Shown here: one piece after another, positions 1-64,000 of the stretch
Position numbering within the stretch: the first letter of the stretch is position 1
Layout of the letters: every line of letters begins with the position of its first letter
Source of the DNA: Patescibacteria group bacterium
GTDB lineage: Bacteria > Patescibacteriota > Doudnabacteria > UBA920 > O2-02-FULL-48-8
Direction of reading: 5' to 3'
DNA length: 64,000 nt
NCBI GenBank assembly: GCA_036278915.1
Contig: DASUKB010000001.1
Location: 173,186 to 237,185, forward strand
Made by a program: the position numbers and the translations under genes
Notes under the pieces: generated by a model
What the model saw: the letters and a program-made list of their open reading frames with translations, nothing else
What the model was told of the DNA's origin: nothing
Databases searched by the model: none

Positions 1-217
1 TTTAGATGCGCCCATGACCGCTTGCTGGGCAATTTCGTCCGATCCCACGCCCGTGGTGGGCGATATTAACTTGGACCATATAGTCAACTCCATCGATTAT
101 TCGCTGCTTAATGCCAAATGGTTTACGACAGACGCCGCGAGCGACTTAAATCACGACGGGTTGGTAAATGCCATTGACTACTCCATACTCAACGAAAACT
201 GGTTTAAGACCTGGTGA
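1..217 (+). CDS. 3' end of a larger (secreted?) protein ending in two dockerin-like Ca-binding repeats; gene starts upstream of window
   Basis: Frame open to window edge. Tandem segments DINLDHIVNSIDYSLLNAKWF and DLNHDGLVNAIDYSILNENWF fit the dockerin type-I repeat pattern D-x-N-x-D-G-x-V-N-x-x-D...L. Confidence 0.5.
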   Translation, partial: LDAPMTACWAISSDPTPVVGDINLDHIVNSIDYSLLNAKWFTTDAASDLNHDGLVNAIDYSILNENWFKTW

Positions 218-295
218 TCTGTTTTGCAAAAAGAATTCTTTTTCATTATAATAAGTGTGTAAAACTAACTAAGAGAAACTAAAACACCAACCAAA

Positions 296-1279
296 ATGGC
301 TAAGTTTGATATTGTTTCCATTGGTGACACCACTATAGACGCCTTCATAGAAATCCATGAGGCTTCGGTGCACTGTAACATCAACCACGTTGACTGCCAG
401 CTCTGCCTGTCATTCGGCGACAAAATTCCCTACGAACAGCTGTCGCTAGTCCCGGCCTGCGGCAATTCGTCCAACAACGCCATTGGTTCGTCCAGGCTTG
501 GTATGCGCGATGCGTTCATAGGCGCAGTAGGCGACGACCATCAGGGCCAGCAGATTATAGACGAGCTTAAGCGCGAAGGCGTGGATACCCATATGATGAC
601 AGTCAATCGGGGCGTGCCCACAAATTTCCATTTCGTGCTGGTCTTTCGCGGTGAACGTACGATTTTGATAAAACACCAGAAATACCGCTACGACCTGCCG
701 GCCGCGTTGGACACGCAGTGGATTTATTTTTCGTCCATGGCCGCGGGCACAGAGAAATTTCATCATCAGTTCGGCAAATTCCTCGCCCAAAATTCTAAGA
801 TCCGGCTGGCGTTTAATCCGGGCACGTTTCAGATGCGCATGGGTGCGGCCAAGCTTGCTGAAATTTATAAGCACACGGAGCTATTGTTTCTCAACCGCGA
901 GGAAGCGCAGCTGGTGACCGGCCAGACAAATCGCGACATCCACAAACTGGCCCATGGCATGCACAAACTTGGCGCCAAGGTCGCCATCATCACAGATGGC
1001 CGCGACGGCAGTTACGCCTCCGACGGCACGAAAATCTGGTACGTGGATCACTTCCCAGCGCCGCGCGTGGAGGCCACGGGCGCAGGCGATGCCTACGGCA
1101 CCGGATTTACAGCGGCGATATTCCACGGGCTCACCATTCCCCAGGCTATGGTTTGGGGCACGGTCAACGGCGGCAACGTGGCGCTTAAAGTCGGCAGCCA
1201 TGCGGGTCTGCAAACAAAAAAACAGATTGAATCCTGGATCAAAAAGCACCCCAAGTTTAAAGCGAAAGAATATAAGTAA
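296..1279 (+). CDS. PfkB-family carbohydrate kinase (ribokinase/fructokinase/PFK-2-like)
   Basis: 327 aa. C-terminal EATGAGDAYGTGF matches the DT-x-GAGD signature of pfkB kinases. Located directly upstream of the glycolytic cluster. Confidence 0.8.
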   Translation: MAKFDIVSIGDTTIDAFIEIHEASVHCNINHVDCQLCLSFGDKIPYEQLSLVPACGNSSNNAIGSSRLGMRDAFIGAVGDDHQGQQIIDELKREGVDTHMMTVNRGVPTNFHFVLVFRGERTILIKHQKYRYDLPAALDTQWIYFSSMAAGTEKFHHQFGKFLAQNSKIRLAFNPGTFQMRMGAAKLAEIYKHTELLFLNREEAQLVTGQTNRDIHKLAHGMHKLGAKVAIITDGRDGSYASDGTKIWYVDHFPAPRVEATGAGDAYGTGFTAAIFHGLTIPQAMVWGTVNGGNVALKVGSHAGLQTKKQIESWIKKHPKFKAKEYK

Positions 1280-1467
1280 TGGTCGGAAAGAAATACGCCT
1301 TGGGTGTTGCATTCATTGTTGCGGGAGCGGGAGTTGCCTTGGTCGCCAGCAGGATTATATACGGAGAAAGTATTGGAATTCTAAAAGATGGGATTTTCGG
1401 CGGTTCGGGGATTATAAGTCTGGTAGGTTTTGTCTTTATAATTCAATCTTTTATGCCAGAAGAATAA
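1279..1467 (+). CDS. small hydrophobic protein (hypothetical, 2 predicted TM segments)
   Basis: 62-aa ORF. Start overlaps pfkB stop (TAATG). Gly/Ile/Val-rich hydrophobic composition. Confidence 0.35.
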   Translation: MVGKKYALGVAFIVAGAGVALVASRIIYGESIGILKDGIFGGSGIISLVGFVFIIQSFMPEE

Positions 1468-1470
1468 ACG

Positions 1471-1500
1471 GTACGTACCCGGTACGTACGACGTACGTAC
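1471..1500. promoter_or_regulatory. three GTACGTAC palindromic octamers phased at 11 bp (starts 1471, 1482, 1493); candidate operator for downstream AbrB-like ORF
   Basis: Sequence acgGTACGTACccgGTACGTACgacGTACGTACgaac read directly, ending 10 nt before ATG at 1511. Confidence 0.4.
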
Positions 1501-1510
1501 GAACAAAAAT

Positions 1511-1678
1511 ATGACTAAAGCAAAAATTACAAAAATCGGCGGTCATTCCAGTTCAATTGTTATTCCTGTCCGGATTATGAAAGACTTACACTGGAAAACA
1601 AAACAGAAAGTAGATGTTAAACGAGTCGCGCGCGGCGTGAAGATCACGGATGCAAGGAGTAAAAAACGCCGGCAATAA
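1511..1678 (+). CDS. unannotated 55-aa SpoVT/AbrB-MazE-like (swapped-hairpin) DNA-binding protein
   Basis: Below the 60-aa cutoff of the ORF track. MTKAKITKIGGHSSSIVIPVRIMKDLHWKTKQKVDVKRVARGVKITDARSKKRRQ. Pattern G-x-S-x-x-V-x-IP-x-x-[IL]...V-x-V matches MazE/AbrB N-domain. Clear paralog at 38736-38915 (-). Confidence 0.5.
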   Translation: MTKAKITKIGGHSSSIVIPVRIMKDLHWKTKQKVDVKRVARGVKITDARSKKRRQ

Positions 1679-1688
1679 CTAATGACGT

Positions 1689-1814
1689 AACCCCTCCCAA
1701 CCTCCCCTTATCTAGGGGGAGGAGTAAACCGAACCAGGCTGCAGCTTGGTTTACCCCCTCTTAGAATAAGAGGGGGTGCATAGCACGAGGGTTAACGGGG
1801 GAGTTAGAAACAAA
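1689..1814 (+). repeat. ~125-nt structured intergenic/leader element, copy 1 (three hairpins then GGGGGAGTTAGAAACAAA before ATG)
   Basis: About 90% identical to 3616-3750. Hairpins CCTCCCC/GGGGAGG, AACCAGGCTG/CAGCTTGGTT, ACCCCCTCTTA/TAAGAGGGGGT. Confidence 0.6.
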
Positions 1815-1816
1815 GC

Positions 1817-2251
1817 ATGAGCAAGTACAAAGTTCCATTCTATATATTGTTGGCGCTAGTTATTATTGCAATCGGATTGCTAGTCTACTACAAAGAAGTC
1901 AAAGCGCCGACTACGCAGCCCGCAACACAGAATAATTTGTCTACACCTCCTGTAACCGAAACTTCCCCTCCGGACAACACGCAACCCGAAACGACTCCTA
2001 CCACTGGCACGCTTGCCGGAACAGCAGATACCACAACCCTGCACATCAATAAAATTATTGTTTACAACTCTACTGGCAAAGTTGAAGTTTCTAGCACAAA
2101 TCTAAACGGCGATGGAAGCTTCAGCCTCACTCTTGCGCCAGGGGATTACATGATAGACTATGCGGCCAGCCCCGACCTGTACCCGCACTCACCGGAAAAA
2201 TTTTCCATAGTGGCCGGCCAGACGCACGAAGTGGACTATAGCGTGGAATAA
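1817..2251 (+). CDS. membrane-anchored hypothetical protein (N-terminal TM, Thr/Pro-rich linker, small beta-rich domain)
   Basis: 144-aa ORF immediately after leader element. Hydrophobic N-terminus FYILLALVIIAIGLLVYY. Confidence 0.6.
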   Translation: MSKYKVPFYILLALVIIAIGLLVYYKEVKAPTTQPATQNNLSTPPVTETSPPDNTQPETTPTTGTLAGTADTTTLHINKIIVYNSTGKVEVSSTNLNGDGSFSLTLAPGDYMIDYAASPDLYPHSPEKFSIVAGQTHEVDYSVE

Positions 2252-2255
2252 ATAT

Positions 2256-2450
2256 ATGAAGACAATTATTTTAATTTTAATTATCGGGTTTGCCGTTATT
2301 TACTGGCGAGGCACAAAAGCAATCTTCACCCAAGCGGGTATGGACTGCGACTGGCATGCGGTGTACGCCATTTGCAAAGAGCCAAGCAACAATCCTCAAA
2401 TGCCAAACATAATGGAAATTCTTAAGGCAGGAGCAAAACTGAAGAATTGA
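2256..2450 (+). CDS. small membrane protein, hypothetical
   Basis: 64-aa ORF with N-terminal TM helix, 4 nt after previous stop. Confidence 0.35.
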   Translation: MKTIILILIIGFAVIYWRGTKAIFTQAGMDCDWHAVYAICKEPSNNPQMPNIMEILKAGAKLKN

Positions 2451-2518
2451 CCTAATTACTAATTGATCTAATGTCTAAATTTTAGGTCAATTAGAAATTA
2501 ATAATTAGAAATTTTAAA
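2451..2518 (+). promoter_or_regulatory. conserved AT-rich upstream module copy 1 (palindrome CTAAATTTTAG + TCAATTAGAAATTAATAATTAGAAATTTT)
   Basis: Shared with 14730-14784 and 58966-59014, each directly upstream of an ATG. Confidence 0.45.
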
Positions 2519-3400
2519 ATGCTTGTACACATCGGCAAAATTATTCACAAAAAAATGCTCGGGCACTATGCGGTGCCGGCCTTCAATACGTCCAATTTGG
2601 AACTCACCCAGGGCATAATCCGCGCGGCCGAAGCGCAGAAGGCGCCTATAATTTTGCAAACGTCCGTGGGCGCGCTGGAGTACGCCGGCTTGGAAGAACT
2701 CATAGCCATAAACAAAGCCGCGGCCAGAGAAGCTTCCGTGCCTATCGCGCTGCACCAGGACCATTGCAAGGATTTTGAACTTATCAAAAAACTTATTGCG
2801 CACGGCTACTCGTCGGTCATGATCGATCTTTCCGCGTTGCCGTACGAAGACAACGTCAAACAGACGCGCGAGGTCGTAAAGTACGCGCACAATGCCGGTG
2901 TCTGGGTCCAGGCCGAAATCGGCAGATTGCTTGGCAACGAAGATTGGCAAAACGTCAAAAGCGGCGAGGATTTGGAAACCGATCCTGACGAGGCAGCCAA
3001 GTTTGTGGCATCCACAGGCGTAGACACGCTCGCCGTGGCGGTGGGCACCATGCACGGGATACCCGTGAATCCGGCCACGAAAAAAATTCTGCATACGCTC
3101 AAAGAGCATGTGGATTTGCCCAGGCTTCGGGCCATAGCTGCTAAAGTCAAAATTCCTCTGGTGCTCCATGGCGCTTCCGGCGTGCCGGATGTGCAGCTTA
3201 AAGAGGCGGTGAAAGAAAACGTGGCTATTTTCAATATCGACACGGATTTGCGCGTGGCGTTCAACGAAGCACTGCGGCAAAATATCAAAAAGAACCCACA
3301 GATTTATGATCCGAGGAAATTGTTGGCTCCGGCAACGGATGCTCTGCAAAAAGAAGCCGAGAAAAAGTTGCAAATTTTAGGAGCTTCAGGGAAAGCATAA
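2519..3400 (+). CDS. fba: class II fructose-1,6-bisphosphate aldolase
   Basis: 293 aa. Motifs HQDH (HLDH-like metal site) and LVLHGASG typical of class II FBA/tagatose-bisphosphate aldolase family. Confidence 0.9.
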   Translation: MLVHIGKIIHKKMLGHYAVPAFNTSNLELTQGIIRAAEAQKAPIILQTSVGALEYAGLEELIAINKAAAREASVPIALHQDHCKDFELIKKLIAHGYSSVMIDLSALPYEDNVKQTREVVKYAHNAGVWVQAEIGRLLGNEDWQNVKSGEDLETDPDEAAKFVASTGVDTLAVAVGTMHGIPVNPATKKILHTLKEHVDLPRLRAIAAKVKIPLVLHGASGVPDVQLKEAVKENVAIFNIDTDLRVAFNEALRQNIKKNPQIYDPRKLLAPATDALQKEAEKKLQILGASGKA

Positions 3401-3405
3401 ACATT

Positions 3406-3461
3406 GTCATTCTGAGCGAAGCGAAGAATCTTATAAGATCCTTCACTGCGTTCAGGATGAC
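3406..3461 (+). terminator. long imperfect hairpin in fba 3' region (plus-strand specific, contains G.U wobbles)
   Basis: GTCATTCTGAGCGAAGCGAAGAATC...TCACTGCGTTCAGGATGAC. Mismatches are T-G/G-T only on the plus-strand RNA. No T-tract. Confidence 0.35.
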
Positions 3462-3483
3462 AGGTAAAAATTAATTAAATTTT

Positions 3484-3606
3484 ATGGGTTTTGAAAAATG
3501 GCTGCACACAAAACTTGCGCCGTTTATACAAAATGAGGAAGAGTATCTGCTGATGATCGTGGGGCTGGCGGCAGTGGCTTTGTTTTTGTACGCAGTAATT
3601 AGTTGA
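3484..3606 (+). CDS. possible 40-aa membrane micro-protein
   Basis: ATG ORF MGFEKWLHTKLAPFIQNEEEYLLMIVGLAAVALFLYAVIS. Not in ORF track (<60 aa). No strong RBS. Confidence 0.2.
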   Translation: MGFEKWLHTKLAPFIQNEEEYLLMIVGLAAVALFLYAVIS

Positions 3607-3615
3607 ATAATTAAT

Positions 3616-3750
3616 AACCCCTTCCAACCTCCCCTTATGTTAAGAGGAGGAGTAGACTAAGACCAGGCTGCAGCTTGGTTTGGGTTTACCCCCTCTTAGA
3701 ATAAGAGGGGGTACGTAACACGAGGATTATCGGGGGAGTTAGAAACAAAT
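3616..3750 (+). repeat. structured intergenic/leader element, copy 2
   Basis: Near-identical to 1689-1814. Ends GGGGGAGTTAGAAACAAA, 5 nt before the gap ATG. Confidence 0.6.
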
Positions 3751-3755
3751 AATAT

Positions 3756-4814
3756 ATGAGCAAAATACGAGTTGCTATAAATGGTTTTGGTAGAATTGGC
3801 CGGCAAGCTTTTAAAATCGCCCTCACCAAACCAGAACTTGAAGTGGTGGCCATAAACGACCTCACCGAACCTGCCATACTGGCCCAGCTTTTGCGCTACG
3901 ACACCAACTACGGCCCATACGACAAAAAAGTGAGCAGCGACGAGGTGAAAGGAAAAGCCAACCCGACCACTTATTCCGTAGGAAATATTATTGTGGATGG
4001 GCAGAAAGTTCCGATATTCGCCGAGAAAGATCCAAGCGCTTTGCCCTGGAAAGATTTGGATGTGGATGTGGTACTTGAATCCACAGGAAGATTTATAACC
4101 ACAGAGGCGTCAAGTGCGCATCTTAAGGCCGGAGCCAAAAAAGTTATAATCTCCGCACCTGCCAAAGACGAAGGTATAACCCCGACATTTATAATCGGCG
4201 TCAACCACGACAAATATGCAGACCAGCAGATAATTTCCAACGCCTCCTGCACCACCAACTGCATCACTCCGGTAATTGCCGTGCTGCAGAGCAAATTCGG
4301 CATCAAGAAACTGATGATGTCCACGATTCATTCATACACCGCGGAGCAGAATTTGGTGGATGGCCCGCCGCCGGGCGGAAAGTCGCACGACATGCGCCGG
4401 GCTCGCGCCGCAGCCGTGAACATTATACCCACCTCCACGGGCGCCACTATCGCCACCACCGAAGCCATACCGGAATTGAAAGGCGCGCTGGCCGGCATGG
4501 CGTTCCGCGTGCCCACGCCAGTAGGGTCGCTCTCGGATTTCACGGTCATCCTCAACAAAAAAGTTACGGTGGAGGAAGTCAACCGCGCGTTTACCGAAAT
4601 GGCCAAACACCCGATGTGGGAAAACGTGCTTGAAGTGACCACCGAGCCTATCGTCTCAAGCGATATCATAGGCAACCCGCACTCGGCTATAGTGGATTTG
4701 TCGCTAACGCAGGTCGTGGACGGGGATATGGTGAAAGTAATCGCCTGGTACGACAACGAGTTCGGATATTCAAATAGATTCGTGGAGCAGGCAATATTGA
4801 TAGGAAAAAATTAA
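3756..4814 (+). CDS. gap: glyceraldehyde-3-phosphate dehydrogenase, type I
   Basis: 352 aa. NGFGRIGR Rossmann motif and catalytic SCTTNC. Confidence 0.95.
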   Translation: MSKIRVAINGFGRIGRQAFKIALTKPELEVVAINDLTEPAILAQLLRYDTNYGPYDKKVSSDEVKGKANPTTYSVGNIIVDGQKVPIFAEKDPSALPWKDLDVDVVLESTGRFITTEASSAHLKAGAKKVIISAPAKDEGITPTFIIGVNHDKYADQQIISNASCTTNCITPVIAVLQSKFGIKKLMMSTIHSYTAEQNLVDGPPPGGKSHDMRRARAAAVNIIPTSTGATIATTEAIPELKGALAGMAFRVPTPVGSLSDFTVILNKKVTVEEVNRAFTEMAKHPMWENVLEVTTEPIVSSDIIGNPHSAIVDLSLTQVVDGDMVKVIAWYDNEFGYSNRFVEQAILIGKN

Positions 4815-4818
4815 ACAA

Positions 4819-4899
4819 CACCCCCCGGCCTTCGGCCACACCCTCTTTAGTAAAGAGGGGGTGCGTACGCCAAGGGTTCGCGGGGGGAGTTCTAAAAAA
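4819..4899 (+). promoter_or_regulatory. leader element copy 3 (GGCC-TTC-GGCC hairpin, CCCTCTTTAG/TAAAGAGGGGG hairpin, GGGGGGAGTTCTAAAAAAATG)
   Basis: Shares hairpin + GGGGAGTTCTAAA architecture with five other sites. Confidence 0.5.
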
Positions 4900-6033
4900 A
4901 TGCCAGAGCAAAACCCACAATCAAATATTCCACCCGAAGAGCAATTTCGGCAGCCTGGTGCATTTGAGCATCATAAGCCGCATCGGTTTACCATAAACCA
5001 CATCGTGGCGTATGTGGCTTTGGGTATGCTCGGCCTGGCTATCGTGGCTGTGTCGTATTATTATCAGGTTTCAAATTATTTACCAGAACAACTGCAAAAC
5101 GTGATACATCATCCCAAGTCAACGGCCAGCTGTAACAGTACGGATATGGATCAGCTGCCAGTGTCTTGTGATGGACAAACCTCCCAAACCGACCCAACAG
5201 CCAACTGGAAAACTTATACGAACACTGATTTTGGATACGAGTTTAAGTATCCGAATAATTTAAATATTCAAAATGATGGTGGGGGAGCTATTTTTACGGA
5301 CGGCGCAGATTTTGGATCATCAGGTTACGATATATATGTGAGTCCTGACCAGGTAGGGGATGTAAATCTCACAAGCCGCGATGGTTATAAGGTTGAAAAG
5401 ATTGCCATTCCGACAATAACCGCATATGAAATCACGAAAGCTGGTTATGATCCGGAATTTTATATTGAGAACCAAAACGATCCAGGCAATTATATAAAGA
5501 TGGGCATTCAACAATATTGTGATTCGGGATCTGATTGTAAGTCTGGGGATGCTGGGAACTTATTGAATCAAATTTTATCTACTATCAAATTCCAGAATGA
5601 GTCAGCAGCACTATCAAATTTTACCTGGAAGACTTATGCGGACGATTCGGTTACTTTTGAATATCCAAGTGACTATACAATTAGTAGCCAGAAATCTGGA
5701 GTTGAAGAAGGCATTGATTTATCTGCGAATGGTATAAGCACTATAGGTATAACGAAGACTGTTACAGATGAATCAGCGGATGAAATTTTTAAAGATGCAG
5801 AGTATAATTTCAGCGTTAACAAACAAAATCCCGAAGATCAGCTAAATTACTTGACCATAGACGGATATAAGGCTATTAAATTGTATTATAGCGACTGGGA
5901 TATCGAAGATCACCTTTATAATTCAGAAATCACGATCCCGATGGGCGATACTGAATACAACTTGGTTTTTTCGGGAGCCCAAAACCAATTAACAAAATTT
6001 GACCAATTGGTTAATTCAATTAAATTTAAGTAA
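4900..6033 (+). CDS. secreted/membrane-anchored protein with two tandem WKxY...STFKF domains (paralog A)
   Basis: ORF track gives GTG 4861. ATG at 4900 follows the leader motif. TM anchor IVAYVALGMLGLAIVAV. Repeats WKTYTNTDFGYEFKYP and WKTYADDSVTFEYP. Domain ends STIKF and NSIKFK. Confidence 0.6.
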   Translation: MPEQNPQSNIPPEEQFRQPGAFEHHKPHRFTINHIVAYVALGMLGLAIVAVSYYYQVSNYLPEQLQNVIHHPKSTASCNSTDMDQLPVSCDGQTSQTDPTANWKTYTNTDFGYEFKYPNNLNIQNDGGGAIFTDGADFGSSGYDIYVSPDQVGDVNLTSRDGYKVEKIAIPTITAYEITKAGYDPEFYIENQNDPGNYIKMGIQQYCDSGSDCKSGDAGNLLNQILSTIKFQNESAALSNFTWKTYADDSVTFEYPSDYTISSQKSGVEEGIDLSANGISTIGITKTVTDESADEIFKDAEYNFSVNKQNPEDQLNYLTIDGYKAIKLYYSDWDIEDHLYNSEITIPMGDTEYNLVFSGAQNQLTKFDQLVNSIKFK

Positions 6034-6049
6034 GCTAATTAGACCGGTA

Positions 6050-7087
6050 ATGCCTGAAGTACCAACCCCAAAATCAAATACGCCGACAACGCCAGACATA
6101 CCAAAGACGCCGCCTACTGTACCGCTGCATAAGGACAGTTTTTTCCGCAGGCATTTGCTGGCGGAGTTACTGGCAACACTTCTGTTTGCGGCTACGGTTG
6201 GGGTGGTATTTTATATCTTCAGCTCCGTGCCAGTCGTGAATTTAAATCCAGTGCAGCATAAACCTGCAATTGATACATCAACTTGGAAAATATATGCCAA
6301 TGCTCAATATGGTTATCAGCTTAAATATCCATCGGATTGGCATGAATTTGATAGCACGCAAGGCGCTAGCTATGCAGATGACGAACAGAATATAGTTATG
6401 GAAGATGATATGCGTGCTGGAGAAGCAGAGATAGGACTACAGATTTCTGTATTGAAAAGTTCTTATCCTCTTACAATACCTTCGACTGATACGAATATAA
6501 ATGGTTATCCTGCTAAATACGATGCCTCTTTAAATTATTATGTTTTGCAGCACAATAATCGATACGTACAAATTAAGGAGTATAGTGATAATAACAAGCC
6601 GTCTGTGACAGATGCAATATTATCCACCTTCAAATTTACGGATAGAATTACTTCGGTAAATAGTTCTTGGAAAAAGTATCAAAACATTAAATATAATTAT
6701 AGTTTTGAATATCCTACAAAATGGGATTTGGTTCCGTGCGATGAAGATACGGTTCTTATATTCGGGCGATGTGCATCCGAAGGCACGCCGACTGTAAGTG
6801 TAAACGTGATTCCCAACTGGTCGCTTGATACATTTTATAATCAGCACCCAGATCTTACAGATCCACATAGTATAACTATTGCGGGTATACAGGCTGATGA
6901 ATTTGAATCTGTCGCACCTCCAATGGATGTTCCAGAACCTGGACCAACCCCAGGCACCAAATTAACTGCAATTGTATTTCAACACGGACCAGATGTGATT
7001 GATATTGGTCTGGCTCAAGAACCCGACGCAAATTTAACCAGCGATTTTAACCATATTATTTCCACTTTCAAATTTCTCAGTGATTAA
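6050..7087 (+). CDS. secreted/membrane-anchored tandem WKxY...STFKF domain protein (paralog B)
   Basis: ORF track starts at 5999 and overlaps A. ATG at 6050 avoids the overlap. Repeats WKIYANAQYGYQLKYP, WKKYQNIKYNYSFEYP. Domain ends STFKF. Confidence 0.55.
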   Translation: MPEVPTPKSNTPTTPDIPKTPPTVPLHKDSFFRRHLLAELLATLLFAATVGVVFYIFSSVPVVNLNPVQHKPAIDTSTWKIYANAQYGYQLKYPSDWHEFDSTQGASYADDEQNIVMEDDMRAGEAEIGLQISVLKSSYPLTIPSTDTNINGYPAKYDASLNYYVLQHNNRYVQIKEYSDNNKPSVTDAILSTFKFTDRITSVNSSWKKYQNIKYNYSFEYPTKWDLVPCDEDTVLIFGRCASEGTPTVSVNVIPNWSLDTFYNQHPDLTDPHSITIAGIQADEFESVAPPMDVPEPGPTPGTKLTAIVFQHGPDVIDIGLAQEPDANLTSDFNHIISTFKFLSD

Positions 7088-8306
7088 ATCAATTACATCC
7101 GTAAAAGTTACTGGCAAGCGCGTGGTTGTACGCGCGGGTTTTGATGTCCAATTGGAAAAGAAATCACACCATACCGAATTTACAGTTGTAGACGATACGC
7201 GGGTTCGCGATATTTTGCCTACGCTCAAATACCTTATCAAGCAGAAAGCGCGGATCGTGATAGTGTCGCACCTGGGCCGGCCGGAAGGATATGATGAGTC
7301 CAAATCTATGTGGCCAGTGGCTGAGGATTTGGCCCGGATTTTAAACTACAAACCCGTCAAAGTTACGGACCGCCTGCCTGAATACGCTGTGCCGCACGTG
7401 TATTTTTTGGCAAGTGACATCACCAAAAAAGATTACTCATCGATGAGTGAGAAAATTAGCCCCGGCGATATTTTGTTTTTGGAAAATGCAAGGTTTTATA
7501 AAGGGGAGCAGGAGAATGATCCTAAGTTTGTAAAAACCCTAGCTTCGTTTGGCGATATATATGTAGAGGATGCATTTTCCGTGGTCCACCGCAAAGAAGC
7601 TTCAACTTACGGTTTGGCCGAAAAATTACCGCATTATGCTGGCGTGTCTTTGCTCGGCGAAATAAAGTCTCTCAACCGCCTTACGCAAAACCCGGCGCAC
7701 CCGATGGTGCTTATAATGGGCGGAGCCAAAGTCGCGGATAAAGCCGGGACGATAAAAAATTTGGCCAAGCACGCGGACTTTATATTGGTCGGCGGCGCTT
7801 TGGGCAATTCGTTCCTCAAGGCCGCAGGCTACGAAACCGGCAAATCCAAAGTTGCAGATGTGGCCTTGGCCAAAGAGCTCCTGCGCAATTTTAAATCCAA
7901 AATTATCTTGCCCGCAGATATAATCGTGGCCAAATCCGAAGAGGGCGAAGCCCGTGCCTGCAGCGTGGCTGGCGTGCGGCCGAATGAAAATTTATATGAT
8001 ATCGGTCCGCAGACCGTGCTCAAGTTTTCATCTTACATCAAAAAAGCCAAGACCTTGGTTTGGAACGGCCCAATGGGTATAATAGAGATGAAGAAGTTTT
8101 CATTCGGATCCGCAGGTGTCGCCACTGCGTTTGCCGCCAGATCCCGCGGACCGGCATTTGGGGTCGTGGGCGGCGGGGAAACCATACAAGTTATAAATCG
8201 CGAGAAAGTTGCGGAATTTATAGACCATGTCTCCACAGGTGGGGGTGCGATGCTTGAATATTTAGCCGGCAAAAAATTGCCGGGAATAGAAATTTTGGAA
8301 AAATAA
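7080..8306 (+). CDS. pgk: phosphoglycerate kinase
   Basis: 408 aa. N-terminal KRVVVRAGFDV substrate-binding motif and overall PGK architecture. GTG start overlapping previous stop. Confidence 0.95.
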   Translation: MIKSITSVKVTGKRVVVRAGFDVQLEKKSHHTEFTVVDDTRVRDILPTLKYLIKQKARIVIVSHLGRPEGYDESKSMWPVAEDLARILNYKPVKVTDRLPEYAVPHVYFLASDITKKDYSSMSEKISPGDILFLENARFYKGEQENDPKFVKTLASFGDIYVEDAFSVVHRKEASTYGLAEKLPHYAGVSLLGEIKSLNRLTQNPAHPMVLIMGGAKVADKAGTIKNLAKHADFILVGGALGNSFLKAAGYETGKSKVADVALAKELLRNFKSKIILPADIIVAKSEEGEARACSVAGVRPNENLYDIGPQTVLKFSSYIKKAKTLVWNGPMGIIEMKKFSFGSAGVATAFAARSRGPAFGVVGGGETIQVINREKVAEFIDHVSTGGGAMLEYLAGKKLPGIEILEK

Positions 8307-8315
8307 GATTTATTT

Positions 8316-9920
8316 ATGCCAAAAAAGCTTTACAAAAAAGTTTTACTTATAATCCTCGACGGGTTTGGCGTGGCTACAGCGGGCCGCGGCAACGCAGTGA
8401 CGCTGGCAAACCCGCCCAACCTCAATGATTTCGTCAACAAGTACGCGGCCACCACGCTGCAGGCATCTGGACCGGCCGTGGGTCTGCCCTGGGGCGAAAA
8501 CGGCAACTCTGAAGCCGGACACCTAAATATTGGCTCTGGCCGCATAGTCGGCCAGGATATGCCGCGCATCAACCTTGCCATAGAGGACCGATCATTTTTC
8601 AGCAACCCGTCGTTTATGGAAGCCATAGAGCACGCCAAAGCCAACAATTCCAATCTCCACCTTATGGGTATGGTGAGCCCGGGCGGCTTGCACAGCTTCG
8701 ATGAGCATCTGTATGCGCTCATTGGCCTGGCTGCGGAAGCTGGCATAGGCGACCGCACGTACGTGCATATGTTCACCGACGGCGAAGACAGCAAGGAAAC
8801 AGCATTGCAGGCTTTGGATAAATTGCAAAAACGCATGGACCGCATCCACGCCGGCAAAATTGCGACTATTATGGGGAGATTTTATGCCATGGATCGCGCG
8901 GATCATTGGAACCTGACAGAACAAGCTTACCGTTGCATGGTGTTTGCCGAAGGGCAGCAGGAAAAAAGTGCGCTGAATGCGCTCACCGAATACGCCAGCC
9001 AAAATATAAAAGACCATATGATACCGCCGACTGTGATTCTGCAAGCCGACGGCTCAGCCATCAAAATTACGGATGGTGACGCGCTCATACATTTCAATTA
9101 TCGGCCCGACCGCGCCATACAGCTGACCAAAGCCTTCACCGAGCAGCACCTCAAAAAATTCATCCAGCCGTATACACCGCTTAAGGACATTATAATGGTG
9201 ACGATGACCGAGTATATAGACGGGCTGAACGTAAAAATCGCATTCCCGCCGATTCCTTTGACCAATGGCTTGGCCGAAATGATAAGCAAGCGTGGGCTGC
9301 GGCAGTTCCACTGCGCTGAGTCTGAAAAATTCGCGCACGTTTCGATTTTTTTTGACGGCGGCATCCATCCGTTTCCGGGAGAAGATCGCGAGATCGTGAG
9401 TTCTCCAGCCAGCAATTACCAAAATTACGCCAACTCGCCGGAAATGTCGGCTTACCAGCTGACGGATATGCTCATCGGCAAGCTCGATCAGAACTATACA
9501 TTTTATGTCGTGAACTTTGCCAACACCGACATGGTCGGGCACACCGGCAATCCGATGGCCTGCATCCAGGCCGTGACTTCGGTGGATACGTGCTTGGGAA
9601 AGTTGGCGGCCAAATGCCTGCAGGAAGATATTTGCATGATCATCACAGCCGATCACGGAAATATTGAGGAAATTATAGACCACCGCTCCGGTAATGTTGA
9701 GACTGAACACTCGTCCAATCCGGTGCCGTTCATAATTATTGCAAATGATTTTGCGCGCAAGAATCCCAAAGGCGGCGGTATAGAGAGTTTGGCTGGAGTT
9801 TTGCCAGTGGGCGTACTTTCCGACGTTGCACCCACCGTGCTGGAACTGCTGGGTATCCCCAAGCCTTCGGAAATGACTGGAGTGAGTTTACTGGGACAAG
9901 TCCAGCCACAAGTAAAATAA
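8316..9920 (+). CDS. gpmI: 2,3-bisphosphoglycerate-independent phosphoglycerate mutase
   Basis: 534 aa. ILDGFG and GNSEAGHLNIGSGRIV metal-binding motifs of iPGM (alkaline-phosphatase superfamily). Confidence 0.9.
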   Translation: MPKKLYKKVLLIILDGFGVATAGRGNAVTLANPPNLNDFVNKYAATTLQASGPAVGLPWGENGNSEAGHLNIGSGRIVGQDMPRINLAIEDRSFFSNPSFMEAIEHAKANNSNLHLMGMVSPGGLHSFDEHLYALIGLAAEAGIGDRTYVHMFTDGEDSKETALQALDKLQKRMDRIHAGKIATIMGRFYAMDRADHWNLTEQAYRCMVFAEGQQEKSALNALTEYASQNIKDHMIPPTVILQADGSAIKITDGDALIHFNYRPDRAIQLTKAFTEQHLKKFIQPYTPLKDIIMVTMTEYIDGLNVKIAFPPIPLTNGLAEMISKRGLRQFHCAESEKFAHVSIFFDGGIHPFPGEDREIVSSPASNYQNYANSPEMSAYQLTDMLIGKLDQNYTFYVVNFANTDMVGHTGNPMACIQAVTSVDTCLGKLAAKCLQEDICMIITADHGNIEEIIDHRSGNVETEHSSNPVPFIIIANDFARKNPKGGGIESLAGVLPVGVLSDVAPTVLELLGIPKPSEMTGVSLLGQVQPQVK

Positions 9921-9939
9921 TCTAAGTCTAACAAAAATT

Positions 9940-9968
9940 TACACCCCATTTGTATGGGGTGTTTATTG
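9940..9968 (+). terminator. rho-independent terminator after gpmI
   Basis: ACACCCCAT-TTGT-ATGGGGTGT followed by TTATTGTG. Confidence 0.55.
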
Positions 9969-9977
9969 TGCTAGAAT
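9969..9977 (+). promoter_or_regulatory. extended -10 (TGcTAGAAT) upstream of recJ
   Basis: TG-n-TAGAAT, 27 nt before ATG 10005. Confidence 0.4.
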
Positions 9978-10004
9978 GCAGACATAATTTAATTACGAAA
10001 CGTA

Positions 10005-11690
10005 ATGAAAAAGCGCTGGGTGGTGAAAGAGAAACCAAACGAGATCCCAAATTTGCCAGAGTACGAAGGCCTGGTTTTGGGATTGCTGGCGGCAAGAGGG
10101 CTTACCACCAAAGAACAAATCGAAGATTTTTTAAATCCAGATTACAACAAACTGCATGACCCGTTTTTGTTCGCAGATATGCAAAAGATATGTGCGCGTA
10201 TTTTTGATGCCATAAAAAATCAGGAAAAAATTGTCATTTATTCTGACTACGATGCCGATGCCATAACCGCGCTTGCGGTAATGTACCTGGCGCTCAAAAA
10301 ATTGGGAGCAAATCTGGATTATTATATCCCGGACCGGTTTGCTGAAGGCTATGGCATGAATGTTGAGGCTGTCAAAAAACTTTGCGAAGACGGCGCCAAA
10401 ATCATAATCACTGTGGACTGCGGCATCAATGCGGTGGAAGAAACTAACATCGCGCAAAGTTTGGGGACGGATGTTATAATTACCGACCACCACGAGCTTA
10501 CTGACGAATTGCCGAAAGCGTTTGCAATCATAAATCCCAAGAATCCGAATGATAACTATCCATTTCGGTTTCTCACCGGCGTCGGAGTGGCGTTTAAAGT
10601 TGTGCAGGCTTTGTTTAGGGGTGAGATTCTTTCCGGATGGGAAAAGTGGCTTTTGGATTTGGTTGCAATCGGTACTGTGGCTGATTTGCAGCCGCTCACG
10701 GGTGAAAATCGAATTTTGGTCAGCTTTGGCCTGAAGGTTCTGCACAAAACCAAATGGGCTGGTTTGCGCACGCTTATAAAGCTTGCAGGAGTAGACAGCA
10801 AAATTCCTGATACTTATACACTCGGGTTCATAATCGCGCCGCGCATCAATGCGGCCGGCAGGATAAAACACGCAGATGTCGCATTTAAACTACTGGTTTG
10901 TGAGGACGAAGCAGAAGCGCAAACGTTGGCCGAGGAATTAAACCAGCTCAATACTCACCGCCAACAGCTGACCGAGCAGGTCCTCTCTGAAGCGCGCAGT
11001 CAGGTTGAATTGATAGAAAACAAGAAAGTTCTGCTCGCTGCAGGCGCTGACTGGCCCAAAGGCGTGGTTGGTCTGGTGGCCGGCAAATTGGTAGAGGAGT
11101 ATGGCCGACCAGTGCTGGTAATGGATCGGGGGGAATTGGTAGCCACGGGTTCTGCGCGTTCCGTGCGCAACTTTGATATTGTCGCGGCTCTCACTCACGC
11201 CAAGGATCTGCTCACCAAATACGGCGGGCATACGCAAGCTGCGGGATTCACGCTTGTCACCGAAAACATTCCAGCTTTGCATCAGAAATTGCTAGAGTAT
11301 GCCGAGACTTTGGACGAGGAAACCTTGTCGCCAGTTTTGGAAGCGGATGCAGAGCTTGCGCCTCTGGATTTAAATATGGAAAATTACGATTTGATTTCCA
11401 AATTTGCGCCGTTTGGGTATGGTAACCACAAACCGAAGTTTTTAATTTCGTCTGTTGAAGTTTTAGAAATTCGACTCGTGGGCAAAGAATCTCGCCACTT
11501 GAAACTGCGGTTGCGAGCCGCTGAGAAAGTTTTGGACGCCATTGGATTCAATCTGGGGTTTTGGGCAGGTTCCCTTGAGCCTGGGGGCAAAGTTGATCTA
11601 ATGTTTGAACTTGACTGCAACGAGTGGAATAACCAAAAGAATTTGGAGCTTAAAATTTTGGATCTAAGAAAAAATAATTTAAAATTATAA
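10005..11690 (+). CDS. recJ: single-stranded-DNA-specific exonuclease RecJ
   Basis: 561 aa. DHH family motifs (IYSDYDADAITA, ITDHHE) and DHHA1-like C-terminal region. Confidence 0.9.
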   Translation: MKKRWVVKEKPNEIPNLPEYEGLVLGLLAARGLTTKEQIEDFLNPDYNKLHDPFLFADMQKICARIFDAIKNQEKIVIYSDYDADAITALAVMYLALKKLGANLDYYIPDRFAEGYGMNVEAVKKLCEDGAKIIITVDCGINAVEETNIAQSLGTDVIITDHHELTDELPKAFAIINPKNPNDNYPFRFLTGVGVAFKVVQALFRGEILSGWEKWLLDLVAIGTVADLQPLTGENRILVSFGLKVLHKTKWAGLRTLIKLAGVDSKIPDTYTLGFIIAPRINAAGRIKHADVAFKLLVCEDEAEAQTLAEELNQLNTHRQQLTEQVLSEARSQVELIENKKVLLAAGADWPKGVVGLVAGKLVEEYGRPVLVMDRGELVATGSARSVRNFDIVAALTHAKDLLTKYGGHTQAAGFTLVTENIPALHQKLLEYAETLDEETLSPVLEADAELAPLDLNMENYDLISKFAPFGYGNHKPKFLISSVEVLEIRLVGKESRHLKLRLRAAEKVLDAIGFNLGFWAGSLEPGGKVDLMFELDCNEWNNQKNLELKILDLRKNNLKL

Positions 11691-11692
11691 AT

Positions 11693-12109
11693 ATGCCGAA
11701 TAAATTGATTATGTACACGGATGGTGGTGCGCGTGGCAATCCTGGTCCGGCCGCAATAGGCGTCGCCATTTATGAAGCGGGGCGCATCAATGAGCCTCTC
11801 AAAACCTTCGGCAAATATTTGGGCGAGACTACGAATAATCAGGCCGAGTACCGCGCGCTTATCGCAGGTTTGGAAATGTGCAAGGCTTTGAACGCCTCAC
11901 ATGTGGTTTGCTACATGGATTCGGAATTGGTCGTACGGCAAATCACGGGTGTTTATAAAATCAAAGAGGCCGGTCTCAAAGAGCTGGCCATGGACGCCAT
12001 ACGGCTGAAGAATAATTTTGACATTGTGGAATTTAAACACGTGCCGCGCGAAAAGAACAAACTCGCTGACCGGCTGGTCAATGAGTGTTTAGATAATGAA
12101 TTGAGATAA
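11693..12109 (+). CDS. rnhA: ribonuclease HI
   Basis: 138 aa. YTDGGARGNPGPAAIGV and catalytic D/E/D pattern of type-1 RNase H. Confidence 0.85.
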   Translation: MPNKLIMYTDGGARGNPGPAAIGVAIYEAGRINEPLKTFGKYLGETTNNQAEYRALIAGLEMCKALNASHVVCYMDSELVVRQITGVYKIKEAGLKELAMDAIRLKNNFDIVEFKHVPREKNKLADRLVNECLDNELR

Positions 12110-12116
12110 ATTTTGG

Positions 12117-13391
12117 TTACCGAATTTTATAACTTGCCAAATGCATGTCGTCAAACACCGTCAGAACCGACCCATTGCTGTTGAGCGTAAATTGGGAGTT
12201 GGGTCCGACATTGGTCAGGATGGTGTAGATATTGCGATGATCACGGCCATCCAGCTCCACTGCTTTGATGGCATTTTCATTTTCGAAAAATACATAGCCG
12301 TCGTAAGAATTGATAACGGGATGATTTAGAGTGCTAATGGAGCGCAAGATCAGTTCCGTTTTTTTCTGCTGCGGATCATATAGGAGAATGTCGTTGGCGT
12401 CGGCAAACAACAGTTCATGGCTTGCTGTATCATAGCTTGCAGCCGTGGCGCCGTCGTAGATTTTTTCTAAACTGTCATTAAGTTTATAAAGCGATTTGTC
12501 TAAAAGCAGAAAAGTATTCCCTTCGCCGCGGATGATTTGCGCGTTTTGAGAAGTGGGCAGATTTGTGTAAATTGTAGTCGTAACTTTGGTGCGCAAATTA
12601 TATTCTTTCAGCAATTGGCCCTGCACGTACCAGAGGTTTTCACCATCCATGCTAAAACCCGAAACATTGGTATCCACGGTCTGCGGGTCATTAGCAGACA
12701 GAACCTGCAGCTGTCGTGCAGCCAGAATGGCGAAATTGTCGCCGTCGGTTTGCACCTGACTAATGCTTGAGATATCTGGCACCGAAAACGAATGGCTTTG
12801 GAAATAGCTTAGAACTTTAGCCGCATTGCTCCAGCGCAAATTTTCCGTAAATGTGAGGGGCACATAAAAATTTCCTATATTGCCCAGCTGCTGTGTGCTC
12901 TGGCTGCCAACGTCATAAATATGCAAATTATTATTTTGGATGTAAGCAATTTCGGTGCCATTATCCGATAAGCTGGAGAAATTATCGGACATTTCGATTT
13001 GTTGTTGCGGTTCGGCAAGAAACAGCGTGATAAAATCTCGGTCAAAGTTAACCCAGGTCGCAAGCTGCGGGTCTACGCTCAGCCGCTTAGTCCAGGACTG
13101 GTAGCCGGTTTTTTCTATCCGGACATTGTAATCGCCAGGCAGCACGAAACGCACAGTCTCAGGCGTTAATCCTTGAGCCTTTTGATTATTAAGATAAATA
13201 TCTGCTTTGTCGGGCATGGTTTGGACTATGAGTACCCCGGTTTTCACGATCTTGTGGTGCGTCCAGTCTATCTCATAGCCGATTGTAAACAAAACCAGGA
13301 GAGGGACAATTACCACAAATATGAGGATTCCAAACCCGACTAGTAGAAATCGATTGCGTAAAGTCATATAATACCTACTAATTTTACGCAA
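12117..13391 (-). CDS. membrane-anchored PEGA-domain protein with beta-propeller-like C-terminal region
   Basis: 424 aa. N-terminal TM. PEGA-like LPGDYNVRIEKTGYQSW. Convergent with rnhA (7-nt gap). Confidence 0.7.
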   Translation of the reverse strand: MRKISRYYMTLRNRFLLVGFGILIFVVIVPLLVLFTIGYEIDWTHHKIVKTGVLIVQTMPDKADIYLNNQKAQGLTPETVRFVLPGDYNVRIEKTGYQSWTKRLSVDPQLATWVNFDRDFITLFLAEPQQQIEMSDNFSSLSDNGTEIAYIQNNNLHIYDVGSQSTQQLGNIGNFYVPLTFTENLRWSNAAKVLSYFQSHSFSVPDISSISQVQTDGDNFAILAARQLQVLSANDPQTVDTNVSGFSMDGENLWYVQGQLLKEYNLRTKVTTTIYTNLPTSQNAQIIRGEGNTFLLLDKSLYKLNDSLEKIYDGATAASYDTASHELLFADANDILLYDPQQKKTELILRSISTLNHPVINSYDGYVFFENENAIKAVELDGRDHRNIYTILTNVGPNSQFTLNSNGSVLTVFDDMHLASYKIR

Positions 13392-13433
13392 AATTGAGGC
13401 AATTTACAAGGCGACCGCTTTTGAGCGGCAAAG

Positions 13434-13462
13434 TTGGACTTATATCAAATATTTGCTAATAT
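13434..13462 (+). promoter_or_regulatory. sigma70-like promoter for murA (TTGGAC-17-TAATAT)
   Basis: ORF-track TTG start at 13434 coincides with the -35 hexamer. SD-like GAGG 5 nt before ATG 13473. Confidence 0.45.
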
Positions 13463-13472
13463 AGTGAGGCTT

Positions 13473-14729
13473 ATGTCCAAATTTATAATTACAGGCGGGA
13501 AACCGCTTGCAGGTGAAATCAAAGTTTCGGGATCAAAAAACGCAATCGTGGCGCTGATGGCCGCGTCGCTTTTGACTCAAGATGAATGTGTCATCACCAA
13601 TGTTCCAGAAATTTCCGACGTCCAAAGTTTAATTGAAATATTAAAAGAATTAGGCGTACAGGTTGAATACGGCAAACATAAACTGGTCATCAGAGCAGAG
13701 AATATCGCAAAGGTGAATCCGAGTGCCGAACTGGTTGGCAAACTTCGCGGTTCGATTTTGCTTTTAGGTCCAATCCTTGCTCGCAAACATGAGGTGGATT
13801 TCCCTTTTCCGGGAGGGGATCTTATCGGCAAGCGACCTATCAATGCTCACACCGATGCATTCAAAAATTTGGGAGCCTTAGTGGATACTTCAAACGGCAC
13901 TCTTAAAATTACGGCTGATAATTTGAAGGGCAGCAAAGTCGTCCTAACCGAAACATCTGTTACCGCCACCGAAAATATCATGCTGGCCGCGGCTCTGGCA
14001 GAAGGACCTACCACAATCAAACTGGCGGCAATGGAACCGCATGTGCAGCAACTTGGGTTGTTCCTCAAAAAAATGGGAGCAAAGATTAAAGGCGTGGGCA
14101 CTCCAACTATTACAATTGAGGGCGTTGATAAATTACACGGGGCCAAAATCAAAGTTATTCCGGACGACAACGAGGCTTCGAGTTTGATTACAATGGCAGC
14201 CGTATGCGGTATGGACGTGAAGGTATCCAAACTTGAACCCGAGCATTTGGAAGACTATCTTTTGAAATTAAAAACGATGGGAGTGAATTTTGAAGTCGGG
14301 GAAGATTATGTCCGCGTGAAAAAATCTGATACGCTCATGGGAATTGCCAAACTGCAATGCGGATTTTATCCGAAATTAAATTCCGACTATATACCGCCGA
14401 TGTCTGTCTTGGCCACACAGGCTACTGGCGAAACCGTGATATATGACTGGATGTATGAAAATCGCACAGGTTACGCAACGGAATTAAACAAAATGGGCGC
14501 GCAAATTGAAGTTTTGGATCCGCACCGAGTAAAAATTGCAGGCCCGACTAAATTGCATGAGGCATCACTAAGCGCAGGAGATTTGCGCATGGGCATGACT
14601 TTGGTAATTGCCGCTTTGATAGCCGAAGGTAAATCTGAAATCAATGACGTGCATCACATCGACCGCGGGTATGAAAATTTAGAAAAAAGATTGCGAATGC
14701 TAGGCGCAGATATTAAGAGGGCGAATTAA
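13473..14729 (+). CDS. murA: UDP-N-acetylglucosamine 1-carboxyvinyltransferase
   Basis: FIITGGKPLAGEIKVSGSKNA N-terminal signature of MurA/EPSP-synthase fold. About 418 aa from ATG 13473. Confidence 0.9.
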   Translation: MSKFIITGGKPLAGEIKVSGSKNAIVALMAASLLTQDECVITNVPEISDVQSLIEILKELGVQVEYGKHKLVIRAENIAKVNPSAELVGKLRGSILLLGPILARKHEVDFPFPGGDLIGKRPINAHTDAFKNLGALVDTSNGTLKITADNLKGSKVVLTETSVTATENIMLAAALAEGPTTIKLAAMEPHVQQLGLFLKKMGAKIKGVGTPTITIEGVDKLHGAKIKVIPDDNEASSLITMAAVCGMDVKVSKLEPEHLEDYLLKLKTMGVNFEVGEDYVRVKKSDTLMGIAKLQCGFYPKLNSDYIPPMSVLATQATGETVIYDWMYENRTGYATELNKMGAQIEVLDPHRVKIAGPTKLHEASLSAGDLRMGMTLVIAALIAEGKSEINDVHHIDRGYENLEKRLRMLGADIKRAN

Positions 14730-14784
14730 CCTAATTCTAAACTGTTTAGATCAATTAGAAATTAAAAATTAGAAATTTTGATAT
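14730..14784 (+). promoter_or_regulatory. conserved AT-rich upstream module copy 2 (palindrome CTAAAC-T-GTTTAG + TCAATTAGAAATTAAAAATTAGAAATTTT)
   Basis: Aligned by eye to 2451-2518 and 58966-59014. Confidence 0.45.
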
Positions 14785-15792
14785 ATGTTTCTATCTAGAA
14801 TTGGAATTGATTTGGGCACGGCCAACACTTTGGTTTATGTTCCCAAGCACGGCATCATCATCAACGAGCCCACAGTGGTGGCTATTTCCGTAGGCGATAA
14901 TAAAATTTTAGCCGTTGGCGCAGAAGCCAAAGAAATGATCGGCCGCACGCCAGACAATATAATCGCGCACCGGCCCATGAAGGACGGAGTCATTGCCGAC
15001 TACCGCGTCACAGAAGCCATGCTGCGCTATTTCATAAACAAAGCCGCAGGTTCGGTAAGATTCTTCCGGCCTGAGGTCATGATCTCCGTGCCGGGCGGAA
15101 TTACATCAACTGAACGCCGAGCTGTCATAGATGCTGCCACGCAAGCTGGAGCCAAATCTGCGTACGTCATCAAAGAAACCGTGGCCGCGGCAATCGGCGC
15201 CGGTATAGACATTGCCGCGCCCGCCGGTAACATGGTCATAGACATTGGCGGCGGTACCACCGATGTGGCCGTGCTGTCTTTGGGAGGCATAGTTACATCT
15301 ACGTCCGTGCGCGTGGCCGGCAACAAACTTGACGCAGCCATTGCCGAATACATTCGCAAAAAGCACGGGCTTTCTGTGGGCGACCGCACCGCGGAGGAAA
15401 TTAAGATTCAGATCGGGTCTGCTATACCCGTGGAAAAAGAAATCGCGCTTGAAATCCGCGGCCGCGATCTAGTCCATGGTCTGCCCAAAACCATCCAGGT
15501 CAAAACGAACGAAATAGTAGAAGCAATTTCTGAAGAGCTGCGCGAGATCGTAAAAGCGGTGCGCGCCGTGCTACAGGAGACGCCGCCGGAACTGGCTTCG
15601 GACATCATAGACAAAGGCATGGTCCTCACGGGCGGTTCGTCGCTTTTACGCAATTTGGATAAATACATCGGCCAGTCCACGGGCGTGCCTGCGTATGTTG
15701 CGGATGACGCGCTGCTCTGCGTTGCGCGCGGCACCGGCGCGGCGCTGGACAATTTGGAATCGTACAAAAAAAGCATTCTCGCGACGAAATAA
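14785..15792 (+). CDS. mreB: MreB/Mbl-family actin-like protein (paralog 1, not followed by mreCD)
   Basis: 335 aa. GIDLGTANTLVYV phosphate-1 motif, DIGGGTTDVAV phosphate-2. Confidence 0.9.
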   Translation: MFLSRIGIDLGTANTLVYVPKHGIIINEPTVVAISVGDNKILAVGAEAKEMIGRTPDNIIAHRPMKDGVIADYRVTEAMLRYFINKAAGSVRFFRPEVMISVPGGITSTERRAVIDAATQAGAKSAYVIKETVAAAIGAGIDIAAPAGNMVIDIGGGTTDVAVLSLGGIVTSTSVRVAGNKLDAAIAEYIRKKHGLSVGDRTAEEIKIQIGSAIPVEKEIALEIRGRDLVHGLPKTIQVKTNEIVEAISEELREIVKAVRAVLQETPPELASDIIDKGMVLTGGSSLLRNLDKYIGQSTGVPAYVADDALLCVARGTGAALDNLESYKKSILATK

Positions 15793-15851
15793 ATTATCCT
15801 GTGGTTTTCTACAGCTTGTACACAGGAAAAATATTTTTCTGCGAATTGCTT

Positions 15852-15879
15852 AGGAAAGTGGCTTCCTGAAAATTTTTTT
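15852..15879 (+). terminator. terminator-like hairpin + T-tract after mreB paralog 1
   Basis: AGGAAAG-TGG-CTTCCT followed by GAAAATTTTTTT. Confidence 0.4.
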
Positions 15880-16107
15880 GACGCAAAATTTCATGCGTGC
15901 CAGAATATTTGAGGTTAAGCCTACTAAACGTTTAGAAATAGAGAATAAAAAATCGGTAAGTCGTAATTGAAACTTCGCCTCTTTAGAGAGCAGGATCAAT
16001 TCAAAAAAGACCTACTGATTTTTTGTTGGAAAAAAAGAAACCCGACAACACACGATGTGTCGTCGGGTAAGTAGGCCTGGATTATTTTTTCAAAACAGGT
16101 TCCAGCA

Positions 16108-16247
16108 CCGAACAACCGCTCGGCCAGCCGCAATGCTGGGATCGTCAAAATCCGCTATTTATATGTATATAGAAGTGGATGTTGACTCACGCAAAATTTT
16201 CTGATGAAAATTTTGAGTGTCCGCATTGCGGCTGGCCTCGCTAATAA
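16108..16247. repeat. 140-bp repeat R1 copy 1 with 15-bp terminal inverted repeats (GGCCAGCCGCAATGC ... GCATTGCGGCTGGCC); MITE-like or structured ncRNA
   Basis: 137/140 identical to 25813-25952. Internal hairpin CAAAATTTTC-TGATG-GAAAATTTTG. Confidence 0.7.
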
Positions 16248-16262
16248 GTTATCCTGGAGGTT

Positions 16263-16291
16263 TTGTCAACGCTTGTGGCAAATGGTATAAT
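16263..16291 (+). promoter_or_regulatory. strong sigma70-like promoter (TTGTCA-17-TGgTATAAT) driving leaderless holB
   Basis: -10 ends 7 nt before ATG 16298, so the predicted TSS is at or near the A of ATG. Confidence 0.55.
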
Positions 16292-16297
16292 TTGTAT

Positions 16298-17158
16298 ATG
16301 TTTGAAACAATTGCGGGCCATGCGAAACAGAAACAATTACTAACCAAATCCATAGAATCTGGCAAAATTGCGCATGCATATGTTTTTGCCGGCCCAGGTT
16401 CGGTGGGCAAAAGATTAATCGCGAAAGGCTTTGCGAACGCTTTGTTAGGGATGAGCGATGAGGGGAGAGGGATGAGTTTCCACCCGGATCTTTTAGAAAT
16501 TGCAGGGGATGAACCCGTCAAAATTGAGCAGATTCGCGAATTGATTTATAAACTTTCGTTGCAGCCTTACCAAGCCAAATACAAAATCGCGCTCATTGAT
16601 AATGCTGAAAATATGACAACTGAAGCGCAGAACGCGCTCCTTAAGGCTTTGGAAGAACCCAAAAGCTACACGGTCATGATTTTAGTCACGGAAGCTTTTG
16701 GAAAACTTTTGGGTACGATTACTTCTCGGGCGCAGAAATTAAATTTCGGTCTTGTCCGTCCTGCAGACTTCCAAGCTTTGCTTCCGGCAAATTTACCTGA
16801 ATGCGATGTAAAACAAATCGCCGAGTTTGCTGCTGGTCGCCCCGGACTGGCAGTGCGGATTGCCAACGATTCGGATTTGCGCGAAACACTTTCGGAAATA
16901 AATAATAATTTGGAAATAATCAAATCACAAGATTTACCGGCCAAACTCAAACTGGCATATGATCTGGCAGAGCTCGAAACAGTAGAGCTGCGACAACAAT
17001 TTGATTTTTGGCTTGCCAGACTTGAACAGGATCTGCTGACAGAACCAGGCAAGCTCCCGGCTCGATATATTTCCGCGGTGGCGCGATCGCGAAAGCATCT
17101 GGATCAAAACGCCAACAGCAAACTGCTTTTGACCAATTTGATGCTCCAACTCAACTGA
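16298..17158 (+). CDS. holB: DNA polymerase III delta' subunit
   Basis: ORF track begins at 16217 (inside R1 repeat). ATG 16298 gives MFETIAGHAKQK...AHAYVFAGPGSVGKR Walker-A-like clamp-loader motif. Confidence 0.85.
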   Translation: MFETIAGHAKQKQLLTKSIESGKIAHAYVFAGPGSVGKRLIAKGFANALLGMSDEGRGMSFHPDLLEIAGDEPVKIEQIRELIYKLSLQPYQAKYKIALIDNAENMTTEAQNALLKALEEPKSYTVMILVTEAFGKLLGTITSRAQKLNFGLVRPADFQALLPANLPECDVKQIAEFAAGRPGLAVRIANDSDLRETLSEINNNLEIIKSQDLPAKLKLAYDLAELETVELRQQFDFWLARLEQDLLTEPGKLPARYISAVARSRKHLDQNANSKLLLTNLMLQLN

Positions 17159-17159
17159 C

Positions 17160-18209
17160 ATGAAAAAAATTTTTATACTTTTATTGTCCCTAAGTTTGAC
17201 CGCGGTCAGCTGCAACCAGCTTTTGTTTGGCGGTACGGGAGCCATGGGCGTGTTTAAGTCCGAAGACTCCGGCCAAAGCTCTAGCGCCGCAAATAAGATA
17301 GACAAAAAAAACAATCTCAATTCAACCTCGGTGAACAGCCTCGTGTTTGGATTTAACGATAGCCAGACGATTTATTTGGCGTCATCCGCTGGCGTGTACA
17401 AAAGTTCGGACGCCGGCTCAACCTGGAAACTAATGCTGACCAATATTGCGGTCGCGGACGTGGCCGCAGACGCCACATCCGGAACGCTGTACGTGGCGGG
17501 GCTTTCGGACAACCACGGCAAAATTGTGAAAACTGCAGATGACGGCTCATCCTGGAGCGATGTCTATACTGAACCGACGTCGGGCAATACCGTCCGCTCC
17601 TTAGCTGTGGACCCAAGCAACCACGCGCAAGTATTTGCCGGCCTTTCGGCCGGAGAAATTATAGTCTCACAAGATTTTGGCCTGACCTGGCAAGTGGTCA
17701 CTGATCTCCACGACGTTATTTATCGCCTGAGGTTTGGGCCAAACGGCAATCTCTACGTACTCACGGTAAGTCACGGACTTTATGAAAGCCGCGATGGCGG
17801 AAAGACTTTTACTGATTTAAGCAGTACGCTGACGAATGGGTTTATAAATCCAGACGCGAATTTTTCATCCGTGTCCAAATTTTTGGATTTGGCTTTTGAC
17901 CAAAAACAGCCGGGAGTGCTGTACCTGGCCACGGATGCAGGACTTATACGAAGCGTGGATGATGGAATGAATTGGGCGTTTATGCAAATGCCGGTGCGCA
18001 ACGCCGAACTTCGGACTTCGGCCGTGGCAGTGGATCCGGCTAATTCCAACAATCTCTACGCAGTGGTGGGCAATACCCTATTTAAATCCACAAATGGCGG
18101 TGCGGCCTGGGAAACTAAACCCCTGGCAAGCGGCCAGGAAGTGCGTCAAATCCTAATTGACTACAGTTCGCCAAATGTGATTTACTTAGGGATGGGAGCA
18201 GCAAAGTAA
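17160..18209 (+). CDS. BNR/Asp-box repeat beta-propeller lipoprotein (Ycf48/sialidase-like fold)
   Basis: Signal peptide with lipobox AVSC. Six S-x-D-x-G-x-[TS]-[WF] repeats (SSDAGSTW, TADDGSSW, SQDFGLTW, SRDGGKTF, SVDDGMNW, STNGGAAW). Confidence 0.65.
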   Translation: MKKIFILLLSLSLTAVSCNQLLFGGTGAMGVFKSEDSGQSSSAANKIDKKNNLNSTSVNSLVFGFNDSQTIYLASSAGVYKSSDAGSTWKLMLTNIAVADVAADATSGTLYVAGLSDNHGKIVKTADDGSSWSDVYTEPTSGNTVRSLAVDPSNHAQVFAGLSAGEIIVSQDFGLTWQVVTDLHDVIYRLRFGPNGNLYVLTVSHGLYESRDGGKTFTDLSSTLTNGFINPDANFSSVSKFLDLAFDQKQPGVLYLATDAGLIRSVDDGMNWAFMQMPVRNAELRTSAVAVDPANSNNLYAVVGNTLFKSTNGGAAWETKPLASGQEVRQILIDYSSPNVIYLGMGAAK

Positions 18210-18238
18210 TAAGTTAAAAGTGAGAAGTCATAAGATTT

Positions 18239-18796
18239 ATGAATTTAAATATCTTGGACCAAAAGCAGGATGAGTTTCAAAAAATTGTTGACCACCTAAA
18301 AGGAGAATTGGCTACTTTGCGCACAGGGCGTGCAAATTCCGCTCTCGTGGAGCAATTGAGCGTGGAGTATTATGGCGCACCCACACCGCTCATCCAGATT
18401 GCTCAAATTTCCGTTCCCGAGCCGCGCGTCATAGCTATACAGCCCTACGATAAATCCGCGCTCAAAGACATAGAAAAGGCCATCCAACAGTCCAACATTG
18501 GCATCCAGCCTGTGAATGATGGCAACTTTGTTCGGCTCAATATCCCTGCCATGACCGAAGAGCGGCGCAAGGAGTTGGTCAAGGTTGTGGGCCAGATGGC
18601 GGAAAAGGCGAGAGTATCGGTGCGCAACGTGCGTGAAGATGTCTGGAAAGAAGTCCAGCGCATGGAAAAAGACGACGAGATTTCCGAAGACGACAAAATC
18701 GCGGCCAAAGAAGAACTGCAGGAAGTTGTAGACCGGTTCAATGAAGAGATCAAAAAAATCACCGAGCTGAAAGAAAAGGAAGTGATGACAATTTAG
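18239..18796 (+). CDS. frr: ribosome recycling factor
   Basis: 185 aa. Full-length RRF-like sequence with coiled-coil arm. Confidence 0.95.
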   Translation: MNLNILDQKQDEFQKIVDHLKGELATLRTGRANSALVEQLSVEYYGAPTPLIQIAQISVPEPRVIAIQPYDKSALKDIEKAIQQSNIGIQPVNDGNFVRLNIPAMTEERRKELVKVVGQMAEKARVSVRNVREDVWKEVQRMEKDDEISEDDKIAAKEELQEVVDRFNEEIKKITELKEKEVMTI

Positions 18797-18855
18797 GTTG
18801 TAGGTAGTGGGGCGTAGGCGGTAGCCTACAAACTACAACCTGCCAACTATAAACT

Positions 18856-19971
18856 ATGATATTGCTTACAATTGTAATTTTTGTAATCATTTTGGGCCTC
18901 CTAGTTTTTGTACACGAGCTGGGGCATTTTATAATGGCCCGCCGGGCCGGCATGGCAGTGGAGGAATTCGGATTTGGTTTTCCACCGAGGATTTTTGGCA
19001 TTAAGCGCGGCGAAACAACATATTCTATAAATTGGATTCCGCTGGGCGGCTTTGTAAAAATTTTGGGTGAAAACGGCGAGTCGCAAGATCCTAAAGCTTT
19101 CGGCAGCAAAGGTTTTTGGCCGAGATTCTCCGTGCTTGTGGCGGGAGTGCTTATGAACGCCATCTTTGCCTGGGCGCTTATCGCCATTGCTATGACTTCG
19201 GGTCTGCCCACTATTATCGGCCAGGGCGACACCCTGCCTTCGTATGCCCACGCCCAAGCCGCACAGGTGTCTGTGGTTGAGGTGGAGGACGGCACGCCGG
19301 CCGCCAATGCCGGCATCAAAGTTGGTGACAGCATTTACAAAATCAACGGCCAACAAATTACATCAATTGACCAGGTCCAGGCTCTGACTTCCCAGTCCGC
19401 TGGAGAGTCCACAGAATTTGAACTCAAGCGGGGCAATTCAGATTTTACTAAAACCATCACGCCCAGAGTCAACCCGCCGGAAGGCGAGGGACCACTGGGA
19501 ATTGCTTTGTCATCTGTGGCTAAAGTTTCGTACCCATGGTATCGCTCGCTCTGGCTTTCGGTGATGACTACGGCCGGGCTCATATGGGCCACGCTTTCGG
19601 CGTTTGGTCAGCTCATAGTACAAGCCGTACATCACCAGCCTGTGAGTCAGGCACTTTCTGGGCCGGTGGGTATAGCCGTGCTCACGCACGATGTGGCGCA
19701 ACTTGGGCTTATTTACCTTATCCAGTTTACGGCAGTCCTGTCGATTAATTTGGCAATTATAAACATCGTGCCATTTCCGGCGCTGGACGGCGGGCGCGTC
19801 CTGTTTTTGATCATTGAAAAAATTCGCCGCCGCAAACTAAATCCCAACGCCGAATCCTACGCCAATGCTATCGGCTTTATGCTTCTGATTCTGCTTATGG
19901 TGTTTGTGACTATTAAAGACATCAATCACTACTCGGATTCATTTAAGCATTTGTTCAGCAACTTATTTTGA
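18856..19971 (+). CDS. rseP: RIP metalloprotease RseP (site-2 protease, M50 family)
   Basis: HELGHFIMARRAG HExxH in first TM, PDZ-like middle region, C-terminal LDGG. Confidence 0.85.
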   Translation: MILLTIVIFVIILGLLVFVHELGHFIMARRAGMAVEEFGFGFPPRIFGIKRGETTYSINWIPLGGFVKILGENGESQDPKAFGSKGFWPRFSVLVAGVLMNAIFAWALIAIAMTSGLPTIIGQGDTLPSYAHAQAAQVSVVEVEDGTPAANAGIKVGDSIYKINGQQITSIDQVQALTSQSAGESTEFELKRGNSDFTKTITPRVNPPEGEGPLGIALSSVAKVSYPWYRSLWLSVMTTAGLIWATLSAFGQLIVQAVHHQPVSQALSGPVGIAVLTHDVAQLGLIYLIQFTAVLSINLAIINIVPFPALDGGRVLFLIIEKIRRRKLNPNAESYANAIGFMLLILLMVFVTIKDINHYSDSFKHLFSNLF

Positions 19972-19999
19972 CAGCTCGAAAGACTGGTGGAGAGCCTGT

Positions 20000-20007
20000 G
20001 GTATAAT
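20000..20007 (+). promoter_or_regulatory. extended -10 TGgTATAAT upstream of proS leader
   Basis: ctgTGGTATAATtgagg. The leader element lies between this and ATG 20084. Confidence 0.4.
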
Positions 20008-20016
20008 TGAGGCAAT

Positions 20017-20064
20017 GCCCTCACCCCCGGCCCCTCTCCCGGATCGGGAGAGGGGAGTTCTAAA
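20017..20064 (+). promoter_or_regulatory. leader element copy 4 (GCCCTCACCCC box + CCCCTCTCCC/GGGAGAGGGG hairpin + AGTTCTAAA)
   Basis: Lies between predicted -10 and proS ATG, hence transcribed 5' UTR. Confidence 0.5.
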
Positions 20065-20083
20065 TTGAAGTGGACCAGAGCAT

Positions 20084-21319
20084 ATGAAGCAATCAGAATT
20101 ATTTGTAAAAACCTTAAGGAACGCACCCAAAGATGAAGAGACTATAAACGCTCAACTTTTGGTGCGCGCAGGTTTTGTAAACAAACTCATGGCTGGCGTA
20201 TATTCATACCTGCCGCTTGGGCTTTTGACGTTGCGAAAAATTAGCGAACTCGTGCGTTGCGAGATGGATTCAATTGGCGGCCAGGAAATCCTTATGCCAG
20301 GATTGCATCCGGCCGAGAACTGGAAGACAACCGGCGGCTGGGACAAAGTAGATGTTTTGTTCAAGATTAAATCCCGCACCGAAAAAGACTATGCACTCGG
20401 GCAAAGCGAAGAAGAGGTCGTGACGCCGCTTGTAATGGGCTATATTGAGACCTACAAGGATCTGCCGCAGGCTGTGTATCAAATTGGCTGGAAGTTCCGC
20501 GATGAACTGCGATCCAAGTCCGGGCTTTTGCGCGGCAGGGAGTTTTTGATGAAAGATATGTACAGCTTCCATGAGAGCCAGGCGGACTTCGATAGGTTTT
20601 ATGAGATTGTCAAAAAGGCGTATCTTCGGATATTTGAAAAGATTGGGCTTGTGGCCAAGGTTACGGAAGCCTCGGGAGGCGCGTTTTCGGAAAAAATTTC
20701 CTATGAATTTATGGTACTCACTGATGCGGGGGAAGATGACATTTTGTATTGCGATGCTTGCGAGTTCTGCGTAAATACCGAAATTGCCAAAGTCGTGGCT
20801 GGCGATGCTTGCCCCAAATGCGGAAAAGGAAAATTATCGCAAGCCAAAGCTTCCGAAGTAGGAAATGTCTTTGATCTCGGCCAAAAATATGGCAAGGATT
20901 TTGACTTGGGTTTCCGGGACCAGGAAAACCAGGTTAAATATCCGATTATGGGATGTTATGGCTTGGGAATTTCAAGGCTTATGGGCGTAATTGTGGAAAA
21001 ATTCCATGACGACCGGGGAATTATCTGGCCTCAAGCAGTGTCGCCTTTTGACTTACACCTTTTAAACATTGCCCAAGATGAAAAAGTTACGGAAAAATTA
21101 TACCAAACTTTACAGTCCGCGGGGTTTTCGGTACTATTAGATCAAAGAGACGTGCGTCCCGGCGAAAAATTTGCCGACAGCGATCTTATAGGCATTCCAT
21201 GGCGGATTTTGGTGTCCGACAAAACGCTTGAAACCGATTCCGTGGAAATCAAACCCAGAAACAGCGATCAAACTTCAATTGTTAAGATAAAGGATCTGCC
21301 CGAGAGCCTAAAAAACTAA
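20084..21319 (+). CDS. proS: prolyl-tRNA synthetase, short form lacking INS editing domain (Cys4 zinc-ribbon insert instead)
   Basis: N-terminus resembles bacterial ProRS (LLVRAGFVNKL..YSYLPLG). Motif 2 FRDE...REFLMKDMYSF. CDACEFC...CPKCGKGK where E. coli carries the INS domain. Confidence 0.85.
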   Translation: MKQSELFVKTLRNAPKDEETINAQLLVRAGFVNKLMAGVYSYLPLGLLTLRKISELVRCEMDSIGGQEILMPGLHPAENWKTTGGWDKVDVLFKIKSRTEKDYALGQSEEEVVTPLVMGYIETYKDLPQAVYQIGWKFRDELRSKSGLLRGREFLMKDMYSFHESQADFDRFYEIVKKAYLRIFEKIGLVAKVTEASGGAFSEKISYEFMVLTDAGEDDILYCDACEFCVNTEIAKVVAGDACPKCGKGKLSQAKASEVGNVFDLGQKYGKDFDLGFRDQENQVKYPIMGCYGLGISRLMGVIVEKFHDDRGIIWPQAVSPFDLHLLNIAQDEKVTEKLYQTLQSAGFSVLLDQRDVRPGEKFADSDLIGIPWRILVSDKTLETDSVEIKPRNSDQTSIVKIKDLPESLKN

Positions 21320-21362
21320 AAACGAAAATCAAAAATCAGTTCCTAAATTAAAGCGACACCAA

Positions 21363-22424
21363 ATGCCACTGTTTGATTTCGTTTACGACAAATTCAGCAA
21401 AGATATAGGAATTGATTTGGGTACAGCCAATACTCTTGTCTATGTTAAAGGCCGCGGTATTGTTGTAAACGAACCGTCCGTGGTGGCCATAAACCAGAAG
21501 ACCAAGCAGATCTTGGCGATTGGAGATGATGCCAAACGCATGGTGGGCAGAACGCCTGCGCATATTGTGGCCCACCGGCCTTTGGTGGATGGTGTGATTT
21601 CTGACTTTGACATTACCGAACAAATGTTGCGCTATTTTATAGAAAAAGTTAGCCAGGCGACATTTGGCTTTTTGTCTCGTCCGCGCGTGGTAGTCGGCAT
21701 CCCTTCCGGAGTCACGGAAGTGGAAAAACGCGCGGTGCAGGATGCTACGCTAAATGCCGGCGCTCGTGCGGCATTTCTTATTGAAGAGCCTATGGCCGCA
21801 GCAATTGGAGCCAGACTTCCGGTTCAGGACCCTCAGGGCTGTTTTATCGTGGATATTGGCGGCGGGACTTCGGAGATTGCAGTCATCTCACTGGGTGGTA
21901 TTGTGGTGTCAAAAAGCATCCGCGTCGCCGGCGATGAGCTGAACGAAAACATTGTCCAATTTGCTCGGGACGAATATAACTTGCTTATCGGCGAGCGCAC
22001 GGCTGAAGACATTAAAATCCGCATTGGTTCGGCTGCGCCGCTCAAAGGTGAAAAGCAAAAAATGGCTATGCGCGGGCGTGATCTTATTTCTGGGTTACCC
22101 AAGGAAATTATGGTCACGGACGACCAGATCCGGCATGCTATTTCGCGTTCGGTCCGCTTGATCGTCAACAACATCAAAACTGCTGTTGAGGAATCTCCGC
22201 CGGAGCTGGTGGCAGACATCATGGACCGAGGCATTACTATTTCCGGCGGAGGCGCGCTCCTGCGGGGACTGGATAAACTTCTGGCACAGGAGACACAAAT
22301 GCCAATTACCGTGGCTGATGATCCGCTGACTGCCGTAGTGCGAGGCTGCGGCGTGATTTTGGAAGATCTAGAGGCGCTCAAAGACGTACTGGTACCCACC
22401 CAATTTGAACCAATTCCAAGATGA
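21363..22424 (+). CDS. mreB: rod shape-determining protein MreB (paralog 2, heads mreBCD-mrdA cluster)
   Basis: 353 aa. GIDLGTANTLVYV, DIGGGTSEIAV. Confidence 0.9.
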   Translation: MPLFDFVYDKFSKDIGIDLGTANTLVYVKGRGIVVNEPSVVAINQKTKQILAIGDDAKRMVGRTPAHIVAHRPLVDGVISDFDITEQMLRYFIEKVSQATFGFLSRPRVVVGIPSGVTEVEKRAVQDATLNAGARAAFLIEEPMAAAIGARLPVQDPQGCFIVDIGGGTSEIAVISLGGIVVSKSIRVAGDELNENIVQFARDEYNLLIGERTAEDIKIRIGSAAPLKGEKQKMAMRGRDLISGLPKEIMVTDDQIRHAISRSVRLIVNNIKTAVEESPPELVADIMDRGITISGGGALLRGLDKLLAQETQMPITVADDPLTAVVRGCGVILEDLEALKDVLVPTQFEPIPR

Positions 22425-22508
22425 AACTAAGAGCTGGGAAGTTGGAAGCTGGAAACGAGTTTTTGGCTTCCTAGCTTCTAGCTTCGAAGCTTCCTAGATT
22501 CTATTTCT

Positions 22509-23312
22509 ATGAGATTTATCTACACCCGTACATTTACAATCGGCTTCGTTATCTTTGCCCTCGTCGCAGTCATTGCTATTTCCGACGCCAAAGGGTATCT
22601 GGGCCGAGTACGCGACGGATTTGCTCTTGGGTTTGGATTTGTGGAAGAAAAGCTTACCAGCGGCGTCAATTCCGGCAAGAATTTATTTGAAACTTTCTTT
22701 ACAATCCGAAAGCTCGTAAGCGAGAATTCTTCACTTCAGCAGAAAATAAATGAACTGTCGTTTGAAAATGCCAGATTACAGATATCGTCCAGTGAGAACA
22801 CCACGCTTCGTACAGCATTGGACTTTAAGCAAAAAGAAAGCTTAAACCTGGTGCCAGTGGAGGTAGTGGCAGCGGATCCGACTGGGTTCAACCAGGTTGT
22901 AACTATTAACAAAGGCAGTAGCGACAATCTGGCTTTGGGCAACGCCGTGGTGGTCGCGCCAGGACTTTTGGTGGGCAAAATTACGTCCCTTGCGCCGCAT
23001 ACGGCGTCCGTGACGCTTATAACGGATCCGTCTGTGACTGTGGCGGCTAAAGTCCCGGATTCTGGGGCGCAGGGCCTGGTCTCCGGCGAGCATGGACTTG
23101 GGCTGTCGTTCAATCTTGTGAGCCAAAATGAGGTCATCAAAACGCAGGATAATGTCGTCACTTCTGATTTATCCCAGGACTTTCCGGAAGGTTTGCTTAT
23201 TGGACAGATTGACTCCATTAAATCCCAACCCTCGGAATTGTTCCAACAAGCATCTATTTCTCCGGCTGCGGATTTACGCAATTTGAAATTTTTATTTGTG
23301 GTTGAACCCTAA
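22509..23312 (+). CDS. mreC: rod shape-determining protein MreC
   Basis: N-terminal TM, coiled-coil (SLQQKINELSFENARLQ), beta-rich C-terminal domains (LVGKITSLAPHTASVTLITDPS). Confidence 0.8.
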   Translation: MRFIYTRTFTIGFVIFALVAVIAISDAKGYLGRVRDGFALGFGFVEEKLTSGVNSGKNLFETFFTIRKLVSENSSLQQKINELSFENARLQISSSENTTLRTALDFKQKESLNLVPVEVVAADPTGFNQVVTINKGSSDNLALGNAVVVAPGLLVGKITSLAPHTASVTLITDPSVTVAAKVPDSGAQGLVSGEHGLGLSFNLVSQNEVIKTQDNVVTSDLSQDFPEGLLIGQIDSIKSQPSELFQQASISPAADLRNLKFLFVVEP

Positions 23313-23830
23313 TGCGGTACGGGATTTTTATTTTCATGGTTCTCGGCCTTATGGCAATCCAGGGCGGGATTCTTGCACCGTTCGGATTGAGCCATTTTGG
23401 CAATCTGGCGCTGGTGTTCGTGGTTATGGTACTTACAATTTCGGACCGATCGGAAAATCTTTATTTGGCGCTTATCGCCGGACTGCTCATGGACTTTGCT
23501 TCGGGTTTGCTGCTTGGAACATTTGTGGTCTGCATGCTGGCTGTGTTTGGGTTCACCTATTTGTTCGTAAAACTGTTTATCCAGCGCACAGCCGACAGGA
23601 AACTTGTACTGCTTTCGAGTGTCCTGCTCAATACTATAGTATTGAGTTTATGTTTCTGCGCTTTGGAGCAGCTGGCGGCTCATTTTCATCTGCCGGCAAA
23701 CACTGACTGGCATAATATTTTAGGGCGCAAATTGTTATTGGACTTGGCCGCAAACGCGATCTTAACCTATCCTATCTATTGGCTTTACGTATTTATGGAA
23801 AAATTGCAGTATCGTTTTGAAAGAATATGA
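23312..23830 (+). CDS. mreD: rod shape-determining protein MreD (polytopic membrane)
   Basis: 172 aa, 4-5 hydrophobic helices. Position between mreC and mrdA. Start overlaps mreC stop (TAATG). Confidence 0.65.
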   Translation: MRYGIFIFMVLGLMAIQGGILAPFGLSHFGNLALVFVVMVLTISDRSENLYLALIAGLLMDFASGLLLGTFVVCMLAVFGFTYLFVKLFIQRTADRKLVLLSSVLLNTIVLSLCFCALEQLAAHFHLPANTDWHNILGRKLLLDLAANAILTYPIYWLYVFMEKLQYRFERI

Positions 23831-23850
23831 ACGAATTATAGAGCATCAAC

Positions 23851-25788
23851 ATGAACCCATTTGAAGACAAAAATTATTTAAACAAGAAATTTGATTCAGG
23901 TAAAAACCTGAGTTTCGAGGAAATTTACGCTGACTCCAAAGACGAGGCGCCAAGCATTGAAAGCGAACGCGAAACCATTAACTTCCGCGTGCTGGCCGTG
24001 GTGGCCGCAATCCCGATTTTACTTTTGGCGGGACGATTGTTTTTTCTGCAGTCGGTTCGCGGCGCAGACTTTCGCGCTCAGGCGGAAGGAAATAAACTCC
24101 GCGTTGTGCCCACGTACGCGCCACGCGGACTGATTTTGGATGCAAACGGCAAGACAATTGCCCAGAACATGCCGAATTTTGAGCTGGATGTGATCCCGTC
24201 CGATTTGCCCAGTGACCAACAGGCCTGGGAGACGGAAGTTGGAAAAATTTCTCAAATTTTGAATGTTGACCCGCAGACTATCGACCGGGAAATTTCGCCT
24301 CTGGACCGCGGTTCAACCCAGACCACAAGCATTGTCTCAAGCATTACCCAGGAGCAGGCGCTGGCGCTGATCCCGCAGATTTCAAATTATCAGGGGTTTA
24401 GCGTGGAAGACAACCCCATTCGGGACTATAAAGATGCGCAGGTGTTTGCGCCGGTTGTGGGCTACACCGGCAAAATCACGCAGCAGGAACTTGCCGACCA
24501 CAGCGGGCAGGGGTATTTGTTCAACGATTATATCGGTAAGACCGGACTGGAGCTGCAGTATGAAAATTATTTGCGCGGCGTGTCCGGGCAGAAGCAAACC
24601 GAAATAGATGCCCAGGGCAATGTCGTCAAATCGCTAGCCGACATAGTGCCTAAACCAGGTGACAACATTACGCTCAATATCGACTACGATCTGCAAAAAG
24701 TTATATACGATGACCTAACCAAGACCTTAAACCAATACCACCTTACCCGAGGCGCAGCCGTGGCCACCAATCCCAAAACCGGCCAGGTTCTGGCTTTGGT
24801 TTCAATTCCGTCTTACGACAATAGCCTCTTTGCCAAAGGCATTTCGCAGGAAGATTACAATACACTTCTAAATAATCCCGACCATCCGCTTTTAAATCGC
24901 GCTATTTCCGGTCTGTACCCGCCGGGTTCTACGGTCAAACCAATGATGGCTATTGCCGGATTGACCGAGGGCGTGATTACTCCTCAGACAAAAATTTTGG
25001 ATGATGGAGTCATCCGGGTGGGCAACTTTACTTTTTATGGATACGAGCATTCGGGTTTGGGCATCATGGATGTTTATTCGGCAATTGCTAAATCATCGGA
25101 TATTTATTTCTATACGGTCGGCGGCGGCCGGGCAGGCACAGGCATTTCGGGGCTTGGGCCTGACAAGATCGCGGAATGGTTCCGTAAATTCCATTTGGGA
25201 TCCAAGCTGAATATCGATTTGCCCAACGAACAGGCAGGGTTGGTGCCGGATCCGGCATGGAAACAGCAAACGCGAAACGAGCAGTGGTACCTCGGCGACA
25301 CCTATCATTATTCCATTGGTCAAGGAGATTTGCTCGTCACACCATTGCAGGTTAATTCCTGGACCGCGACTGTTGCCAATGGCGGCACTGTCATGCAGCC
25401 TTACATTCTAAACAAAATTACGGACCAGGACGGGAATGTCGTCAAACAGATGCAGCCGCAGGTTTTGGCCGCCAACCAGTTTGACCCAAACTACATTCAG
25501 GTTGTGCAGCAGGGCATGCGCGACACCACGCTGCCGGGAGGTTCCGCATATTCGCTGCATACGGTAGGCATGTCTATTTCGGGCAAAACCGGCTCGGCCC
25601 AATTTGACGCCTCTCGGCCTGATTTGACGCATGCCTGGTTTACTTCGTATGCGCCGTCAGAGGATCCGCAAATTGCGCTCACGGTATTAGTGGAATCCGC
25701 GGGCGAAGGTGCTATATATTCTGTGCCGATTTCACATGAAATTTATGACTGGTGGGCGGCAAATAGATTGAACAAAAATAATCAATAG
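23851..25788 (+). CDS. mrdA: penicillin-binding protein 2 (elongasome transpeptidase)
   Basis: 645 aa. N-terminal TM, SxxK (GSTVKP), SxN-like (YSIGQG), KTG (SGKTGSA) motifs. Confidence 0.9.
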   Translation: MNPFEDKNYLNKKFDSGKNLSFEEIYADSKDEAPSIESERETINFRVLAVVAAIPILLLAGRLFFLQSVRGADFRAQAEGNKLRVVPTYAPRGLILDANGKTIAQNMPNFELDVIPSDLPSDQQAWETEVGKISQILNVDPQTIDREISPLDRGSTQTTSIVSSITQEQALALIPQISNYQGFSVEDNPIRDYKDAQVFAPVVGYTGKITQQELADHSGQGYLFNDYIGKTGLELQYENYLRGVSGQKQTEIDAQGNVVKSLADIVPKPGDNITLNIDYDLQKVIYDDLTKTLNQYHLTRGAAVATNPKTGQVLALVSIPSYDNSLFAKGISQEDYNTLLNNPDHPLLNRAISGLYPPGSTVKPMMAIAGLTEGVITPQTKILDDGVIRVGNFTFYGYEHSGLGIMDVYSAIAKSSDIYFYTVGGGRAGTGISGLGPDKIAEWFRKFHLGSKLNIDLPNEQAGLVPDPAWKQQTRNEQWYLGDTYHYSIGQGDLLVTPLQVNSWTATVANGGTVMQPYILNKITDQDGNVVKQMQPQVLAANQFDPNYIQVVQQGMRDTTLPGGSAYSLHTVGMSISGKTGSAQFDASRPDLTHAWFTSYAPSEDPQIALTVLVESAGEGAIYSVPISHEIYDWWAANRLNKNNQ

Positions 25789-25812
25789 GGGCTCGGGCAG
25801 GAATTTTTTTGC

Positions 25813-25952
25813 CCGAACAACCGCTCGGCCAGCCGCAATGCTGGGAGCGTCAAAATTCGCTATTTATATGTATATAGAAGTGGATGTTGACTCACGCAAA
25901 ATTTTCTGATGAAAATTTTGTGTGTCCGCATTGCGGCTGGCCTCGCTAATAA
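25813..25952. repeat. 140-bp repeat R1 copy 2
   Basis: 137/140 identical to 16108-16247. Same terminal inverted repeats. Confidence 0.7.
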
Positions 25953-26020
25953 AAGTTTACGCGTTGTCTTTCAAAAATTCTCGTCCTCGCTCGATTATTT
26001 TTGTAGAAAAGGGGGGAAAG

Positions 26021-26029
26021 TGGTAGAAT
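26021..26029 (+). promoter_or_regulatory. extended -10 TGgTAGAAT giving near-leaderless mntH-like transcript
   Basis: -10 ends 12 nt before ATG 26042. Confidence 0.35.
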
Positions 26030-26041
26030 AGTTAAAGAAAT

Positions 26042-27331
26042 ATGCCGATTCAGAAACAAAAACAACCAATTGCAGAGCCTAAAAATTACTGGCATATGCT
26101 TGGCCCTGGTCTCACCACTGGCGCGGCCGACGATGATCCGTCCGGAATTGCCACCTATACGCAGACAGGTGCGGCTTTTGGTTACCAATTCCTGTGGCTG
26201 GCGCTTTTGACATTTCCGTTTATGTCCATAATCCAGGAAATGTGCGCGCGCATTGGCATTGTCACGGGCCGTGGGCTGGCAGGAGCAATTCGGCGCAATT
26301 ATTCCACCACAATACTCTTTACCTGGGCCGGATTGCTGTTTGCCGCCAACGCCTTTAATCTTGGCGCGGATTTAGGCATGATGGCACGCGCTTTACAGCT
26401 TTTAGTGCACATTAACTTTGTGGTGGCGCTGCTGGCATTTGCGGCAATCAGTTTGTATCTGCAGATTTTTACAACATACGCGTCATACGCCAAAATTCTC
26501 AAATGGACCGCCTTCGTTCTTTTATCGTATGTGGTTTCGGGATTCATTGTCCATATCGATTGGGCACAGGCAGCGCACGCCCTAGTTTTGCCAAAACTGC
26601 ACTTTAACAAACAGACGTTTATAATCTTGGCTGCGGTGCTCGGAACCACGATTTCGCCGTATTTATTTTTTTGGCAGACTTCCCAGGAAGTTGAGGAGCA
26701 GATTCAGGAAGGAAAGAAAACGATCAAGCAGCGAGAAGCCCAGACGACAGCCGCAGACATCAAAGCCATGCGCGTGGATGTCTGGTCGGGCATGCTTTTA
26801 TCCAACGTCGTTATGTTTTTTATAATCGCAGTCTGCGCGGTTACGCTTTTTTCTCACGGCATCCACGACATAACCGATGCAACTCAGGCCGCCAGCGCGC
26901 TGAAGCCTTTGGCGGGAAATTTTGCATTTCTGCTGTTCAGCCTGGGGATAATCGGGACAGGACTTTTGGGAATTCCAGTTTTGGCTGGATCGTCTTCATA
27001 TGCAATATCGGAAAGTTTTGGCTGGCGGGAAGGCTTATACCGCAAATACAAACAAGCCCATGCATTTTATGGCGTGATCATAATATCGATGCTGGTGGGA
27101 TTGTGTATGAATTTTTTGCACGTCGGGGTTATCAAAATGCTCATTTATTCCGCGGTGCTCAACGGCTTGGTGGCGCCTTTTATATTGGCGATTATCGTGC
27201 ATCTGTCTTCAAACAAAAAAATAATGAAGCAGTGGACAAACCACCCGGCCGTCACCTGGGCGGGGTGGGCTATCACAGTTTTTATGGGATTTGTGGCCGT
27301 GGCCACTGTTTGGTTTCTTCTGGCCCCTTGA
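26042..27331 (+). CDS. mntH: NRAMP-family divalent metal (Mn2+/Fe2+) transporter
   Basis: 429 aa, about 11 TM helices. N-terminal GPGLTTGAADDDPSGIATY (DPGN-like motif region). Confidence 0.8.
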   Translation: MPIQKQKQPIAEPKNYWHMLGPGLTTGAADDDPSGIATYTQTGAAFGYQFLWLALLTFPFMSIIQEMCARIGIVTGRGLAGAIRRNYSTTILFTWAGLLFAANAFNLGADLGMMARALQLLVHINFVVALLAFAAISLYLQIFTTYASYAKILKWTAFVLLSYVVSGFIVHIDWAQAAHALVLPKLHFNKQTFIILAAVLGTTISPYLFFWQTSQEVEEQIQEGKKTIKQREAQTTAADIKAMRVDVWSGMLLSNVVMFFIIAVCAVTLFSHGIHDITDATQAASALKPLAGNFAFLLFSLGIIGTGLLGIPVLAGSSSYAISESFGWREGLYRKYKQAHAFYGVIIISMLVGLCMNFLHVGVIKMLIYSAVLNGLVAPFILAIIVHLSSNKKIMKQWTNHPAVTWAGWAITVFMGFVAVATVWFLLAP

Positions 27332-27335
27332 GGAG

Positions 27336-27364
27336 TTGACAATTTTGCTGATCCCGGTTAAGAT
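27336..27364 (+). promoter_or_regulatory. sigma70-like promoter TTGACA-17-TAAGAT for greA
   Basis: Read directly. About 58-nt leader to ATG 27423. Confidence 0.45.
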
Positions 27365-27422
27365 TTCCTCGTAAGATTGGCCCCCCGAATTCGGATTAGG
27401 GTCATTTATTAAATCTAAAAAA

Positions 27423-27884
27423 ATGTCAAAACAAGTGTTGCTCACTCAGGAAGGTCTCAAAAAGCTACAAGACGAATTACGGGTGCTTAAAGACGAGCGC
27501 CGCAAAGACGTTATAGAACGTATTCAGGAAGCCGTGGCACACGGCGATTTGTCCGAGAACGCGGACTACGCCCAGGCCAAAGAAGAGCAGGCGTTCATAG
27601 AGGGCCGGATTCAGGAAATAGAAGAGATGGTCAAAAATGCCGAGATCATCGCGCAGAACCGCAATCAGAATTTGGTCAGCATCGGATCCACTGTTACCGT
27701 GGGAGTTGCCGGCAAACAGCTTCAGTACACAATCGTAGGCTCGAACGAAGCCAACCCGGCCGCGGGTAAAATTTCAAACGAATCGCTGGTCGGGCGGGCG
27801 CTTTTGGGCGGCAAAATCGGTGACCGGATTCCGGTGACTACCCCTGCCGGAACCAGTGAATATGAGATCGTAAAAATTGGATAA
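27423..27884 (+). CDS. greA: transcription elongation factor GreA
   Basis: 153 aa. N-terminal coiled-coil with acidic tip DLSENADY, C-terminal FKBP-like domain. Confidence 0.9.
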   Translation: MSKQVLLTQEGLKKLQDELRVLKDERRKDVIERIQEAVAHGDLSENADYAQAKEEQAFIEGRIQEIEEMVKNAEIIAQNRNQNLVSIGSTVTVGVAGKQLQYTIVGSNEANPAAGKISNESLVGRALLGGKIGDRIPVTTPAGTSEYEIVKIG

Positions 27885-27890
27885 AACTTA

Positions 27891-27917
27891 AACCCGCTGA
27901 CCAGCGGGTTTTTTGCA
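27891..27917 (+). terminator. rho-independent terminator after greA
   Basis: AACCCGCTG-ACCA-GCGGGTT + TTTTT. Confidence 0.7.
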
Positions 27918-27928
27918 GGAAAAATAAA

Positions 27929-27952
27929 TCCCTTCTGATTCCTCAGAAGGGA
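27929..27952 (-). terminator. terminator for convergent minus-strand gene
   Basis: CCCTTCTGA-TTCC-TCAGAAGGG. On the minus strand it is followed by ATTTATTTTT. Confidence 0.5.
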
Positions 27953-27965
27953 TGGACAGCAGAAG

Positions 27966-28430
27966 CTAAAGAGCTGATGCCAGATACTCCGGGTGGGTGT
28001 AATCCAGTCTGAGTTTGAGCCCCTGCGCGTCTTTGCAGAAGCTAAAACTGGCTGAAAAGCCGACTTCGTCGTCCGTGAGATGGTCGGCAATGAACTGTCC
28101 TTTGACAGGTTCGTAAAGGTTTTGTCCGGCATACTTTCGAAACTGCACCGAGATCACCGATCCGCAGTTTGACCATTCGTCGGGGTAAAACAGGATGCTT
28201 TGCTCCGAAAAGTACTCTCCTCGGACAAAGCGAAATGGACAGAAAGATCCGCTGGCGGACAAGGGCTGCCAGTAAGGGAGCTTGGCGAACTTGGTATTGA
28301 GTGCCAGAACTGCCTCGCGAACATCCTGCCGCATATCCTCCGATTCTTTCAGGTGCATAGGAGCCTCCTTTTCCATTGCCAGGGTATTGTAGGCAGTTCC
28401 AACCCGCTTGTCCAGTTTTGAAATCAGCAT
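27966..28430 (-). CDS. hypothetical protein (154 aa), GC-richer than neighbours
   Basis: Clean ORF between two terminators and a divergent promoter region. No family recognised. Confidence 0.5.
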   Translation of the reverse strand: MLISKLDKRVGTAYNTLAMEKEAPMHLKESEDMRQDVREAVLALNTKFAKLPYWQPLSASGSFCPFRFVRGEYFSEQSILFYPDEWSNCGSVISVQFRKYAGQNLYEPVKGQFIADHLTDDEVGFSASFSFCKDAQGLKLRLDYTHPEYLASAL

Positions 28431-28436
28431 AGCTTA

Positions 28437-28445
28437 TGGTATAAT
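28437..28445 (+). promoter_or_regulatory. extended -10 TGgTATAAT for lysS
   Basis: cttaTGGTATAATtatac, 22 nt before ATG 28468. Confidence 0.4.
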
Positions 28446-28467
28446 TATACATATTAAACAGCCATAA

Positions 28468-29919
28468 ATGACAGAAAAAATAGAAGAATTACGCAAAGTT
28501 CGCATACAAAAACTCGAACAACTCAAAAATTTGGGGGTGGACCCATATCCTGTAGATTCAGAACGCTCCCAGACTGTTGGTCAAGCAATCAAAAATTTTG
28601 AACAGCTGGCAGGGGATCAAACTAAACTCACACTGGCCGGTCGCGTCAAATCGATCCGCATCCACGGCAAACTGATTTTTGGCAATCTTGAGGACGAAAC
28701 CGGTTCGACGCAGTTTTTGCTGCGCGCGGACGTGGTGGGCGAAAAATTATTCCAGGAGTTTGATTTTTTTGACATTGGAGATTTTTTGCAAACCACGGGA
28801 CACATGAGCCTGTCCAAAACCGGAGAGAAAACTTTGGAAGTTGAAACTTATAAACTCCTGGCCAAATCTCTGCGGCCGATTCCTGCCGAATATTTCGGCC
28901 TCAAAGATTTGGAAACTCGCTTGCGCAAAAGATATCTGGATTTGCTCACCAATTCTGAAACTCGCGAATTGTTCCGCAAAAAAATGATTTTTTGGAAAAC
29001 TATCCGCGATTTTTTGGAAGGGCGTGAATTTTTGGAAGTTCAGGTTCCCGTATTTGAATCAGTCCCCGGCGGCGCGGAAGCCGAACCGTTTGTAACGCGC
29101 CACAATGCCTTAAACCAAGATTTCTATTTGCGCATCAGTTTGGAACTGCCGCTTAAGAAATTAGTTGTCGGCGGGTTTGAAAAAGTTTTTGAAATCGGCC
29201 GAGTTTTCCGCAACGAAGGCGTATCCACCGAACATTTGCAGGACTACACCCAAATGGAATTTTACTGGGCGTATTCCGAATACAATCAACTTATGGATAT
29301 GGTCCAGCAAATGTACCAAACCACGATTCAAAATATCACGGGCGGACTCAAAACTACTTACGACGGCCAGGAAATCGACTGGAGCGGAGACTGGCCGAAA
29401 CTCCGTTACTTTGATTTGTTTGGAAAACATACCGGACTTGATTTGAATACGGTTTCCGACAGCGACTTGCGCGAATACACTAAAGCCGAACATATAAAAA
29501 TTGAAGCCAACCAGGGCCGCGGCCGGCTGATTGATTTGATTTATAAAAAGAAAGTCCGCCCGATGCTGGTTCAGCCTTGTTTCCTTATTAATCCACCAGT
29601 TGAGATTGAGCCCTTGGCCAAAAAAGATCCGAAGAACCCGAAAGAAGTCCAGCGCATGCAAATTTTGGCTGGCGGCACGGAGCTTGGCAAAGGGTTTTCC
29701 GAATTGAATGATCCGCTGGACCAGCGCGCGAGATTTGAACAGCAAATGAAATTGCGCGAGACAGGCGACAAGGAAGCCCAAATGCTCGATGAGGATTATC
29801 TTGAAGCTATGGAGTACGGCATGCCGCCCATGGCCGGATTTGGACTTTCCGAAAGATTATTTGCGGTAATTATGGACAAATCCGTGCGCGAAACCACGAT
29901 TTTCCCACCGATGAAATAG
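28468..29919 (+). CDS. lysS: lysyl-tRNA synthetase, class II
   Basis: 483 aa. N-terminal OB anticodon-binding domain, motif 2 FRNEG, motif 3 GGxGxGxxR-like (GFGLSERL). Confidence 0.9.
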   Translation: MTEKIEELRKVRIQKLEQLKNLGVDPYPVDSERSQTVGQAIKNFEQLAGDQTKLTLAGRVKSIRIHGKLIFGNLEDETGSTQFLLRADVVGEKLFQEFDFFDIGDFLQTTGHMSLSKTGEKTLEVETYKLLAKSLRPIPAEYFGLKDLETRLRKRYLDLLTNSETRELFRKKMIFWKTIRDFLEGREFLEVQVPVFESVPGGAEAEPFVTRHNALNQDFYLRISLELPLKKLVVGGFEKVFEIGRVFRNEGVSTEHLQDYTQMEFYWAYSEYNQLMDMVQQMYQTTIQNITGGLKTTYDGQEIDWSGDWPKLRYFDLFGKHTGLDLNTVSDSDLREYTKAEHIKIEANQGRGRLIDLIYKKKVRPMLVQPCFLINPPVEIEPLAKKDPKNPKEVQRMQILAGGTELGKGFSELNDPLDQRARFEQQMKLRETGDKEAQMLDEDYLEAMEYGMPPMAGFGLSERLFAVIMDKSVRETTIFPPMK

Positions 29920-29922
29920 ACT

Positions 29923-30516
29923 ATGAAGAAACTTTTGATTGGCACAACCAACAAGGCCAAATTTGCGGAATATAAAAAGCTGCTTTCCGATCTGCCTATG
30001 GAATTGGCCAGCCTTTCGGATTTGGGTATTGCGGAAAAACCGGAAGAAACCGGCAAAACTTTTGAAGAAAATGCGATTATCAAGGCTAAATTTTATTATG
30101 CCAAATCGGGGATACCAACATTGGTGGATGACGGAGGGTTGGAAATAGAGGCGCTCAATGGCGAACCCGGCGTGAAAAGCCACCGCTGGATCGGCCGCGA
30201 AATGAGCGACGACGAAATTATCACGGAAGTAATGAAGCGTATGGAAGGAAAAACCAATCGCGGCTGCCGGTTCAATCTTGTTTTGGCTCTTGCCACGCCG
30301 TTTGGAATTATGACATCCGACGCGGCAGTTGAGGGCGTGATCGCAGAAGCGGCGTCTGGCAAAAAAATTGAAGGATTACCGTACCGTTCGCTGATGTATT
30401 TTCCCAATTACGATAAATATTACTGCGATCTTTCCGACAAAGAGCATGAAATATTAAATCACAGAAAACACGCGTTGGATAAAATTAAAGATATGTTTGT
30501 GGAAATTAGTAAATAG
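29923..30516 (+). CDS. rdgB: non-canonical purine NTP pyrophosphatase (RdgB/Ham1 family)
   Basis: GTTNKAKFAE matches the T-x-N-x-x-K Ham1 signature. 197 aa. Confidence 0.85.
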   Translation: MKKLLIGTTNKAKFAEYKKLLSDLPMELASLSDLGIAEKPEETGKTFEENAIIKAKFYYAKSGIPTLVDDGGLEIEALNGEPGVKSHRWIGREMSDDEIITEVMKRMEGKTNRGCRFNLVLALATPFGIMTSDAAVEGVIAEAASGKKIEGLPYRSLMYFPNYDKYYCDLSDKEHEILNHRKHALDKIKDMFVEISK

Positions 30517-30545
30517 TAATGAGTAATTAGTAACGAGTAACGAGA

Positions 30546-31808
30546 ATGCTAGATATAAAATACATCCGGGAGCACGCGGACGAGATTAAGCAAAACAATA
30601 AAAATCGCGGAGTTGATGTAAATGTCGATCGGCTTTTGGATTTGGACACCCTTCGACGCGACCACATTAAACAAATCGATGAATTGCGCGCGCAAAGGAA
30701 TCAATCTTCAAAAGGCAAGCCGAGCAAAGAAGAAATAGATAAAATGCGCAAAGTAGGCGACGAGGTCCAAAAATTAGAGTCAGATCTGGCGAAAATTGAT
30801 ATTGAGTACCATGAACTTTTTGCCAGGATCCCAAATCTCACTCATCCGGATTCGCCAGTAGGCGGCGAAGAAGATTTCAAAGTTTTGGAAACGCACGGCG
30901 AGAAGCCAAAATTTGATTTTGAACCCAAAGACCATGAACAACTCATGCTGGATTTGGGTGTAATTGATTTCGAACGTGGAGCTAAAGTTGCGGCCAGTAA
31001 ATTTTATTTCGCCAAAGCAGATCTGGTGCGCTTAAACTGGGCGCTGGTAACCTACGGTGCGGAAATGGCGGCCCGGCACGGTTTTGTGCTCATGGAAACG
31101 CCAGATATGGCCAAAAATGAGATTTTGTCGGGGATTGGTTTTAACCCGCGAGGTGAAGAAAAACAAGTTTATAACATCGCGGATTCTGACCTAAGCCTTA
31201 TTGGCACGGCGGAGATTACAGTCGGCGGGTTTCATTCGGGTGAGGTCTTGGATTTATCCGATGGCCCCAAAAAATACGCTGCCATCTCGCATTGTTTCCG
31301 CACCGAAGCCGGAGCGTATGGCCGGACAAGCAAGGGGTTGTACAGGGTCCACCAATTTACAAAATTGGAATTGTTTGTGTTCTGCAAACCAGAGGAATCA
31401 GAAAGATATCACCAGGAAATTTTGGAAATCGAAAAGGAAATTGTGAACGGTCTGGGTCTGCCGTACCAAGTTATAGATATTCCAACTGGCGATCTTGGGG
31501 GGCCGGCATATCGCAAATACGATATTGAAGCTTGGATGATTATGAAGGACGGGCCGGCCTCACCGACAGGGGAGTATGGTGAAATCACTTCAGCTTCCAA
31601 CTGCACCGATTATCAAGCGCGGCGGCTCAATATTAAGTACCGTAAAAACGATGGGGCTACTGAATATGTCCACACTCTGAATGGCACGGCAATTGTCACC
31701 AGCAGATTTCCCATCGCCATTTTTGAAAATTTCCAGACAGCCGACGGATCGATTCTTGTGCCCGAAGTCTTGCGCAAATATTTAGGCAAAGAGCGTATAA
31801 GCAAATGA
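30546..31808 (+). CDS. serS: seryl-tRNA synthetase
   Basis: 420 aa. N-terminal coiled-coil arm, class II core with FRTEAG-like motif 2 (CFRTEAGAYG). Confidence 0.9.
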   Translation: MLDIKYIREHADEIKQNNKNRGVDVNVDRLLDLDTLRRDHIKQIDELRAQRNQSSKGKPSKEEIDKMRKVGDEVQKLESDLAKIDIEYHELFARIPNLTHPDSPVGGEEDFKVLETHGEKPKFDFEPKDHEQLMLDLGVIDFERGAKVAASKFYFAKADLVRLNWALVTYGAEMAARHGFVLMETPDMAKNEILSGIGFNPRGEEKQVYNIADSDLSLIGTAEITVGGFHSGEVLDLSDGPKKYAAISHCFRTEAGAYGRTSKGLYRVHQFTKLELFVFCKPEESERYHQEILEIEKEIVNGLGLPYQVIDIPTGDLGGPAYRKYDIEAWMIMKDGPASPTGEYGEITSASNCTDYQARRLNIKYRKNDGATEYVHTLNGTAIVTSRFPIAIFENFQTADGSILVPEVLRKYLGKERISK

Positions 31809-33079
31809 GAAAAGTTCTGGAGACAATTCTTGCCGCGTACGCAAGATGGGCTTTGGCATTGCATAAGCCGCAGATTGTGGGCATAACCGGAAGCGTGGGC
31901 AAGTCTTCGGCTAAAGATGCCATAAGCTTGGTGCTTTCGCAAAAATTTTCCGTGGGCGCTACCGCAGGCAATTTCAACAGCCAGATTGGACTGCCCTTGG
32001 CGGTGCTGGGAATTAAAAAGAGCGGCGGATTCAAAAAAAATCTTGCGTCTGTTTTTGGCTGGTTGTGGATTATAATTTCCGCGCCTTTTGGGATTTTAAA
32101 ACGAGATTTTCCAAAAATTTTGGTTTTGGAAATGGGTACGGATCATCCAGGCGACATAACGGGTCTTCTGAACATCACAGGCCCGCTTTCCTCCGCAGTC
32201 CTCACGGATATTGGCATCAGCCATATGGAATTTTTTCCAAGCCGGGAAGCTTTGGCAAAAGAAAAGCTTTCAATATTGAAAGGGCTTAAAAATTCCGGCA
32301 TTGCGATTTTGAATGCCGACAATTCCAAGGTTCTAGAGGGCAAATCAAAAGTTCCGAACACGTTAACATATGGATTTGGCCCCGCAGATGTTCAAGCGCA
32401 TAATTTTCATTACACGGTCAGAGATGGCCGACCTGGCATTGTTTTTTTTGTACAAACCGCGAAAGATTCCAGGGAATTTTTTATTCCCAACGCCGTGGGC
32501 AAACCCGCGGCTTACGCGGCGCTTGGAGCCACAGCCGTTGGCCTGTCCTTCGGTTTGGATCTGCAAGAGGTTGCAAAAGCCTTGGAAAATTATCATCAGC
32601 CAGCAGGACGCTTGCAGATAATCAGCGGCGCAAATGGTTCCACGATAATTGACGATACATATAATGCCTCGCCATCATCAGTTATCGCGGCTTTGGAGGC
32701 TTTAAGCGAAGTTTCCTCCACACGTCAATTGGTAAGCCTGGGTCATATGGCGGAGCTTGGGAGTGAATCCGAATCCGGTCACAGGCAAGTTGCAGACAAG
32801 CTTGCGGCTATGAAGCCGGATATAATTTTTCTAGTCGGTGAAAAAACCAAAACTATTGAGAGTGAATTAAAAAATCGGCAATTTGCGGGCCAGGTATTCT
32901 GGTTCCCGGATTCCGATGCGGCCAAGATTTCCGTAAAACAGAATTTGCTTGCCGGCGATTGGATTTTGGTGAAAGGCTCACAGTCAGCGCGCATGGAGAA
33001 AATTGTTAAAGCGATTATGCGTAATCCGTTGGACGCGCCCAAACTTTTGGTGCGTCAGTCAAAACAGTGGCAAAGGTAA
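31805..33079 (+). CDS. murF: Mur ligase family, probably UDP-MurNAc-tripeptide D-Ala-D-Ala ligase MurF
   Basis: GITGSVGKSS P-loop. IDDTYNASPSSV (MurF-like IDD-x-YNANP). ATGA overlap with serS stop. Confidence 0.75.
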   Translation: MRKVLETILAAYARWALALHKPQIVGITGSVGKSSAKDAISLVLSQKFSVGATAGNFNSQIGLPLAVLGIKKSGGFKKNLASVFGWLWIIISAPFGILKRDFPKILVLEMGTDHPGDITGLLNITGPLSSAVLTDIGISHMEFFPSREALAKEKLSILKGLKNSGIAILNADNSKVLEGKSKVPNTLTYGFGPADVQAHNFHYTVRDGRPGIVFFVQTAKDSREFFIPNAVGKPAAYAALGATAVGLSFGLDLQEVAKALENYHQPAGRLQIISGANGSTIIDDTYNASPSSVIAALEALSEVSSTRQLVSLGHMAELGSESESGHRQVADKLAAMKPDIIFLVGEKTKTIESELKNRQFAGQVFWFPDSDAAKISVKQNLLAGDWILVKGSQSARMEKIVKAIMRNPLDAPKLLVRQSKQWQR

Positions 33080-33085
33080 ATTTAT

Positions 33086-33166
33086 TCCCTCACCCCAGAC
33101 AGATTTCGGCAGCAAATGAGGGAGTGAATCTCTCTCCCCCAGATGGGAGAGGGGGAGTTCTAAAAG
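33086..33166 (+). promoter_or_regulatory. leader element copy 5 (TCCCTCACCCC box, CTCTCCCCC/GGGAGAGGGGG hairpin, AGTTCTAAAAG)
   Basis: Same architecture as copies 4 and 6. 13 nt before ATG 33179. Confidence 0.5.
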
Positions 33167-33178
33167 TAGATAAACCTA

Positions 33179-34180
33179 ATGAAAATTTTCTCAAAGCATC
33201 GCAAAAAATTAGAGCCACATCGGCGGTTTGGCAGTCGTGAATTCCAGTCCAAACTCACGAGTGCCAAGAACTATAAGCGAAACTTGGGCCTCAAATCTCG
33301 TGGTTCAGCCCTGGCCGATATTTTTTCCAAAACCGGCTTGTCCAAAGCCGGCACGTTTGCGGCTTTGCTGGTTTTGGCCGGGATTATTTATTTTGCGGCC
33401 TTTTCTCCTTATTTTTTGGTTAAAGACATAAATGTTTCCGGCAACTCGCGGATACCGAGCCAAACAATTGTCTCAGAAATTGACTCACTGTCGCAGAAAA
33501 GATTTTTTTTGGTACCGGAAAATAGCCTGCTTTTTCTAAGCCAAGGTCGGCTGAGTGGAATTTTTAAGAAAAATCTGCCGGATATTTCGGAAGTTATATT
33601 ATCGCGCCACTGGCCGGATAAAATCAGCCTGCAGGTGACAGAGCGCAATCCAAGTTTCGTACTTTCGGCAACCGGAGAAAATTTTTTGGTGGACGACCAG
33701 GGATTCGTCATTCGCCAAGTAGTCCAAAATCCCAACTTGCTTCAAGTCGCCGATCAGGTGAGTGAGGATGTATCCCCGGGTTCAACCATAGGCGGCAAAA
33801 TTGTGCCATTTATAGTTTCCATGCAAAAACAATGGCCTGGCAAAATAACCATCCCCATCGCTTCCGCCAAAATTCCCGGGAAAGCGGCTTCCGAGGTGGA
33901 GTTTGTGTCCACGGAGGGGTGGTCAGTCCTGTTTTCCACGGACTTGCCTGTGGCAACCCAGCTGGATAGCCTTCAGCTGCTTTTAAGCCGACAGATAACG
34001 CCAGCAAATCGGGCGAAGCTTTCGTACATAGACTTGCGGCTGGCTAAGTGGGCTTACTATTGTTACAAAGACACTCCTTGCCAGCAAACATCCGAGCAAT
34101 CACAGGCGGCAATTGGTCCGCAGGCTCCCGTGACCGGATCAAGCACCCGGCAGACGCAAAATTCCGATACATCCGAATAG
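33179..34180 (+). CDS. ftsQ: FtsQ/DivIB-like cell-division protein (POTRA domain)
   Basis: Basic N-terminus, single TM (FAALLVLAGIIYFAAF), POTRA-like region VKDINVSGNSRIPSQTIV. Confidence 0.6.
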   Translation: MKIFSKHRKKLEPHRRFGSREFQSKLTSAKNYKRNLGLKSRGSALADIFSKTGLSKAGTFAALLVLAGIIYFAAFSPYFLVKDINVSGNSRIPSQTIVSEIDSLSQKRFFLVPENSLLFLSQGRLSGIFKKNLPDISEVILSRHWPDKISLQVTERNPSFVLSATGENFLVDDQGFVIRQVVQNPNLLQVADQVSEDVSPGSTIGGKIVPFIVSMQKQWPGKITIPIASAKIPGKAASEVEFVSTEGWSVLFSTDLPVATQLDSLQLLLSRQITPANRAKLSYIDLRLAKWAYYCYKDTPCQQTSEQSQAAIGPQAPVTGSSTRQTQNSDTSE

Positions 34181-34229
34181 CTTCCGGTATTGTTACAAGA
34201 TGTGTTAAGATTCGTAATTAATACCGTAA

Positions 34230-34817
34230 GTGTGCTGGCAAAAAAGGACAAAACATCTGACAGAACAAGAGGCAATCAAAAAAATTGTGGCAGGAGACTC
34301 CGAAGCGTTTGGTGTCCTGTACGATATGTATATCGAACGCATTTATAGGTTCGTCTATTTCCGGACGCATCACAAACAGACCGCCGAAGACCTGACCAGC
34401 ATCGTGTTTACCAAAGCTTTCAGTAAGTTTGGAAGCTTTGATACCAGAGTAAGTTTCTCCACATGGATTTTCAGCATCGCCCGCAACACTTGTATAGATT
34501 TTTACCGGACAGCCAAGCCGGTAGCAGACTTGGAAACAGCGCCTGATGTGGCAGAACCTTCCAACCTGGCGCGGGATTACGAACTTCGGGAAAAAGTTCA
34601 GCAGGTCAAAGCCTACTTGGAGACGCTTGCGCCCGATCAGCGCGAACTGGTTATAATGCGCCTCTGGGAAGGATTTTCCTACGATGAGATTGCCCGCATC
34701 ACCGGCAAAAAAAGCGCTAATTTGCGCGTGACATTCAGCCGGATTATAGCCCGCATGCAGAAGGAAATTACATTTGCATTAATTTTGTTTGCAATTATTT
34801 TTAAGAAATATTTATGA
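34230..34817 (+). CDS. ECF-type sigma-70 family RNA polymerase sigma factor
   Basis: Region 2 (YDMYIERIYRFVYFRT...FSTWIFSIARNTCIDFYR) and region 4 HTH (ELVIMRLWEGFSYDEIARITGKK). GTG start. Confidence 0.8.
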   Translation: MCWQKRTKHLTEQEAIKKIVAGDSEAFGVLYDMYIERIYRFVYFRTHHKQTAEDLTSIVFTKAFSKFGSFDTRVSFSTWIFSIARNTCIDFYRTAKPVADLETAPDVAEPSNLARDYELREKVQQVKAYLETLAPDQRELVIMRLWEGFSYDEIARITGKKSANLRVTFSRIIARMQKEITFALILFAIIFKKYL

Positions 34818-36322
34818 ACGAACAAATTTCGCGGATTATAGAAGAATTAAAGGCTCTGGATCCGCAGTTTGGGCAATATCCTGACGAACTGGAGAAAATT
34901 TTGTTAAGCCTCCTGGCTGTGCGGCCTGATCCGAAAGTTGATCCGGAGTTTGTCCGGACGCTTAAATCACAGCTGCTTCAAAAACTTTCGCGCCAAAAGG
35001 CTGCCGGGTTTTGGCACGGTTTATTTACGAAAAAATTAGCCTGGAGCGCGGCCGCTCTGGCGCTGGTTGTGGTGGCAGCTGTGGCTGCGTTGGGAATTTA
35101 TAGTTCAAAAAAGCAGTCTTCGGCATTGAGTTTTGGTTCGGATGTGCGCGTGGTGCATACCGTCGATGGCGCTTTTGGCAATCTCGCCACGCTTACCGCG
35201 GCATCATCGGGCGCGCAAGGGACATCAAATGCTCTGTCTATGCCCGAATCTGACATTCAGGTGAACTCCGGTGTGGGTGTCTCGTCTGCTCCGTCTAAAC
35301 TAATTGCACCTTATCAGCCGGTAAATTATAAGTATGTCTATAAAGGCGATTCGCTTAATTTGCCCTCGTCTAAACTCGACGTGCTCAAAAAACAATCTCC
35401 GGACAGCACCGCGCTTACGCAGAGCCTGTCTACGCTTGGGTTAGGACTTCTGGACTTAAATTCCTTTTCCGGAAGCAAAATCCAGTCTGTGAATTTCTCC
35501 CAGGACAATGGCTACAATTTGTACGTGGACTTAAATTCGGGCACAGTTTCCATTTCCGGTGGTTTTTATGCCGTGCCGCTAGCTTCAGACAGCGTGGTGA
35601 GCCAGCTTTGCACTCAATCCGGCTGCCCAGGGCCTGCACCTATTTCTCAGTCGGATATTCCGGATGATGCCACGCTTATTTCCATAGCCAACCAATTTTT
35701 GTCCGACCACGGAATCGCAACGTCGATTTATGGTGCGCCCGAAGTCGATGATCGTTTCGGGGTTCAAAATGAGACCATAATGGGCGCAAACCCCAAGACG
35801 CAGATTTTCTGGCCGGACAACGTAAGCATTGTCTATCCGTTTAAAGTGGGAGACAGTGAAGTTTATGACGAGTCCGGCAGCAAGACAGGGCTTTTAGTGG
35901 ACGTGGATGTGAGAAACCGGAAGGTTTCGAATGTCTCAAATTTATCCACGCAGGAGTACCAGGCCTCAAGTTATGACGCGGAAACCGATGCGGACGCAAT
36001 TATTAAGTCTGCGGAATCTGGTGGTATGTACGGTAATTTTGGCGGCTCGGAGGGCGCCAAAACTGTGGAGTTGGATTTGGGCACGCCAGTACAATCGTTC
36101 GTGCAAATGTGGGACTATCAAATGAACAGTTCGCAAGAGCTGCTTGTGCCCGCGCTAATTTTCCCCATCACCAACGCGCCTACCGACGGCAGTTTCTACC
36201 AAAAAGCAGTCGTGGTGCCTCTCATTTCGGACATTTTGAAGGAAAATTCCGGTCCGGTGAAAATCTTGAACGGCAATTCCGGTTCCGGCATTTCGGTTCC
36301 GCCAATAGCTCCGGCAAAATAA
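34814..36322 (+). CDS. putative anti-sigma factor: single-pass membrane protein with large extracytoplasmic domain
   Basis: ATGA overlap with sigma gene. Cytoplasmic N-helix, TM LAWSAAALALVVVAAVAALGIY, then about 400-aa Ser/Gly-rich domain. Confidence 0.5.
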   Translation: MNEQISRIIEELKALDPQFGQYPDELEKILLSLLAVRPDPKVDPEFVRTLKSQLLQKLSRQKAAGFWHGLFTKKLAWSAAALALVVVAAVAALGIYSSKKQSSALSFGSDVRVVHTVDGAFGNLATLTAASSGAQGTSNALSMPESDIQVNSGVGVSSAPSKLIAPYQPVNYKYVYKGDSLNLPSSKLDVLKKQSPDSTALTQSLSTLGLGLLDLNSFSGSKIQSVNFSQDNGYNLYVDLNSGTVSISGGFYAVPLASDSVVSQLCTQSGCPGPAPISQSDIPDDATLISIANQFLSDHGIATSIYGAPEVDDRFGVQNETIMGANPKTQIFWPDNVSIVYPFKVGDSEVYDESGSKTGLLVDVDVRNRKVSNVSNLSTQEYQASSYDAETDADAIIKSAESGGMYGNFGGSEGAKTVELDLGTPVQSFVQMWDYQMNSSQELLVPALIFPITNAPTDGSFYQKAVVVPLISDILKENSGPVKILNGNSGSGISVPPIAPAK

Positions 36323-36334
36323 GGAAAGCAAAAA

Positions 36335-36368
36335 GACAGAGCCTGATTCCAGGTCTGTTTTTTTTCTG
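36335..36368 (+). terminator. rho-independent terminator
   Basis: ACAGAGCCTG-ATTC-CAGGTCTGT + TTTTTTTT. Confidence 0.6.
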
Positions 36369-36432
36369 CTTGAAAATTGCCGCAAATTTTGTAAAGATAC
36401 TGGCAGACAACGAGGCAGGAGGAATTTAGGAC

Positions 36433-36993
36433 ATGAGCATTGCGCAGCCACTCAAGGAATCATACATCCCTCGAGCAACGGACTATATCGATTCGGTTGC
36501 TGATCCGATCGAGAAGTATCAGCTCGCAGTCGAACCTCTCATTGCAGAGAGGGAGCAGCTCAAACAGCGGCTCAAGCAAATTGAAAACGAAATCGAAAAG
36601 CACGCCGGCCTGCGACATAAGATTGGACGATTGGTCCGCCGGTTTGCGCGCTACGCCCAGCGGCGGAAAGATGATTTCGTCAATGGCGGAAAGCGGACAG
36701 TGAAAACTGGTTCAGGATCATTCGGGTGGCGATTGAACCCGAGTGATTCGCTTGTTTGTGATCCCGGTCTTGAGCATAAAGCCATAAAGCGGCTCATCGA
36801 GCTTGAACGATGGGATCTGCTCGATTGCCGACTACGCAAAGATCCTATCAAGGCGGCTTTGCAAAGCGGGGATTTGAGAAGCATTCCAGGTCTTTCTGTG
36901 ATCCGAAGCGAGCGTTTCCTTGTGGCCCCCTCGGGATTGTGGTCTGTTAGCCTTTTTGAGGACGGCCATATCAAGCTTCAAGGCGAACGCTAG
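36433..36993 (+). CDS. gam: phage Mu Gam-like host-nuclease inhibitor / Ku-like DNA-end-binding protein
   Basis: 186 aa. Segment RRKDDFVNGGKRTVKTGSGSFGWRLNPSD...LVAP parallels Mu Gam RDELTNGGKVKTANLVTGDVSWRVRPPS...IIP (recalled from memory). N-terminal coiled coil. Gene is GC-richer than flanks. Confidence 0.7.
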   Translation: MSIAQPLKESYIPRATDYIDSVADPIEKYQLAVEPLIAEREQLKQRLKQIENEIEKHAGLRHKIGRLVRRFARYAQRRKDDFVNGGKRTVKTGSGSFGWRLNPSDSLVCDPGLEHKAIKRLIELERWDLLDCRLRKDPIKAALQSGDLRSIPGLSVIRSERFLVAPSGLWSVSLFEDGHIKLQGER

Positions 36994-37008
36994 TGTCTAG
37001 AAGAAGTT

Positions 37009-37044
37009 GGCCTTGCTGGGGCAATCCCGGCAAGGCTTTTTTTA
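37009..37044 (+). terminator. rho-independent terminator after gam-like gene
   Basis: GCCTTGC-TGGGGCAATCCCG-GCAAGGC + TTTTTTT. Confidence 0.65.
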
Positions 37045-38619
37045 GTTCACGTGGTATTCGGTGATGTAGATATCGCCCTTAAATCCTGGCGTGTCCGGGT
37101 ACACTTGTTCTTGCACCGTATCCCAGTTGCCAGGAACGTTTGGCTTATTGGACCCAAACCCAGTGGTCCATACCAGCCAGACTGTGTCATTTGTTTGGAC
37201 TTCAGGGTGATTGAAAATCGTATCGGTGAGCACCAGGTCGTCGGCCGAAAGCAGAGCTGTGCCAGAGAAGTGGGGGATCGTGGACAGCGGTCCGCTTGAG
37301 ATAAGTTCGGGGTGAATGCCGGTTTGGTTATAATATCTGAACGTAAAGTACACGAAACTTGAGCCGACATAAATTTTATCACCTGGTCTGGCGTATTCGT
37401 TGACCTCAGCCGCTGCCGCGGCCATGCCGGGCTTTTTGTCTACCGTGCGGTTGAAGAAGATGTTCTCCACTCCCATATCGTACCAATTTTTATAAAACGT
37501 AAAGATAAGCGCCACCACGAACACAGAGGACAGGACCTGGCGCACAGTAGGTTTCGGGATCATATCCACCACTGCGGCCACGAGGATGGTGAAGAAGACG
37601 GACGTGAACACGAAGTATCGCTCCTGATAAATTGCAGTCTGAAGCGAGAGAAAAATAGACAGCACAAACGGCACGAGGATGCTTAAGGCTATAAACCATT
37701 TGATTTCGGCCTTACCGCGTCGCAGAAATAGGTAAATAGCTACTAAGGCCACGATGGTTGCGATAATTTGAATGAGGTGCCTTATACCCTGGCCGCCGAA
37801 GATCATAGTCCAAATCGTGCCAGGAATGCTCCAGCGGTCCAGGGGCGGGATCCAGTATGCGGCATCCACACGGCCTTTCTGCACCAAAAATTGCCCGAGC
37901 CAGGGCACAAAGAGGATAAACGCAAAGACATAGGCTCCGACTGTTCTAACGGTCGCATTTTTATACCACTGCCAGTTGACTTGTTTGTGCTTGAACAGCC
38001 AATAAATGAGATATAAACCCTGTGCGGCTACGGAAAAAATTAAATAATAATGCGTGTAGATGCACGCCGCAGCCAAAACTCCATAGATAAGCCAGTGTTT
38101 GATTTTCTGAGTCTCAAGAGCTCGGAACAGGAAATAGCTTGAGAGGAGGATAAGAAACGTGCCCAGCGTGTACATGCGCGCCTCCAGAGAGTACTGGGCC
38201 TGGAATGGGTTTATGGCGATAAGCAGCGCGGAAAACAGCGCCAACCTTTGGGATCCAAAAGCTTTTTTTACAAACAAATAAGCGGCCCATATCGTGAGCG
38301 TGCCAAAAAGAATAGAAAACCCGCGCAGAGACAGAAGTCCAGTGCCTGTGACGTAAGTCCAAAGTTTTAGAAGAATATAATAAAGCGGGGGATGCACATC
38401 CAGGCCTATGCGGTACATCATTTCATGCCAGCTATAGTCGCGTACATAGAGCGCGCTGAATGCTTCGTCATGCCAGAGCGCTACGGCTGTGTTGTTGTAG
38501 AAGCGCAAGTACACACCAAATGCCAAAATCGGCAGCAGCCACCAGGTGGAAAGTTCAGTTACGCGAAACTTAGCGGATTTTTTTGAAACAGATTTTGGAA
38601 TTATTTTTTTTGTAGGCAT
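37042..38619 (-). CDS. GT-C fold glycosyltransferase, family 39/83-like (PMT/ArnT-type dolichyl/undecaprenyl-phosphate sugar transferase)
   Basis: 525 aa, more than 10 TM helices. N-terminal loop AVALWHDEAFSALY (DE motif of GT39/ArnT family). Confidence 0.7.
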   Translation of the reverse strand: MPTKKIIPKSVSKKSAKFRVTELSTWWLLPILAFGVYLRFYNNTAVALWHDEAFSALYVRDYSWHEMMYRIGLDVHPPLYYILLKLWTYVTGTGLLSLRGFSILFGTLTIWAAYLFVKKAFGSQRLALFSALLIAINPFQAQYSLEARMYTLGTFLILLSSYFLFRALETQKIKHWLIYGVLAAACIYTHYYLIFSVAAQGLYLIYWLFKHKQVNWQWYKNATVRTVGAYVFAFILFVPWLGQFLVQKGRVDAAYWIPPLDRWSIPGTIWTMIFGGQGIRHLIQIIATIVALVAIYLFLRRGKAEIKWFIALSILVPFVLSIFLSLQTAIYQERYFVFTSVFFTILVAAVVDMIPKPTVRQVLSSVFVVALIFTFYKNWYDMGVENIFFNRTVDKKPGMAAAAAEVNEYARPGDKIYVGSSFVYFTFRYYNQTGIHPELISSGPLSTIPHFSGTALLSADDLVLTDTIFNHPEVQTNDTVWLVWTTGFGSNKPNVPGNWDTVQEQVYPDTPGFKGDIYITEYHVN

Positions 38620-38735
38620 ATTTAAGTGCGTTAATCGTTATTGGGCAGCGCGGCGCGTGGGGCGTTCGCGGCTTTCGGTTTGTGGACGTAAAACTTCAAC
38701 GTAAACCGATGCGCGCAGCGCTGCCGCTAAACGCG

Positions 38736-38915
38736 CTAGCGTTTTTTAGTTTTCGCATCGTGGATAAGTATACCACCAGCAACTCTTTTGAGCTGCAGGT
38801 ACTGGTGCTCATGCCAGCCAAACATCCTGACAAATTCCGCAGGCATTGCAATCACCAAAGTTTTCCCTGATCCCGTCTTGGTTAATTTACGTTTTGTGTT
38901 TGTTGGCCTTGCCAT
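38736..38915 (-). CDS. unannotated 59-aa SpoVT/AbrB-MazE-like DNA-binding protein (paralog of 1511-1678)
   Basis: MARPTNTKRKLTKTGSGKTLVIAMPAEFVRMFGWHEHQYLQLKRVAGGILIHDAKTKKR aligns to TKAKITKIGGHSSSIVIPVRIMKDLHW...VKRVARGVKITDARSKKRRQ. Sits between the two GT-C genes on the same strand. Confidence 0.5.
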   Translation of the reverse strand: MARPTNTKRKLTKTGSGKTLVIAMPAEFVRMFGWHEHQYLQLKRVAGGILIHDAKTKKR

Positions 38916-38930
38916 AAATTATATTGTTTA

Positions 38931-38954
38931 AGTATTGAGTTTAGTATTGAGTTA
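38931..38954. repeat. tandem 12-mer AGTATTGAGTT(T/A) x2 upstream of AbrB-like paralog
   Basis: Read directly. Lies between the GT-C stop (38975) and the small ORF start (38915) on the minus strand. Confidence 0.3.
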
Positions 38955-38974
38955 TAACTCGCCCCCGACGTTGT

Positions 38975-40627
38975 TTAATGTCCAGAGTTGGGATCGGTAT
39001 TAAATCCCGGGTTAGTGATTGGTTTGCACGAGTCTTCCGGCATATTTAGTTGCTCGTAGACGGTCATGGCGGTAAGCCCAAACTGGTTTATATCCTGTTT
39101 AACAAGTTCGGCTGTGGGGTGGTAGTGGCAGAATTTTTGACTGTCAAAAAGTGTGCTCATAGTAAAGACAATCTGATCATTGTGTTTGAGATTAGCCTCA
39201 TAGCTTGAGGCGGGATCAAGCAACTGATACGGCTGGTTGGCTTCGGTCGTGAGATAATCAGTAGTCTGCACAGAGAAAGTATCCAATACAAGGTAAGTGT
39301 CTGCTTTGTCGTTCCGCGCATTCAAATAATTTGAAACGTCCGTGAGGTCCGAACGATAAGCATAATAATCATCCGGAGAATTGGCGGCCACCGTAAATAC
39401 AGCATAGAAGTTATAGTAAAAAATAGCTCCCAAAAACACTACCGCAAATGCCACGCGTCCGGGCCGGTTGATGACGTATTGTTTGAGCCAGATCCAGAAT
39501 TTATGCAAGCTCCAGGCGGACAAAATAAAAATTGGAGGGATAACGCCTATAATGCGTAGTCCGTGCGGTATGCCTTCGGCTGTGGTTATCTCAGGCACAA
39601 TCATAAACCAAAACCACACCGCGACCAGAGCCTGGTATACTGTCCGCTCGTGTAAATTTTGCCGCCAAACGTCCCAGAGAAATTTAAAGAACATAATCGT
39701 AAACCAAATCAAACTTATGGCAAAGAATGGGCTTATGAAAGGCGACAGGAACGGGTATCCGGATACGTTTTGGCGCCAGTTGAGATCGCCCTGAGTAAAG
39801 AAACTCAGCATAGTTTTTTTCACCACAGTCACAAACGTGCCTACCACGTCGCCATTGTTGAGCTGCTGGTTGAAGATGGAAACCTGTCCGGCCCGGCCCA
39901 CAAATGAATCCGGGTGCTGTACGAAATAGATGCCAATCCAGGCAAAGGCAATTATAAATCCAGTTCCAAAAATGATTTTGGGAGTCATGTACCTGCGGAT
40001 TGTTTCGCGCATATGCGCGCGATTGGCAAGCATGAGTAAAAATCCCATGCCGACTGCCAAAGGAATCATCATGCGATAGGAGATGTAAGTGTAAAACCCC
40101 AGGCCAAAAAAAATGCCGGATAAAAATGCCGAGATCGCGCGCGAACCGGTCCGGAATTCGGGCGTCTGGAAAAATTTAACAGCAAACAGAAAGGTAAGGG
40201 TGGTAAACAGCGGTATGAGGTTGGCGCGGAATCCATTGCGGTTGAGCATAAGCATGTAACTTGAACATGCCATAAAAAACGATGCTAAAAGCGCGACGTT
40301 TTTGCCAAACATCCGTTTGACCAAGAAATACGTGGCAAATACTTCCAGCACGCCGACCCCGCCCGAGACTATATGGTGCTGCCAAGGGCCTCGTCCAAAC
40401 ACGGCCACTGACGCGGCCAAAAGATAGAAGTACAGCGCCTCACGGCCGTTGCCGCGCGGGTAAAACGGCTGCAAATGGCCGTGGAGTATAGAATTCACAT
40501 CCAGGCCGTTGGCCGCTTCGTCGGGAAATAGGCCGTTGGGAAAAGTTGCGATATGCCAGAACCGAAGGAAAATCGCCAGGAGCAGAATTACGACCAAAAT
40601 CCAGTGATCTTTTATAAATTTTGCCAT
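38975..40627 (-). CDS. GT-C fold glycosyltransferase, family 39/83-like (paralog)
   Basis: 550 aa polytopic. N-terminal loop FPNGLFPDEAANGL (DE motif). Confidence 0.7.
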   Translation of the reverse strand: MAKFIKDHWILVVILLLAIFLRFWHIATFPNGLFPDEAANGLDVNSILHGHLQPFYPRGNGREALYFYLLAASVAVFGRGPWQHHIVSGGVGVLEVFATYFLVKRMFGKNVALLASFFMACSSYMLMLNRNGFRANLIPLFTTLTFLFAVKFFQTPEFRTGSRAISAFLSGIFFGLGFYTYISYRMMIPLAVGMGFLLMLANRAHMRETIRRYMTPKIIFGTGFIIAFAWIGIYFVQHPDSFVGRAGQVSIFNQQLNNGDVVGTFVTVVKKTMLSFFTQGDLNWRQNVSGYPFLSPFISPFFAISLIWFTIMFFKFLWDVWRQNLHERTVYQALVAVWFWFMIVPEITTAEGIPHGLRIIGVIPPIFILSAWSLHKFWIWLKQYVINRPGRVAFAVVFLGAIFYYNFYAVFTVAANSPDDYYAYRSDLTDVSNYLNARNDKADTYLVLDTFSVQTTDYLTTEANQPYQLLDPASSYEANLKHNDQIVFTMSTLFDSQKFCHYHPTAELVKQDINQFGLTAMTVYEQLNMPEDSCKPITNPGFNTDPNSGH

Positions 40628-40696
40628 TTAAGTTTTAGATTTTAGTTTCATAAATCCGATTGAATTTTTGCACCCGATATTGTATAATTTAGCCAC

Positions 40697-41074
40697 ATGT
40701 TTAGCGTTAAATTAAAACAGGTTACGGATGCCCGGTCAGGCTTTATTTATGAGCCTTTTAACTACCGAAGTATCGGATTGTCTCTTGTCATAAACATTAT
40801 ACATTGGGCAATTCTTATTTTCAAGCTGGGTTTTGGGCACGCTCCGATTCTGATCCGCTTCAATGTCGTATATGGACCGGATTTAGTTAAGAGCGCTCGA
40901 TTTGCATATCTGATTCCGCTGGCAGCATTGGTTTTATTGGCTGTGAACGTTGCTATCTCCATAATGTTTTATCGGCGCGAGAAACTGGCCGCATACTTTT
41001 TGAATTGTGCCAGTATCGCCATCCAATTGATTTTTTTGGCCGCGACCATAATTTTGCTTTCAATCAATGCCTAA
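40697..41074 (+). CDS. small polytopic membrane protein, hypothetical
   Basis: 125 aa, 3-4 TM helices. Immediately upstream of the GT2 gene, overlapping its start by 8 nt. Confidence 0.45.
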   Translation: MFSVKLKQVTDARSGFIYEPFNYRSIGLSLVINIIHWAILIFKLGFGHAPILIRFNVVYGPDLVKSARFAYLIPLAALVLLAVNVAISIMFYRREKLAAYFLNCASIAIQLIFLAATIILLSINA

Positions 41075-42722
41075 TAAGCGCACTAAAACCGCAAGATTTT
41101 TTGAAATTTTCCCCGGAGTCCTGACTTGGACCACGCTTTTGGGTGCGCCAATTTTGTCATACTACCATCCCGTGTGGGTATCTGTATTTATAATCGGGTT
41201 TGATTTGTATTGGTTCCTCAAAGGCGGCAATGTTGCCTTGCATCTGCTGCATTCATACGCTACTTTGCGCACGCATGCAAAAGTTGACTGGATGGATTTT
41301 TGCCAGCGCCTTGCTAATCGTGAGTCTTTCAAAAATTATCTTAAGCTCCAGCAACAGGCTGCTGGCCGAGATTTGAAGAATTTTTACGATTTGCAGCTTT
41401 CGCGTTTAACCAAAGTGCCATCCGATCGCAATCTTGATTGGACGCAAATTTACCATCTTATAATCGCACCGACGTACAATGAGGATTTAGGAGTTATAGA
41501 AGCGTCGATTCAGTCATATTTGTCGTCAGACTATCCGAAGGATAAAATGATTTTTGTTCTGGCGACAGAAGAGCGTGCGGGCGAGACCGCTGACCAGTAT
41601 GCGGCAATTTTATCATCTCGGTACGCGGGCAGTTTTCATAAGTTTTTGGCAATCAAGCATCCAGATGGAATCCCGGGTGAGGCCAAAGGCAAAGGCGCCA
41701 ATATCGCTTACGCGGCAAGACAGGCCCAAAAACTTTTGGATGAGGAACTCATACCATATGAAAACATCCTCGTGTCCGTCTTTGACATAGATACCATCGC
41801 TGACCGGCAATACTTCAGCCATTTAACATACGACTTTTTGACGAGCCGAAAGCCTTTGCGCACCAGTTTTCAGCCGATGCCGCTCTTCCACAATAATATC
41901 TGGGATACGCCGGCTATCGCTCGCGTGATCGCGGTCTCTTCGTCATTCTGGCAGTTGGTGGAGGCCTCCCGACCAGATCGTCTCGTGACATTTTCTTCGC
42001 ACTCCATGAACTTTCGCACGCTCGTGGATGTGGGATTTTGGCGCACAGACATAATTCCCGAGGATTCGCATATTTTTTGGCAATGTTTCTTGCACTTCAA
42101 TGGCGATTACCGCACCGAACCGCTGTTTACGACTGTATCCATGGACGCGGTGCTGGGCAACAGCTACTTCGGCACGCTCGTGGCGCAGTACAAACAGAAA
42201 CGGCGCTGGGCCTGGGGCGTCACGGAAATTTCCATGGTCATACCGGAATTTATGCACAACAAAAAAATTCCGCTCTGGAAGAAGTGGGTCTACGGCGAGC
42301 GGCTTATAGAGGGTCATTATTTCTGGGCCACGGCTTCGATTATGATTGCGATCTTAGGCTGGCTGCCACTTACATTGGGCGGAGCGCATTTTGGGTCAAC
42401 TGTGGTGGCTGTAAACCTGCCGATTATGACCAAATTCATAATGAGCGTAGCCACTTTTTTCCTTGTTTTCTCCATGTACATAAATATCGTCCTCTTGCCG
42501 AAGCGTCCGCAAGGCTACCCGCGTTGGAAATCCGTGTCCATGCTGGTCCAGTGGGTGTTTTCGCCGATTGTTTCATCCGTGTTTGGAAGTCTTCCGGCAA
42601 TTGATGCGCAAACCAGACTGATGTTTGGCAAGTATATGGAATTTTGGGTAACGCCCAAAGTCCGGCGCACAAATTTGGTTTCGCCTGAGTCAGCTGTGCC
42701 CCAGGAAGTGGTTGTAAAATAA
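41067..42722 (+). CDS. processive family-2 glycosyltransferase (cellulose/chitin/PNAG-synthase-like)
   Basis: 551 aa. N- and C-terminal TM bundles. Cytoplasmic GT-A domain with D, DxD-like (VFDIDT) and Q-x-x-R-W (QKRRW) motifs. Confidence 0.8.
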   Translation: MPNKRTKTARFFEIFPGVLTWTTLLGAPILSYYHPVWVSVFIIGFDLYWFLKGGNVALHLLHSYATLRTHAKVDWMDFCQRLANRESFKNYLKLQQQAAGRDLKNFYDLQLSRLTKVPSDRNLDWTQIYHLIIAPTYNEDLGVIEASIQSYLSSDYPKDKMIFVLATEERAGETADQYAAILSSRYAGSFHKFLAIKHPDGIPGEAKGKGANIAYAARQAQKLLDEELIPYENILVSVFDIDTIADRQYFSHLTYDFLTSRKPLRTSFQPMPLFHNNIWDTPAIARVIAVSSSFWQLVEASRPDRLVTFSSHSMNFRTLVDVGFWRTDIIPEDSHIFWQCFLHFNGDYRTEPLFTTVSMDAVLGNSYFGTLVAQYKQKRRWAWGVTEISMVIPEFMHNKKIPLWKKWVYGERLIEGHYFWATASIMIAILGWLPLTLGGAHFGSTVVAVNLPIMTKFIMSVATFFLVFSMYINIVLLPKRPQGYPRWKSVSMLVQWVFSPIVSSVFGSLPAIDAQTRLMFGKYMEFWVTPKVRRTNLVSPESAVPQEVVVK

Positions 42723-42743
42723 TAAGAAGTAATCGCAATTTTT

Positions 42744-43811
42744 ATGAGATTCGTATATTTGGAGGCGTTCGGACTGGCATTCTTCATCTCGTTTGTGGCT
42801 ACATTTCTGGTTTCGCGCATGGCGGTGCGCCGAAAAATTATTGACTTCCCTGATGAAGAGCGGAAATTCCACAAAGCCCCCACGCCGACATTGGGTGGCT
42901 TGGCAGTGTTTGCCAGTTTTTTCCTGGTCACATTTTTTTTGGGAGTTTTGGGCGGATACCTGGTGGGAGGCACGCTTCCTTTGCGCGTGCTTTTGGGTAT
43001 CTGGGCCGGCGGCATGATACTTATGATCGGCGGATATCTGGATGACCGCTACCGCCTGCCGCCATCATATTCTGTTATTTTCCCGATCCTGGCCGCCCTG
43101 ACCGTGGTTTTTTCCGGCGTGTCAGCCGTGAGTATTCATAATCCATTTACGGGAAACATTGTCCAGCTGAATAGTTTTGAAGTAGCCGGCCTCCCGGTAC
43201 TTTCGGGTGTCGTCGTATTCTGCTGGATGCTCGGCATGACTTACACTACGAAGTTGCTGGACGGCATGGACGGGCTGGTCACGGGCATTTCGGCTATTGG
43301 CGCAATCGTAATCTTTTTGCTGTCACTCACGCCACAGGTCATGCAGACTCCCACGGCAATTCTGGCCATTACCTTTGCTGGGGCTCTGCTTGGGTTTTTG
43401 ATTCTGAATTTTTATCCGGCTAAAATTTTCCTTGGCGAATCCGGGTCAACTTTCGCCGGATTTATGCTGGGAATTTTGGCAATCGTCTCCGGCGGGAAAA
43501 TCGCCACCGCGATTTTGGTCATGGGCATCCCGCTTTTGGATGTCATTTGGGTTATACTGCAGCGCCTGTTCAACCGACAGTCGCCGTTTACTGGCGACCG
43601 CAGGCATCTGCATTTCCGTTTGCTGGACATTGGGTTTTCAGAACCACAAGCGGTGCTTTTCCTGTATGCGCTGTCTGGATTTTTTGGAGCTACAGCCCTC
43701 TTTCTTCAATCATTGGGAAAATTAGTGGCCTTATTGATATTGATTTTCGTCATGGTGATTATTGTAAGCACAATATTTTTCGCGGTTAGGCCGCGACAAA
43801 CTAAATTTTGA
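42744..43811 (+). CDS. GT4 MraY/WecA-family polyprenyl-phosphate phospho-sugar transferase
   Basis: 355 aa, about 10 TM. Motifs IGGYLDDRYRLPP and LLDGMDGLVTG. Confidence 0.75.
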   Translation: MRFVYLEAFGLAFFISFVATFLVSRMAVRRKIIDFPDEERKFHKAPTPTLGGLAVFASFFLVTFFLGVLGGYLVGGTLPLRVLLGIWAGGMILMIGGYLDDRYRLPPSYSVIFPILAALTVVFSGVSAVSIHNPFTGNIVQLNSFEVAGLPVLSGVVVFCWMLGMTYTTKLLDGMDGLVTGISAIGAIVIFLLSLTPQVMQTPTAILAITFAGALLGFLILNFYPAKIFLGESGSTFAGFMLGILAIVSGGKIATAILVMGIPLLDVIWVILQRLFNRQSPFTGDRRHLHFRLLDIGFSEPQAVLFLYALSGFFGATALFLQSLGKLVALLILIFVMVIIVSTIFFAVRPRQTKF

Positions 43812-43831
43812 AAAATTAAAACAAATATTTT

Positions 43832-44281
43832 ATGAAGAAGACATGTTTACTTCTGGTCGCGGTTGGTTTGGTGGCGGCTTCTTGCAATTCCAGCAACCAG
43901 CTACGTCAGGATGAAGTCATTCAGATCAAATCGCGGAGGTTCTCGGTACAGCTAGCAGACACGCCGCAGGAGCGAGAGCAGGGCTTAAGCGGCATTGCGG
44001 CTATTTCCGACGAAGAAGGAATGCTGTTTCTGTTTTCCGGTCCCCAGTCGCCGCAATTTTGGATGAAGGATATGAATTTCCCGCTGGATTTGGTTTGGAT
44101 TAATGGTGATAAAATTGTCGGCATTACGGATAATGTGCCAACTCAGCCGAAGGTGCCGGACAGTCAGCTGGCGACATACGCGCCGCCTTCACCCGTGGAT
44201 AAAGTCCTTGAAGTCAATGCCGGCTGGGCTCTGCGCAAAGATGTAAACGTGGGCGACACCATTACTGTAGTCAGCCAATAG
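43832..44281 (+). CDS. DUF192-family lipoprotein
   Basis: Lipobox AASC. Core RRFSVQLADTPQEREQGLSG...LFLFSG...WMKDMNFPLDLVWIN resembles DUF192/COG1430. Confidence 0.6.
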   Translation: MKKTCLLLVAVGLVAASCNSSNQLRQDEVIQIKSRRFSVQLADTPQEREQGLSGIAAISDEEGMLFLFSGPQSPQFWMKDMNFPLDLVWINGDKIVGITDNVPTQPKVPDSQLATYAPPSPVDKVLEVNAGWALRKDVNVGDTITVVSQ

Positions 44282-44286
44282 AGGGG

Positions 44287-44315
44287 TTGACCGGGTTCCA
44301 AATTTTTGCTAAAAT
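44287..44315 (+). promoter_or_regulatory. sigma70-like promoter TTGACC-17-TAAAAT for rplU
   Basis: Read directly. Leader element copy 6 lies between it and the ATG. Confidence 0.45.
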
Positions 44316-44331
44316 ATTTGGGCAATAATTA

Positions 44332-44378
44332 TCCCTCACCCTCTTACCCCTCTCCCGAGAGGGATAGGGGAGTTCTAA
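44332..44378 (+). promoter_or_regulatory. leader element copy 6 (TCCCTCACCC box, CCCCTCTCCC/GGGATAGGGG hairpin, AGTTCTAAG)
   Basis: Same architecture as copies 4 and 5. Confidence 0.5.
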
Positions 44379-44392
44379 GAAGAAGAATCAAG

Positions 44393-44692
44393 ATGCAGGC
44401 AGTTATAGAAACAGGCGGAAAGCAGTATCTGGTTTCCCCCAAAGAGAAATTGGCAATCGAAAAAATCGCAGGCGCCGCCGGCGACACTGTGGCTTTTGAC
44501 AAAGTCCTGCTCACCATCGACGGCGACAAAGTCAGCCTGGGCAAACCATATCTGGCTAATCAGAAAGTTTCGGCCAAAATCGTAGAGCAGTCACGAGCCG
44601 AGAAATTGACTGTATTTAAATACCGCGCCAAGTCGCGCTACCGACGCAAAACTGGACATCGCCAGAGCCAGACTATAGTTGAAATTCAATAA
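44393..44692 (+). CDS. rplU: 50S ribosomal protein L21
   Basis: ORF track begins 44306. ATG 44393 gives MQAVIETGGKQYLVSPKEKL..., canonical bL21 N-terminus, 99 aa. Confidence 0.9.
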   Translation: MQAVIETGGKQYLVSPKEKLAIEKIAGAAGDTVAFDKVLLTIDGDKVSLGKPYLANQKVSAKIVEQSRAEKLTVFKYRAKSRYRRKTGHRQSQTIVEIQ

Positions 44693-44711
44693 CCGTAAAA
44701 TTAAAATACGA

Positions 44712-44745
44712 ACTGATTAACCAGTTCGTATTTTTGTAATGGTTC
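44712..44745. terminator. bidirectional rho-independent terminator between rplU and recR
   Basis: ATACGAACTG-ATTAA-CCAGTTCGTAT flanked by T/A tracts on both strands. Confidence 0.6.
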
Positions 44746-44761
44746 GTACTTTCGTAGATTG

Positions 44762-45373
44762 CTAAAATTCCTGCCGGCCTTCCATAGCCTTGGACAAAGT
44801 GAATTCGTCCGCGTACTCCAAATCGGCGCCCATAGGAAGTCCGCGGCCGATGCGCGTGACTTTCACGTGCGCGTATTCGGGATTTTTGAGGAGTTTGGAA
44901 ATGTACATAGCCGTGGCTTCGCCTTCAAGTGATGGGTTGGTGGCGAGGATTATTTCTTTGGGAGAATTTGGGTTACGAACCCGTTCTAGCAGCTTTCGGA
45001 TAGTAAGGTTTTCCGCGGACACGCCCTCCAGCGGGGAAATAACCCCGCCCAGCACATGGAATACGCCGGGGAAGTCGGAGAGTTGGTCCATAGCCACCAC
45101 GTCCATGGGATCCTCCAGCACGCAAATAACGTTTTGGTTGCGGTGGGTATCCGCGCAGATCTTGCACGGGTTGGTTTCGGCCATGTTGAAGCATACCGAA
45201 CAGTAAATGATATTTTTTTGAAGATTGCTTAAAGCTTGAGCAAAAGCATCCACGTCTATGGATGGCTGTTTGAGCAGGTAAAACGTTAGTCTCTGCGCTG
45301 TTTTTGGTCCCACGCCGGGCAGCCTTGAGAGTTGAGTGATTAGATTTTGTATGGATTTCGGCAGGGTGGACAT
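44762..45373 (-). CDS. recR: recombination protein RecR
   Basis: 203 aa. HhH (LPGVGPKTAQR), C4 zinc finger (CSVC...CKIC), Toprim domain. Confidence 0.9.
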   Translation of the reverse strand: MSTLPKSIQNLITQLSRLPGVGPKTAQRLTFYLLKQPSIDVDAFAQALSNLQKNIIYCSVCFNMAETNPCKICADTHRNQNVICVLEDPMDVVAMDQLSDFPGVFHVLGGVISPLEGVSAENLTIRKLLERVRNPNSPKEIILATNPSLEGEATAMYISKLLKNPEYAHVKVTRIGRGLPMGADLEYADEFTLSKAMEGRQEF

Positions 45374-45467
45374 AGGAGAATTTTAACAAAATTTATATAA
45401 AAAACAAACCATAATTAAAAAGAATCGGCAAGCCCCGGAGGGCCTGCCGCAGGTATGTGGCTGCGTG

Positions 45468-45746
45468 CTAGTGCACGTTGCGTGAGAAGACAGAATCCCG
45501 GGCTTTCGCCATCGGGCTGCCATGGCGAGGCGGAAGCTCTTCGAGATCGCCGTCGTCGAGCGCGTTTTCGATCTGATGCTGGCCGCGGATGAGGAGATCC
45601 TGACTGCTGGATGTGCCGTCTGGATTCTCAAAAGTGCAGGTGATATTCTCGCCATCGATCTTGGTGATGCGAAAGATAGGTGAGAGACCCGGGTTTTGAT
45701 TCATCACCTGGTATCTGCTCCCGACCACTACCGCTTTCCAAGGCAT
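45468..45746 (-). CDS. hypothetical 92-aa protein in GC-elevated patch
   Basis: Strong SD AAGGAGGGG 5 nt upstream of ATG (minus strand). Composition clearly GC-richer than surrounding genes. Confidence 0.45.
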   Translation of the reverse strand: MPWKAVVVGSRYQVMNQNPGLSPIFRITKIDGENITCTFENPDGTSSSQDLLIRGQHQIENALDDGDLEELPPRHGSPMAKARDSVFSRNVH

Positions 45747-45861
45747 TTAGCCCCTCCTTTTGGTTCATTCAAAATCAGCGACTTAAATTCTATATTAAAT
45801 GAAGCAAAAAAACAAGATAGGCTGGTACTTGTCAAAAGGTCTAATTTGACTTAAGCTTATG

Positions 45862-46020
45862 CCAAAGGCCGCCAGGGGGGATCGATCGCAACCTTACGTG
45901 CTGGGAAACATGATAAGGTGCTCTGGCGGCCTCCACACTTACTTTCGGAGGAATCTACTTGGCCATTAGGCCGAACAACACAAAAGAACGGTTTCCACCT
46001 CGGAACCCGTTTTTGTTTTT
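45862..46020 (+). ncRNA. candidate structured RNA (~155 nt) ending in rho-independent terminator; unclassified
   Basis: Long-range stem GGCCGCCAG...CTGGCGGCC, inner stems CCTTA/TAAGG, CCTCC/GGAGG, GGCC-ATTA-GGCC. Terminator ACGGTTTCC-ACCTC-GGAACCCGT + TTTTGTTTTTG. Confidence 0.25.
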
Positions 46021-46107
46021 GTATAAAATGTGTATACTCCAGCAATAATTTAGGTGTTACACACTGAATGGATGATAATTCATTAATTAAATTTCTGAAA
46101 AAGTGAT

Positions 46108-46914
46108 ATGACTATAAAAAAATTAGCGCCAATTGTTGTGATAGTGGTAATTGCAATAGCAATTATTGGAGGATTAAATATAAATAAAAAAGGCCAGATC
46201 AGTACGAACCATGCCCAAAAACAACAACAACAAGATATTTACAAGGCCGCTGAACAAGCTCAATTACCACAACTCCAAGCAAAAACTAATATTATTCTTG
46301 CCGATGCCAAAGCTTCCTCTGATCTAAAGTTTGTTAAAGATGATACTACATCGGATGGAAAATCTGTAAAATGGTATTCATATACCGATAAATATGGAAG
46401 AAAAGTAAGCTATGCCTTGGGAGATGATGGTATCATTTGGGACTCAACAGCTAGTAGTTTAATCCAAGGAAATACAATCATCAATTCAGATGCTAACTCT
46501 GGTGTACCCTTGGGTTGGAAAATCTACTCGAATCCAGCTGGCTATCAGGTAGCATACCCGCCGGATTGGTTTATTTCTACCGTTACTCAGCCAAAAGCGG
46601 ATGATCTAAGCGAGCTCGTAATTCAACCGTATGAACCAGATTACGCCGAATCTCCTTACACGTTCCAAATATTCGTGAATTTAGAGCCATTAGAATATTT
46701 TACCAACCAACTTGGAGACAATAAAAACAATCTAAAAGATATTCAACTGAATGGGTATGAAGCCAAACAATTGTACTTAAATGGTTCTCCATCGGATTAT
46801 TATATTGAGAGAAATGGAAATACTTTTGTAGTAAGCTCAAATTATATAGGTGGAGATAACATCTCAAAAGAGGATACAGATAAAGTATTATCGAGTTTCA
46901 AATTCACACAGTAA
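46108..46914 (+). CDS. secreted/membrane-anchored WKxY...SFKF domain protein (paralog C, single domain)
   Basis: TM anchor IVVIVVIAIAIIGGL. Motif GWKIYSNPAGYQVAYPPDW. C-terminus LSSFKFTQ. Confidence 0.6.
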   Translation: MTIKKLAPIVVIVVIAIAIIGGLNINKKGQISTNHAQKQQQQDIYKAAEQAQLPQLQAKTNIILADAKASSDLKFVKDDTTSDGKSVKWYSYTDKYGRKVSYALGDDGIIWDSTASSLIQGNTIINSDANSGVPLGWKIYSNPAGYQVAYPPDWFISTVTQPKADDLSELVIQPYEPDYAESPYTFQIFVNLEPLEYFTNQLGDNKNNLKDIQLNGYEAKQLYLNGSPSDYYIERNGNTFVVSSNYIGGDNISKEDTDKVLSSFKFTQ

Positions 46915-46919
46915 AACAA

Positions 46920-46950
46920 AAACTGCCTAATTTTAGGCAGTTTTTTATTC
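46920..46950. terminator. bidirectional terminator between paralog C and dnaB
   Basis: AAAAACTGCCTAA-TTT-TAGGCAGTTTTTT. Confidence 0.6.
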
Positions 46951-48411
46951 CACGCCGATTTGGGCCATCATTACATCATCTGCGCTTGGGGTTTTGGCCA
47001 GGTTTTTGAAAGTTGTCTTTTCGCCATCAAAGTAGAGTTCAATTTCGCCAGTTGGGCCGTTGCGATGTTTGCGGATGAGAATTTCCGCCACGTGCGGTTT
47101 TTTGGAATCTTTACCCGTGTACATTTCATCGCGGTAGATAAACATAACCACGTCCGCGTCCTGTTCTATGGAGCCGGATTCGCGCAAATCCGAAAGCTGC
47201 GGCTTTTTGTCGCCCCCACGCTGCTCAACGGCGCGCGACAGCTGCGACAGGGCCAAAATCGGGATGTTCAATTCTTTGGCCAAAATTTTGAGCGAGCGGG
47301 AAATTTCCGAAACTTCCTGCACGCGGTTCTCGGTGGAATGCCCCTGCATCAGCTGCAAATAGTCTATGACGATAAGGTCTAAATCATGCTCGGACTGTAG
47401 TCGCCTGGCTTTGGTGCGCAGTTCCATTATATTGAGCGCGCCCTGATCGTCTATGAAGATTGGCGCTTCGGAAAGCCTGCCCAAGGCATGGCCGATCCGT
47501 TCAAAGTCGTTGTCCACGCCAACGTCAGAGAGCCTGCCGGTGCGCATTTTCCATAAATCCACGTCCGCCTCGGCCGCCAGCAAGCGGTCCACGAGCTGGT
47601 CTTTACTCATCTCCAGCGAAAACACGGCAACATTTTTCTTGTAATTGACAGCAGCGTTGCGGATAATGTCCAAAGCCAGGGAAGTTTTGCCCATGCTCGG
47701 TCGAGCAGCCAGGATTACCAGGTCGCTTTTTTGCAATCCGCCGAGTTTGCTGTCCAGGTCGTGGTAGCCGGTGGGCAGGCCGCGTAATTTGCCTTTTTCG
47801 CGGTGAAGCTCGTCCAAACGGTCAAACGTCTCGTGTAAAATCTCCGATAAGGGCACGAAATTTTGCTTCAGGTATGCTTGCGATACGGAAAAGAGTTTTT
47901 GTTCGGCGGAGTCAAGGAGTGTCTCCAAATCCGTGTCTTCCTGGTATCCCAAAGATACTATGTCTGTGGCCTGGGCAATGAGGCGCCGGAGTGTTCCTTT
48001 GCGGCGGACGATATTGGCATAGTGCAAGACGTGAGCAGCCGAAGGCACGGTGTTCACAAGTGTAGTCAGGTAAGATGCACCTCCGATTCTGTCCAAAGAC
48101 GCGCCTTCCTCCAGTTTATTAGACACGGTTAAAATGTCTATGGAAGCGCGTTCGTCGTAGAGCCGGACGATGGCCGAGTAGATAATCCGGTGTCTTTCCT
48201 CATAAAAATCGTTAGCCGAAAGGATATCTGCGATCTTTATGATGGCGTCGCGGTCCAAAATCAAAGACCCAAGCACGGATTGCTCAGCTTCCAATGATTG
48301 GGGCGGGATGCGGCCTGCCCAGGCGTCTACGACTTTGGTTTGTTGTTGTTTTGTTGCCACAGAGGTTTTAATTGGTATTGGCATTATGCCGACACTAAAA
48401 GGTTTATGCAA
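46945..48411 (-). CDS. dnaB: replicative DNA helicase DnaB
   Basis: 488 aa. N-terminal LPPQSLEAEQSVLGSLIL. Walker A GARPSMGKTS. RecA-like C-terminal domain. Confidence 0.9.
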   Translation of the reverse strand: MHKPFSVGIMPIPIKTSVATKQQQTKVVDAWAGRIPPQSLEAEQSVLGSLILDRDAIIKIADILSANDFYEERHRIIYSAIVRLYDERASIDILTVSNKLEEGASLDRIGGASYLTTLVNTVPSAAHVLHYANIVRRKGTLRRLIAQATDIVSLGYQEDTDLETLLDSAEQKLFSVSQAYLKQNFVPLSEILHETFDRLDELHREKGKLRGLPTGYHDLDSKLGGLQKSDLVILAARPSMGKTSLALDIIRNAAVNYKKNVAVFSLEMSKDQLVDRLLAAEADVDLWKMRTGRLSDVGVDNDFERIGHALGRLSEAPIFIDDQGALNIMELRTKARRLQSEHDLDLIVIDYLQLMQGHSTENRVQEVSEISRSLKILAKELNIPILALSQLSRAVEQRGGDKKPQLSDLRESGSIEQDADVVMFIYRDEMYTGKDSKKPHVAEILIRKHRNGPTGEIELYFDGEKTTFKNLAKTPSADDVMMAQIGVE

Positions 48412-48555
48412 AGGGGAAAAGTGGGAAAGGTGGGGAGAACAGGTTAAATAAAAAGACAGCCTTTTGCCGCCTTATTGATTACCATATGAATTATAGATTG
48501 TGAATTTTTGCGTGTCAAAAAAAGAGGCGGCGAACCAAACGGTCCGCCGCAAATG

Positions 48556-48717
48556 CTAGTACTTCGTCTCCGGGCCGTCCGGGTATGGCCCGCGCTTGAC
48601 TACCAACTCTGGGGCACGGAACAGCTTCGGGCCAATCTCGTTTTTGGCGGCCTTCTTTGCCGACTTTTTGAGTTTGGCCGCCGAGTTTTTCTGCTTCGGG
48701 CAGGGATCTTCGCACAT
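48556..48717 (-). CDS. unannotated 53-aa Lys-rich small protein with strong RBS
   Basis: GGAGGAATTCA-ATG. MCEDPCPKQKNSAAKLKKSAKKAAKNEIGPKLFRAPELVVKRGPYPDGPETKY. The ORF track shows a different frame here (48515-48715). Confidence 0.35.
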   Translation of the reverse strand: MCEDPCPKQKNSAAKLKKSAKKAAKNEIGPKLFRAPELVVKRGPYPDGPETKY

Positions 48718-48727
48718 TGAATTCCTC

Positions 48728-48901
48728 CTAATTCAAGTATGGCTTCCAATAGACTTCCGATTTTGCCGCACGCTCGCTGAGAAAATTTGTGGTGTTGTGG
48801 AGTTTGACCAGGTATTTTGCCCGGGCCAACAATCTGATCTGTCTGTTTATTTCTTTCACTTTCGCGATTCTACGTTCTTGATCAGTTACTTCTCGCTGCA
48901 T
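48728..48901 (-). CDS. unannotated 57-aa small protein with strong RBS
   Basis: ACGGAGGAACA-ATG, 20 nt downstream of cysS stop. MQREVTDQERRIAKVKEINRQIRLLARAKYLVKLHNTTNFLSERAAKSEVYWKPYLN. In-frame ATG subset of ORF-track 48728-48964. Confidence 0.35.
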   Translation of the reverse strand: MQREVTDQERRIAKVKEINRQIRLLARAKYLVKLHNTTNFLSERAAKSEVYWKPYLN

Positions 48902-48920
48902 TGTTCCTCCGTTGTATTGA

Positions 48921-50303
48921 TCAGAACTTCTTTTTGACGCGGAAGCCATCGGTCGTATCTTCAACGATGTAGCCGTTGCTCTCTATGGCGCGCCGTAGTT
49001 CGTCGGCTCGTACAAAATCCTGGGCTTTACGAGCCACTTCCCGGTCATCTATGAGGGTGCGCACGGTTTCCGGTATCACCTTGGCTGCGGTCCAAACTTC
49101 CTGCAACTTAAGGCCTAAGACTTTATCAAACCTAAAAAGCGTCGCCAGTTTGTCCGCAGACGGAAGTGCAGATTTTACCAGGTCCCAAAGTACCGCAATT
49201 GCCTGGGGCGTTTCCAAATCATTATTTATGGCGCCTTGAAACCTCTGTTCGTATTCAGATATCACTTTGCCTGCTGGATCGTAAGTTGAAATTTCGGAAT
49301 AGAGATTGTTGAGAGCGTTTTGGGCTGCTGTCAAAGACTCCCAGGTAAAATTAAGTTTGCTCCTATAGTGGGAGGTCAAAACGAGATACCGATACGCAAG
49401 CGGATTGAAGCCTTTGTCCACAACTGATTTGAGCGTAAGGAAATTTCCTTCGGATTTGGCCATTTTGCCGTTATCCAAAAGTAAGTGCTCGCCGTGGATC
49501 CAATAATTTACAAATTTTTTGTCAGTTGCGGCTTCAGACTGCGCGATCTCGTTGGTGTGGTGGGGAAATTTGAGGTCTATGCCGCCCGTGTGGATATCAA
49601 ACGGCTGGCCGAGGTATTCGGTGCTCATAGACGAGCACTCTATGTGCCAGCCCGGGAATCCGTCACCCCAGGGACTGGGCCATCGTAAAATGTGGTTTTG
49701 GTAGCGGCCGACGGCCTTAAACCAGAGCACAAAATCAATCGGGTTTTTTTTGGCAGGGTCAGCCACAACTTCCTGACGCGCGCCCAAAAGCATATCGTCC
49801 AGATTTTGCCCGGTGAGTTGGTTGTAGTCTGGGAATTTAGACACATCAAAATAAATAGCTTCATCTGACTCGTAAGCAAAGCCACGTTCAAAAAGCTTTT
49901 GGATGAGGGCTATGTGCTCTTGGATATGGTGGGAAGCTTTGGGATACTTATCTGCCGGCAGAATATTTAAGGCTTCTAGATCTTCGTAAAACGCTTGCTC
50001 GTATTTTTGCGCAATGGCTAAGACATCTTCGGCAGTGTGGGCGTTTTTTTCCATTTTATCTTCGCCTGTGTCGGCGTCCGATGTAAGATGGCCCACATCT
50101 GTAATGTTCATTACAAATTTCACATGGAATCCGTCAAAAAGAAGCGTACGATGGAGTATGTCGTTGAGGATCATCATCCTTAGATTTCCGATGTGGGCGT
50201 AATCGTAAACCGTAGGGCCGCAAGCGTAAAAACCCACTTCTTTGTCGTGGATTTGCCTAAATTCTTCAATTTTCCGAGACAGGGAATTATATAGCTTGAG
50301 CAT
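48921..50303 (-). CDS. cysS: cysteinyl-tRNA synthetase
   Basis: 460 aa. HIGH (YAHIGNLR) and KMSKS (GKMAKSEGN) motifs. Zn-binding Cys near N-terminus. Confidence 0.9.
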
Positions 50304-50362
50304 AGGGGTAAGTATAACAAAAACAGTGCTCCCGTCTACCTTACCATAAAATGTGGAGAAAT

Positions 50363-51295
50363 CTAAAGCCAGCGTTTGCGGCGGAAGTATACGAGCAGGC
50401 CCACTACCATAACAATCATAAGCGTGAGCAAGATCACAAAAAACTGCACGTCGTCGGCTATATGAAAATATTTTTCTATCGTCACGCGGTCAAAGAAAAT
50501 CATAAAGTCCGTAATAAACGTCAAAATAGACACCACCACGGACACAATGGTGAGGACTTTCAAAATATCTTCTATCTGATGGCTGGCCAGGGTTTGATTT
50601 GTCCCTTCGTAGGATTCCACGGATTCTTTGTCGGAGGCGAGCATATCCCAAATATTTTCCGCAGTCTCAATGAGATTTTGGAAATAAGCTTTGGAATCCT
50701 TGAACATTATGTAGTCGCGCTTGCTGCGCGAAAGTTTGCCGAGGATGAATTTATGCATCTTCATAATTCGGCGGTAGACGATGATATTTTTTTTCAGCTG
50801 CGATAGCTTGTGCGGAGTCGTAATGTCGATTTCAAACGCGTCGCGGCCAGCCTGCACAATTTCACGGTTGAGATTGTCCAAAATAGGGAAACTGCGCTTA
50901 AACAGCAATTCCAGGATTGAAAACAGCAGGTATCCGGAATTGGCGCCCATGTATTGATTGCGGACATTGTCATACTGCGAGATGTTTTTCGTGAGATTGA
51001 CCAAGGTTTTCATAGACCCGTCGTGGACCGTGACTAGATAATCTTTTCCTAGGAAAAAATCAACTTCGGCCGGGCGAATTTCACGTTTGACTTTATCCGA
51101 GAATGGGAAGAGCAAAATCAAAAAGTGATAGCTGTCATATTCGTCTATCTTGGCGCGGGCGGACGAACCGACTACGTCTTCAAAGTCCAGCGGATGAAAG
51201 CGGAAGTTTTCTTTGAGGTAGAGGATGTCCGACTCGTCGGGGTTGACTATGTCTACCCACTTAAGATTTTTGGTATGGATAATTTTTAGGGCCAT
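50363..51295 (-). CDS. CorA-family divalent cation transporter, divergent (no canonical GMN)
   Basis: N-terminal VDIVNPDESDILYLKENFRFHPLDFEDV typical of CorA. Two C-terminal TMs. The loop where YGMNF normally sits reads DFMIFFD. Confidence 0.7.
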   Translation of the reverse strand: MALKIIHTKNLKWVDIVNPDESDILYLKENFRFHPLDFEDVVGSSARAKIDEYDSYHFLILLFPFSDKVKREIRPAEVDFFLGKDYLVTVHDGSMKTLVNLTKNISQYDNVRNQYMGANSGYLLFSILELLFKRSFPILDNLNREIVQAGRDAFEIDITTPHKLSQLKKNIIVYRRIMKMHKFILGKLSRSKRDYIMFKDSKAYFQNLIETAENIWDMLASDKESVESYEGTNQTLASHQIEDILKVLTIVSVVVSILTFITDFMIFFDRVTIEKYFHIADDVQFFVILLTLMIVMVVGLLVYFRRKRWL

Positions 51296-51451
51296 GTTTT
51301 GAGCCTTTTTGTTTCTACGAATGTACGAAAAGACGAACCTACGAACTAAGTATATTAAACCATAGATTAACCAAGAATCAAAGTTTTGTACTTTTGGAAT
51401 TTGGTATTTCCGCAGTAGCGCGACTAGAGGAGGGTAAGATATTGTCGCGCT

Positions 51452-51841
51452 GTGGATTTGTCAAAAAAGATATCTGTATGTTATAATTCGGTTACGTTTG
51501 AAAGCCAATTTGATAAAAAAATCAAAGAAATTACAATTGTGGACAAAATTATAAGTCCCGAAATCCGAAGTTTTCTGGAAAAACTCCTAAGCGACAAAAA
51601 AATCAACGCCACGGGAGAATTGAAGGACCAAATGGTTTCGGATCTCAACGACCGCTTGGAAGTCCGATTCAACCAACTCGTCATAGAGCACCTTTCTATA
51701 CAGGAACTGGATGCCTTAGCAGAGGTGGCCGAGGAGGGACCCGAAGCCGTACAACAATTTTTGCGCAAAAATATCAAAAACATTGATGCGCTTTTTGCCG
51801 AGGCTATGCAGCAATTTGCGCAAGCTTATCTAGAGGGATAA
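51452..51841 (+). CDS. small acidic helical protein (chaperone-like?), translationally coupled to giant protein; true start probably 51539 or 51632
   Basis: Stop TAA abuts ATG of 51842 (taaATG). GAAGGA SD 4 nt before ATG 51632. Confidence 0.45.
   Translation: MDLSKKISVCYNSVTFESQFDKKIKEITIVDKIISPEIRSFLEKLLSDKKINATGELKDQMVSDLNDRLEVRFNQLVIEHLSIQELDALAEVAEEGPEAVQQFLRKNIKNIDALFAEAMQQFAQAYLEG
51458..51487 (+). promoter_or_regulatory. sigma70-like promoter TTGTCA-18-TGtTATAAT heading the giant-protein/T4CP module
   Basis: ORF-track GTG start 51452 lies inside this promoter, so translation probably starts downstream (GTG 51539 or SD-preceded ATG 51632). Confidence 0.4.
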
Positions 51842-54800
51842 ATGTCCGAACAAGAACCATTTAACGGCATGAAAATTCCAGGATACGAACAATCTCCTCA
51901 AGCAGAGGAGCCAGTTCAACATCCAGAAGAAAAACCACAGCGGACATATAATCGGGTAGATCTTTACCAAACGGGCTTCCGTAACGGGTTAAGCGCGGAA
52001 ACAATGGATCAATATCCGGATAACCACGAACTTGCAAAATTAATTGGCACTAAAATTGAAAACCGTCAAAAAAATTCTGATTCTGAAAAATTAAAAGATA
52101 AAGTCCGAGATATTTTACATTCACAGATGAAGCGAGATGGCCACACCAAGCCAATCCAACCTTCCGGCAATCGGGTTGATATGAAATTGCATACTGTTAC
52201 AGAAGATCAGATTTCGGGTTTAGATGAAACAGAGAGAGCAGCGCTTGAGGGTAAATTTACAAAACTTCCAAGCATCCAGAGGAATTGGAAGGGTGACCCG
52301 AAAATATATAAGCAATATCCGAATTTCGGCTTGGATAAATATGAAGAAAATCAGCTGACTTCACGGTTGAAACACCAGTCCGAGCCAACTACTCCTGGCA
52401 TTCCTCCTGTACCAGATGAAAACATCCGGGATCGTGAACCTATGACCGAACGACAAGCTGAACGTATCTTTTTGGGCAAAACGCAAGAGGAGCGGGAAGC
52501 GGAAAATCTTTTCCGTGCCCAAGAATCAAAGCCGGAGAAACAGCCCACGGCAAACCATGATTTGCTTATGCGCGCGGGCAGAAAATTGTACCTGGATTTG
52601 GACTTGCCTGAAAGATTTGCGGAACTGGATGCGATGGATGACGCAGAACTCAAGACTTTGCTTTTGACTTACTACGGCAACGATGCCGAGTATGTCCAAG
52701 CCTTGTCTGATGCTGAAAAGTTATCGGATGACGACGTCAAAATACTAGGCTTAGAACTTAATCGTTCTCATGGATCTGCGAGTTTGGAAAAAGAAAAAAA
52801 AGAAGGAGGTCGGCGCAAACTTTTTGCCTCGGAACTCTCTGACTACATAGATGCCTACGCCAGGCAGGAGGCTAAGCGGCAATGGCAGAAATTATACGAA
52901 AAATCCGGATTCTTCCGCCGCGTCCAGCTTCACTTGGGCGAAAACTATTATGTAGACGTAAAACTTTACAACGAGATCCGGGAGAATATTGAAAAAAATA
53001 AAACCCTCACAACTTTGCTCAAGACCCGGATAGCAGGAAAGGACGTGGAGATTGGCCGCACGGACGATGAAAGTTATCGCCTGCTGGACGCAATTTTGGA
53101 AGCATACGAAAACGATTTAGGTCTGAAGGAAAACGAAAAGGCCAAGAAAGTGGAGGATGAAAAGTTTGATTCAGGACTCTCCGTTATCATTGTGCAAGCA
53201 GTCAAGCACGACTGGGACCGCAAACAATTCAACGAAGAATTAAATTTGCTTTTGGGCAGCACATATAGATCGCAAAACGCCAAGGCTTCCATTCACGAAG
53301 GCCATGTGTTTGCGTTTTCCGATATTTACCAGTATGTGGAGCAGTACAAATCCCAGATTAAAGATCTGGTGGAAAAGTACGGGCCGGAGGCTGGCGAGCA
53401 CATCAATGGCCTTATGGGCGTGGATTTGTATCTTGGGAAAATTGATGCGGACATCCGCAAGGACCCCAGAAAGGCTGCCTGGATCGATAAATTGCCCGCA
53501 GGACTTCAGAGCAGCAGAGTTTTTGGTCTCATAGCCAACCCGGCTGTGTTTGGGTCGGCTACAGCCATGATTGGGCGAGGCTTTGCCAAGGGTAAATTGA
53601 GTAAAGCACTTACTACAGCCACGGCAGCCGCCATGCTGCCTACTACTGCAAGTCTCTGGGTACCTATGGTTGCCGCTGCTGCCGTGGGTGGATTATATAC
53701 GGGCTTGCGGCGCAATAAAGAAATTTCGGAAGACTGGAATTCGGAATTAAAGGAGCAGGCCATGGGCCGCGTGGCAGGCGGAGCGCGCAATGAAAAAATC
53801 CGGAAGTTTATGCTGGATATGGAAGATGCAAACGTTTCGGCGCAGAAACTTTCGGCAATTACAAACGCGGACGATGCTTCCAAAAGATTAGTGGCAGAAA
53901 TTTACGCAAGGCTAGATATAGAAAACGCCGGAGGTCAGGAAATGTTCCGCGCATCCGAGAAAAACGCGGATCTTTCCAGCCGCCGCGCGGATATGAACAA
54001 ATTATATTTGGCACTGCGGCAGTTGGAAGGAAAACCCGGCTTTGCCAGAACGGACCTGGCAGCTCTTATAGACGAACAAACAAAAAGCTTCCGCACTGAA
54101 ATGAAAAGCCGCGAAACTGCACTAAGAGATTTTCGCGCGGGCCAGAATTTGCGCGCCGCGGTCCAGGGCGCACTCACAAGCATTGCGGGGTCCATCATAA
54201 CGCAAGAAGCTATTTATTGGGGCAAAGAAGGGCTGAATTTGCTGGGTTCAAATTTCACGCCTGGCGATACCCTGGCGCATATGGGCGGCAGGAAGCTTAT
54301 AACTGGCGAGTGGCATAAGCATTTCTTGGGTCCGCTTTCGCACGAAAACGTTATAAGTTTTTCCCATGGCGTGGAAGTACATCTCGACTCCCCGGAAGGT
54401 TTTGGCATAGAACCCAATTCCGATGGCACTATAAATTACCTTTACCATGGCGAGCATATAGCAGATCATTTGGCGTTGGCACAAGACGGACATGGCCTGT
54501 CGGATACAGCCAAAAAGATTCTGACCGACAAAGGTTTTCATATCCATGAAAGCGCTGCTCGCACTGTGATTTCGCAAACCACGGCTCATGAAATCGTTCG
54601 CGGACAGATGCCGCAGGCAACTTTGGAAAATCTCAAACAAAAGTACGCGGATGCCAATTGGGGCGTGCATCACCGGCTGGACTGGCACCACCAAGGACCA
54701 CAGGAAAGTTCGTTCTTCAACAAAATTATAGAACACCCGGGCAAAGAGCAGATGGAATATCTAAATTTTGACGCGAACGGACATGTGGTGGTGGACGCTC

Positions 54801-56032
54801 ATAAAATTGTAGAAAACTTTGCGCAAAATTTACGCGACGACAATAAAGATTTGTTTATCAATCCTGACGGGTCTGTGGATGCCAAAATGCGTGGGCTTTA
54901 TAAGCAACTGTTCGAGTGGCAGCAGAAAGGCGAGTTGGGCAAGCATATCCACGCGGTGGTTTTGCCAGACAAGCATTCAAGCTTGAGCGCCGTATTTGTC
55001 GGTAACGCCGACGGAAAAATTACATTGTCCGAATCTTTGTCCAAACTTGTGAATCCGGATCATTTGGCGGACGGGAAACTTCCATACACCATAGAACTGC
55101 GCTTGGATGACGGCCACGTGCTGGCTACGGCTTCCGGCGGCAATGGAATGTTTGAACAAAGCGTTTCTGAAATAACTAAACACGTGCCTCATACTCTGGA
55201 AATTTACGATACATCTATCATACCGCCTGTGAGTGGGTACATGAATCCATTTTTGGCTACTCCTATGGCCAAACGCTACCCGCTCAAAACCGCGAGCGTG
55301 GGAGGGGGCAGAACAGTTGCGGCAGAACCGATTCTTGTGCCAAGTCAATCGTCAGAAATTGAGATTCCGCAAGCAGAATCGGAAACCGCAGCGACAAAAG
55401 ATTTGGGTGAAACCCTGCACGCAGAACCTATAAAGTCTGGGGTACGAATAGTAGACGAAGCGCCTTTGCGCGCGGCTGAACCAGAGCAAATTGACCTGCC
55501 GGAGGATATGCACATTCAGCCGACAGAGCACATTGAGCGCGGCAAAGATAAAAAACGCAAAATCTTTTTGCGTGGAGAAAGAATTAAATCCAATTCGGGG
55601 ACAATTTATGAAGCAATTATCGATGCCCTTAAGGTCTTGCCGCACATCCGCACCAAGGCCAATTTGGAAAAACTACTTACCGCGCAATTCAGAATTTTGG
55701 CCTCAAAAGACGGTTATGATTCTACAAAACAAAATTTCGGAAACTATTTAAAAAGAGATTATGGCCTTGAACCGGACGACTTCAAAGTTAGCCGCAGCAA
55801 AGATCATTTCTACGTTAAACTGGATGCCAAGGCCGAATTAGTGCCGCTGCTGCGGACATTCCAAGCCAACAAAGATGTGCAGGAAAAATTGTACTATGAG
55901 TTCAAGAATATGCAGTCCGACGTCAAAGAGCATAAATTGCCGAGATTTCGGGTTAATCTTTTGGAGAATATGATACGGAAGATGTCGGGCCGGAGTACGA
56001 ATGAAGACGAAGACGGTAAACCCAAACCTTGA
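51842..56032 (+). CDS. giant 1396-aa protein: charged/low-complexity N-terminal half, central TM hairpin, His-rich C-terminal half; hypothetical
   Basis: Single uninterrupted ORF. Hydrophobic segments VFGLIANPAVFGSATAMIGRGF and AMLPTTASLWVPMVAAAAVGGLY near residues 556-630. No recognisable enzymatic motif. Confidence 0.7.
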   Translation: MSEQEPFNGMKIPGYEQSPQAEEPVQHPEEKPQRTYNRVDLYQTGFRNGLSAETMDQYPDNHELAKLIGTKIENRQKNSDSEKLKDKVRDILHSQMKRDGHTKPIQPSGNRVDMKLHTVTEDQISGLDETERAALEGKFTKLPSIQRNWKGDPKIYKQYPNFGLDKYEENQLTSRLKHQSEPTTPGIPPVPDENIRDREPMTERQAERIFLGKTQEEREAENLFRAQESKPEKQPTANHDLLMRAGRKLYLDLDLPERFAELDAMDDAELKTLLLTYYGNDAEYVQALSDAEKLSDDDVKILGLELNRSHGSASLEKEKKEGGRRKLFASELSDYIDAYARQEAKRQWQKLYEKSGFFRRVQLHLGENYYVDVKLYNEIRENIEKNKTLTTLLKTRIAGKDVEIGRTDDESYRLLDAILEAYENDLGLKENEKAKKVEDEKFDSGLSVIIVQAVKHDWDRKQFNEELNLLLGSTYRSQNAKASIHEGHVFAFSDIYQYVEQYKSQIKDLVEKYGPEAGEHINGLMGVDLYLGKIDADIRKDPRKAAWIDKLPAGLQSSRVFGLIANPAVFGSATAMIGRGFAKGKLSKALTTATAAAMLPTTASLWVPMVAAAAVGGLYTGLRRNKEISEDWNSELKEQAMGRVAGGARNEKIRKFMLDMEDANVSAQKLSAITNADDASKRLVAEIYARLDIENAGGQEMFRASEKNADLSSRRADMNKLYLALRQLEGKPGFARTDLAALIDEQTKSFRTEMKSRETALRDFRAGQNLRAAVQGALTSIAGSIITQEAIYWGKEGLNLLGSNFTPGDTLAHMGGRKLITGEWHKHFLGPLSHENVISFSHGVEVHLDSPEGFGIEPNSDGTINYLYHGEHIADHLALAQDGHGLSDTAKKILTDKGFHIHESAARTVISQTTAHEIVRGQMPQATLENLKQKYADANWGVHHRLDWHHQGPQESSFFNKIIEHPGKEQMEYLNFDANGHVVVDAHKIVENFAQNLRDDNKDLFINPDGSVDAKMRGLYKQLFEWQQKGELGKHIHAVVLPDKHSSLSAVFVGNADGKITLSESLSKLVNPDHLADGKLPYTIELRLDDGHVLATASGGNGMFEQSVSEITKHVPHTLEIYDTSIIPPVSGYMNPFLATPMAKRYPLKTASVGGGRTVAAEPILVPSQSSEIEIPQAESETAATKDLGETLHAEPIKSGVRIVDEAPLRAAEPEQIDLPEDMHIQPTEHIERGKDKKRKIFLRGERIKSNSGTIYEAIIDALKVLPHIRTKANLEKLLTAQFRILASKDGYDSTKQNFGNYLKRDYGLEPDDFKVSRSKDHFYVKLDAKAELVPLLRTFQANKDVQEKLYYEFKNMQSDVKEHKLPRFRVNLLENMIRKMSGRSTNEDEDGKPKP

Positions 56033-56065
56033 TTTAAACTTAAAATTAATCTATACTTAGCTGCT

Positions 56066-56404
56066 ATGGAAAAGATTGAATCAAACAATTTTAAGTCTCC
56101 TGAAGTTCCCAAAGATTCGCAAGAATTTTTGGAACAGGTTGAGCATGCCGCGCGCGCTCGCAAGCCGGAGAATTCCGCTCTGAGCGAAAATGGGGTGGAA
56201 AGCGATACGCGCGATCTTCACCGGAGCATCCGAACGCAGAATGAAATAACAGCGGCCGAAATCCCGCAAGAGCTTGACTCACAACAGAAAACTCGAGTTC
56301 TCAACGAATTGCTTAAGCCGACAGATGACGAAATCAGCCATCCGACGCTTGAACCCTACGATGAAATAGAAAATATCCTCAAAAAAGCCATTCCTGGCGA
56401 ATAA
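56066..56404 (+). CDS. acidic disordered 112-aa protein, hypothetical
   Basis: ORF between giant protein and ATPase. Glu/Asp/Ser-rich. Confidence 0.4.
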   Translation: MEKIESNNFKSPEVPKDSQEFLEQVEHAARARKPENSALSENGVESDTRDLHRSIRTQNEITAAEIPQELDSQQKTRVLNELLKPTDDEISHPTLEPYDEIENILKKAIPGE

Positions 56405-56438
56405 GTTTTCCAAGTTGTAAACGCAAACAAAAACCTAA

Positions 56439-58964
56439 ATGAACAGCACAGTCGCAATATTTTTTTGGATCATACTCGTAGCCGTCCTCGGACTGGTTGG
56501 TTTGATGTTGTATTTTTTCCTCCATGATTATTTGCGCAAAAGCACATGGGGCCCGCGGATTTTGAACTCAGTGTTTTTGGAAGTCACAGTCCCAAAAGAA
56601 AATTCCGATCCAAGCCAGGAGGCGGCCAAAGAGGAAAAAGACATCATCGCCATCGCGGAGCAGTTTTTTACAACCATAGCCCACGCGGAGGACAAGCGCG
56701 ATATCCAGCATTTTTTAAACATCAACGATTATATTTCATTTGAGATTGCGGCCACAGGCAAAAAGATTTCATTTTATATAAATGTGCCGCGCAAACTTCA
56801 GCCGCTCGTGGAAAAGCAGCTCCACGCCCAGTATCCCAAAGCGCAAATTGATCAGGTTAAGCCTTATAACATCTTCCACAAACACTCAAGCCAGGCCGCA
56901 GCCGAACTGGTTTTGCAAAAATCGCACATCTATCCGCTCCGGACGTACAAAGCCATGGAAACTGATCCCTTGAATGCCCTTACAAACAGTTTGTCCAAAC
57001 TTATGGAAGATGAAGGCGCGGCTATCCAGCTGCTTATTTCTCCGGCAGGGTCTGAATGGCAAAGCAAACCCCGCCATTTGGCGCTCGAGATCCAGCAGGG
57101 CAAAAATCCATCGGATGTAACGGCTACTATGAGCGAAAAATTTCTACGCGGTTCAGGTAAATTCGCAGGCGAACTTTTGAGCGAGGCGTTTGGCGCCAAG
57201 AAAAACCCAAACAAATTTGACCCGTCGGGAATGGACAAACCGATAAATTTAACGCCGATGCAGCAGGAGATCGTGAAAAAATTTGAAGAGAAAGCTTCGC
57301 GCACCGGGTACAAATTCAATTTGCGCGTGGTGGCATCTGCTCCGGACGCGCAATCGGCCGAGCTGCATTTGAAAAATATTACAGCAAGTTTTATGCAGTA
57401 CAGCATGCCGCCGTTCAATGGCTTCAAGGTCAAATCCATAAACACCAAACGAATCGTGACTGACTATGTATTCCGCGTGTTCCGCAATACTTCAAACGTA
57501 CTCAACACCGAGGAGATTTCATCGATCTGGCATCCGCCGACTCGGTTTACCGAAACGCCGAATATAAAATGGCTGACCTCAAAAAAAGCACCTCCGCCGC
57601 AGGATTTGCCGCCGGAAGGAGTTATCTTGGGCGAAAGCATCTATCGCGGAGTCAAACAAACCGTCAGGATTGCGCGCGATGACCGCCGCAGGCACCAGTA
57701 CATAATTGGCCGCACCGGCACTGGCAAAACCGAGCTTATGAAAAATATGGCTATCCAGGACATTCGCGCAGGCGAAGGCGTAGCCATAGTGGATCCGCAC
57801 GGCGATCTGGTGGAAGATGTTTTACAGTATGTGCCCAAAGAACGCGCCGGCGACGTTATCCTTTTTGAGCCGTCCGACATGGACCGGCCGCTGGGACTCA
57901 ATATGCTGGAGATTTCTGACCCATCCCAAAAAGATTTTGCGGTGCAGGAGATGATCTCAATTTTTATGAAGCTGTTTCCGCCGGAAATGATCGGACCGAT
58001 GTTTGAGCACAATATGCGAAATGTAATGCTGACGCTTATGCAAGACCACCAGTATCCAGGCACGATTGCCGACATTCCGCGCATGTTTACCGACACGGAT
58101 TTTCAAAAATACAAAGTTTCAAAAGTTTCAGATCCGATAGTGCGCAGTTTTTGGGAAAAAGAAATGGCCAAAACTTCGGACTTCCATAAATCCGAAATGC
58201 TGGGGTATCTTATTTCCAAAGTCGGTCGTTTTGTGGAGAACGAAATGATGCGCAATATAATCGGCCAGCCGCATTCATCATTTGATTTCCGAAAAGTTAT
58301 GGACGAAGGCAAAATTCTGCTTATAAATCTTTCAAAGGGCAAAACCGGCGAGGTGAACGCCAAACTTTTGGGACTTATAATCGTCTCCAAGCTTCAGATG
58401 GCGGCGCTGTCGCGCGCGGACGTAGCGGAAGACTCACGAAGAGATTTCTATTTGTATGTTGATGAGTTCCAGAATTTCGTCACGGACAGTTTCGCTACTA
58501 TCCTTTCGGAAGCGCGCAAATACAGGTTGAATTTAATAATGGCCCACCAGTTTATTTCTCAGTTGTCCGCCGAAAAAGAAGGTTCGTCTGGCCTGGATAC
58601 CTCTATGCGTGACGCTGTGTTTGGCAATGCGGGGACTATGGTCTGCTTCCGCATTGGCGTGGATGATGCCGAAATTATGGCCAAAGAATTTGCGCCGGTG
58701 TTCAATGAGTTTGACGTCATCAACATCGACCGGTTCAACGCCTGCGTTAAACTTATGATCGCGGGCACGGCCTCCAGGCCTTTCAATATGCACACGTTCC
58801 CCAAACCGCAGGATGCCAATCCGGAGTCGGCAAAGATTATTCGCGGCATGTCGAGACTGGCATTTGGCCGATCTCGCGCGGACGTGGAAAAAGACATTTT
58901 GGAGCGCACTAAGTTGGGGAGTCCGGAAAAGAGCGGCCCAGCCGCTGTGGAGCGAACACTATAG
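56439..58964 (+). CDS. type IV coupling-protein-like ATPase (TraD/TrwB/VirD4 family, FtsK-HerA superfamily) with N-terminal TM and ~390-aa unique N-domain
   Basis: TM IFFWIILVAVLGLVGLMLYFFL. Walker A GRTGTGKT about 25 aa upstream of IVDPHGD (TrwB has GATGTGKS...IVDPNGD). Walker B FYLYVDEF. ARKYRLNLIMAHQFISQL (T4CP Q-x-x-SQL motif). Confidence 0.65.
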   Translation: MNSTVAIFFWIILVAVLGLVGLMLYFFLHDYLRKSTWGPRILNSVFLEVTVPKENSDPSQEAAKEEKDIIAIAEQFFTTIAHAEDKRDIQHFLNINDYISFEIAATGKKISFYINVPRKLQPLVEKQLHAQYPKAQIDQVKPYNIFHKHSSQAAAELVLQKSHIYPLRTYKAMETDPLNALTNSLSKLMEDEGAAIQLLISPAGSEWQSKPRHLALEIQQGKNPSDVTATMSEKFLRGSGKFAGELLSEAFGAKKNPNKFDPSGMDKPINLTPMQQEIVKKFEEKASRTGYKFNLRVVASAPDAQSAELHLKNITASFMQYSMPPFNGFKVKSINTKRIVTDYVFRVFRNTSNVLNTEEISSIWHPPTRFTETPNIKWLTSKKAPPPQDLPPEGVILGESIYRGVKQTVRIARDDRRRHQYIIGRTGTGKTELMKNMAIQDIRAGEGVAIVDPHGDLVEDVLQYVPKERAGDVILFEPSDMDRPLGLNMLEISDPSQKDFAVQEMISIFMKLFPPEMIGPMFEHNMRNVMLTLMQDHQYPGTIADIPRMFTDTDFQKYKVSKVSDPIVRSFWEKEMAKTSDFHKSEMLGYLISKVGRFVENEMMRNIIGQPHSSFDFRKVMDEGKILLINLSKGKTGEVNAKLLGLIIVSKLQMAALSRADVAEDSRRDFYLYVDEFQNFVTDSFATILSEARKYRLNLIMAHQFISQLSAEKEGSSGLDTSMRDAVFGNAGTMVCFRIGVDDAEIMAKEFAPVFNEFDVINIDRFNACVKLMIAGTASRPFNMHTFPKPQDANPESAKIIRGMSRLAFGRSRADVEKDILERTKLGSPEKSGPAAVERTL

Positions 58965-58965
58965 T

Positions 58966-59014
58966 AAAAATTGATCTAATTTCTAAAATTTAGGTCAATT
59001 AAAAATTATAAATT
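58966..59014 (+). promoter_or_regulatory. conserved AT-rich upstream module copy 3 (palindrome CTAAA-A-TTTAG + TCAATTAAAAATTATAAATT)
   Basis: Aligned to 2451-2518 and 14730-14784. Confidence 0.45.
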
Positions 59015-59425
59015 ATGAAGAAGCTTAATCCTAAAGATAACGCCGCTCATCTGTTTTGCCTGTTTCTGGCAGAGGAAATGCGAAAACGCACGATTTCGCT
59101 TGGTCAGGCCAAGGAAATGGCGCGCGCCGTAGTGGCTCACAAAAATCTTGTCGATAACGAAGAGCATATGTTGCGGCTGGTTATCGAACTTTCCAAAGAT
59201 TTCCCGCAACTCAAGAATTTTGAAAAAAAACTTGCGGAATATATTGAGAAGACAACACGCTCCAAACAAGAACTTTTGATTACAGAGTTTGTCTCGCAAA
59301 TTATGGATTCCGACCCAAACCAGGCCATGAGAATTCTGGATGACGCTATAGAGTCGTCTTACAATTTGGACGCTCTCAAAGCTAAGTATCCAGAACTTGG
59401 ACAATTTTTAAACCAAAACCAATGA
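59015..59425 (+). CDS. hypothetical helical 136-aa protein
   Basis: ORF directly after module copy 3. No family recognised. Confidence 0.5.
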   Translation: MKKLNPKDNAAHLFCLFLAEEMRKRTISLGQAKEMARAVVAHKNLVDNEEHMLRLVIELSKDFPQLKNFEKKLAEYIEKTTRSKQELLITEFVSQIMDSDPNQAMRILDDAIESSYNLDALKAKYPELGQFLNQNQ

Positions 59426-59562
59426 TCGAACAACCTGAAGCCAAACCAAAATCAGTAGAATCTCAGCCTGAAGTTTCAGACGAGACTTTGCAGGAAATCA
59501 TTAATATGCTCGAGGAGTGCTATTCGTTGGACGACCTTTCGAAAAAATTTGCCTCGCTTTGA
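59422..59562 (+). CDS. possible 46-aa acidic micro-protein, ATGA-coupled to 59015 gene
   Basis: aaccaATGAtcg: start overlaps upstream stop. MIEQPEAKPKSVESQPEVSDETLQEIINMLEECYSLDDLSKKFASL. Confidence 0.3.
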   Translation: MIEQPEAKPKSVESQPEVSDETLQEIINMLEECYSLDDLSKKFASL

Positions 59563-59639
59563 ACAATTTGGTATAATTCTTATGTTGTTTAAACATTTCT
59601 GAAACCAAAGCAAAACCAATATTTAGCTAAATTGGATAC

Positions 59640-59668
59640 TTGACCTCCCTGTGGATAAGTGGTAATAT
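59640..59668 (+). promoter_or_regulatory. sigma70-like promoter TTGACC-17-TGgTAATAT
   Basis: Spacer contains a consensus DnaA-box-like TGTGGATAA (single copy). A second extended -10 TGgTATAAT lies at 59569-59577. Confidence 0.45.
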
Positions 59669-59766
59669 ATCTTGGTGTTAATTGCTTTTCTGAAATAAAA
59701 ACAGGATTATTTCGTAGTAATTCAAGACGCACATACTTACAGGAAATTAAGATCCAGAACAAATTT

Positions 59767-60372
59767 ATGGACAATACCAACAACCTGGCGCTAATTGCGC
59801 AAATGATAGAATCCGCTGAAAAAAACATTCAGTCTGCCAAGCAGCTCTTGCGCGACCTTATGGGCGGCCGCATGCCTTCTATAGACACATCCGAAATTTC
59901 AAGACGGGCGCAGAATCTTTCCGTTTCGGAAGGAGGTAAAATTATCGAAGGCGTGTTTGACGGGCAAAATATGATTGGGCCGGATGGCAAACAATATCCG
60001 GTGCCGGCTAATTACGCTTCAAAGAGCAAGCTTGTGGAAGGCGACGTGCTTAAATTGACCATTGCCGATGACGGCTCATTTATCTACAAACAAATCGGAC
60101 CCATAGAACGCCGCAAGATCCTGGGCCTTTTGAGCCAGGACGAAAAAGGCGAATACCGCGTCGTGGCCGAAGGCAAATCCTTCAAAGTCCTGCTGGCTAG
60201 TTTGACTTATTTTAAGGCCGAGCCGGGGGATGAAGTCACTATAGTTTTGCCCAAGGATTCTGATGCGACCTGGGGCGCTGTAGAGAACGTCATTAAGCAG
60301 GGTACCGCTCCGGCGGCAGGAATTCCAACTGCCAGCAAGAGCTCGGACGAAACAGAACTAGAAGAAATATAA
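59767..60372 (+). CDS. hypothetical protein (202 aa from ATG 59767)
   Basis: ORF track begins 59659 (inside promoter). First ATG 59767 gives MDNTNNLALIAQMIESAEKNIQ.... Confidence 0.5.
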   Translation: MDNTNNLALIAQMIESAEKNIQSAKQLLRDLMGGRMPSIDTSEISRRAQNLSVSEGGKIIEGVFDGQNMIGPDGKQYPVPANYASKSKLVEGDVLKLTIADDGSFIYKQIGPIERRKILGLLSQDEKGEYRVVAEGKSFKVLLASLTYFKAEPGDEVTIVLPKDSDATWGAVENVIKQGTAPAAGIPTASKSSDETELEEI

Positions 60373-60381
60373 CTCCAATAC

Positions 60382-60837
60382 ATGCCAGAAACATTGCCAG
60401 ACAGTCCGTCAGCATATAGTAAAATCGTAGGTCAGTTTATTCGGTTCGCGGTGGTTGGTATTGTGAACACGGCAATCAATTTTGTCATTGTGCTATTGCT
60501 TTCAAGCTTGTTCGGCATTACCAAAGGCGAAAAAATCATTTGGATTTCGATGGTGGGCTTCATAGCCGCTACTACCAATAGCTATTTTATGAACAAAGCC
60601 TGGGCATTCCATGACCAAAGCCATGGAGGCGCCCAAAAGCCCACCATTTTTTTGGCTGTGAGCTTAGTAGGGCTGGCGATTAACAGTGGGATAGTGTACT
60701 TTGTCACGACGCATGTAAATCCAATACTAAATTTGGGTCCTCACATCTGGGAAGTCGTCGCACTCGTCGTGGCCACCGGTATCAGCCTTATTTGGAATTT
60801 TATAGGCTATAAATTATTTGTGTTTAAAAATAGTTAG
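60382..60837 (+). CDS. GtrA-family membrane protein (polysaccharide/glycolipid translocation accessory)
   Basis: 151 aa, 4 TM. N-terminal FIRFAVVGIVNTAINFVIV GtrA signature. Confidence 0.75.
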   Translation: MPETLPDSPSAYSKIVGQFIRFAVVGIVNTAINFVIVLLLSSLFGITKGEKIIWISMVGFIAATTNSYFMNKAWAFHDQSHGGAQKPTIFLAVSLVGLAINSGIVYFVTTHVNPILNLGPHIWEVVALVVATGISLIWNFIGYKLFVFKNS

Positions 60838-60907
60838 GGTAGACAATCACAAAAGCGGCTATGAGCCGTTTTTTATTTTGTCCGAAATTGTGGTAAAATA
60901 AAGCGCT

Positions 60908-62464
60908 ATGAGTAACCTTGTTTTATATCGCAAATTCCGATCGCTGTCGTTTGCCGACTTGGTCGGACAAAATCACGTAAAACTCACACTGACCCACGCC
61001 GTGGCCAACCACCGCCTGGGGCACGCGTATCTTTTTTGCGGCCCGCGAGGAGTAGGCAAAACTTCAGTTGCCAGGATTTTGGCTCGCGCGGTGAATTGTC
61101 CGAACGCCAAAGAGGGCGAACCCTGCAATGAGTGTGAAATTTGCAAAGAATTCCTTAATGGCACGTCACTGGATGTTTTGGAGATCGATGCGGCCAGCCA
61201 CACCGGCGTGGATAACATCCGTGAACTTATAGAACACTTGCAGTTTGCGCCAACGCGCGCGCAGTACAAAGTAATCATCATCGACGAAGTCCATATGCTC
61301 TCACGCGGCGCGTTCAATGCCCTGCTCAAAAGCCTGGAGGAGCCGCCTGCCCATGCCATTTTTATATTGGCCACCACTGAAGTCCATAAATTACCAGCGA
61401 CCATAGTTTCTCGCACCCAGCGCTTTGATTTCAAAAAAGGCTCTGTGGCCGATCTTACTGCAAGGCTTAAATTTGTCTGCAAACAGTCGCAGATTTCCGC
61501 ATCCGAGGAAGCGATAGCTATAATTGCCCAATCCGCGGATGGAAGTTTCCGAGATGCCTTGTCGCTCTTGGATCAGGTGGCAAGTTTTGCGTCAGGCGAG
61601 ATTACACCCGAACTTGTGGAAGACGTGCTGGGCAAGACGAGCTTTAAATCCTGTTCGGATTTTTTTGATTTGATATTGTCGGTCCAGACATTGGAAGCGG
61701 TGCGGTTTGTGTCGGAATTGTCCTTCGCGGGACGCGATTTACTGCAGTTCCAGAAAGATTTTTTGGAATACCTCCGCCAAAGCTTGCTGCTTAAAGTCGG
61801 GGTCAAAACGGAAATTATTTTGCCGGAAGAGCAATTGCAAAAATGTACAAATCAGATAGGAAAGATTTCATTGGACCAGCTTGTAAGGATTATAGAGGTA
61901 TTCCAAAAATCCGGGTCTGAACTCAAATGGACAGCTATACAGAGCCTGCCTTTGGAACTGGCCGCGGTTGAGGCGATAAGCCTATCAGAATCATCTGTGT
62001 CATTGCGAGGAGCACCTCAAAAATCACCTGCTGCGACGAAGCAATCTGTCTCTAGTGAAGAGATCGCCACGTCCCGCCGAAGCGGGGCTCGGCAAGACAA
62101 TGATCCCCAATTATTACAGCAGGTAACTGAAAACTGGCCTAAGATTTTGGAAAAATTGAAAGATTACAACCATTCGCTTATTCCAAGCCTGAAGCTTGCC
62201 CACCCAGTGGAAATAATAGACCAAGAGCTTGTGGTAACTTTTCCGTATAAATTCCACAAGGATGCAGTGGAACAGCGCAAAAATAAAATTGTCGTGGATC
62301 AGGTCATCGAAGAAGTTACGGGGCTTAAGCTTATGATCAAGCCAGTGGTGGAAAAAGACTGGCAGGCAAATCCTCGGCCGACGGACGAAAAACCAGCGGC
62401 GGATTCCGGTGAAAATCTTATGGAATCTGCGCTGAAGATTATGGGTGGAGAAGTTGAAAGCTAA
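60908..62464 (+). CDS. dnaX: DNA polymerase III subunit gamma/tau
   Basis: 518 aa. GPRGVGKTS Walker A, Zn module CNECEIC, DEVHML Walker B, SRT sensor motif (IVSRTQRF). Confidence 0.9.
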   Translation: MSNLVLYRKFRSLSFADLVGQNHVKLTLTHAVANHRLGHAYLFCGPRGVGKTSVARILARAVNCPNAKEGEPCNECEICKEFLNGTSLDVLEIDAASHTGVDNIRELIEHLQFAPTRAQYKVIIIDEVHMLSRGAFNALLKSLEEPPAHAIFILATTEVHKLPATIVSRTQRFDFKKGSVADLTARLKFVCKQSQISASEEAIAIIAQSADGSFRDALSLLDQVASFASGEITPELVEDVLGKTSFKSCSDFFDLILSVQTLEAVRFVSELSFAGRDLLQFQKDFLEYLRQSLLLKVGVKTEIILPEEQLQKCTNQIGKISLDQLVRIIEVFQKSGSELKWTAIQSLPLELAAVEAISLSESSVSLRGAPQKSPAATKQSVSSEEIATSRRSGARQDNDPQLLQQVTENWPKILEKLKDYNHSLIPSLKLAHPVEIIDQELVVTFPYKFHKDAVEQRKNKIVVDQVIEEVTGLKLMIKPVVEKDWQANPRPTDEKPAADSGENLMESALKIMGGEVES

Positions 62465-63041
62465 AAACAAACTGAAACGATGCCCCTGGCCTGGTGAGGA
62501 TAAGCTTATGATTCTCTACCACGACCGCGAGTGGGGTGCGCCCCTGCACCGTGACCTGAAAATTTACGAATTTTTGGTTTTGGAAACGTTCCAGGCCGGG
62601 CTTTCGTGGCGCACTGTTTTGCATAAACGCAAAAATTTTCAACGGGCGTTTGCGAATTTTGATTTCCGCAAAGTTGCCAAGTTTGGCAAACGGGAAATAG
62701 ACAAACTGCTTGGTGATGCGGGCATAATCCGCAACCGTGCCAAGATTGAAGCGGCAGTGCACAACGCCCGATGTTTTCTACATGTACGAGATGAGTTCGG
62801 CACTTTCGACAAGTATATGTGGAGTTGGGTTTCGGGTAAACCTATAGTCCACAAAATAAAATCAGCTAAAGATTTGCCAATCTACAACGACGAAGCAGTC
62901 AAATGGGCCAAAGACCTAAAAAAGCGGGGATTTAAATTCCTGGGTCCTACGGTGGTGTACGCGCATATGCAAGCAGTGGGCATGGTAAATGACCACATGG
63001 TTGACTGTTTTAGATACAAAAAATTGCGCTATAGCGCATAA
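62445..63041 (+). CDS. tag: DNA-3-methyladenine glycosylase I
   Basis: YHDREWGAP..E.FQAGLSWRTVLHKR..F matches Tag (HhH-GPD-like, zinc). Overlaps dnaX 3' end by 20 nt. Confidence 0.85.
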   Translation: MEKLKAKNKLKRCPWPGEDKLMILYHDREWGAPLHRDLKIYEFLVLETFQAGLSWRTVLHKRKNFQRAFANFDFRKVAKFGKREIDKLLGDAGIIRNRAKIEAAVHNARCFLHVRDEFGTFDKYMWSWVSGKPIVHKIKSAKDLPIYNDEAVKWAKDLKKRGFKFLGPTVVYAHMQAVGMVNDHMVDCFRYKKLRYSA

Positions 63042-63050
63042 AATTTTTGG

Positions 63051-63122
63051 CTGGGGAGGAAGGGATCGAACCTTCGTATGGGGGCTTCAAAGGCCCCTGC
63101 CTTACCGCTTGGCTACTCCCCA
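63051..63122 (-). tRNA. tRNA-Gln (anticodon UUG)
   Basis: Minus-strand read TGGGGAG-TA-GCCAAGCGGTAAGGC-A-GGGGC-CTTTGAA-GCCCC-CATAC-GAAGG-TTCGATC-CCTTC-CTCCCCA-G. 7-bp acceptor stem, anticodon loop cuUUGaa, TTCGATC T-loop. Confidence 0.8.
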
Positions 63123-63132
63123 AAGCCTCGTA

Positions 63133-63161
63133 AATATAGCAAAAATTTAGTATAATTTCAA
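63133..63161 (-). promoter_or_regulatory. sigma70-like promoter TTGAAA-17-TATATT for tRNA-Gln
   Basis: Minus-strand read. -10 ends 8 nt before the tRNA 5' end, so transcription likely starts at or near the mature 5' end. Confidence 0.45.
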
Positions 63162-63266
63162 TGCTTGGAAGACGCCGGTTGTATATGTCATAATCATATT
63201 GAACAACTATTTTGTTGTGCAAAACGGAGATAACTAAAAAGTAAGAACCAAGTAAGAGCGAGGTAA

Positions 63267-63722
63267 GTGCCAAAATTGATACAAAAAATCAACAGGATTA
63301 TATATAGAATTATTGAGCCGATTTTCCCGTATGTCCGGGATGCACTTTTGGCGTGCGGTATTATTCATCATCATGGCCGGCAGCGGTATCCGGTAGGATT
63401 TTTGGAAAAAAATAAAAATGCGCAAGAGTTTGAAAATTATCTCGGGCGCTTAGGCTTCCGAAAAAACAAAATTGCCTGGAAGGACGAAGGGGAAATTCTA
63501 GGCATGCGCAAGCTGGATGGATTTGATTTTTGCTATCACATTCGGATTTTTTCGGACGGTGAAGTGCGCGGACACTACGAACGTACCGTAGAAAGCAATG
63601 CCTGGAACCATTTTTTTGAAATCGGCATGGAACCGCGTACTCAAGACTTTAGGAAATTTACACAGCCTTTTCTACAGGCTGTACCGGAATTTGAAATATC
63701 AACTGCCACAGTAACGAGCTGA
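63267..63722 (+). CDS. hypothetical protein (151 aa)
   Basis: GTG-start ORF with varied composition. 65-nt convergent overlap with the ATP-grasp gene, so one of the two ends may be mis-set. Confidence 0.4.
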   Translation: MPKLIQKINRIIYRIIEPIFPYVRDALLACGIIHHHGRQRYPVGFLEKNKNAQEFENYLGRLGFRKNKIAWKDEGEILGMRKLDGFDFCYHIRIFSDGEVRGHYERTVESNAWNHFFEIGMEPRTQDFRKFTQPFLQAVPEFEISTATVTS

Positions 63723-64000
63723 CATCGCGTGGCTCGCCCTGGTACGGGTGGTGGTGCAAATCCAAAAATGGGGAGCTGTTGCACTCAATTACACCGCAAA
63801 GTTTTTGGCCCCTGTAGCTTCTACTCATGTCGTTGATGATAAAATCAATGCCAATGACCGGGTCATCCACGACTTTGGCAATTTTTTCAAAAAGTTGTTT
63901 GTTATCTGGATGCACATTGTCGGTGAAGTCTTCCGTGATTGCGCCCACGCCGCGACTGACTTTGTCTGACAGATATACTGCATCACCGTCCTTTGGTATT
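63658..64000 (-). CDS. ATP-grasp family enzyme, C-terminal part (gene continues past window end)
   Basis: Minus frame open to position 64000. CGVIECNSSP matches the ATP-grasp (I/V)E(V/C)N-x-SPG signature. Confidence 0.5.
   Translation of the reverse strand, partial: IPKDGDAVYLSDKVSRGVGAITEDFTDNVHPDNKQLFEKIAKVVDDPVIGIDFIINDMSRSYRGQKLCGVIECNSSPFLDLHHHPYQGEPRDVSSLLWQLIFQIPVQPVEKAV

Follow-up and report, generated by a model that had tools for sequence, protein, structure and literature searches.

The antitoxins MazE, ChpS and VapB carry a C-terminal toxin-binding extension and have their toxin encoded next door, and AbrB of Bacillus, a protein of ~94 aa that belongs to the sporulation network of Firmicutes, possesses a C-terminal multimerisation domain, forms tetramers and binds to loosely defined sites. 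Both AbrB and MazE contact DNA through their N-terminal segment. Besides these, single-domain, stand-alone mini AbrB proteins with a basic C-terminus have been described, such as Sso7c4, C56 (pSSVi), C68 (pSSVx) and the histone-like AbrB (5itj), and we know of no phased array of cognate boxes 5' of the Sso7c4 gene. MraZ (UPF0040), the autoregulator of the dcw cluster, combines the swapped-hairpin fold with phased boxes 5' of its own gene. Binding of MraZ to 3-4 such boxes is cooperative with the transcription start located inside box 1, repression is lost stepwise as the boxes are mutated, and DNA is contacted via the N-terminal segment with Lys13 and Arg15 (PMC12957436). In Mycoplasma, four boxes are present.

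The same combination of a predicted swapped-hairpin fold and phased boxes 5' of the own gene is found for two micro-ORFs in the 64-kb stretch of patescibacterial DNA analysed here (64,000 nucleotides, hereafter the window). Up to now, MraZ is their closest match in operator logic, which is an analogy of design and not of membership, as the defining feature of MraZ is absent from both ORFs and the present proteins are one third its size, with a true homodimer on symmetric boxes being proposed for them. Like Sso7c4, C56, C68 and the histone-like AbrB, they exhibit the properties that define mini AbrB proteins, namely a single domain of ~50-68 aa, a basic C-terminus and the lack of a partner gene. 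However, these proteins are archaeal, with Sso7c4 described as a chromatin-type binder, whereas the present family is mainly bacterial, and sequence searches of the PDB with the family profiles gave no significant match to Sso7c4 or C56, leaving a similarity at the level of the fold. Compared to AbrB, Abh and SpoVT, the present proteins are devoid of the C-terminal domain and are accompanied by well-defined repeated boxes, and their beta1-beta2 loop is four residues longer than in AbrB. The label of transition-state-type regulators, which an earlier note on this DNA had suggested, is hence not appropriate for proteins of 55 and 59 aa without a C-terminal multimerisation domain and in a quite different biological setting. 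The two features of antitoxins, an adjacent toxin gene and a C-terminal extension, are also both absent.

ORF1 (1511-1678, + strand) encodes a predicted stand-alone SpoVT/AbrB-fold protein of 55 aa, MTKAKITKIGGHSSSIVIPVRIMKDLHWKTKQKVDVKRVARGVKITDARSKKRRQ, and ORF2 (38915-38736, - strand) its paralog of 59 aa with the same single-domain architecture, MARPTNTKRKLTKTGSGKTLVIAMPAEFVRMFGWHEHQYLQLKRVAGGILIHDAKTKKR. These coordinates and the mutual paralogy agree with the earlier note, since the two proteins align with 42% identity over 53 residues (E=5e-12), and no further paralog exists in the window, which contains exactly two copies. The ORFs had been described as missed by the ORF track, but the public MAG record, with a contig of 386 kb, has both as hypothetical proteins, VFX17_01040 and VFX17_01220. 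In ORF1, the AbrB domain extends approximately from residue 5 to residue 47, and the basic tail behind it, RSKKRRQ, is probably disordered. Orthologs of ORF1 are 67-87% identical to it, and in pairwise comparisons pS amounts to 0.65-0.94, with synonymous sites saturated, and pN to 0.10-0.25, giving dN/dS values of ~0.07-0.10 where computable. The last 25 residues hardly vary within this orthogroup. ORF1 and ORF2 are real genes under purifying selection.

Concerning the fold, ORF1 with 18.1 bits (E=0.0026) and ORF2 with 12.4 bits (E=0.15) score below the Pfam gathering cut-off of 24.7 bits for PF04014, but homologs retrieved with the ORF profile pass it with 25.3-38.9 bits, and both profile-profile alignment and structure prediction are in agreement. 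Using hhalign, the family profile aligns to AbrB-N with 89% probability (E=2e-6) and to MazE with 68% probability, with manually entered comparator sequences in both cases. AlphaFold2 modelling of the monomer with a 63-sequence alignment predicted a beta-beta-alpha-beta-beta topology with a pLDDT of 86.3 and a low-confidence basic tail, and the topology is unchanged when an alignment of 8 sequences is used (pLDDT 74). In comparisons with solved structures, MazE and VapB rank high among the matches of this predicted fold. When the PDB was searched by sequence, neither of the two family profiles had a significant match, the best being that of the wider profile to AbrB-N (E=0.14) with the whole domain aligned; NCBIfam, which has no model for the family, yielded sub-threshold matches to ChpS (E=0.011) and AbrB only, and PHROGs a single weak match to a family of unknown function. 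Because of the transitive homology together with the predicted structure, placement of ORF1 and ORF2 in the swapped-hairpin SpoVT/AbrB superfamily is well supported.

An exhaustive profile search revealed 188 clusters (50% identity, E<=1e-3), nearly all of 55-65 aa, with ORF2 as the top match of the family profile (E=4e-25) and with the signature IRKLTK.G..S..VTIP.E.VR.LGW+EKQKV.VK....G..I.DW. The family extends over Patescibacteria, Bacteroidales, Bdellovibrionales and Helarchaeota. A species scan with one genome per species gave 61 loci, comprising Doudnabacteria L005, the Patescibacteria single-cell genome L040, Bdellovibrionales L025, Helarchaeota L036 and ~55 loci of Bacteroidales/Rikenellaceae, and at least 242 additional matches came from a metagenome scan, the 80 kept of these being mostly from groundwater and sediment samples. 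Several MAGs contain two paralogs (among them L014/L020, L010/L023, L018/L041 and L022/L035), and on some contigs two family genes are located less than 2.4 kb apart (L137, L140). In their sources, family members are labelled 'hypothetical' or 'MazE antitoxin', and one ortholog is listed by JGI as 'antitoxin component of MazEF'. No earlier description of the family or of three-box arrays was found in the open-access literature.

The putative operator of ORF1 occupies positions 1471..1500 with the arrangement GTACGTAC-N3-GTACGTAC-N3-GTACGTAC. Its boxes, each an 8-bp palindrome, are located at 1471-1478, 1482-1489 and 1493-1500 with a period of 11 bp from start to start, and the last of them is separated from the ATG by 10 nt, so that the three perfect palindromes reported earlier are confirmed as exact matches. 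GTACGTAC occurs exactly three times in the window as compared to 0.19 copies expected, with 0/100 shuffles reaching three, and no further phased GTACGTAC array is present in the 64 kb even if one mismatch per box is allowed. A gap of 43 nt, which accommodates the array, follows the preceding co-directional ORF of 62 aa. A consensus scan found no sigma-70-like promoter at the array; by eye, TTATAA-17 nt-AAGAAT can be recognised 5' of box 1, with 8/12 matches, one under the scan threshold. Read-through transcription of ORF1 from pfkB is also possible. A terminator-like hairpin called on the minus strand at 1489-1471, made up of two GTACGTAC boxes, was rejected as a terminator, because no minus-strand gene ends there.

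ORF2 is preceded by an array of its own at 38921..38960 on the minus strand, the putative ORF2 operator, with spacings of 12 and 11 bp. Read on this strand, it consists of the palindrome GAGTTATAACTC, the box CTCAATACT at 38951-38943, a second CTCAATACT at 38939-38931 and a degenerate CAATAT at 38926-38921, and with the two CTCAATACT boxes and CAATAT, ORF2 therefore likewise has a three-position array. The box can be written as CTCAATAC(T). A distance of 5 nt separates the end of the array from the ATG, the coding-strand leader being GAGTTATAACTCAATACTAAACTCAATACTTAAACAATATAATTT-ATG, and the array design matches that of the relatives L066-L075 and L100, wherein ACTGAGTTAACTCATGAGTT abuts the ATG. 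What had been noticed earlier in this region, a tandem 12-mer and paired ACGTAAA(A/C)C words, is indeed present, the former as TTAAGTATTGAG / TTTAGTATTGAG on the + strand at 38928-38951 and the latter at 38686-38694 and 38699-38707. ORF2's own three-box array, as well as the family-wide gene-plus-array design, had been missed in that reading.

Further copies of the ORF2 motif exist in the window, where the 9-mer CTCAATACT is found five times in exact form (0.2 expected) and in two phased pairs (0.00 expected). Two inverted copies of this 9-mer form a perfect 20-bp palindrome, CTCAATACTATAGTATTGAG, at 23627..23646, inside an mreD-like ORF and ~205 bp upstream of a PBP2-like ORF, and judged by its sequence this palindrome may be a second ORF2 target. 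An extra copy of CTCAATACT at 10947 is probably due to chance, because it is isolated and lies within a gene. Within the spacer that separates ORF2 from the PMT_2 gene downstream of it, the two ACGTAAA(A/C)C words lie 13 bp from each other. Apart from the ORF1 array, the window has no other phased TACGT/ACGTA pair; with one extra pair against 0.22 expected, this pair is not significant alone and is no more than a weak lead.

Arrays of this kind are a property of the family as a whole. The 70 nt 5' of each family gene (~130 loci) mostly contain 2-4 short boxes that end 0-30 nt before the ATG. Arrays were scored in 60-nt upstream regions as three 8-mers, direct or inverted, 10-13 bp apart, with a threshold of 13/16; exact 6-mer classification was too strict to be useful. 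Scores of at least 13/16 were reached in the species set by 40/66 family upstream regions as compared to 4/215 upstream regions of neighbouring ORFs from the same loci (Mann-Whitney p=1.3e-20), with no shuffled family region of this set reaching 14, and in an independent metagenome set by 19 of the 65 family regions versus 3 of the 245 controls (p=2e-13). In about one third of family loci, the array is weak, limited to two boxes or not clearly recognisable. Most arrays have a period of 12 bp, and those of the window, L001 and L146 have one of 11 bp. The core seen most often is the palindrome TAC|GTA, which appears as GTACGTAC in Patescibacteria and as ATACGTAT, CTACGTAG or TTACGTAA in Bacteroidales. 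Box types that change in concert within an array include GTACGTAC, ATTACGTAAT, CTACGTAG, CCGTAT/ATACGG, CAGTAT/ATACTG, CACGTG and CTCATGAG. Examples of complete arrays are ATTACGTAATTTAATACGTAATTTAATACGTAATT in L012, CTATGTAG-N4-CTACGTAT-N4-CTACGTAG in many Rikenellaceae, CACCGTAT-N4-ACCGTAT-N4-ATACGGTG in L041 and L065, TCAGTAT-N5-TCAGTAT-N4-ATACTGAG in L018 and L035, threefold TCACGTGAG in L119, CTCATGAG / CTCTAGAG / CTCATGAG in L084 and L122 and threefold TTACGTA in L082. On inspection, the non-palindromic boxes can be read as half-sites in a 12-bp register.

Promoter-like elements were found in association with these arrays. Bacteroidales loci have TTTG, usually as TTTGCATC, directly 5' of box 1 and TAnnTT 19-22 nt downstream, inside box 2 and the next spacer, a pattern that we take to have the shape of the Bacteroidetes -33/-7 promoter. 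TTTG-N19-22-TAnnTT over the array is present in 14/55 Bacteroidales family loci versus 14/257 controls, and in most cases 23-24 nt separate the end of the -7-like element from the ATG. CPR-type loci show a modest enrichment of TAnAAT just 5' of the first box (30/65 versus 64/219 controls).

The link between the array and the adjoining protein was examined by comparing related loci. The GTACGTAC boxes are kept in four ORF1 orthologous loci (the window, L146, L003 and L001), with ATACGTAC as the third box of L146 and with two intact boxes and one decayed in L001, while spacers and period (11 versus 12 bp) differ among the four despite this conservation. Thus, the boxes are under selection, being kept while synonymous sites are saturated and spacers and period diverge. 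As the boxes of one array vary together between loci, common descent of the DNA alone is no explanation. All four GTACGTAC loci have in common the beta1-beta2 loop 'GHS', and other loops are accompanied by other operators, KGRS by a twofold GTGTAAGAGCA in L002, SKRS by the operator palindrome GCTCTGAGCATGCTCAGAGC in L004 and GSKS by ACTGAGTTAAGTCATGAGTT in L005. L003 is farther from ORF1 than L002, yet its loop and operator are as in ORF1. Among 132 unique pairs of gene and upstream region, operator similarity tracks the similarity of the N-terminal arm, beta1, loop and beta2 when the C-terminal half is controlled for (partial Spearman 0.25, permutation p=0.003), with the reverse partial correlations near nil (0.04 for the C-terminal half and 0.035 for the helix). 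Physical linkage could account for part of this N-terminal covariation, as the 5' half of the gene is nearer to the upstream DNA. The repeats hence behave like cognate operators, which fits the earlier proposal that the two proteins are autoregulated DNA binders rather than antitoxins.

The gene neighbourhoods vary widely across the family, whose genes are often monocistronic. Orthologs of ORF1 follow the order of pfkB kinase, an optional small membrane ORF, the micro-ORF, a CarboxypepD_reg-like gene, a small ORF, FBP aldolase and GAPDH, and in the window ORF1 has as neighbours the pfkB kinase, the 62-aa membrane ORF, a 144-aa membrane-anchored CarboxypepD_reg-like protein and a 64-aa ORF. ORF2 is located between two ORFs of 550 and 525 aa, each with a match to the GT-C type glycosyltransferase family PMT_2, in keeping with its earlier description as being sandwiched between two such genes. 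The further suggestion that envelope glycosylation genes are controlled is not supported, because the ORF1 orthologs are syntenic with glycolysis genes, and the nearest relatives of ORF2 (L067, L068, L074, L081 and L100) reside inside the ribosomal spc operon (L14-L24-L5-...-X-...-S8-L6-L18) and are not adjacent to glycosyltransferases; hence, a glycosylation link is not conserved. Other stable positions among housekeeping genes are those near ychF and tsaD, and the neighbours of family genes are ordinary, including also rhamnosidase, radC and metallophosphoesterase genes.

Taken as a whole, we consider it fairly probable that ORF1 and ORF2 are minimal AbrB-fold proteins whose dimers cooperatively occupy their own three-box arrays and repress their own promoter. 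The protein would be a two-fold symmetric swapped-hairpin homodimer, with one dimer bound to each of the mostly palindromic boxes, and three dimers would sit side by side, neighbours probably cooperating. An array occupied in such a manner would cover ~32-36 bp and overlap the promoter or the transcription start, and would therefore repress the gene together with co-transcribed downstream genes, which in the case of ORF1 could include the membrane protein, fba and gap. Non-specific DNA contacts may be added by the basic C-terminal tail, as reported for that of Sso7c4 (PMC5222340). With a period of 12 bp, which exceeds one helical turn, each dimer would be turned by ~50 degrees relative to the preceding one if the DNA were neither unwound nor wrapped, so that binding on the same face would need DNA distortion or a superhelical arrangement of the protein. 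What we infer comprises dimerisation, binding to the own array, its stoichiometry, repression and any wider targets.

Several other explanations of these genes and their arrays have to be weighed against such autorepression. The proteins might be mainly nucleoid-associated, coating DNA broadly as Sso7c4 does, with the array setting only their own level, and this we regard as unlikely. A single domain of ~55 aa with a basic disordered C-terminus is indeed what Sso7c4, C56 and the histone-like AbrB possess (PMC3159460, PMC5222340), the ORF1 motif has no other copy in the 64 kb, and gene contexts are varied and often monocistronic. However, the boxes are specific in sequence, vary jointly between loci and show covariation with the protein, and in several genomes paralogs with different box types coexist (such as L018 and L041 in one MAG), which argues for specific recognition and not generic coating; the ORF2 9-mer moreover forms a phased palindrome at another site of the window. 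Alternatively, the arrays could act as RNA, in the form of 5'-UTR hairpins, a processing site or a translational operator, or could be bound by an unrelated factor. That the boxes are 0-30 nt from the ATG without a visible Shine-Dalgarno sequence, that palindromic boxes can pair mutually, that a terminator-like hairpin was called at 1489-1471 on the minus strand, and that TAnAAT is found just upstream of the array in many CPR-type loci, implying that the array may be transcribed, would all be compatible with such a role, yet we hold it to be improbable. Folding z-scores relative to shuffled sequence are -0.59 for ORF1, +0.65 for ORF2 and -0.6 to +0.1 for L002, L073 and L012, and as leaders fold no better than shuffled sequence, a reading based on RNA structure is rejected. 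The arrays of ORF2, L002, L073 and L080 are direct non-palindromic repeats that allow no hairpin, the minus strand has no gene end at 1471-1489, Rfam at gathering thresholds finds a tRNA alone in the window and no match to an array, and box type covaries with the adjoining protein.

Also conceivable are orphan type II antitoxins of the MazE/VapB/ChpS class, whose toxin has been lost or is encoded elsewhere and whose arrays are leftover operators, given that PF04014 carries the name MazE_antitoxin, that the JGI label of one ortholog refers to MazEF and that both the weak ChpS match in NCBIfam and the MazE and VapB structural matches point in this direction. We nevertheless judge this very improbable. 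No toxin partner lies by either ORF, as had been stated before, and among 146 family genes no same-strand adjoining ORF of 40 aa or longer is shared by over six loci, six being the size of the largest neighbour cluster. PADLOC had no match among five window proteins (ORF1, ORF2 and the three small neighbours of ORF1). Family proteins end 8-10 residues past the AbrB domain and have no toxin-binding extension. Because of the lack of both a conserved partner gene and a toxin-binding tail, the family does not represent toxin-antitoxin modules. It is also under strong purifying selection at stable housekeeping positions, and tblastn of family members against plasmid and phage collections gave no match, which leaves no link to mobile elements in those collections. 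Chance ORFs accompanied by chance repeats, without function, could be invoked on the grounds that the ORFs are very short and sub-threshold in Pfam, but this has next to no probability and is already refuted by the conservation data, with hundreds of homologs, a dN/dS of ~0.1 and repeats far above chance in the window as well as in the family.

Autorepression through the adjoining array hence being the preferred reading, the gene-plus-array design is most likely the hallmark of a so far undescribed family of mini-repressors that regulate themselves, and not of antitoxins. Reduced CPR genomes contain few recognisable regulators. Quite tentatively, and with more doubt than confidence, one may envisage cross-phylum cassettes of a gene plus a three-box operator, wherein AbrB-fold repressors have co-diversified in their N-terminal arm and hairpin with 12-bp-phased boxes into many mutually orthogonal specificities and gate core operons in such genomes, ORF1 acting on glycolysis, the closest relatives of ORF2 on the spc operon and ORF2 possibly on envelope genes via the mreD palindrome and PMT_2. 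For the 'MazE antitoxin' annotation, the finding calls for caution, since family members are not in toxin-antitoxin pairs. Control of transcription in Patescibacteria/CPR is little known and most of their small ORFs are 'hypothetical', and in the present loci a protein of 55 aa, which can be synthesised, is paired in a concrete manner with an operator of ~30 bp, a combination that is easy to test. More than 100 loci with naturally diversified specificities constitute a data set on how the swapped-hairpin fold reads DNA, and the family is a possible source of compact orthogonal repressors.

The gene for the 55-aa stand-alone AbrB-fold protein ORF1 is immediately followed by a 138-nt spacer (window positions 1679-1816), for which folding predicts three strong hairpins with a free energy of -60.2 kcal/mol (z=-4.5). 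A second copy of this structured spacer, with 85% identity across 135 nt, is located at positions 3615-3749, immediately 5' of the GAPDH gene, and both copies terminate in GGGGGAGTTAGAAACAAA, shortly 5' of the next ATG. The element was not recognized by Rfam at either location and is missing from the orthologous spacers of the ORF1 ortholog loci L001, L002 and L146. It may represent an intergenic structured repeat or, alternatively, a 5'-UTR. The GC-rich spacer of 116 nt between the 59-aa paralog ORF2 and its downstream PMT_2 gene (38620-38735, minus strand) contains an inverted repeat of 14 nt with arms 54 nt apart, and its predicted fold is no better than that of shuffled sequence (z=-1.5).

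Elsewhere in the window, a perfect 20-bp palindrome, CTCAATACTATAGTATTGAG, composed of two inverted copies of the ORF2 upstream box, is present at 23627-23646 within the mreD-like ORF (23312-23830), approximately 205 bp 5' of the PBP2-like ORF starting at 23851. A 186-aa ORF (36433-36993, plus strand), with roughly 50 bp between it and the end of the PMT_2 gene, scores 30.5 bits against PF07352, the phage Mu Gam-like family, barely over the cut-off.

The starts of the family micro-ORFs are often placed too far upstream by gene callers, so that the called reading frame runs through the array of boxes, the short repeats located upstream of the family genes (P0002, P0021, P0027, P0033, P0061 and P0064, and loci L021, L034 and L046). 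The resulting proteins carry false N-terminal extensions whose periodic motifs, for example 'YV..YV..YV' or 'VRTWYVPHTY', are the boxes in translation. In P0008 (positions 277-477 of locus L147), an unrelated N-terminus, MKDKILNAAEKRMVKFGYRKVTMDEIAKDL, TetR-like in appearance, precedes a C-terminal half that belongs to the ORF1 orthogroup. Since its contig is 575 nt long, P0008 represents an assembly chimera or, alternatively, a gene fusion.

The closest relatives of ORF2, encoded at approximately position 2501 in each of L067, L068, L074, L081 and L100, are inserted within the ribosomal spc operon, with L5 on one side and S8 on the other, where they are accompanied by an Asp_protease_2-like ORF and, in the case of L067, additionally by a PGDYG-domain ORF. 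Family paralogs also occur as pairs on the same contig, separated by ~2.1-2.4 kb, at positions 2483 and 4579 in L137 and at ~112-150 and 2468 in L140/L143/L144. Visual inspection of the gene 3' of the second paralog in L140, which has a DPPY motif, suggests a DNA methyltransferase. Because boxes of the AATTACGTAATT type are present upstream of both L140 paralogs, these two family members could cross-regulate each other.

Follow-up and report, generated by a model that had tools for sequence, protein, structure and literature searches.

The window, that is, the whole 64-kb stretch of DNA that was analysed, carries, at six places on the same strand, a C-tract/G-tract hairpin with GGGGAGTT(AG/CT)AA behind it, each copy placed just 5' of a gene; the genes concerned are gap, proS, an ftsQ-like gene, rplU, and two hypotheticals. 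All six copies are intergenic, and c1, c2, c3, and c5 start 0-10 nt from the upstream stop codon. The copies and their parts are as follows.

1687-1814, + strand: long copy c1, an inverted doublet, before the ATG (1817) of a 144-aa gene
1687-1698, + strand: c1 left C-box/terminal repeat, GTAACCCCTCCC
1701-1722, + strand: c1 hairpin H1
1732-1751, + strand: c1 central palindrome, AACCAGGCTGCAGCTTGGTT
1754-1776, + strand: c1 hairpin H3
1796-1806, + strand: c1 right G-box/terminal repeat, CGGGGGAGTTA
1807-1814, + strand: c1 tail, GAAACAAA
3614-3749, + strand: long copy c2, before the gap ATG (3756)
3614-3625, + strand: c2 left repeat, ATAACCCCTTCC
3628-3650, + strand: c2 hairpin H1, imperfect
3662-3679, + strand: c2 central palindrome
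3689-3711, + strand: c2 hairpin H3
3731-3741, + strand: c2 right repeat, CGGGGGAGTTA
3742-3749, + strand: c2 tail
4812-4899, + strand: copy c3, a long/short intermediate, beginning at the gap stop codon
4827-4837, + strand: c3 GC hairpin
about 4839-4862, + strand: c3 hairpin H3
4880-4891, + strand: c3 GCGGGGGGAGTT, with the tail running to 4899
20016-20064, + strand: short copy c4, a BoxC/PIT/TM unit, between an extended -10 (19997-20007) and the proS ATG (20084)
20018-20026, + strand: c4 box, CCCTCACCC
20031-20055, + strand: c4 hairpin
20056-20064, + strand: c4 tail, AGTTCTAAA
33085-33164, + strand: short copy c5, between the SerRS gene and the ftsQ-like gene (ATG 33179)
33087-33095, + strand: c5 box, pairing with TGAGGG to give an extra hairpin
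33132-33151, + strand: c5 main hairpin
33152-33164, + strand: c5 GGGGAGTTCTAAA
44331-44379, + strand: short copy c6, 3' of the promoter at 44287-44315 and 5' of the rplU ATG (44393)
44333-44341, + strand: c6 box
44347-44370, + strand: c6 hairpin, with one mismatch
44371-44379, + strand: c6 tail, AGTTCTAAG

When the 64-kb window was scanned with the motif GGGGAGTTNNAAA (at most one mismatch), seven matches were found against 1.7 expected, a number reached by none of 100 shuffled sequences; six of the seven are the sites named above, all on the + strand (1798, 3733, 4884, 20052, 33152, and 44367). The hairpin-and-tail family before six genes that had been proposed in a preliminary description was recovered in this way. 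The near identity of its two long copies, of about 130 nt, also holds, since c1 (1689-1814) and c2 (3616-3750) agree at 114 of 126 aligned bases (90.5%, or 84% when nine gap columns are counted), as does the box said to be common to copies 4-6: CCCTCACCC has exactly three occurrences in the window, all of them in these copies. Copy c3 is a shorter relative of c1 and c2, intermediate between the long and the short type, and orthologous to a fuller element in L095 (1404-1552). With filters off, a covariance model built on the short type matched, in the 64 kb, the three short copies at E 4e-16 to 7e-12, c3 at E 0.002, and nothing beyond them. The six copies are one family of noncoding palindromic C-tract/G-tract DNA repeats.

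Of the promoters described earlier 5' of the proS and rplU elements, that of rplU stands (TTGACC-17-TAAAAT, upstream of c6), while proS has only the extended -10 TGTGGTATAAT, a promoter scan of the window having detected no -35 for it; in three relatives, a full TTGTCA -35 is found upstream of the aligned proS -10. The window copies are almost certainly co-transcribed with their neighbours, as judged by position for rplU and by the conserved promoter for proS. The distance of 5-25 nt before the ATG first given for the elements had to be corrected: across the six copies, GGAG lies 10-26 nt and the end of the motif 3-19 nt from the ATG. GGGGAG, previously taken as a Shine-Dalgarno sequence, closes the right-hand repeat block and is not a dedicated signal of this kind, its spacing being too long and too variable for a normal one.

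At five of the six sites, the rplU site being excluded from the comparison, at least one close Doudnabacteria relative contains no repeat of the family and has a short spacer only, which measures 0-14 nt where nothing else is inserted; in some relatives, other repeat families fill the same spacers. The relatives with empty sites show 80-87% protein identity. Upstream of gap, a spacer of 148 nt in the window compares with 0-14 nt in L002, L091, L092, L093/L094, and L096; the c3 site after gap is empty in L092, L093, L096, L097, and L185; and the SerRS-ftsQ spacer measures 99 nt in the window versus 13 nt in L179. In L179, L180, L181, and L184, TATAAT is located 7-9 nt from the proS ATG, so that proS looks leaderless, where the window has an insert of about 75 nt. 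Upstream of the 144-aa gene, the sole orthologous spacer (L093) consists of 73 nt of structured sequence whose ends are comparable (TAACC...GGTTA). At orthologous sites, the repeats are present in some genomes and absent from others.

Further, non-orthologous copies were encountered in other genomes. L177 contains four full gene-less long copies and two short ones, and its stretch 15857-15907 is almost identical to c4 across the unit of about 50 nt. The copy at 12361-12488 in L177 lies antisense between + strand genes, and those at 13198-13310 in L177 and 8961-9031 in L184 lie between convergent genes. Similar short units occur in the unrelated high-GC loci L113 and L167.

In E. coli, repeats of this kind, termed BoxC, PIT (potential intrastrand triplex), or TM (TMECO), have been on record since the 1990s, and no function, origin, or means of spread is known for them. 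They occur in over 260 genomes besides E. coli; in Holder et al. 2015 (PMC4666352), the E. coli motif is reported to have no association with transposons, phages, or plasmids. A TM is defined by a succession of three G/C-rich blocks, each 8 nt or longer, namely a pyrimidine arm, a complementary purine arm across a hairpin loop of 3-5 nt, and, 2-4 nt away, a third block identical to the purine arm apart from an A-to-T change (GGGTGAGGG). By comparison with Table 1 of that paper, c4 and c6 display the three blocks, with the box CCCTCACCC, a spacer of 4-5 nt, and the hairpin CCCCTCTCCC/GGGAGAGGGG; in c5 the distance between box and hairpin is 36 nt, and in c1 and c2, where the blocks are analogous, the spacers measure 2 and about 20 nt. 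The reverse complement of c4, CCCCTCTCCC-GATC-CGGGAGAGGGG-CCGG-GGGTGAGGGC, resembles E. coli type B, CCCTCTCCC-TGTG-GGAGAGGG-CCGG-GGTGAGGGC (PMC4666352). In both families, the repeats are confined to intergenic DNA and are found singly and in inverted pairs, and close relatives differ in having them, as seen here from the empty proS and ftsQ sites. What sets the window copies apart is a conserved tail AGTT(C/A)TAA, their confinement to one strand, and a CPR host; a long doublet and an internal DUF559 gene are likewise absent from the published description (PMC4666352). On the strength of their blocks, the three short copies, at proS, ftsQ, and rplU, belong to the BoxC/PIT/"triplex motif" repeats, and the long copies are inverted doublets of units of this type.

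While the 64-kb window contains no DUF559 gene, such a gene is found within the same element in a relative. The flanks of the second DUF559 gene of L177, with the ORF removed, align end to end with c1 and c2, and the region 15977-16470 has the ends and interior of the long type plus a DUF559 ORF; the first DUF559 gene of L177 occupies the centre of another subfamily, with a gene-less copy about 700 bp away. By this alignment the window long copies are homologous to the DUF559 cassette from end to end, and because the relative has the same element with a central DUF559 (Vsr-like) gene, they would be gene-less, MITE-like versions of it; DUF559 is not, however, known as a transposase. In size and ends the long type agrees with MITEs, which stay below about 300 bp: it is 112-149 bp long, noncoding, and multi-copy, with the ends ATAACCCCTCC and GGGGGAGTTAT. 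Its terminal helix, paired in 93% of cells, requires a bulge and one G-U pair. Every full long copy has a TA before ACCCC and another after GGGAGT, which may belong to the inverted repeat. The position of the DUF559 gene varies, from the centre of the doublet in L177 to between two complete elements in L005, L098, L175, and L176. The DUF559 sequence matches PDB 3HRL (E 5e-21), and the Vsr/DUF559 clade includes the homing endonuclease I-Bth0305I (PMC3239194).

Across phyla, DUF559 genes are statistically associated with these repeats. Strict C-tract hairpins occur at 0.031 per kb over 2.03 Mb; L175, L176, and L098 have only two each, and these flank the DUF559 gene. In the pooled DUF559 loci, most of which were retrieved by DUF559 search (L005 and L098 alone were met by chance), 26 of 59 hairpins fall in 4.4% of the sequence (binomial p ~5e-20), and 13-14 of the 15 genes have a repeat on at least one flank. 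Of eight DUF559 genes taken from further phyla, every one has such repeats, and, beside the 15 genes, inspection by eye places TM#9 168 nt downstream of E. coli ycjD. The arrangement, nested or flanking, was seen in Patescibacteria, Alpha-, Beta-, and Gammaproteobacteria, Cyanobacteria, and Deinococcus. No report linking DUF559 genes with these repeats was found in the literature.

The six copies are thus best regarded, with good though not full confidence, as a mobile repeat family residing in intergenic spacers and co-transcribed with its neighbours, with the BoxC/PIT/TM unit as short form and the gene-less DUF559-cassette version as long form. The short form would be a single unit consisting of a pyrimidine box, the hairpin arms CCCCTCTCCC and GGGAGAGGGG, and a short tail. 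The long form would be an inverted doublet of units (C-box and hairpin, variable centre, hairpin and G-box) closed by imperfect terminal inverted repeats, ATAACCCCTCC...GGGGGAGTTAT; it would represent the gene-less (MITE-/REPIN-like) version of a cassette of about 0.5 kb with a DUF559 (Vsr-like PD-(D/E)XK) endonuclease gene of about 115-120 aa at its centre. The nuclease is a candidate for the agent of spread: acting in trans, it may nick or cut the repeats and drive their copying, either through homing of the gene into gene-less copies or through break-induced or single-strand hairpin-directed copying to new sites. The family would spread within and between Patescibacteria genomes, settling in short AT-rich intergenic spacers. 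Several points weigh against this reading: the lack of a DUF559 gene in the window, the changing position of that gene relative to the elements, the uniform orientation of the window copies and of all short copies toward start codons, the report that the E. coli motif is unconnected with mobile DNA (PMC4666352), and the retrieval of most loci by way of DUF559. A wider proposal, to which somewhat less than even belief is attached, is that DUF559 endonucleases are the dedicated partner of BoxC/PIT/TM repeats throughout bacteria, including E. coli YcjD with its 23 BoxC copies, as a RAYT-like copier or an invading homing nuclease; jointly, they would form a hitherto unrecognised, very small class of mobile element of about 0.5 kb, made of nuclease and palindromes, whose gene-less derivatives are the window repeats.

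A mobile origin might have been followed by exaptation, each copy providing a 5' stabilising hairpin and a GGAG ribosome binding site, with only sense copies surviving upstream of genes; this is considered rather unlikely. Without exception, the six window copies and the five short copies encountered in any genome lie sense to the gene downstream and point at its start codon, a uniformity compatible with some orientation selection or with an insertion strand bias. As evidence this is weak, because of the 63 putative genes of the window about 50 are encoded on the + strand, with + strand genes on both sides of every insertion site. The seven copies of L177 are on one strand whatever the direction of the genes, which points to insertion strand bias and not to selection by genes. 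The essential gene proS, whose translation must persist despite the c4 leader, speaks for exaptation, its mRNA having apparently turned from leaderless into one with a structured leader of about 75 nt. So does the cassette G-tract 4-9 nt 5' of the DUF559 ATG in L175, L005, and L098, which could be its Shine-Dalgarno sequence, whereas the spacings of 20-26 nt in the window are poor for this purpose. With a mobile repeat family, effects on host expression would be secondary by-products.

Less probable still is a role at the DNA level, in which an intrastrand triplex (H-DNA) is tolerated or acts as a hotspot of recombination or replication pausing without a dedicated enzyme. The three TM blocks of the short copies fit this, as a TM single strand forms a stable triplex in vitro and TM loci are hypervariable among E. 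coli strains (PMC4666352). Moreover, from one subfamily to another the third block changes with the arms (CCCTCTCCC with box CCCTCACCC, CCCCTCCCC with box CCCCACCCC), and the boxes of the long type mirror the adjacent hairpin arm (CCCCTCC/CCTCCCC; GAGGGGG/GGGGGAG). However, neither duplex DNA nor in vivo footprinting gave Holder et al. any sign of a triplex (PMC4666352), and structure alone explains neither near-identical copies at unrelated sites across species nor the tight link with the DUF559 gene.

That the copies are genuine RNA leaders, folded 5' UTRs hiding a GGGGAG ribosome binding site released by temperature, ligand, or protein, is very improbable. The three long copies do fold beyond shuffled controls (z about -4.6), their + strand folds pairing GGGGGAG with the 5' C-tract, and the elements lie close to start codons and 3' of a promoter for rplU and probably proS. 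The short copies, compared with shuffled controls, show no excess folding (z -0.5 to -1.9), and folding energies of the + and - strands are mixed, the minus strand of the short copies being equal or better. The stems are kept as sequence, 18 of 31 pairs being invariant and only two showing a compensatory change, and Rfam gave no match even at E up to 10. The leader reading, the first of the two suggested, fails because of the empty sites, the antisense and convergent copies, this scarcity of compensatory change, and the lack of an Rfam match; the GGAG spacing and the functionally unrelated downstream genes argue against it as well. The preliminary description had itself named absence of positional bias toward start codons together with absence of covariation as decisive against leaders, which is what the long type shows, and its second suggestion, a REP-like selfish element at promoters, proved essentially right. 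Intrinsic terminators or 3' mRNA-stabilising hairpins of the upstream genes, to which the stable GC hairpins and the proximity of four copies to stop codons might point, can scarcely be meant, as the hairpins are followed by no U-tract, a scan finds no terminator at the elements, c4 and c6 sit 3' of promoters, relatives have empty sites, and PIT elements are without terminator activity according to a report cited in PMC4666352 (its reference 41).

For annotation, conspicuous G/C hairpins of this kind beside CPR start codons do not belong in catalogues of riboregulators or Shine-Dalgarno signals; they would be repeat insertions, gained and lost between close relatives, which reshape 5' ends in a compact genome. 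The DUF559 arrangement offers a concrete candidate enzyme for BoxC/PIT/TM repeats, testable in E. coli K-12 with YcjD, and suggests that their life cycle could be REPIN-RAYT-like or of the homing type, with another nuclease fold.

Among known systems, the Correia (CREE/NEMIS) and ERIC elements resemble the long type in their length of 110-150 bp, terminal inverted repeats, and TA at both ends, and also in being intergenic and co-transcribed, with long hairpins that are sometimes located between promoter and start codon. They differ in that no transposase of a known IS family shares the ends of the window elements, whose gene-bearing relative encodes only a nuclease of about 115-120 aa.

With the REP/REPIN-RAYT system, the family shares short GC-rich palindromes as singlets and inverted doublets in intergenic DNA, a patchy, lineage-specific distribution, and many gene-less copies beside one or a few that flank a small nuclease-type gene. 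This gene is, however, of the DUF559 (Vsr-like PD-(D/E)XK) type instead of a Y1 HUH transposase, and the units have three blocks including a mirror/third-strand block. REPs are headed by a conserved GTAG tetranucleotide before an imperfect palindrome of 20-40 bp; GTAG is absent from either end of every copy. Movement of classical REP/REPINs by a RAYT is accordingly most improbable: the sole Y1_Tnp gene seen, in the Doudnabacteria relative L175 (19441-19854), is flanked by unrelated GCCGAT...ATCGGC hairpins, every C-tract hairpin in L175, L176, and L098 flanking a DUF559 gene. A RAYT gene (PF01797) flanked by C-tract repeats was not seen; it is DUF559 genes that are so flanked.

Homing endonuclease genes (GIY-YIG; EDxHD/Vsr-like I-Bth0305I, PMC3239194) likewise consist of a tiny nuclease ORF placed precisely within a sequence that has many ORF-less copies, and I-Bth0305I is one proven homing member of the Vsr/DUF559 fold. 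In the same genomes, GIY-YIG genes were observed nested in other palindrome families. The target of the DUF559 proteins, which do not have the extra DNA-binding domains of I-Bth0305I, would be a multi-copy noncoding palindrome instead of a conserved gene, intron, or intein.

The motif GGGGAGTTNNAAA, with one mismatch permitted, occurs seven times in the window, where 1.7 occurrences are expected, and 0 of 100 shuffles attained seven matches. Six of the seven, all on the plus strand, are the sites at which the preliminary description had placed a hairpin family upstream of genes.

Copies of the element in the window
1689-1814, plus strand: long copy (c1)
3616-3750, plus strand: long copy (c2), between a small ORF and gap
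4812-4899, plus strand: c3, a shorter relative of c1 and c2, after gap
Upstream of proS, plus strand: short copy (c4)
Upstream of the ftsQ-like gene, plus strand: short copy (c5)
Upstream of rplU, plus strand: short copy (c6)

The near-identity claimed for the two long copies is borne out at 114 of 126 aligned bases (90.5%), and so is the box ascribed to copies 4-6, the 9-mer CCCTCACCC being found exactly three times in the window and only there. When the 64 kb were scanned with filters off, a covariance model of the short type recovered the three short copies at E 4e-16 to 7e-12 and c3 at E 0.002, with no other hit. Rfam searches (a gathering search of the window and an E-value search, E up to 10, of 1600-5000) returned a tRNA and chance hits, with no match to the element; an exact-pattern scan of viral contigs with GGGGGAGTTMKAAAMAAA gave nine matches, all by chance within unrelated sequence. 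A 12.7-kb Logan contig (L001) duplicates window sequence.

The long copies fold well beyond shuffled controls (z about -4.6) into a closed multi-hairpin structure, in which GGGGGAG pairs with the 5' C-tract. A role of GGGGAG as Shine-Dalgarno sequence, as had been suggested, is rejected because 10-26 nt separate the GGAG from the start codon and GGGGAG is the terminal repeat block of the element. Most genes of the window have AT-rich upstream regions devoid of a Shine-Dalgarno sequence. The proposed order of promoter followed by element holds fully for rplU, where a good promoter (TTGACC-17-TAAAAT) precedes the copy, while for proS it is reduced to an extended -10 upstream of the element, which aligns with the promoter -10 of the relatives. 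The copies are almost certainly transcribed together with their neighbouring genes. A TTG-initiated upstream ORF after c4 was dropped, being out of frame with proS and having no equivalent in c5 or c6. A possible 17-codon ORF runs through c4 (20007-20064; MPSPPAPLPDRERGVLN, then a stop), with its ATG 8 nt past the proS -10 box; speculatively, this ATG may be the remnant of an ancestral leaderless start.

Syntenic loci of relatives were compared at matching intergenic sites. Gap and ProS of the window are 100% identical to proteins of a Patescibacteria group bacterium MAG; among named relatives, Candidatus Doudnabacteria come nearest, their Gap proteins being 80-87% identical. Gap-based genome and metagenome scans gave mainly distant phyla among the matches listed, the close relatives being L002 and L095-L097 (L numbers denote loci from other genomes).

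Orthologous intergenic sites in the window and in relatives
Small ORF to gap, window: 148 nt, holding c2
Small ORF to gap, relatives: 0-14 nt in L002, L091, L092, L093/L094 and L096; an unrelated inverted-repeat family in the spacer of L095, L097 and L185
After gap, window: c3
After gap, relatives: empty in L092, L093, L096, L097 and L185; a different palindrome in L002; a fuller, clearly homologous element in L095; an element of the same design and different sequence in L091
Upstream of proS, window: about 75 nt inserted past the -10, c4 included
Upstream of proS, relatives: TATAAT placed just 7-9 nt from the ATG, a layout of the leaderless type (L179, 1000-1046; L180, L181 and L184, 9960-10003); TTGTCA as -35 ahead of it in L179-L181
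SerRS to ftsQ, window: 99 nt, holding c5
SerRS to ftsQ, relatives: 13 nt in L179

At four of the window's sites, a close relative thus carries a short empty spacer, and both gain and loss of the repeat at orthologous sites are evident. None of the six window insertions is found in the syntenic 42-kb region of the species represented by L177, a RIFCSPLOWO2 Doudnabacteria locus (covered by L184 and L185). For the c1 site, upstream of a 144-aa gene, the sole comparable orthologous spacer (L093) contains a 73-nt structured sequence, possibly a decayed relative of the element, with TAACC...GGTTA-like ends. Leaderless-type spacing, with TATAAT or TAAAAT 7-9 nt before the ATG, is also seen in at least two window genes (40670-40696, 60885-60907) besides proS of four relatives, which suggests that leaderless mRNAs are frequent in this lineage.

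With profiles built from the window copies, the family was recovered at non-orthologous sites of other Doudnabacteria. Within 20 kb, L177 holds one long copy that carries a gene, four full long copies without a gene, and two short copies; the one at 15857-15907, upstream of a TPR gene, is nearly identical to c4 across the unit of about 50 nt. Two of its long copies lie in sense directly at start codons (ArgRS, IleRS), another is antisense between two plus-strand genes (12361-12488), and another lies between convergent genes (13198-13310), as does a half-element beside a normal terminator in L184 (8961-9031). The few short copies seen are all in sense upstream of a start codon. All copies of a locus occupy one strand, 6/6 in the window and 7/7 in L177 whatever the gene direction, which hints at strand-biased insertion; GC skew is positive across the whole window and flat in L177.

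In eight long copies the inverted-repeat structure is retained, with 96% of cells paired, 18 of 31 pairs being invariant and just two showing compensatory change. Because pairing is kept while the pairs are mostly invariant, the interior between the hairpins varies freely and the two strands have comparable fold energies, this conservation fits a DNA repeat kept as sequence rather than an evolving RNA structure. The long type therefore shows no bias toward start codons and essentially no covariation, the outcome that the preliminary description had named as pointing to a selfish repeat only. The reading as a family of cis-acting RNA leaders is rejected in view of the empty orthologous sites, the lack of an Rfam match, the 2/31 compensatory pairs and the copies lying antisense or between convergent genes; the alternative that had been offered, a REP-like element, is accepted. 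Room is left for secondary exaptation of inserted elements by host genes. At proS, the insertion of c4 appears to have given a previously leaderless mRNA a structured leader, and the GGAG of the element might help initiation thereafter.

The consensus of the long type runs, on the left, (A)TAACCCCTCC, an optional GC hairpin, CCTCCCC..GGGGAGG and a variable centre, frequently with CTGCAG, followed on the right by CCCCCTCTTA..TAAGAGGGGG, about 20 nt and GCGGGGGAGTTATA. It reads as an inverted doublet, C-box plus hairpin on the left and hairpin plus G-box on the right. In L177, the flanks of a gene of the small Vsr-like nuclease family DUF559 (16052-16411, minus strand), joined without the ORF, align with c1 and c2 from end to end; the two terminal repeats, the two hairpins and GAGGGTTAGCGGGGGAGTTA are all included. 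A second DUF559 gene of L177 lies at the centre of an element of a different subfamily, which has a gene-less copy about 700 bp off. In L005 and L098, loci obtained through Gap in which the association turned up by chance, the DUF559 gene (Pfam PF04480, E 1e-34 and 2e-26) is bracketed by two complete elements. Placement of the gene is not uniform, being central in L177 and between two complete elements in L005, L098, L175 and L176.

Strict C-tract hairpins are rare (63 in 2.03 Mb of assorted loci, 0.031 per kb). The sole two per 12-20 kb in L175, L176 and L098 directly flank the DUF559 gene, as do all three in L005. All eight DUF559 genes sampled from a plasmid collection (Azospirillum, Deinococcus, Picosynechococcus, Synechocystis, Neisseria, Photobacterium, Sphingomonas and Sinorhizobium) carry TM-like repeats at one or both ends, and in Deinococcus and Azospirillum these are the sole strict hairpins in 10 kb. 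For 15 genes pooled, a repeat lies at most 200 bp away in 13-14 and on both sides in 7-8, with 4.4% of the sequence holding 26 of 59 hairpins (binomial p about 5e-20). The association between DUF559 and the repeat is strong across phyla. On two cyanobacterial plasmids the cassette is located beside or inside DUF1156-family genes (L189, Synechocystis, 4334-5453; L188, Picosynechococcus pAQ6); the annotated DUF1156 gene directly upstream in L189 is a mere fragment, which suggests insertion of the cassette into the gene. RAYT was rejected as partner enzyme, the Y1_Tnp gene in L175, a Doudnabacteria relative, being flanked by unrelated hairpins; that gene (19395-19893; PF01797, RAYT/IS200-like) and its GCCGAT..ATCGGC hairpins are a candidate for a separate REP-RAYT pair, unrelated to the C-tract repeats.

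The DUF559 family belongs to the Vsr-like PD-(D/E)XK nucleases, with a match to PDB 3HRL at E 5e-21; YcjD was so classed in 2005, and the Vsr/DUF559 clade takes in the homing endonuclease I-Bth0305I. DUF559 would nick or cut the repeats, and subsequent repair or copying would spread the gene into gene-less copies (homing) or, alternatively, would establish the repeat in further AT-rich spacers. A target duplication could account for the TA found at each end of the element.

Further repeat families were encountered. A second palindrome family, GTCATTCTGAGCGAAGCGAAGAATC...GGATGAC, lies downstream of fba (3405-3463) and in L091 (8535-9013), L180 (about 7600-8040) and L002 (7055-7140); in L091 and L180 a GIY-YIG nuclease ORF is precisely central (...CGAAGCAATCT[ORF]AGATTGCTTCG...), which parallels what is seen with DUF559. 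A third inverted-repeat family, AATCCCGTTAGA...TCTAACGGGATT, occupies the gap-upstream spacer in some relatives (L095, about 150-345; L097 and L185), occurs in L091 as well (256-365), and brackets a GIY-YIG gene in L184 (20010-20400); GTTAGAAA is common to this family and to the tail of the long copies in the window. An AT-rich inverted-repeat family, D3 (TTGATCTAAT..TAGGTCAATTAGAAATTA), is directly upstream of three start codons.

Copies of family D3 in the window
2461-2507
14725-14771
58969-59015

A 140-nt duplicate of 98% identity (16108-16247 and 25813-25952), in two intergenic regions that are unusually long (424 and 253 nt), has no match in Rfam; a copied promoter region and an unclassified RNA are both conceivable. 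Repeats of GTACGTAC type (ACGGTACGTACCCGGTACGTACGACGTACGTACG) form a short run at 1468-1500, with a 62-aa ORF on one side and a small AbrB/MazE-like ORF (1511-1678) on the other.

One of the closest known systems is that of E. coli. There a BoxC-like hairpin lies within the 3' end of ycjD, the DUF559 gene of K-12, and TM#9 follows 168 nt downstream; part of this 3' end is present a second time between ycjD and BoxC TM#9 (L182, K-12 1349500-1352500; L183). The gene is present in 3378 of 5426 genomes. A simple empty site with a clean boundary was not obtained, because genomes devoid of ycjD carry the efflux-pump operon eefRABCD (PMC12817139) at the same fabI-sapF locus. A literature search of limited reach found no work tying DUF559 or ycjD to any palindromic repeat, BoxC/PIT included. 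Read as its reverse complement, CCCCTCTCCC-GATC-CGGGAGAGGGG-CCGG-GGGTGAGGGC, c4 corresponds to E. coli BoxC/PIT/TMECO type B, CCCTCTCCC-TGTG-GGAGAGGG-CCGG-GGTGAGGGC. By this sequence likeness, the short type is a member of the known BoxC/PIT/TM family, and the box recognized in the preliminary description is the third block of the TM motif. The box changes with the hairpin arms across subfamilies (arm CCCTCTCCC with box CCCTCACCC, arm CCCCTCCCC with box CCCCACCCC), and TM-like units are also present in the unrelated high-GC loci L113 and L167. BoxC/PIT/TM has 23 copies in K-12 and occurs in more than 260 genomes (Holder et al., PMC4666352); it is exclusively intergenic, hypervariable in its loci between strains and with no link found to transposons, phages or plasmids, earlier work had found neither promoter nor terminator activity, and its single strand forms a stable triplex in vitro, with none detected in duplex DNA or in vivo (PMC4666352). 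The DUF559 link, if causal, would speak to an old open question and would be directly testable in E. coli. Taken together, the doublets and their DUF559-bearing cassette add a new variant to the theme of palindromic repeat plus nuclease.

Follow-up and report, generated by a model that had tools for sequence, protein, structure and literature searches.

Introduction

IS200/IS605-derived PATEs are recognised via subterminal DNA hairpins that carry irregular bases, and not via terminal repeats. REPINs are REP doublets that form hairpins and are mobilised by RAYT tyrosine transposases (PMC3116915; bioRxiv 10.1101/2021.07.10.451892), and they are found in ∼10% of eubacteria, where they are linked to two RAYT groups (cited review; PMC3116915 / bioRxiv 10.1101/2021.07.10.451892). 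Correia elements (CREE) of Neisseria and ERIC elements of enterobacteria are intergenic inverted-repeat elements of 100–150 nt that are co-transcribed with their neighbours, and their transcripts form long hairpins that can be processed by RNase III or RNase E (PMC2649163; PMC2229807).

Here we analyse a 64-kb stretch of a Patescibacterium genome (the window) that carries two copies of a 140-nt repeat with a Y-shaped predicted fold. The genomes of Patescibacteria are very small and densely packed with genes, and the literature searched did not describe any small repeat elements from them. The repeat is, in our judgement, probably a member of a dispersed family of non-coding, palindromic, intergenic elements of ∼100–140 nt that is specific to a clade of Candidatus Doudnabacteria and still duplicating. 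This Y-shaped family is previously undescribed, while the general kind is familiar.

REPINs or Correia/ERIC-type elements are its closest analogues. Like REPINs, the Y element is ∼100 nt long, extragenic and palindromic, places two conserved inverted sequences around a more variable interior, is predicted to fold into hairpins as single-stranded DNA or mRNA, persists vertically with diversity building up within lineages, and shows no terminal-repeat or target-duplication signature. Unlike REPINs, whose REP arm is a ∼14-bp palindrome, it has arms that are not themselves short palindromes (on inspection, self-complementarity is weak in the window's CGGCCAGCCG only and absent from the L070 and L069 arms), its interior is made of two conserved hairpins at a three-way junction instead of a mere spacer, it is seen at 1–3 copies per 22–76 kb where REPINs typically number hundreds per genome, and its host is a Patescibacterium. 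The cognate RAYT gene of a REPIN is single-copy and usually REP-flanked; the Y element is known here from partial genome sequence. With Correia and ERIC elements it shares size and intergenic placement, and it too can sit within operons and beside promoters; theirs, however, are truly terminal inverted repeats with a TA target duplication, whereas the Y element has subterminal arms and no duplication, has no evident IHF site or end-generated promoter, and bears no sequence similarity to them. PATEs likewise lack a target duplication and insert with a strand and orientation bias, but they have separate left-end and right-end hairpins where the Y element is closed by one long-range stem, and their insertion sites lie 3′ of a fixed tetra- or pentanucleotide, whereas the left flanks in the window share no obvious target.

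Results

Two near-identical copies of a 140-nt unit

The two copies (Table 1) are identical at 137 of 140 positions in a gap-free alignment (blastn E 7e-66), in agreement with the near-identity announced in the preliminary description, and differ at 16142 (T/G), 16152 (C/T) and 16216 (A/T; copy 1/copy 2). Their flanks are unrelated, and similarity ends abruptly on both sides of the unit. The long intergenic gaps, earlier put at about 500 and 250 bp, measure 508 nt (15793–16300) and 253 nt (25789–26041), and Pfam bore out the neighbours that had been named, MreB, DNA polymerase III delta′ (holB), PBP2 and Nramp. What had been described as terminal inverted repeats are 15-nt arms in a subterminal position: the shared unit reaches 14 nt further to the left (CCGAACAACCGCTC) and 10 nt further to the right (TCGCTAATAA), and the two extensions do not form an inverted repeat with one another. 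The interior, formerly given with TGATG, reads TTGACTCACGCAAAATTTTC-TGAT-GAAAATTTTG, one G having been counted twice.

No open reading frame spans either copy in any of the six frames. Both the list of open reading frames and the Logan gene call start an extended holB at a GTG within copy 1 (16217). Logan short-read contigs from the same sample break exactly within both copies. A walk along the window genome through Logan contigs added 12 kb and no additional copy, so that the count stands at two in ∼76 kb.

Table 1. Coordinates of the repeat copies, their parts, neighbouring features and family members. P1, closing stem; P2 and P3, hairpins; scores are from covariance models.
Feature	Coordinates	Strand	Remark
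Copy 1, 140-nt unit, upstream of holB	16108..16247	+	between relic terminator and holB promoter
Copy 2, 140-nt unit, PBP2–Nramp spacer	25813..25952	+	begins 24 nt past PBP2 stop codon
Copy 1 P1, 5′ arm GGCCAGCCGCAATGC	16122..16136	+	pairs with 16223–16237
Copy 1 P1, 3′ arm GCATTGCGGCTGGCC	16223..16237	+	
Copy 2 P1, 5′ arm	25827..25841	+	
Copy 2 P1, 3′ arm	25928..25942	+	
Copy 1 P2, GTCAAAATCCGCT...AGTGGATGTTGAC	16144..16185	+	
Copy 1 P3, CAC-G-CAAAATTTTC-TGAT-GAAAATTTTG-A-GTG	16187..16219	+	
Intrinsic terminator, 13-bp stem and T-run	16030..16068	-	context, outside the repeat
39-nt stretch, terminator to copy 1	16069..16107	-	resembles last codons, stop and spacer of L060 orphan ORF (inspection)
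holB promoter, TTGTCA-17-TATAAT with TG	16263..16291	+	ATG at 16301; conserved in relatives
Copy 2 left flank, GCTCGGGCAGG...	25790..25812	+	resembles 5′ arm start TCGGGCAG of L070 copies
Copy 2 right flank	25953..26021	+	25993–26021 orthologous to DNA just 3′ of L070 Nramp-site element
Family member	L070:11887-12027		89.5 bits, E 4e-23
Family member	L069:578-714		42 bits, E 1e-11
Family member	L070:762-883		37.6 bits
Family member	L070:17469-17581		29.2 bits
Family member, weak match	L068:2096-2222		17.9 bits

A family with a conserved Y-shaped fold

Both window copies fold into a three-way junction formed by a 15-bp closing stem and two hairpins, with energies of −66.5 and −67.4 kcal/mol (z −9.5 and −9.1) for copies 1 and 2, respectively. 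A search with covariance models (R1 and R2, the starting model being the two window copies) returned five diverged members in three related Doudnabacteria contigs, for a total of seven copies in four genomes, all of which take the same Y shape when folded alone. Fifteen pairs are altered on both sides, compared to 5.2 ± 1.8 in shuffles and 1–4 in slid controls; in the P1 arms both partners differ in 8 of the 15 pairs, with 98% of cells paired. The long stem that had been envisaged from pairing of the arms is thus kept through compensatory changes in relatives. P1 has a conserved core, CAGCCGC/GCGGCTG, with a conserved TC/TC internal loop and 2–4 further pairs ahead of it, and encloses the two hairpins; the consensus arms, (T)CGGnCAGCCGC / GCGGCTGnCCTCG, surround a more variable interior. 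Conserved motifs of junction and loops are GATCG, CAAAAAT, TTGxCTCA, TTTCTGAT, GAGTGTC and CCTCGCT, the TTTCTGAT loop region of P3 being conserved among subtype A members. The Y of each copy may form in single-stranded DNA, or in RNA if the copy is transcribed along with the genes next to it.

All seven copies are intergenic and non-coding, occupy three kinds of intergenic site and lie in sense orientation relative to the flanking genes; GC skew is positive throughout the window. Identities among copies span 48% to 98%. Density amounts to 2 copies per 76 kb in the window genome, 3 per 22 kb in L070 and 1 per 22 kb in each of L068 and L069, and no copy was found in the 17–22 kb of L059, L060 and L061.

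Searches elsewhere returned no further relatives. Used as an exact pattern, the window's own arms gave only single-arm chance matches in GC-rich coding DNA (IMG/VR, GTDB representative genomes and JGI metagenomes, the GTDB matches being checked by blastn), the consensus-arm pattern gave one chance match in IMG/VR, and blastn of the 140-mer against plasmids and phages gave nothing; the window's own genome did not turn up in the GTDB or JGI sets. At the gathering threshold Rfam reported only a tRNA in the window, and at E up to 10 it added chance-level matches only (RT-6 at 12.7 bits against a cut-off of 46.7) and no ribozyme model. Several known identities were rejected: a hammerhead ribozyme, considered for its CUGAUGA motif and three-way junction (no model match, and the motif is a hairpin loop here); a retron non-coding RNA with an a1/a2-like closing stem (no reverse transcriptase nearby); an integron attC site (no R′/R″ core sites); a dif/Xer site (the TGTATA in the P2 loop is not conserved in relatives); and a riboswitch serving Nramp or holB (the two genes that follow are unrelated, and paralogous riboswitches are not expected to be 98% identical).

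Occupied spacers, empty sites and a lost orphan gene

The mreB1–holB spacer holds a copy in 4 of the 5 lineages with data and the post-PBP2 spacer in two (window and L070), and the same spacers are occupied in genomes whose PBP2 proteins share just 66–69% identity. A further L070 copy fills the 117-nt intercistronic gap between AspRS and NUDIX genes inside an operon, and the L069 copy lies between convergent terminators. Empty orthologous sites are seen between PBP2 and Nramp in L061–63 (66 nt) and also in L068, and between AspRS and NUDIX in L060 (5 nt). The mreB1–holB and PBP2–Nramp spacers are also hot spots in which relatives carry unrelated orphan genes.

In L068, L069 and L070 the holB-site copies, which are ancestral, stand directly after a conserved sRNA-like block; copy 1 sits to the right of the minus-strand terminator. 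The preliminary description was correct in reporting this terminator and mistaken in placing it at 16046–16075, since the stem runs from 16068 to 16040 and the T-run from 16039 to 16030. It is conserved in L060 and L069, where it ends an intact minus-strand orphan gene, and in the window genome it is the relic of an orphan gene since lost. Because the stretch from 16069 to 16107 resembles the end of the L060 orphan ORF, it is probably a remnant of that lost gene. The −35 element of the holB promoter is palindromic, reading TTGACA on the minus strand, and this TTGACA is the old orphan-gene promoter. The window holB copy is 98% identical to the window Nramp copy, 71% identical to the L070 Nramp copy and 54% identical to the L070 holB copy, its counterpart at the orthologous site. 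Given these identities and the replaced gene, copy 1 appears to be a recent copy-paste insertion that took the place of the minus-strand orphan gene; one 140-nt unit would have been copied within the window genome, with the holB-site copy as the new insertion.

Copy 2 may itself lie inside the remnants of an older copy. The match between 25993–26021 and the L070 Nramp-site flank, which CCTCGCT precedes at 25985–25991, has a score reached by 2 of 500 shuffles, and is suggestive, though only that, of a 3′ remnant of an older Nramp-site copy at 25953–26021. The left flank, 25790–25812, is a weak candidate for the corresponding 5′ remnant; it also pairs with the start of copy 2 to give a local hairpin, TCGGGCA/TGCCCGA.

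Proposed mobility

The repeat is small and non-coding and is dispersed in several copies (seven in four genomes), and it had been called MITE-like; it is, however, not a canonical MITE of the DDE-transposase type, its inverted repeat lying inside the unit, with no target-site duplication visible and no parent transposon nearby. Neither copy of the 140-nt unit is bounded by direct repeats, the TC...TC beside the arms is the conserved internal loop, followed by further covarying pairs, and not a target duplication, and filled and empty AspRS–NUDIX sites reveal no duplication when compared. Pfam identified no transposase among the window proteins, none lies beside any copy in the relatives' loci, and the window and the relatives' loci examined have no RAYT (HUH/Y1) gene. 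No other arm match that could mark a parent insertion sequence was found, ∼76 kb of the genome being covered, and neither an 'empty target' CCGAACAACCGCTAATAA nor solo ends were found in the window. For its movement the element would depend on an enzyme acting in trans, encoded elsewhere in the genome, whose recognition target is the hairpin and not terminal repeats. The best candidate would be a transposase of the single-strand kind (HUH/Y1, IS200- or RAYT-like), because of the subterminal hairpin, the conserved mismatched bases, the lack of a target duplication and the uniform leading-strand orientation.

Discussion

The five relatives, which lie between genes and carry a compensated Y shape, argue for a dispersed repeat family rather than a one-off segmental duplication. 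Two copies alone within such a duplication had been named as the finding that would overturn the idea of an element; instead there are five further members in three contexts, and the window flanks are unrelated. A single local 140-bp duplication with no element identity, produced by illegitimate recombination or template switching via the palindrome, is largely refuted and hardly credible: the window genome shows just two copies, 9.7 kb apart and in the same orientation, as this would predict, but their flanks share nothing, the same architecture recurs in three other genomes, and L070 has three diverged copies at three sites in 22 kb. We also consider it very improbable that the repeat is a small RNA gene with minus-strand transcription that stops at the 16040–16068 terminator, as the antisense proposal of the preliminary description would have it. 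This proposal draws on the canonical terminator 40 nt past copy 1, on the right end of the unit, which reads TATTAG on the minus strand (inspection) with a −35-like hexamer exactly 17 nt upstream (TTGACA in copy 1, TTGAAA in copy 2), and on the L070 holB-site copy, which also faces a minus-strand promoter-like site. TATTAG, however, lacks the invariant final T and was not called by the promoter scan, and both TTGACA and the terminator survive from an orphan-gene cassette still complete in L060 and L069, so that no small RNA is needed to explain them. Copy 2 has no minus-strand terminator, in L070 neither strand of the Nramp-site copy or of the NUDIX-site copy carries a promoter or terminator, the latter copy filling an intercistronic gap of 117 nt, and no promoter or terminator signals of an independent small RNA gene are common to the copies. 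The two informative differences between the window copies moreover leave the plus-strand fold as stable as before (−66.5, −67.4), while the minus-strand fold becomes weaker (−61.8 to −55.3). No closing stem was called as an intrinsic terminator, the stems being followed by TCGCTAATAA, TCACTTAAAA or TCGACCAGAA and no U-tract, and the element would be co-transcribed with flanking genes without terminating transcription. An internal outward promoter, TTGACT-18-GAAAAT, was rejected, as it is not conserved in the L070 copies.

A more serious competitor, albeit one we still think unlikely, is a structured cis element selected by the host, that is, an RNA or a protein-binding site in single- or double-stranded DNA, placed after genes, inherited vertically at the mreB1–holB and PBP2–Nramp spacers, and now and then duplicated through recombination or gene conversion; it could serve, for example, as an mRNA 3′-end or intercistronic stability or processing structure, or as an insulator before downstream promoters. 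In its favour are the syntenic recurrence (4 of 5 lineages in the mreB1–holB spacer, two lineages after PBP2), the conservation of junction and loop nucleotides besides the compensated stems, the orientation, always in the gene sense, and the L070 AspRS–NUDIX copy, which is necessarily within a polycistronic mRNA. Yet the contexts are mixed (after an sRNA terminator, after a stop codon, within an operon and, in L069, between convergent terminators), several relatives lack the element at the same spacers with nothing in its place, and no Rfam family matches. The G-U versus A-C mismatches favour the plus strand in certain copies but the minus strand in others, so the functional strand could not be read from them, and this contradiction means that no single RNA strand is visibly under selection. 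Similarity within the genome also exceeds that between orthologous sites, and this excess, combined with a sharply bounded 140-nt unit that has taken a gene's place, is the mark of a replicating sequence. In a duplicating repeat family, the reading we prefer, copies would persist for long at the same spacers while the family goes on duplicating, and the effect on the host would be at most that of an mRNA-end or processing structure, as with REP, ERIC and Correia elements. More speculatively, and with little confidence, we suggest that the family could be either the first long-lived 'nested replicator' of a REPIN-like kind to be described from the Candidate Phyla Radiation, maintained by a domesticated single-strand transposase, or a host-functional Y-shaped RNA/DNA module kept after genes, with the TC/TC loops and the TTTCTGAT loop as protein-recognition points.

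A structured repeat that stays in the same spacers from genus to genus while still being copied would imply that even streamlined genomes harbour long-lived replicators of their own. The covariance model could be used as a lineage marker, and the element could help to study accessory-gene turnover, since both spacers are orphan-gene hot spots in relatives. In practical terms, the repeat interrupts short-read assemblies at both copies and creates spurious N-terminal extensions, as for holB with the GTG at 16217.

Two near-identical copies of a structured repeat

Copies 1 and 2 of the 140-nt repeat unit, which lie in the mreB1-holB and PBP2-Nramp spacers respectively, form an ungapped alignment with mismatches at 3 of the 140 positions (copy 1/copy 2: 16142 T/G, 16152 C/T, 16216 A/T), confirming the near-identity claimed in the preliminary description. 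They match each other with an E value of 7e-66 by blastn within the window, where the same search found no third copy of the 140-nt repeat; similarity drops off sharply at both ends, with no relation between the flanks. The observation holds up and goes far beyond chance expectation. The 15-nt arms GGCCAGCCGCAATGC / GCATTGCGGCTGGCC, found in the window at these two copies only, had been taken for terminal inverted repeats: the arms are present, but they are subterminal, the shared unit continuing for 14 nt and 10 nt beyond them. Gene order by Pfam is MurA, MreB-1, [508-nt gap], HolB, a BNR protein and, further on, MreB-2, MreC, MreD, PBP2, [253-nt gap], Nramp and GreA, and the two gaps are as long as had been stated. 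The host belongs to Candidatus Doudnabacteria (Patescibacteria); its PBP2 is identical to HEX5429672.1, a protein encoded on a 386-kb contig of a metagenome-assembled genome (MAG), and the nearest other PBP2 sequences show 66–69% identity. In the Logan short-read assembly of the same sample, contigs break exactly inside both copies.

Each window copy is predicted to fold into a three-way junction (Y shape), in which hairpins P2 and P3 are enclosed by a perfect 15-bp closing stem formed by the arms (P1); outside this stem, past a 2x2 UC/UC internal loop, two more pairs extend it. Folding energies for copies 1 and 2 are -66.5 and -67.4 kcal/mol on the plus strand (z -9.5 and -9.1) and -61.8 and -55.3 kcal/mol on the minus strand. 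Two of the three inter-copy differences appear as G-U pairs in the plus-strand fold and as mismatches in that of the minus strand; with just two such events, this does not amount to evidence. No open reading frame spans the element in any of the six frames, and the repeat has no Rfam match at gathering or permissive thresholds. holB can be extended in frame back to a GTG within the 3' arm of copy 1, and a mechanical ORF list does so (313 aa); the Logan gene caller also lengthens the gene, beginning at the start of its contig, which falls within the repeat (312 aa). The true start is likely the ATG at 16301, behind a TATAAT box. In the predicted minimum-energy fold the flanks of copy 1 (CAAAAC...TTCCAG / CTGGAG GTTTTG) can pair with each other in an additional, imperfect 12-bp helix that encloses the element; this could be due to chance or could hint that insertion prefers hairpin or palindromic targets.

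A dispersed family in related genomes

Every related-genome locus reachable through PBP2 proteins was scanned with two covariance models, one built from the two window copies (R1) and one from these plus the first relative found (R2), which revealed five further members. Given unrelated flanks and five relatives elsewhere, the repeat is an independent family and not, as the preliminary description had considered, part of a segmental duplication. Exact-pattern scans of genomes and metagenomes with the window's own arm sequence returned chance matches only. AspRS and NUDIX, whose gap holds one member in L070, are 5 nt apart in the related locus L060, and the site is therefore empty there.

All seven copies, each folded on its own, adopt the same Y shape. 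An alignment of copies, proposed earlier as a check on structure, showed that the fold is kept with compensatory changes: with the window copies and the L069 copy aligned by fit to the model, 15 pairs were changed on both sides, compared to 5.2 ± 1.8 in shuffles and 1–4 in slid controls. Within P1, 8 of the 15 pairs were changed on both sides, with 98% of cells paired (ungapped alignment of four distinct copies). The arm core (T)CGGnCAGCCGC / GCGGCTGnCCTCG is conserved, as is the TC/TC loop. Subtype A carries the conserved motifs GATCG, CAAAAAT, TTGxCTCA, TTTCTGAT and GAGTGTC, while subtype B, comprising two L070 copies, has a second UC/UC loop and GC-rich hairpins. The copies are without exception intergenic and in the same sense as the flanking genes; GC skew is positive throughout the window, placing its copies on the presumed leading strand. 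Taken together, these results show a dispersed, structured, non-coding and vertically persistent family in which at least one precise duplication of 140 nt is recent. The family is new but belongs to a familiar class, the small palindromic intergenic repeats; no earlier description of such elements in Patescibacteria was found in the literature searched.

Coordinates of the repeat copies and neighbouring features (positions without prefix are those of the window).
Feature	Position	Score	Context
Copy 1	16108-16247		mreB1-holB spacer
Copy 2	25813-25952		PBP2-Nramp spacer
Family member	L069:578-714	42 bits, E 1e-11	mreB1-holB spacer
Family member	L070:11887-12027	89.5 bits, E 4e-23	begins at PBP2 stop, upstream of Nramp (copy 2 site)
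Family member	L070:762-883	37.6 bits	mreB1-holB spacer
Family member	L070:17469-17581	29.2 bits	occupies 117-nt AspRS-NUDIX gap
Family member	L068:2096-2222	17.9 bits, E 0.012	mreB1-holB spacer; weak, motifs shared
In-frame holB extension from GTG	16217-16300
Flanks of copy 1	16091-16107 with 16248-16265
Terminator hairpin	16040-16068		before copy 1
Right flank of copy 2	25993-26021
Conserved block	15878-16037 (+)		downstream of mreB-1
Conserved block in relatives	L060:~290-492, L068:~1870-2094, L069:~380-572, L070:543-757
Minus-strand orphan genes	L059:12311-12784, L060:554-1162, L060:12064-12387, L069:799-1584, L069:12021-12506
Promoter-like site and terminator	L068:1009-1360		mreB1-holB spacer
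Hairpin module, family D5/D6	20034-20064, 33134-33164, 44349-44379
Hairpin module, family D2	1748-1814, 3683-3749, 4833-4899
47-nt AT-rich repeat	2461-2507, 14725-14771, 58969-59015
Second palindromic repeat	3405-3462, L066:1-59

History of the two spacers

The mreB1-holB spacer opens with a block conserved in five lineages, directly after which the element lies in L068, L069 and L070. L060 and L069 additionally carry an orphan gene on the minus strand of this spacer; the gene has a terminator hairpin of its own and a strong promoter whose -35 overlaps that of holB. The window has the block, directly followed by this terminator hairpin, then 39 nt similar to the orphan gene's end, copy 1, 13 nt and the conserved promoter region; this order indicates that copy 1 sits at the former place of the orphan gene and that the ancestral block-adjacent copy is gone. 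Copy 1 is 98% identical to copy 2, 71% to the L070 Nramp-site copy and 54% to the L070 copy at the orthologous holB site, so either it is a recent offshoot of the lineage at the Nramp site, or an unseen third copy gave rise to both copies in the window.

At the PBP2-Nramp spacer, the right flank of copy 2, preceded by CCTCGCT, is orthologous to DNA just 3' of the L070 element (2 of 500 shuffles matched the alignment score), and the arm-start-like GCTCGGGCAG lies upstream of copy 2. These two features suggest that copy 2 may lie inside the remains of an older copy. This spacer is empty in L061-63 (66 nt) and L068, and contains unrelated orphan genes in L059, L060 and L069.

Nature of the element

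The MITE-like reading put forward earlier was not upheld, as the element has neither terminal repeats nor a target duplication, and no parent element was seen in the approximately 76 kb of the source genome that was read; it is not a canonical MITE. There is no transposase among the window proteins. An intrinsic terminator was rejected (the stem lacks a U-tract after it, and one of the copies is internal to an operon), as was an independent sRNA gene (no promoter or terminator accompanies the copies). The suggestion that copy 1 is transcribed as an antisense small RNA found no support either: the minus-strand terminator is accounted for by the lost orphan gene, whose former promoter also supplies the -35 TTGACA on the right side of copy 1. 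Transcription of the minus strand could still cross copy 1 by accident, which would not be a property of the family. Judged by G-U versus A-C mismatches, three copies favour the plus strand and four the minus strand, a split that speaks against selection for any one RNA strand and is in keeping with a palindrome at the level of DNA.

Mobilisation would occur in trans, through a hairpin-recognising enzyme; the most plausible candidate is a single-strand HUH/Y1 transposase of the kind used by REPINs or IS200/IS605-derived elements. Four features are in line with this: the stem is subterminal, the mismatched bases are conserved, there is no target duplication, and all copies have the same orientation. 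Transcribed with its neighbours, the element would give a stable RNA of Y shape with a possible influence on the ends of mRNAs, akin to REP, ERIC and Correia elements (PMC2649163, PMC2229807). A functional element selected by the host is the main rival. The two readings are not exclusive. REPINs themselves have been characterised as inherited vertically, duplicating slowly and possibly of benefit (bioRxiv 10.1101/2021.07.10.451892; PMC3116915).

Other elements nearby

The conserved block downstream of mreB-1 has a sigma-70-like promoter (TTGACG-17-CAGAAT with TG), an invariant 5' hairpin TTTGAGGTTAAGCCTA and a long-range stem AAAAAATCGG.../...CCGATTTTTT that covaries between genomes, ends in a T-run and doubles as a terminator. 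It has no Rfam match and looks like a small RNA gene of about 120–190 nt in five Doudnabacteria lineages.

In relatives, both window spacers hold unrelated minus-strand orphan genes. The three scanned (202 aa and 107 aa in L060; 157 aa in L059) showed no Pfam match, mutual similarity or match in the window. The four of the five whose upstream regions were read (all but L069:12021-12506) have the same strong promoter TTGACAAAACCGCAAAAAAGGAGTATAAT, whose -35 overlaps that of the downstream plus-strand gene, forming a shared divergent promoter. The mreB1-holB and PBP2-Nramp spacers are hot spots of accessory-gene turnover. In L068 the former also contains a promoter-like site and, after it, some 330 nt that appear to be non-coding and have a terminator at their end; this stretch has no standout Rfam match and is absent from the window.

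One hairpin module (families D5/D6 and D2) recurs just upstream of start codons, with a CTCTCCC/GGGAGAG-type stem followed directly by the Shine-Dalgarno-like GGGGAGTT(C/A)(T/G)AAA; the hairpin and GGGGAG motif are found before several genes, and could be a combined terminator/ribosome-binding unit or one that sequesters the Shine-Dalgarno sequence. The 47-nt repeat, which includes a palindrome AATTGAnCTAA...TTAGGTCAATT and lies directly upstream of a fructose-bisphosphate aldolase gene, mreB-1 and an unknown gene, looks like a shared operator or promoter. A second palindromic family, TGTCATTCTGAGCGAAGCGAAGAATC...GATCCTTCAC...CAGGATGACA, has one copy in the window and one about 3.7 kb to its left in the same genome, inside which the Logan contig ends; this genome therefore contains at least two kinds of dispersed palindromes.
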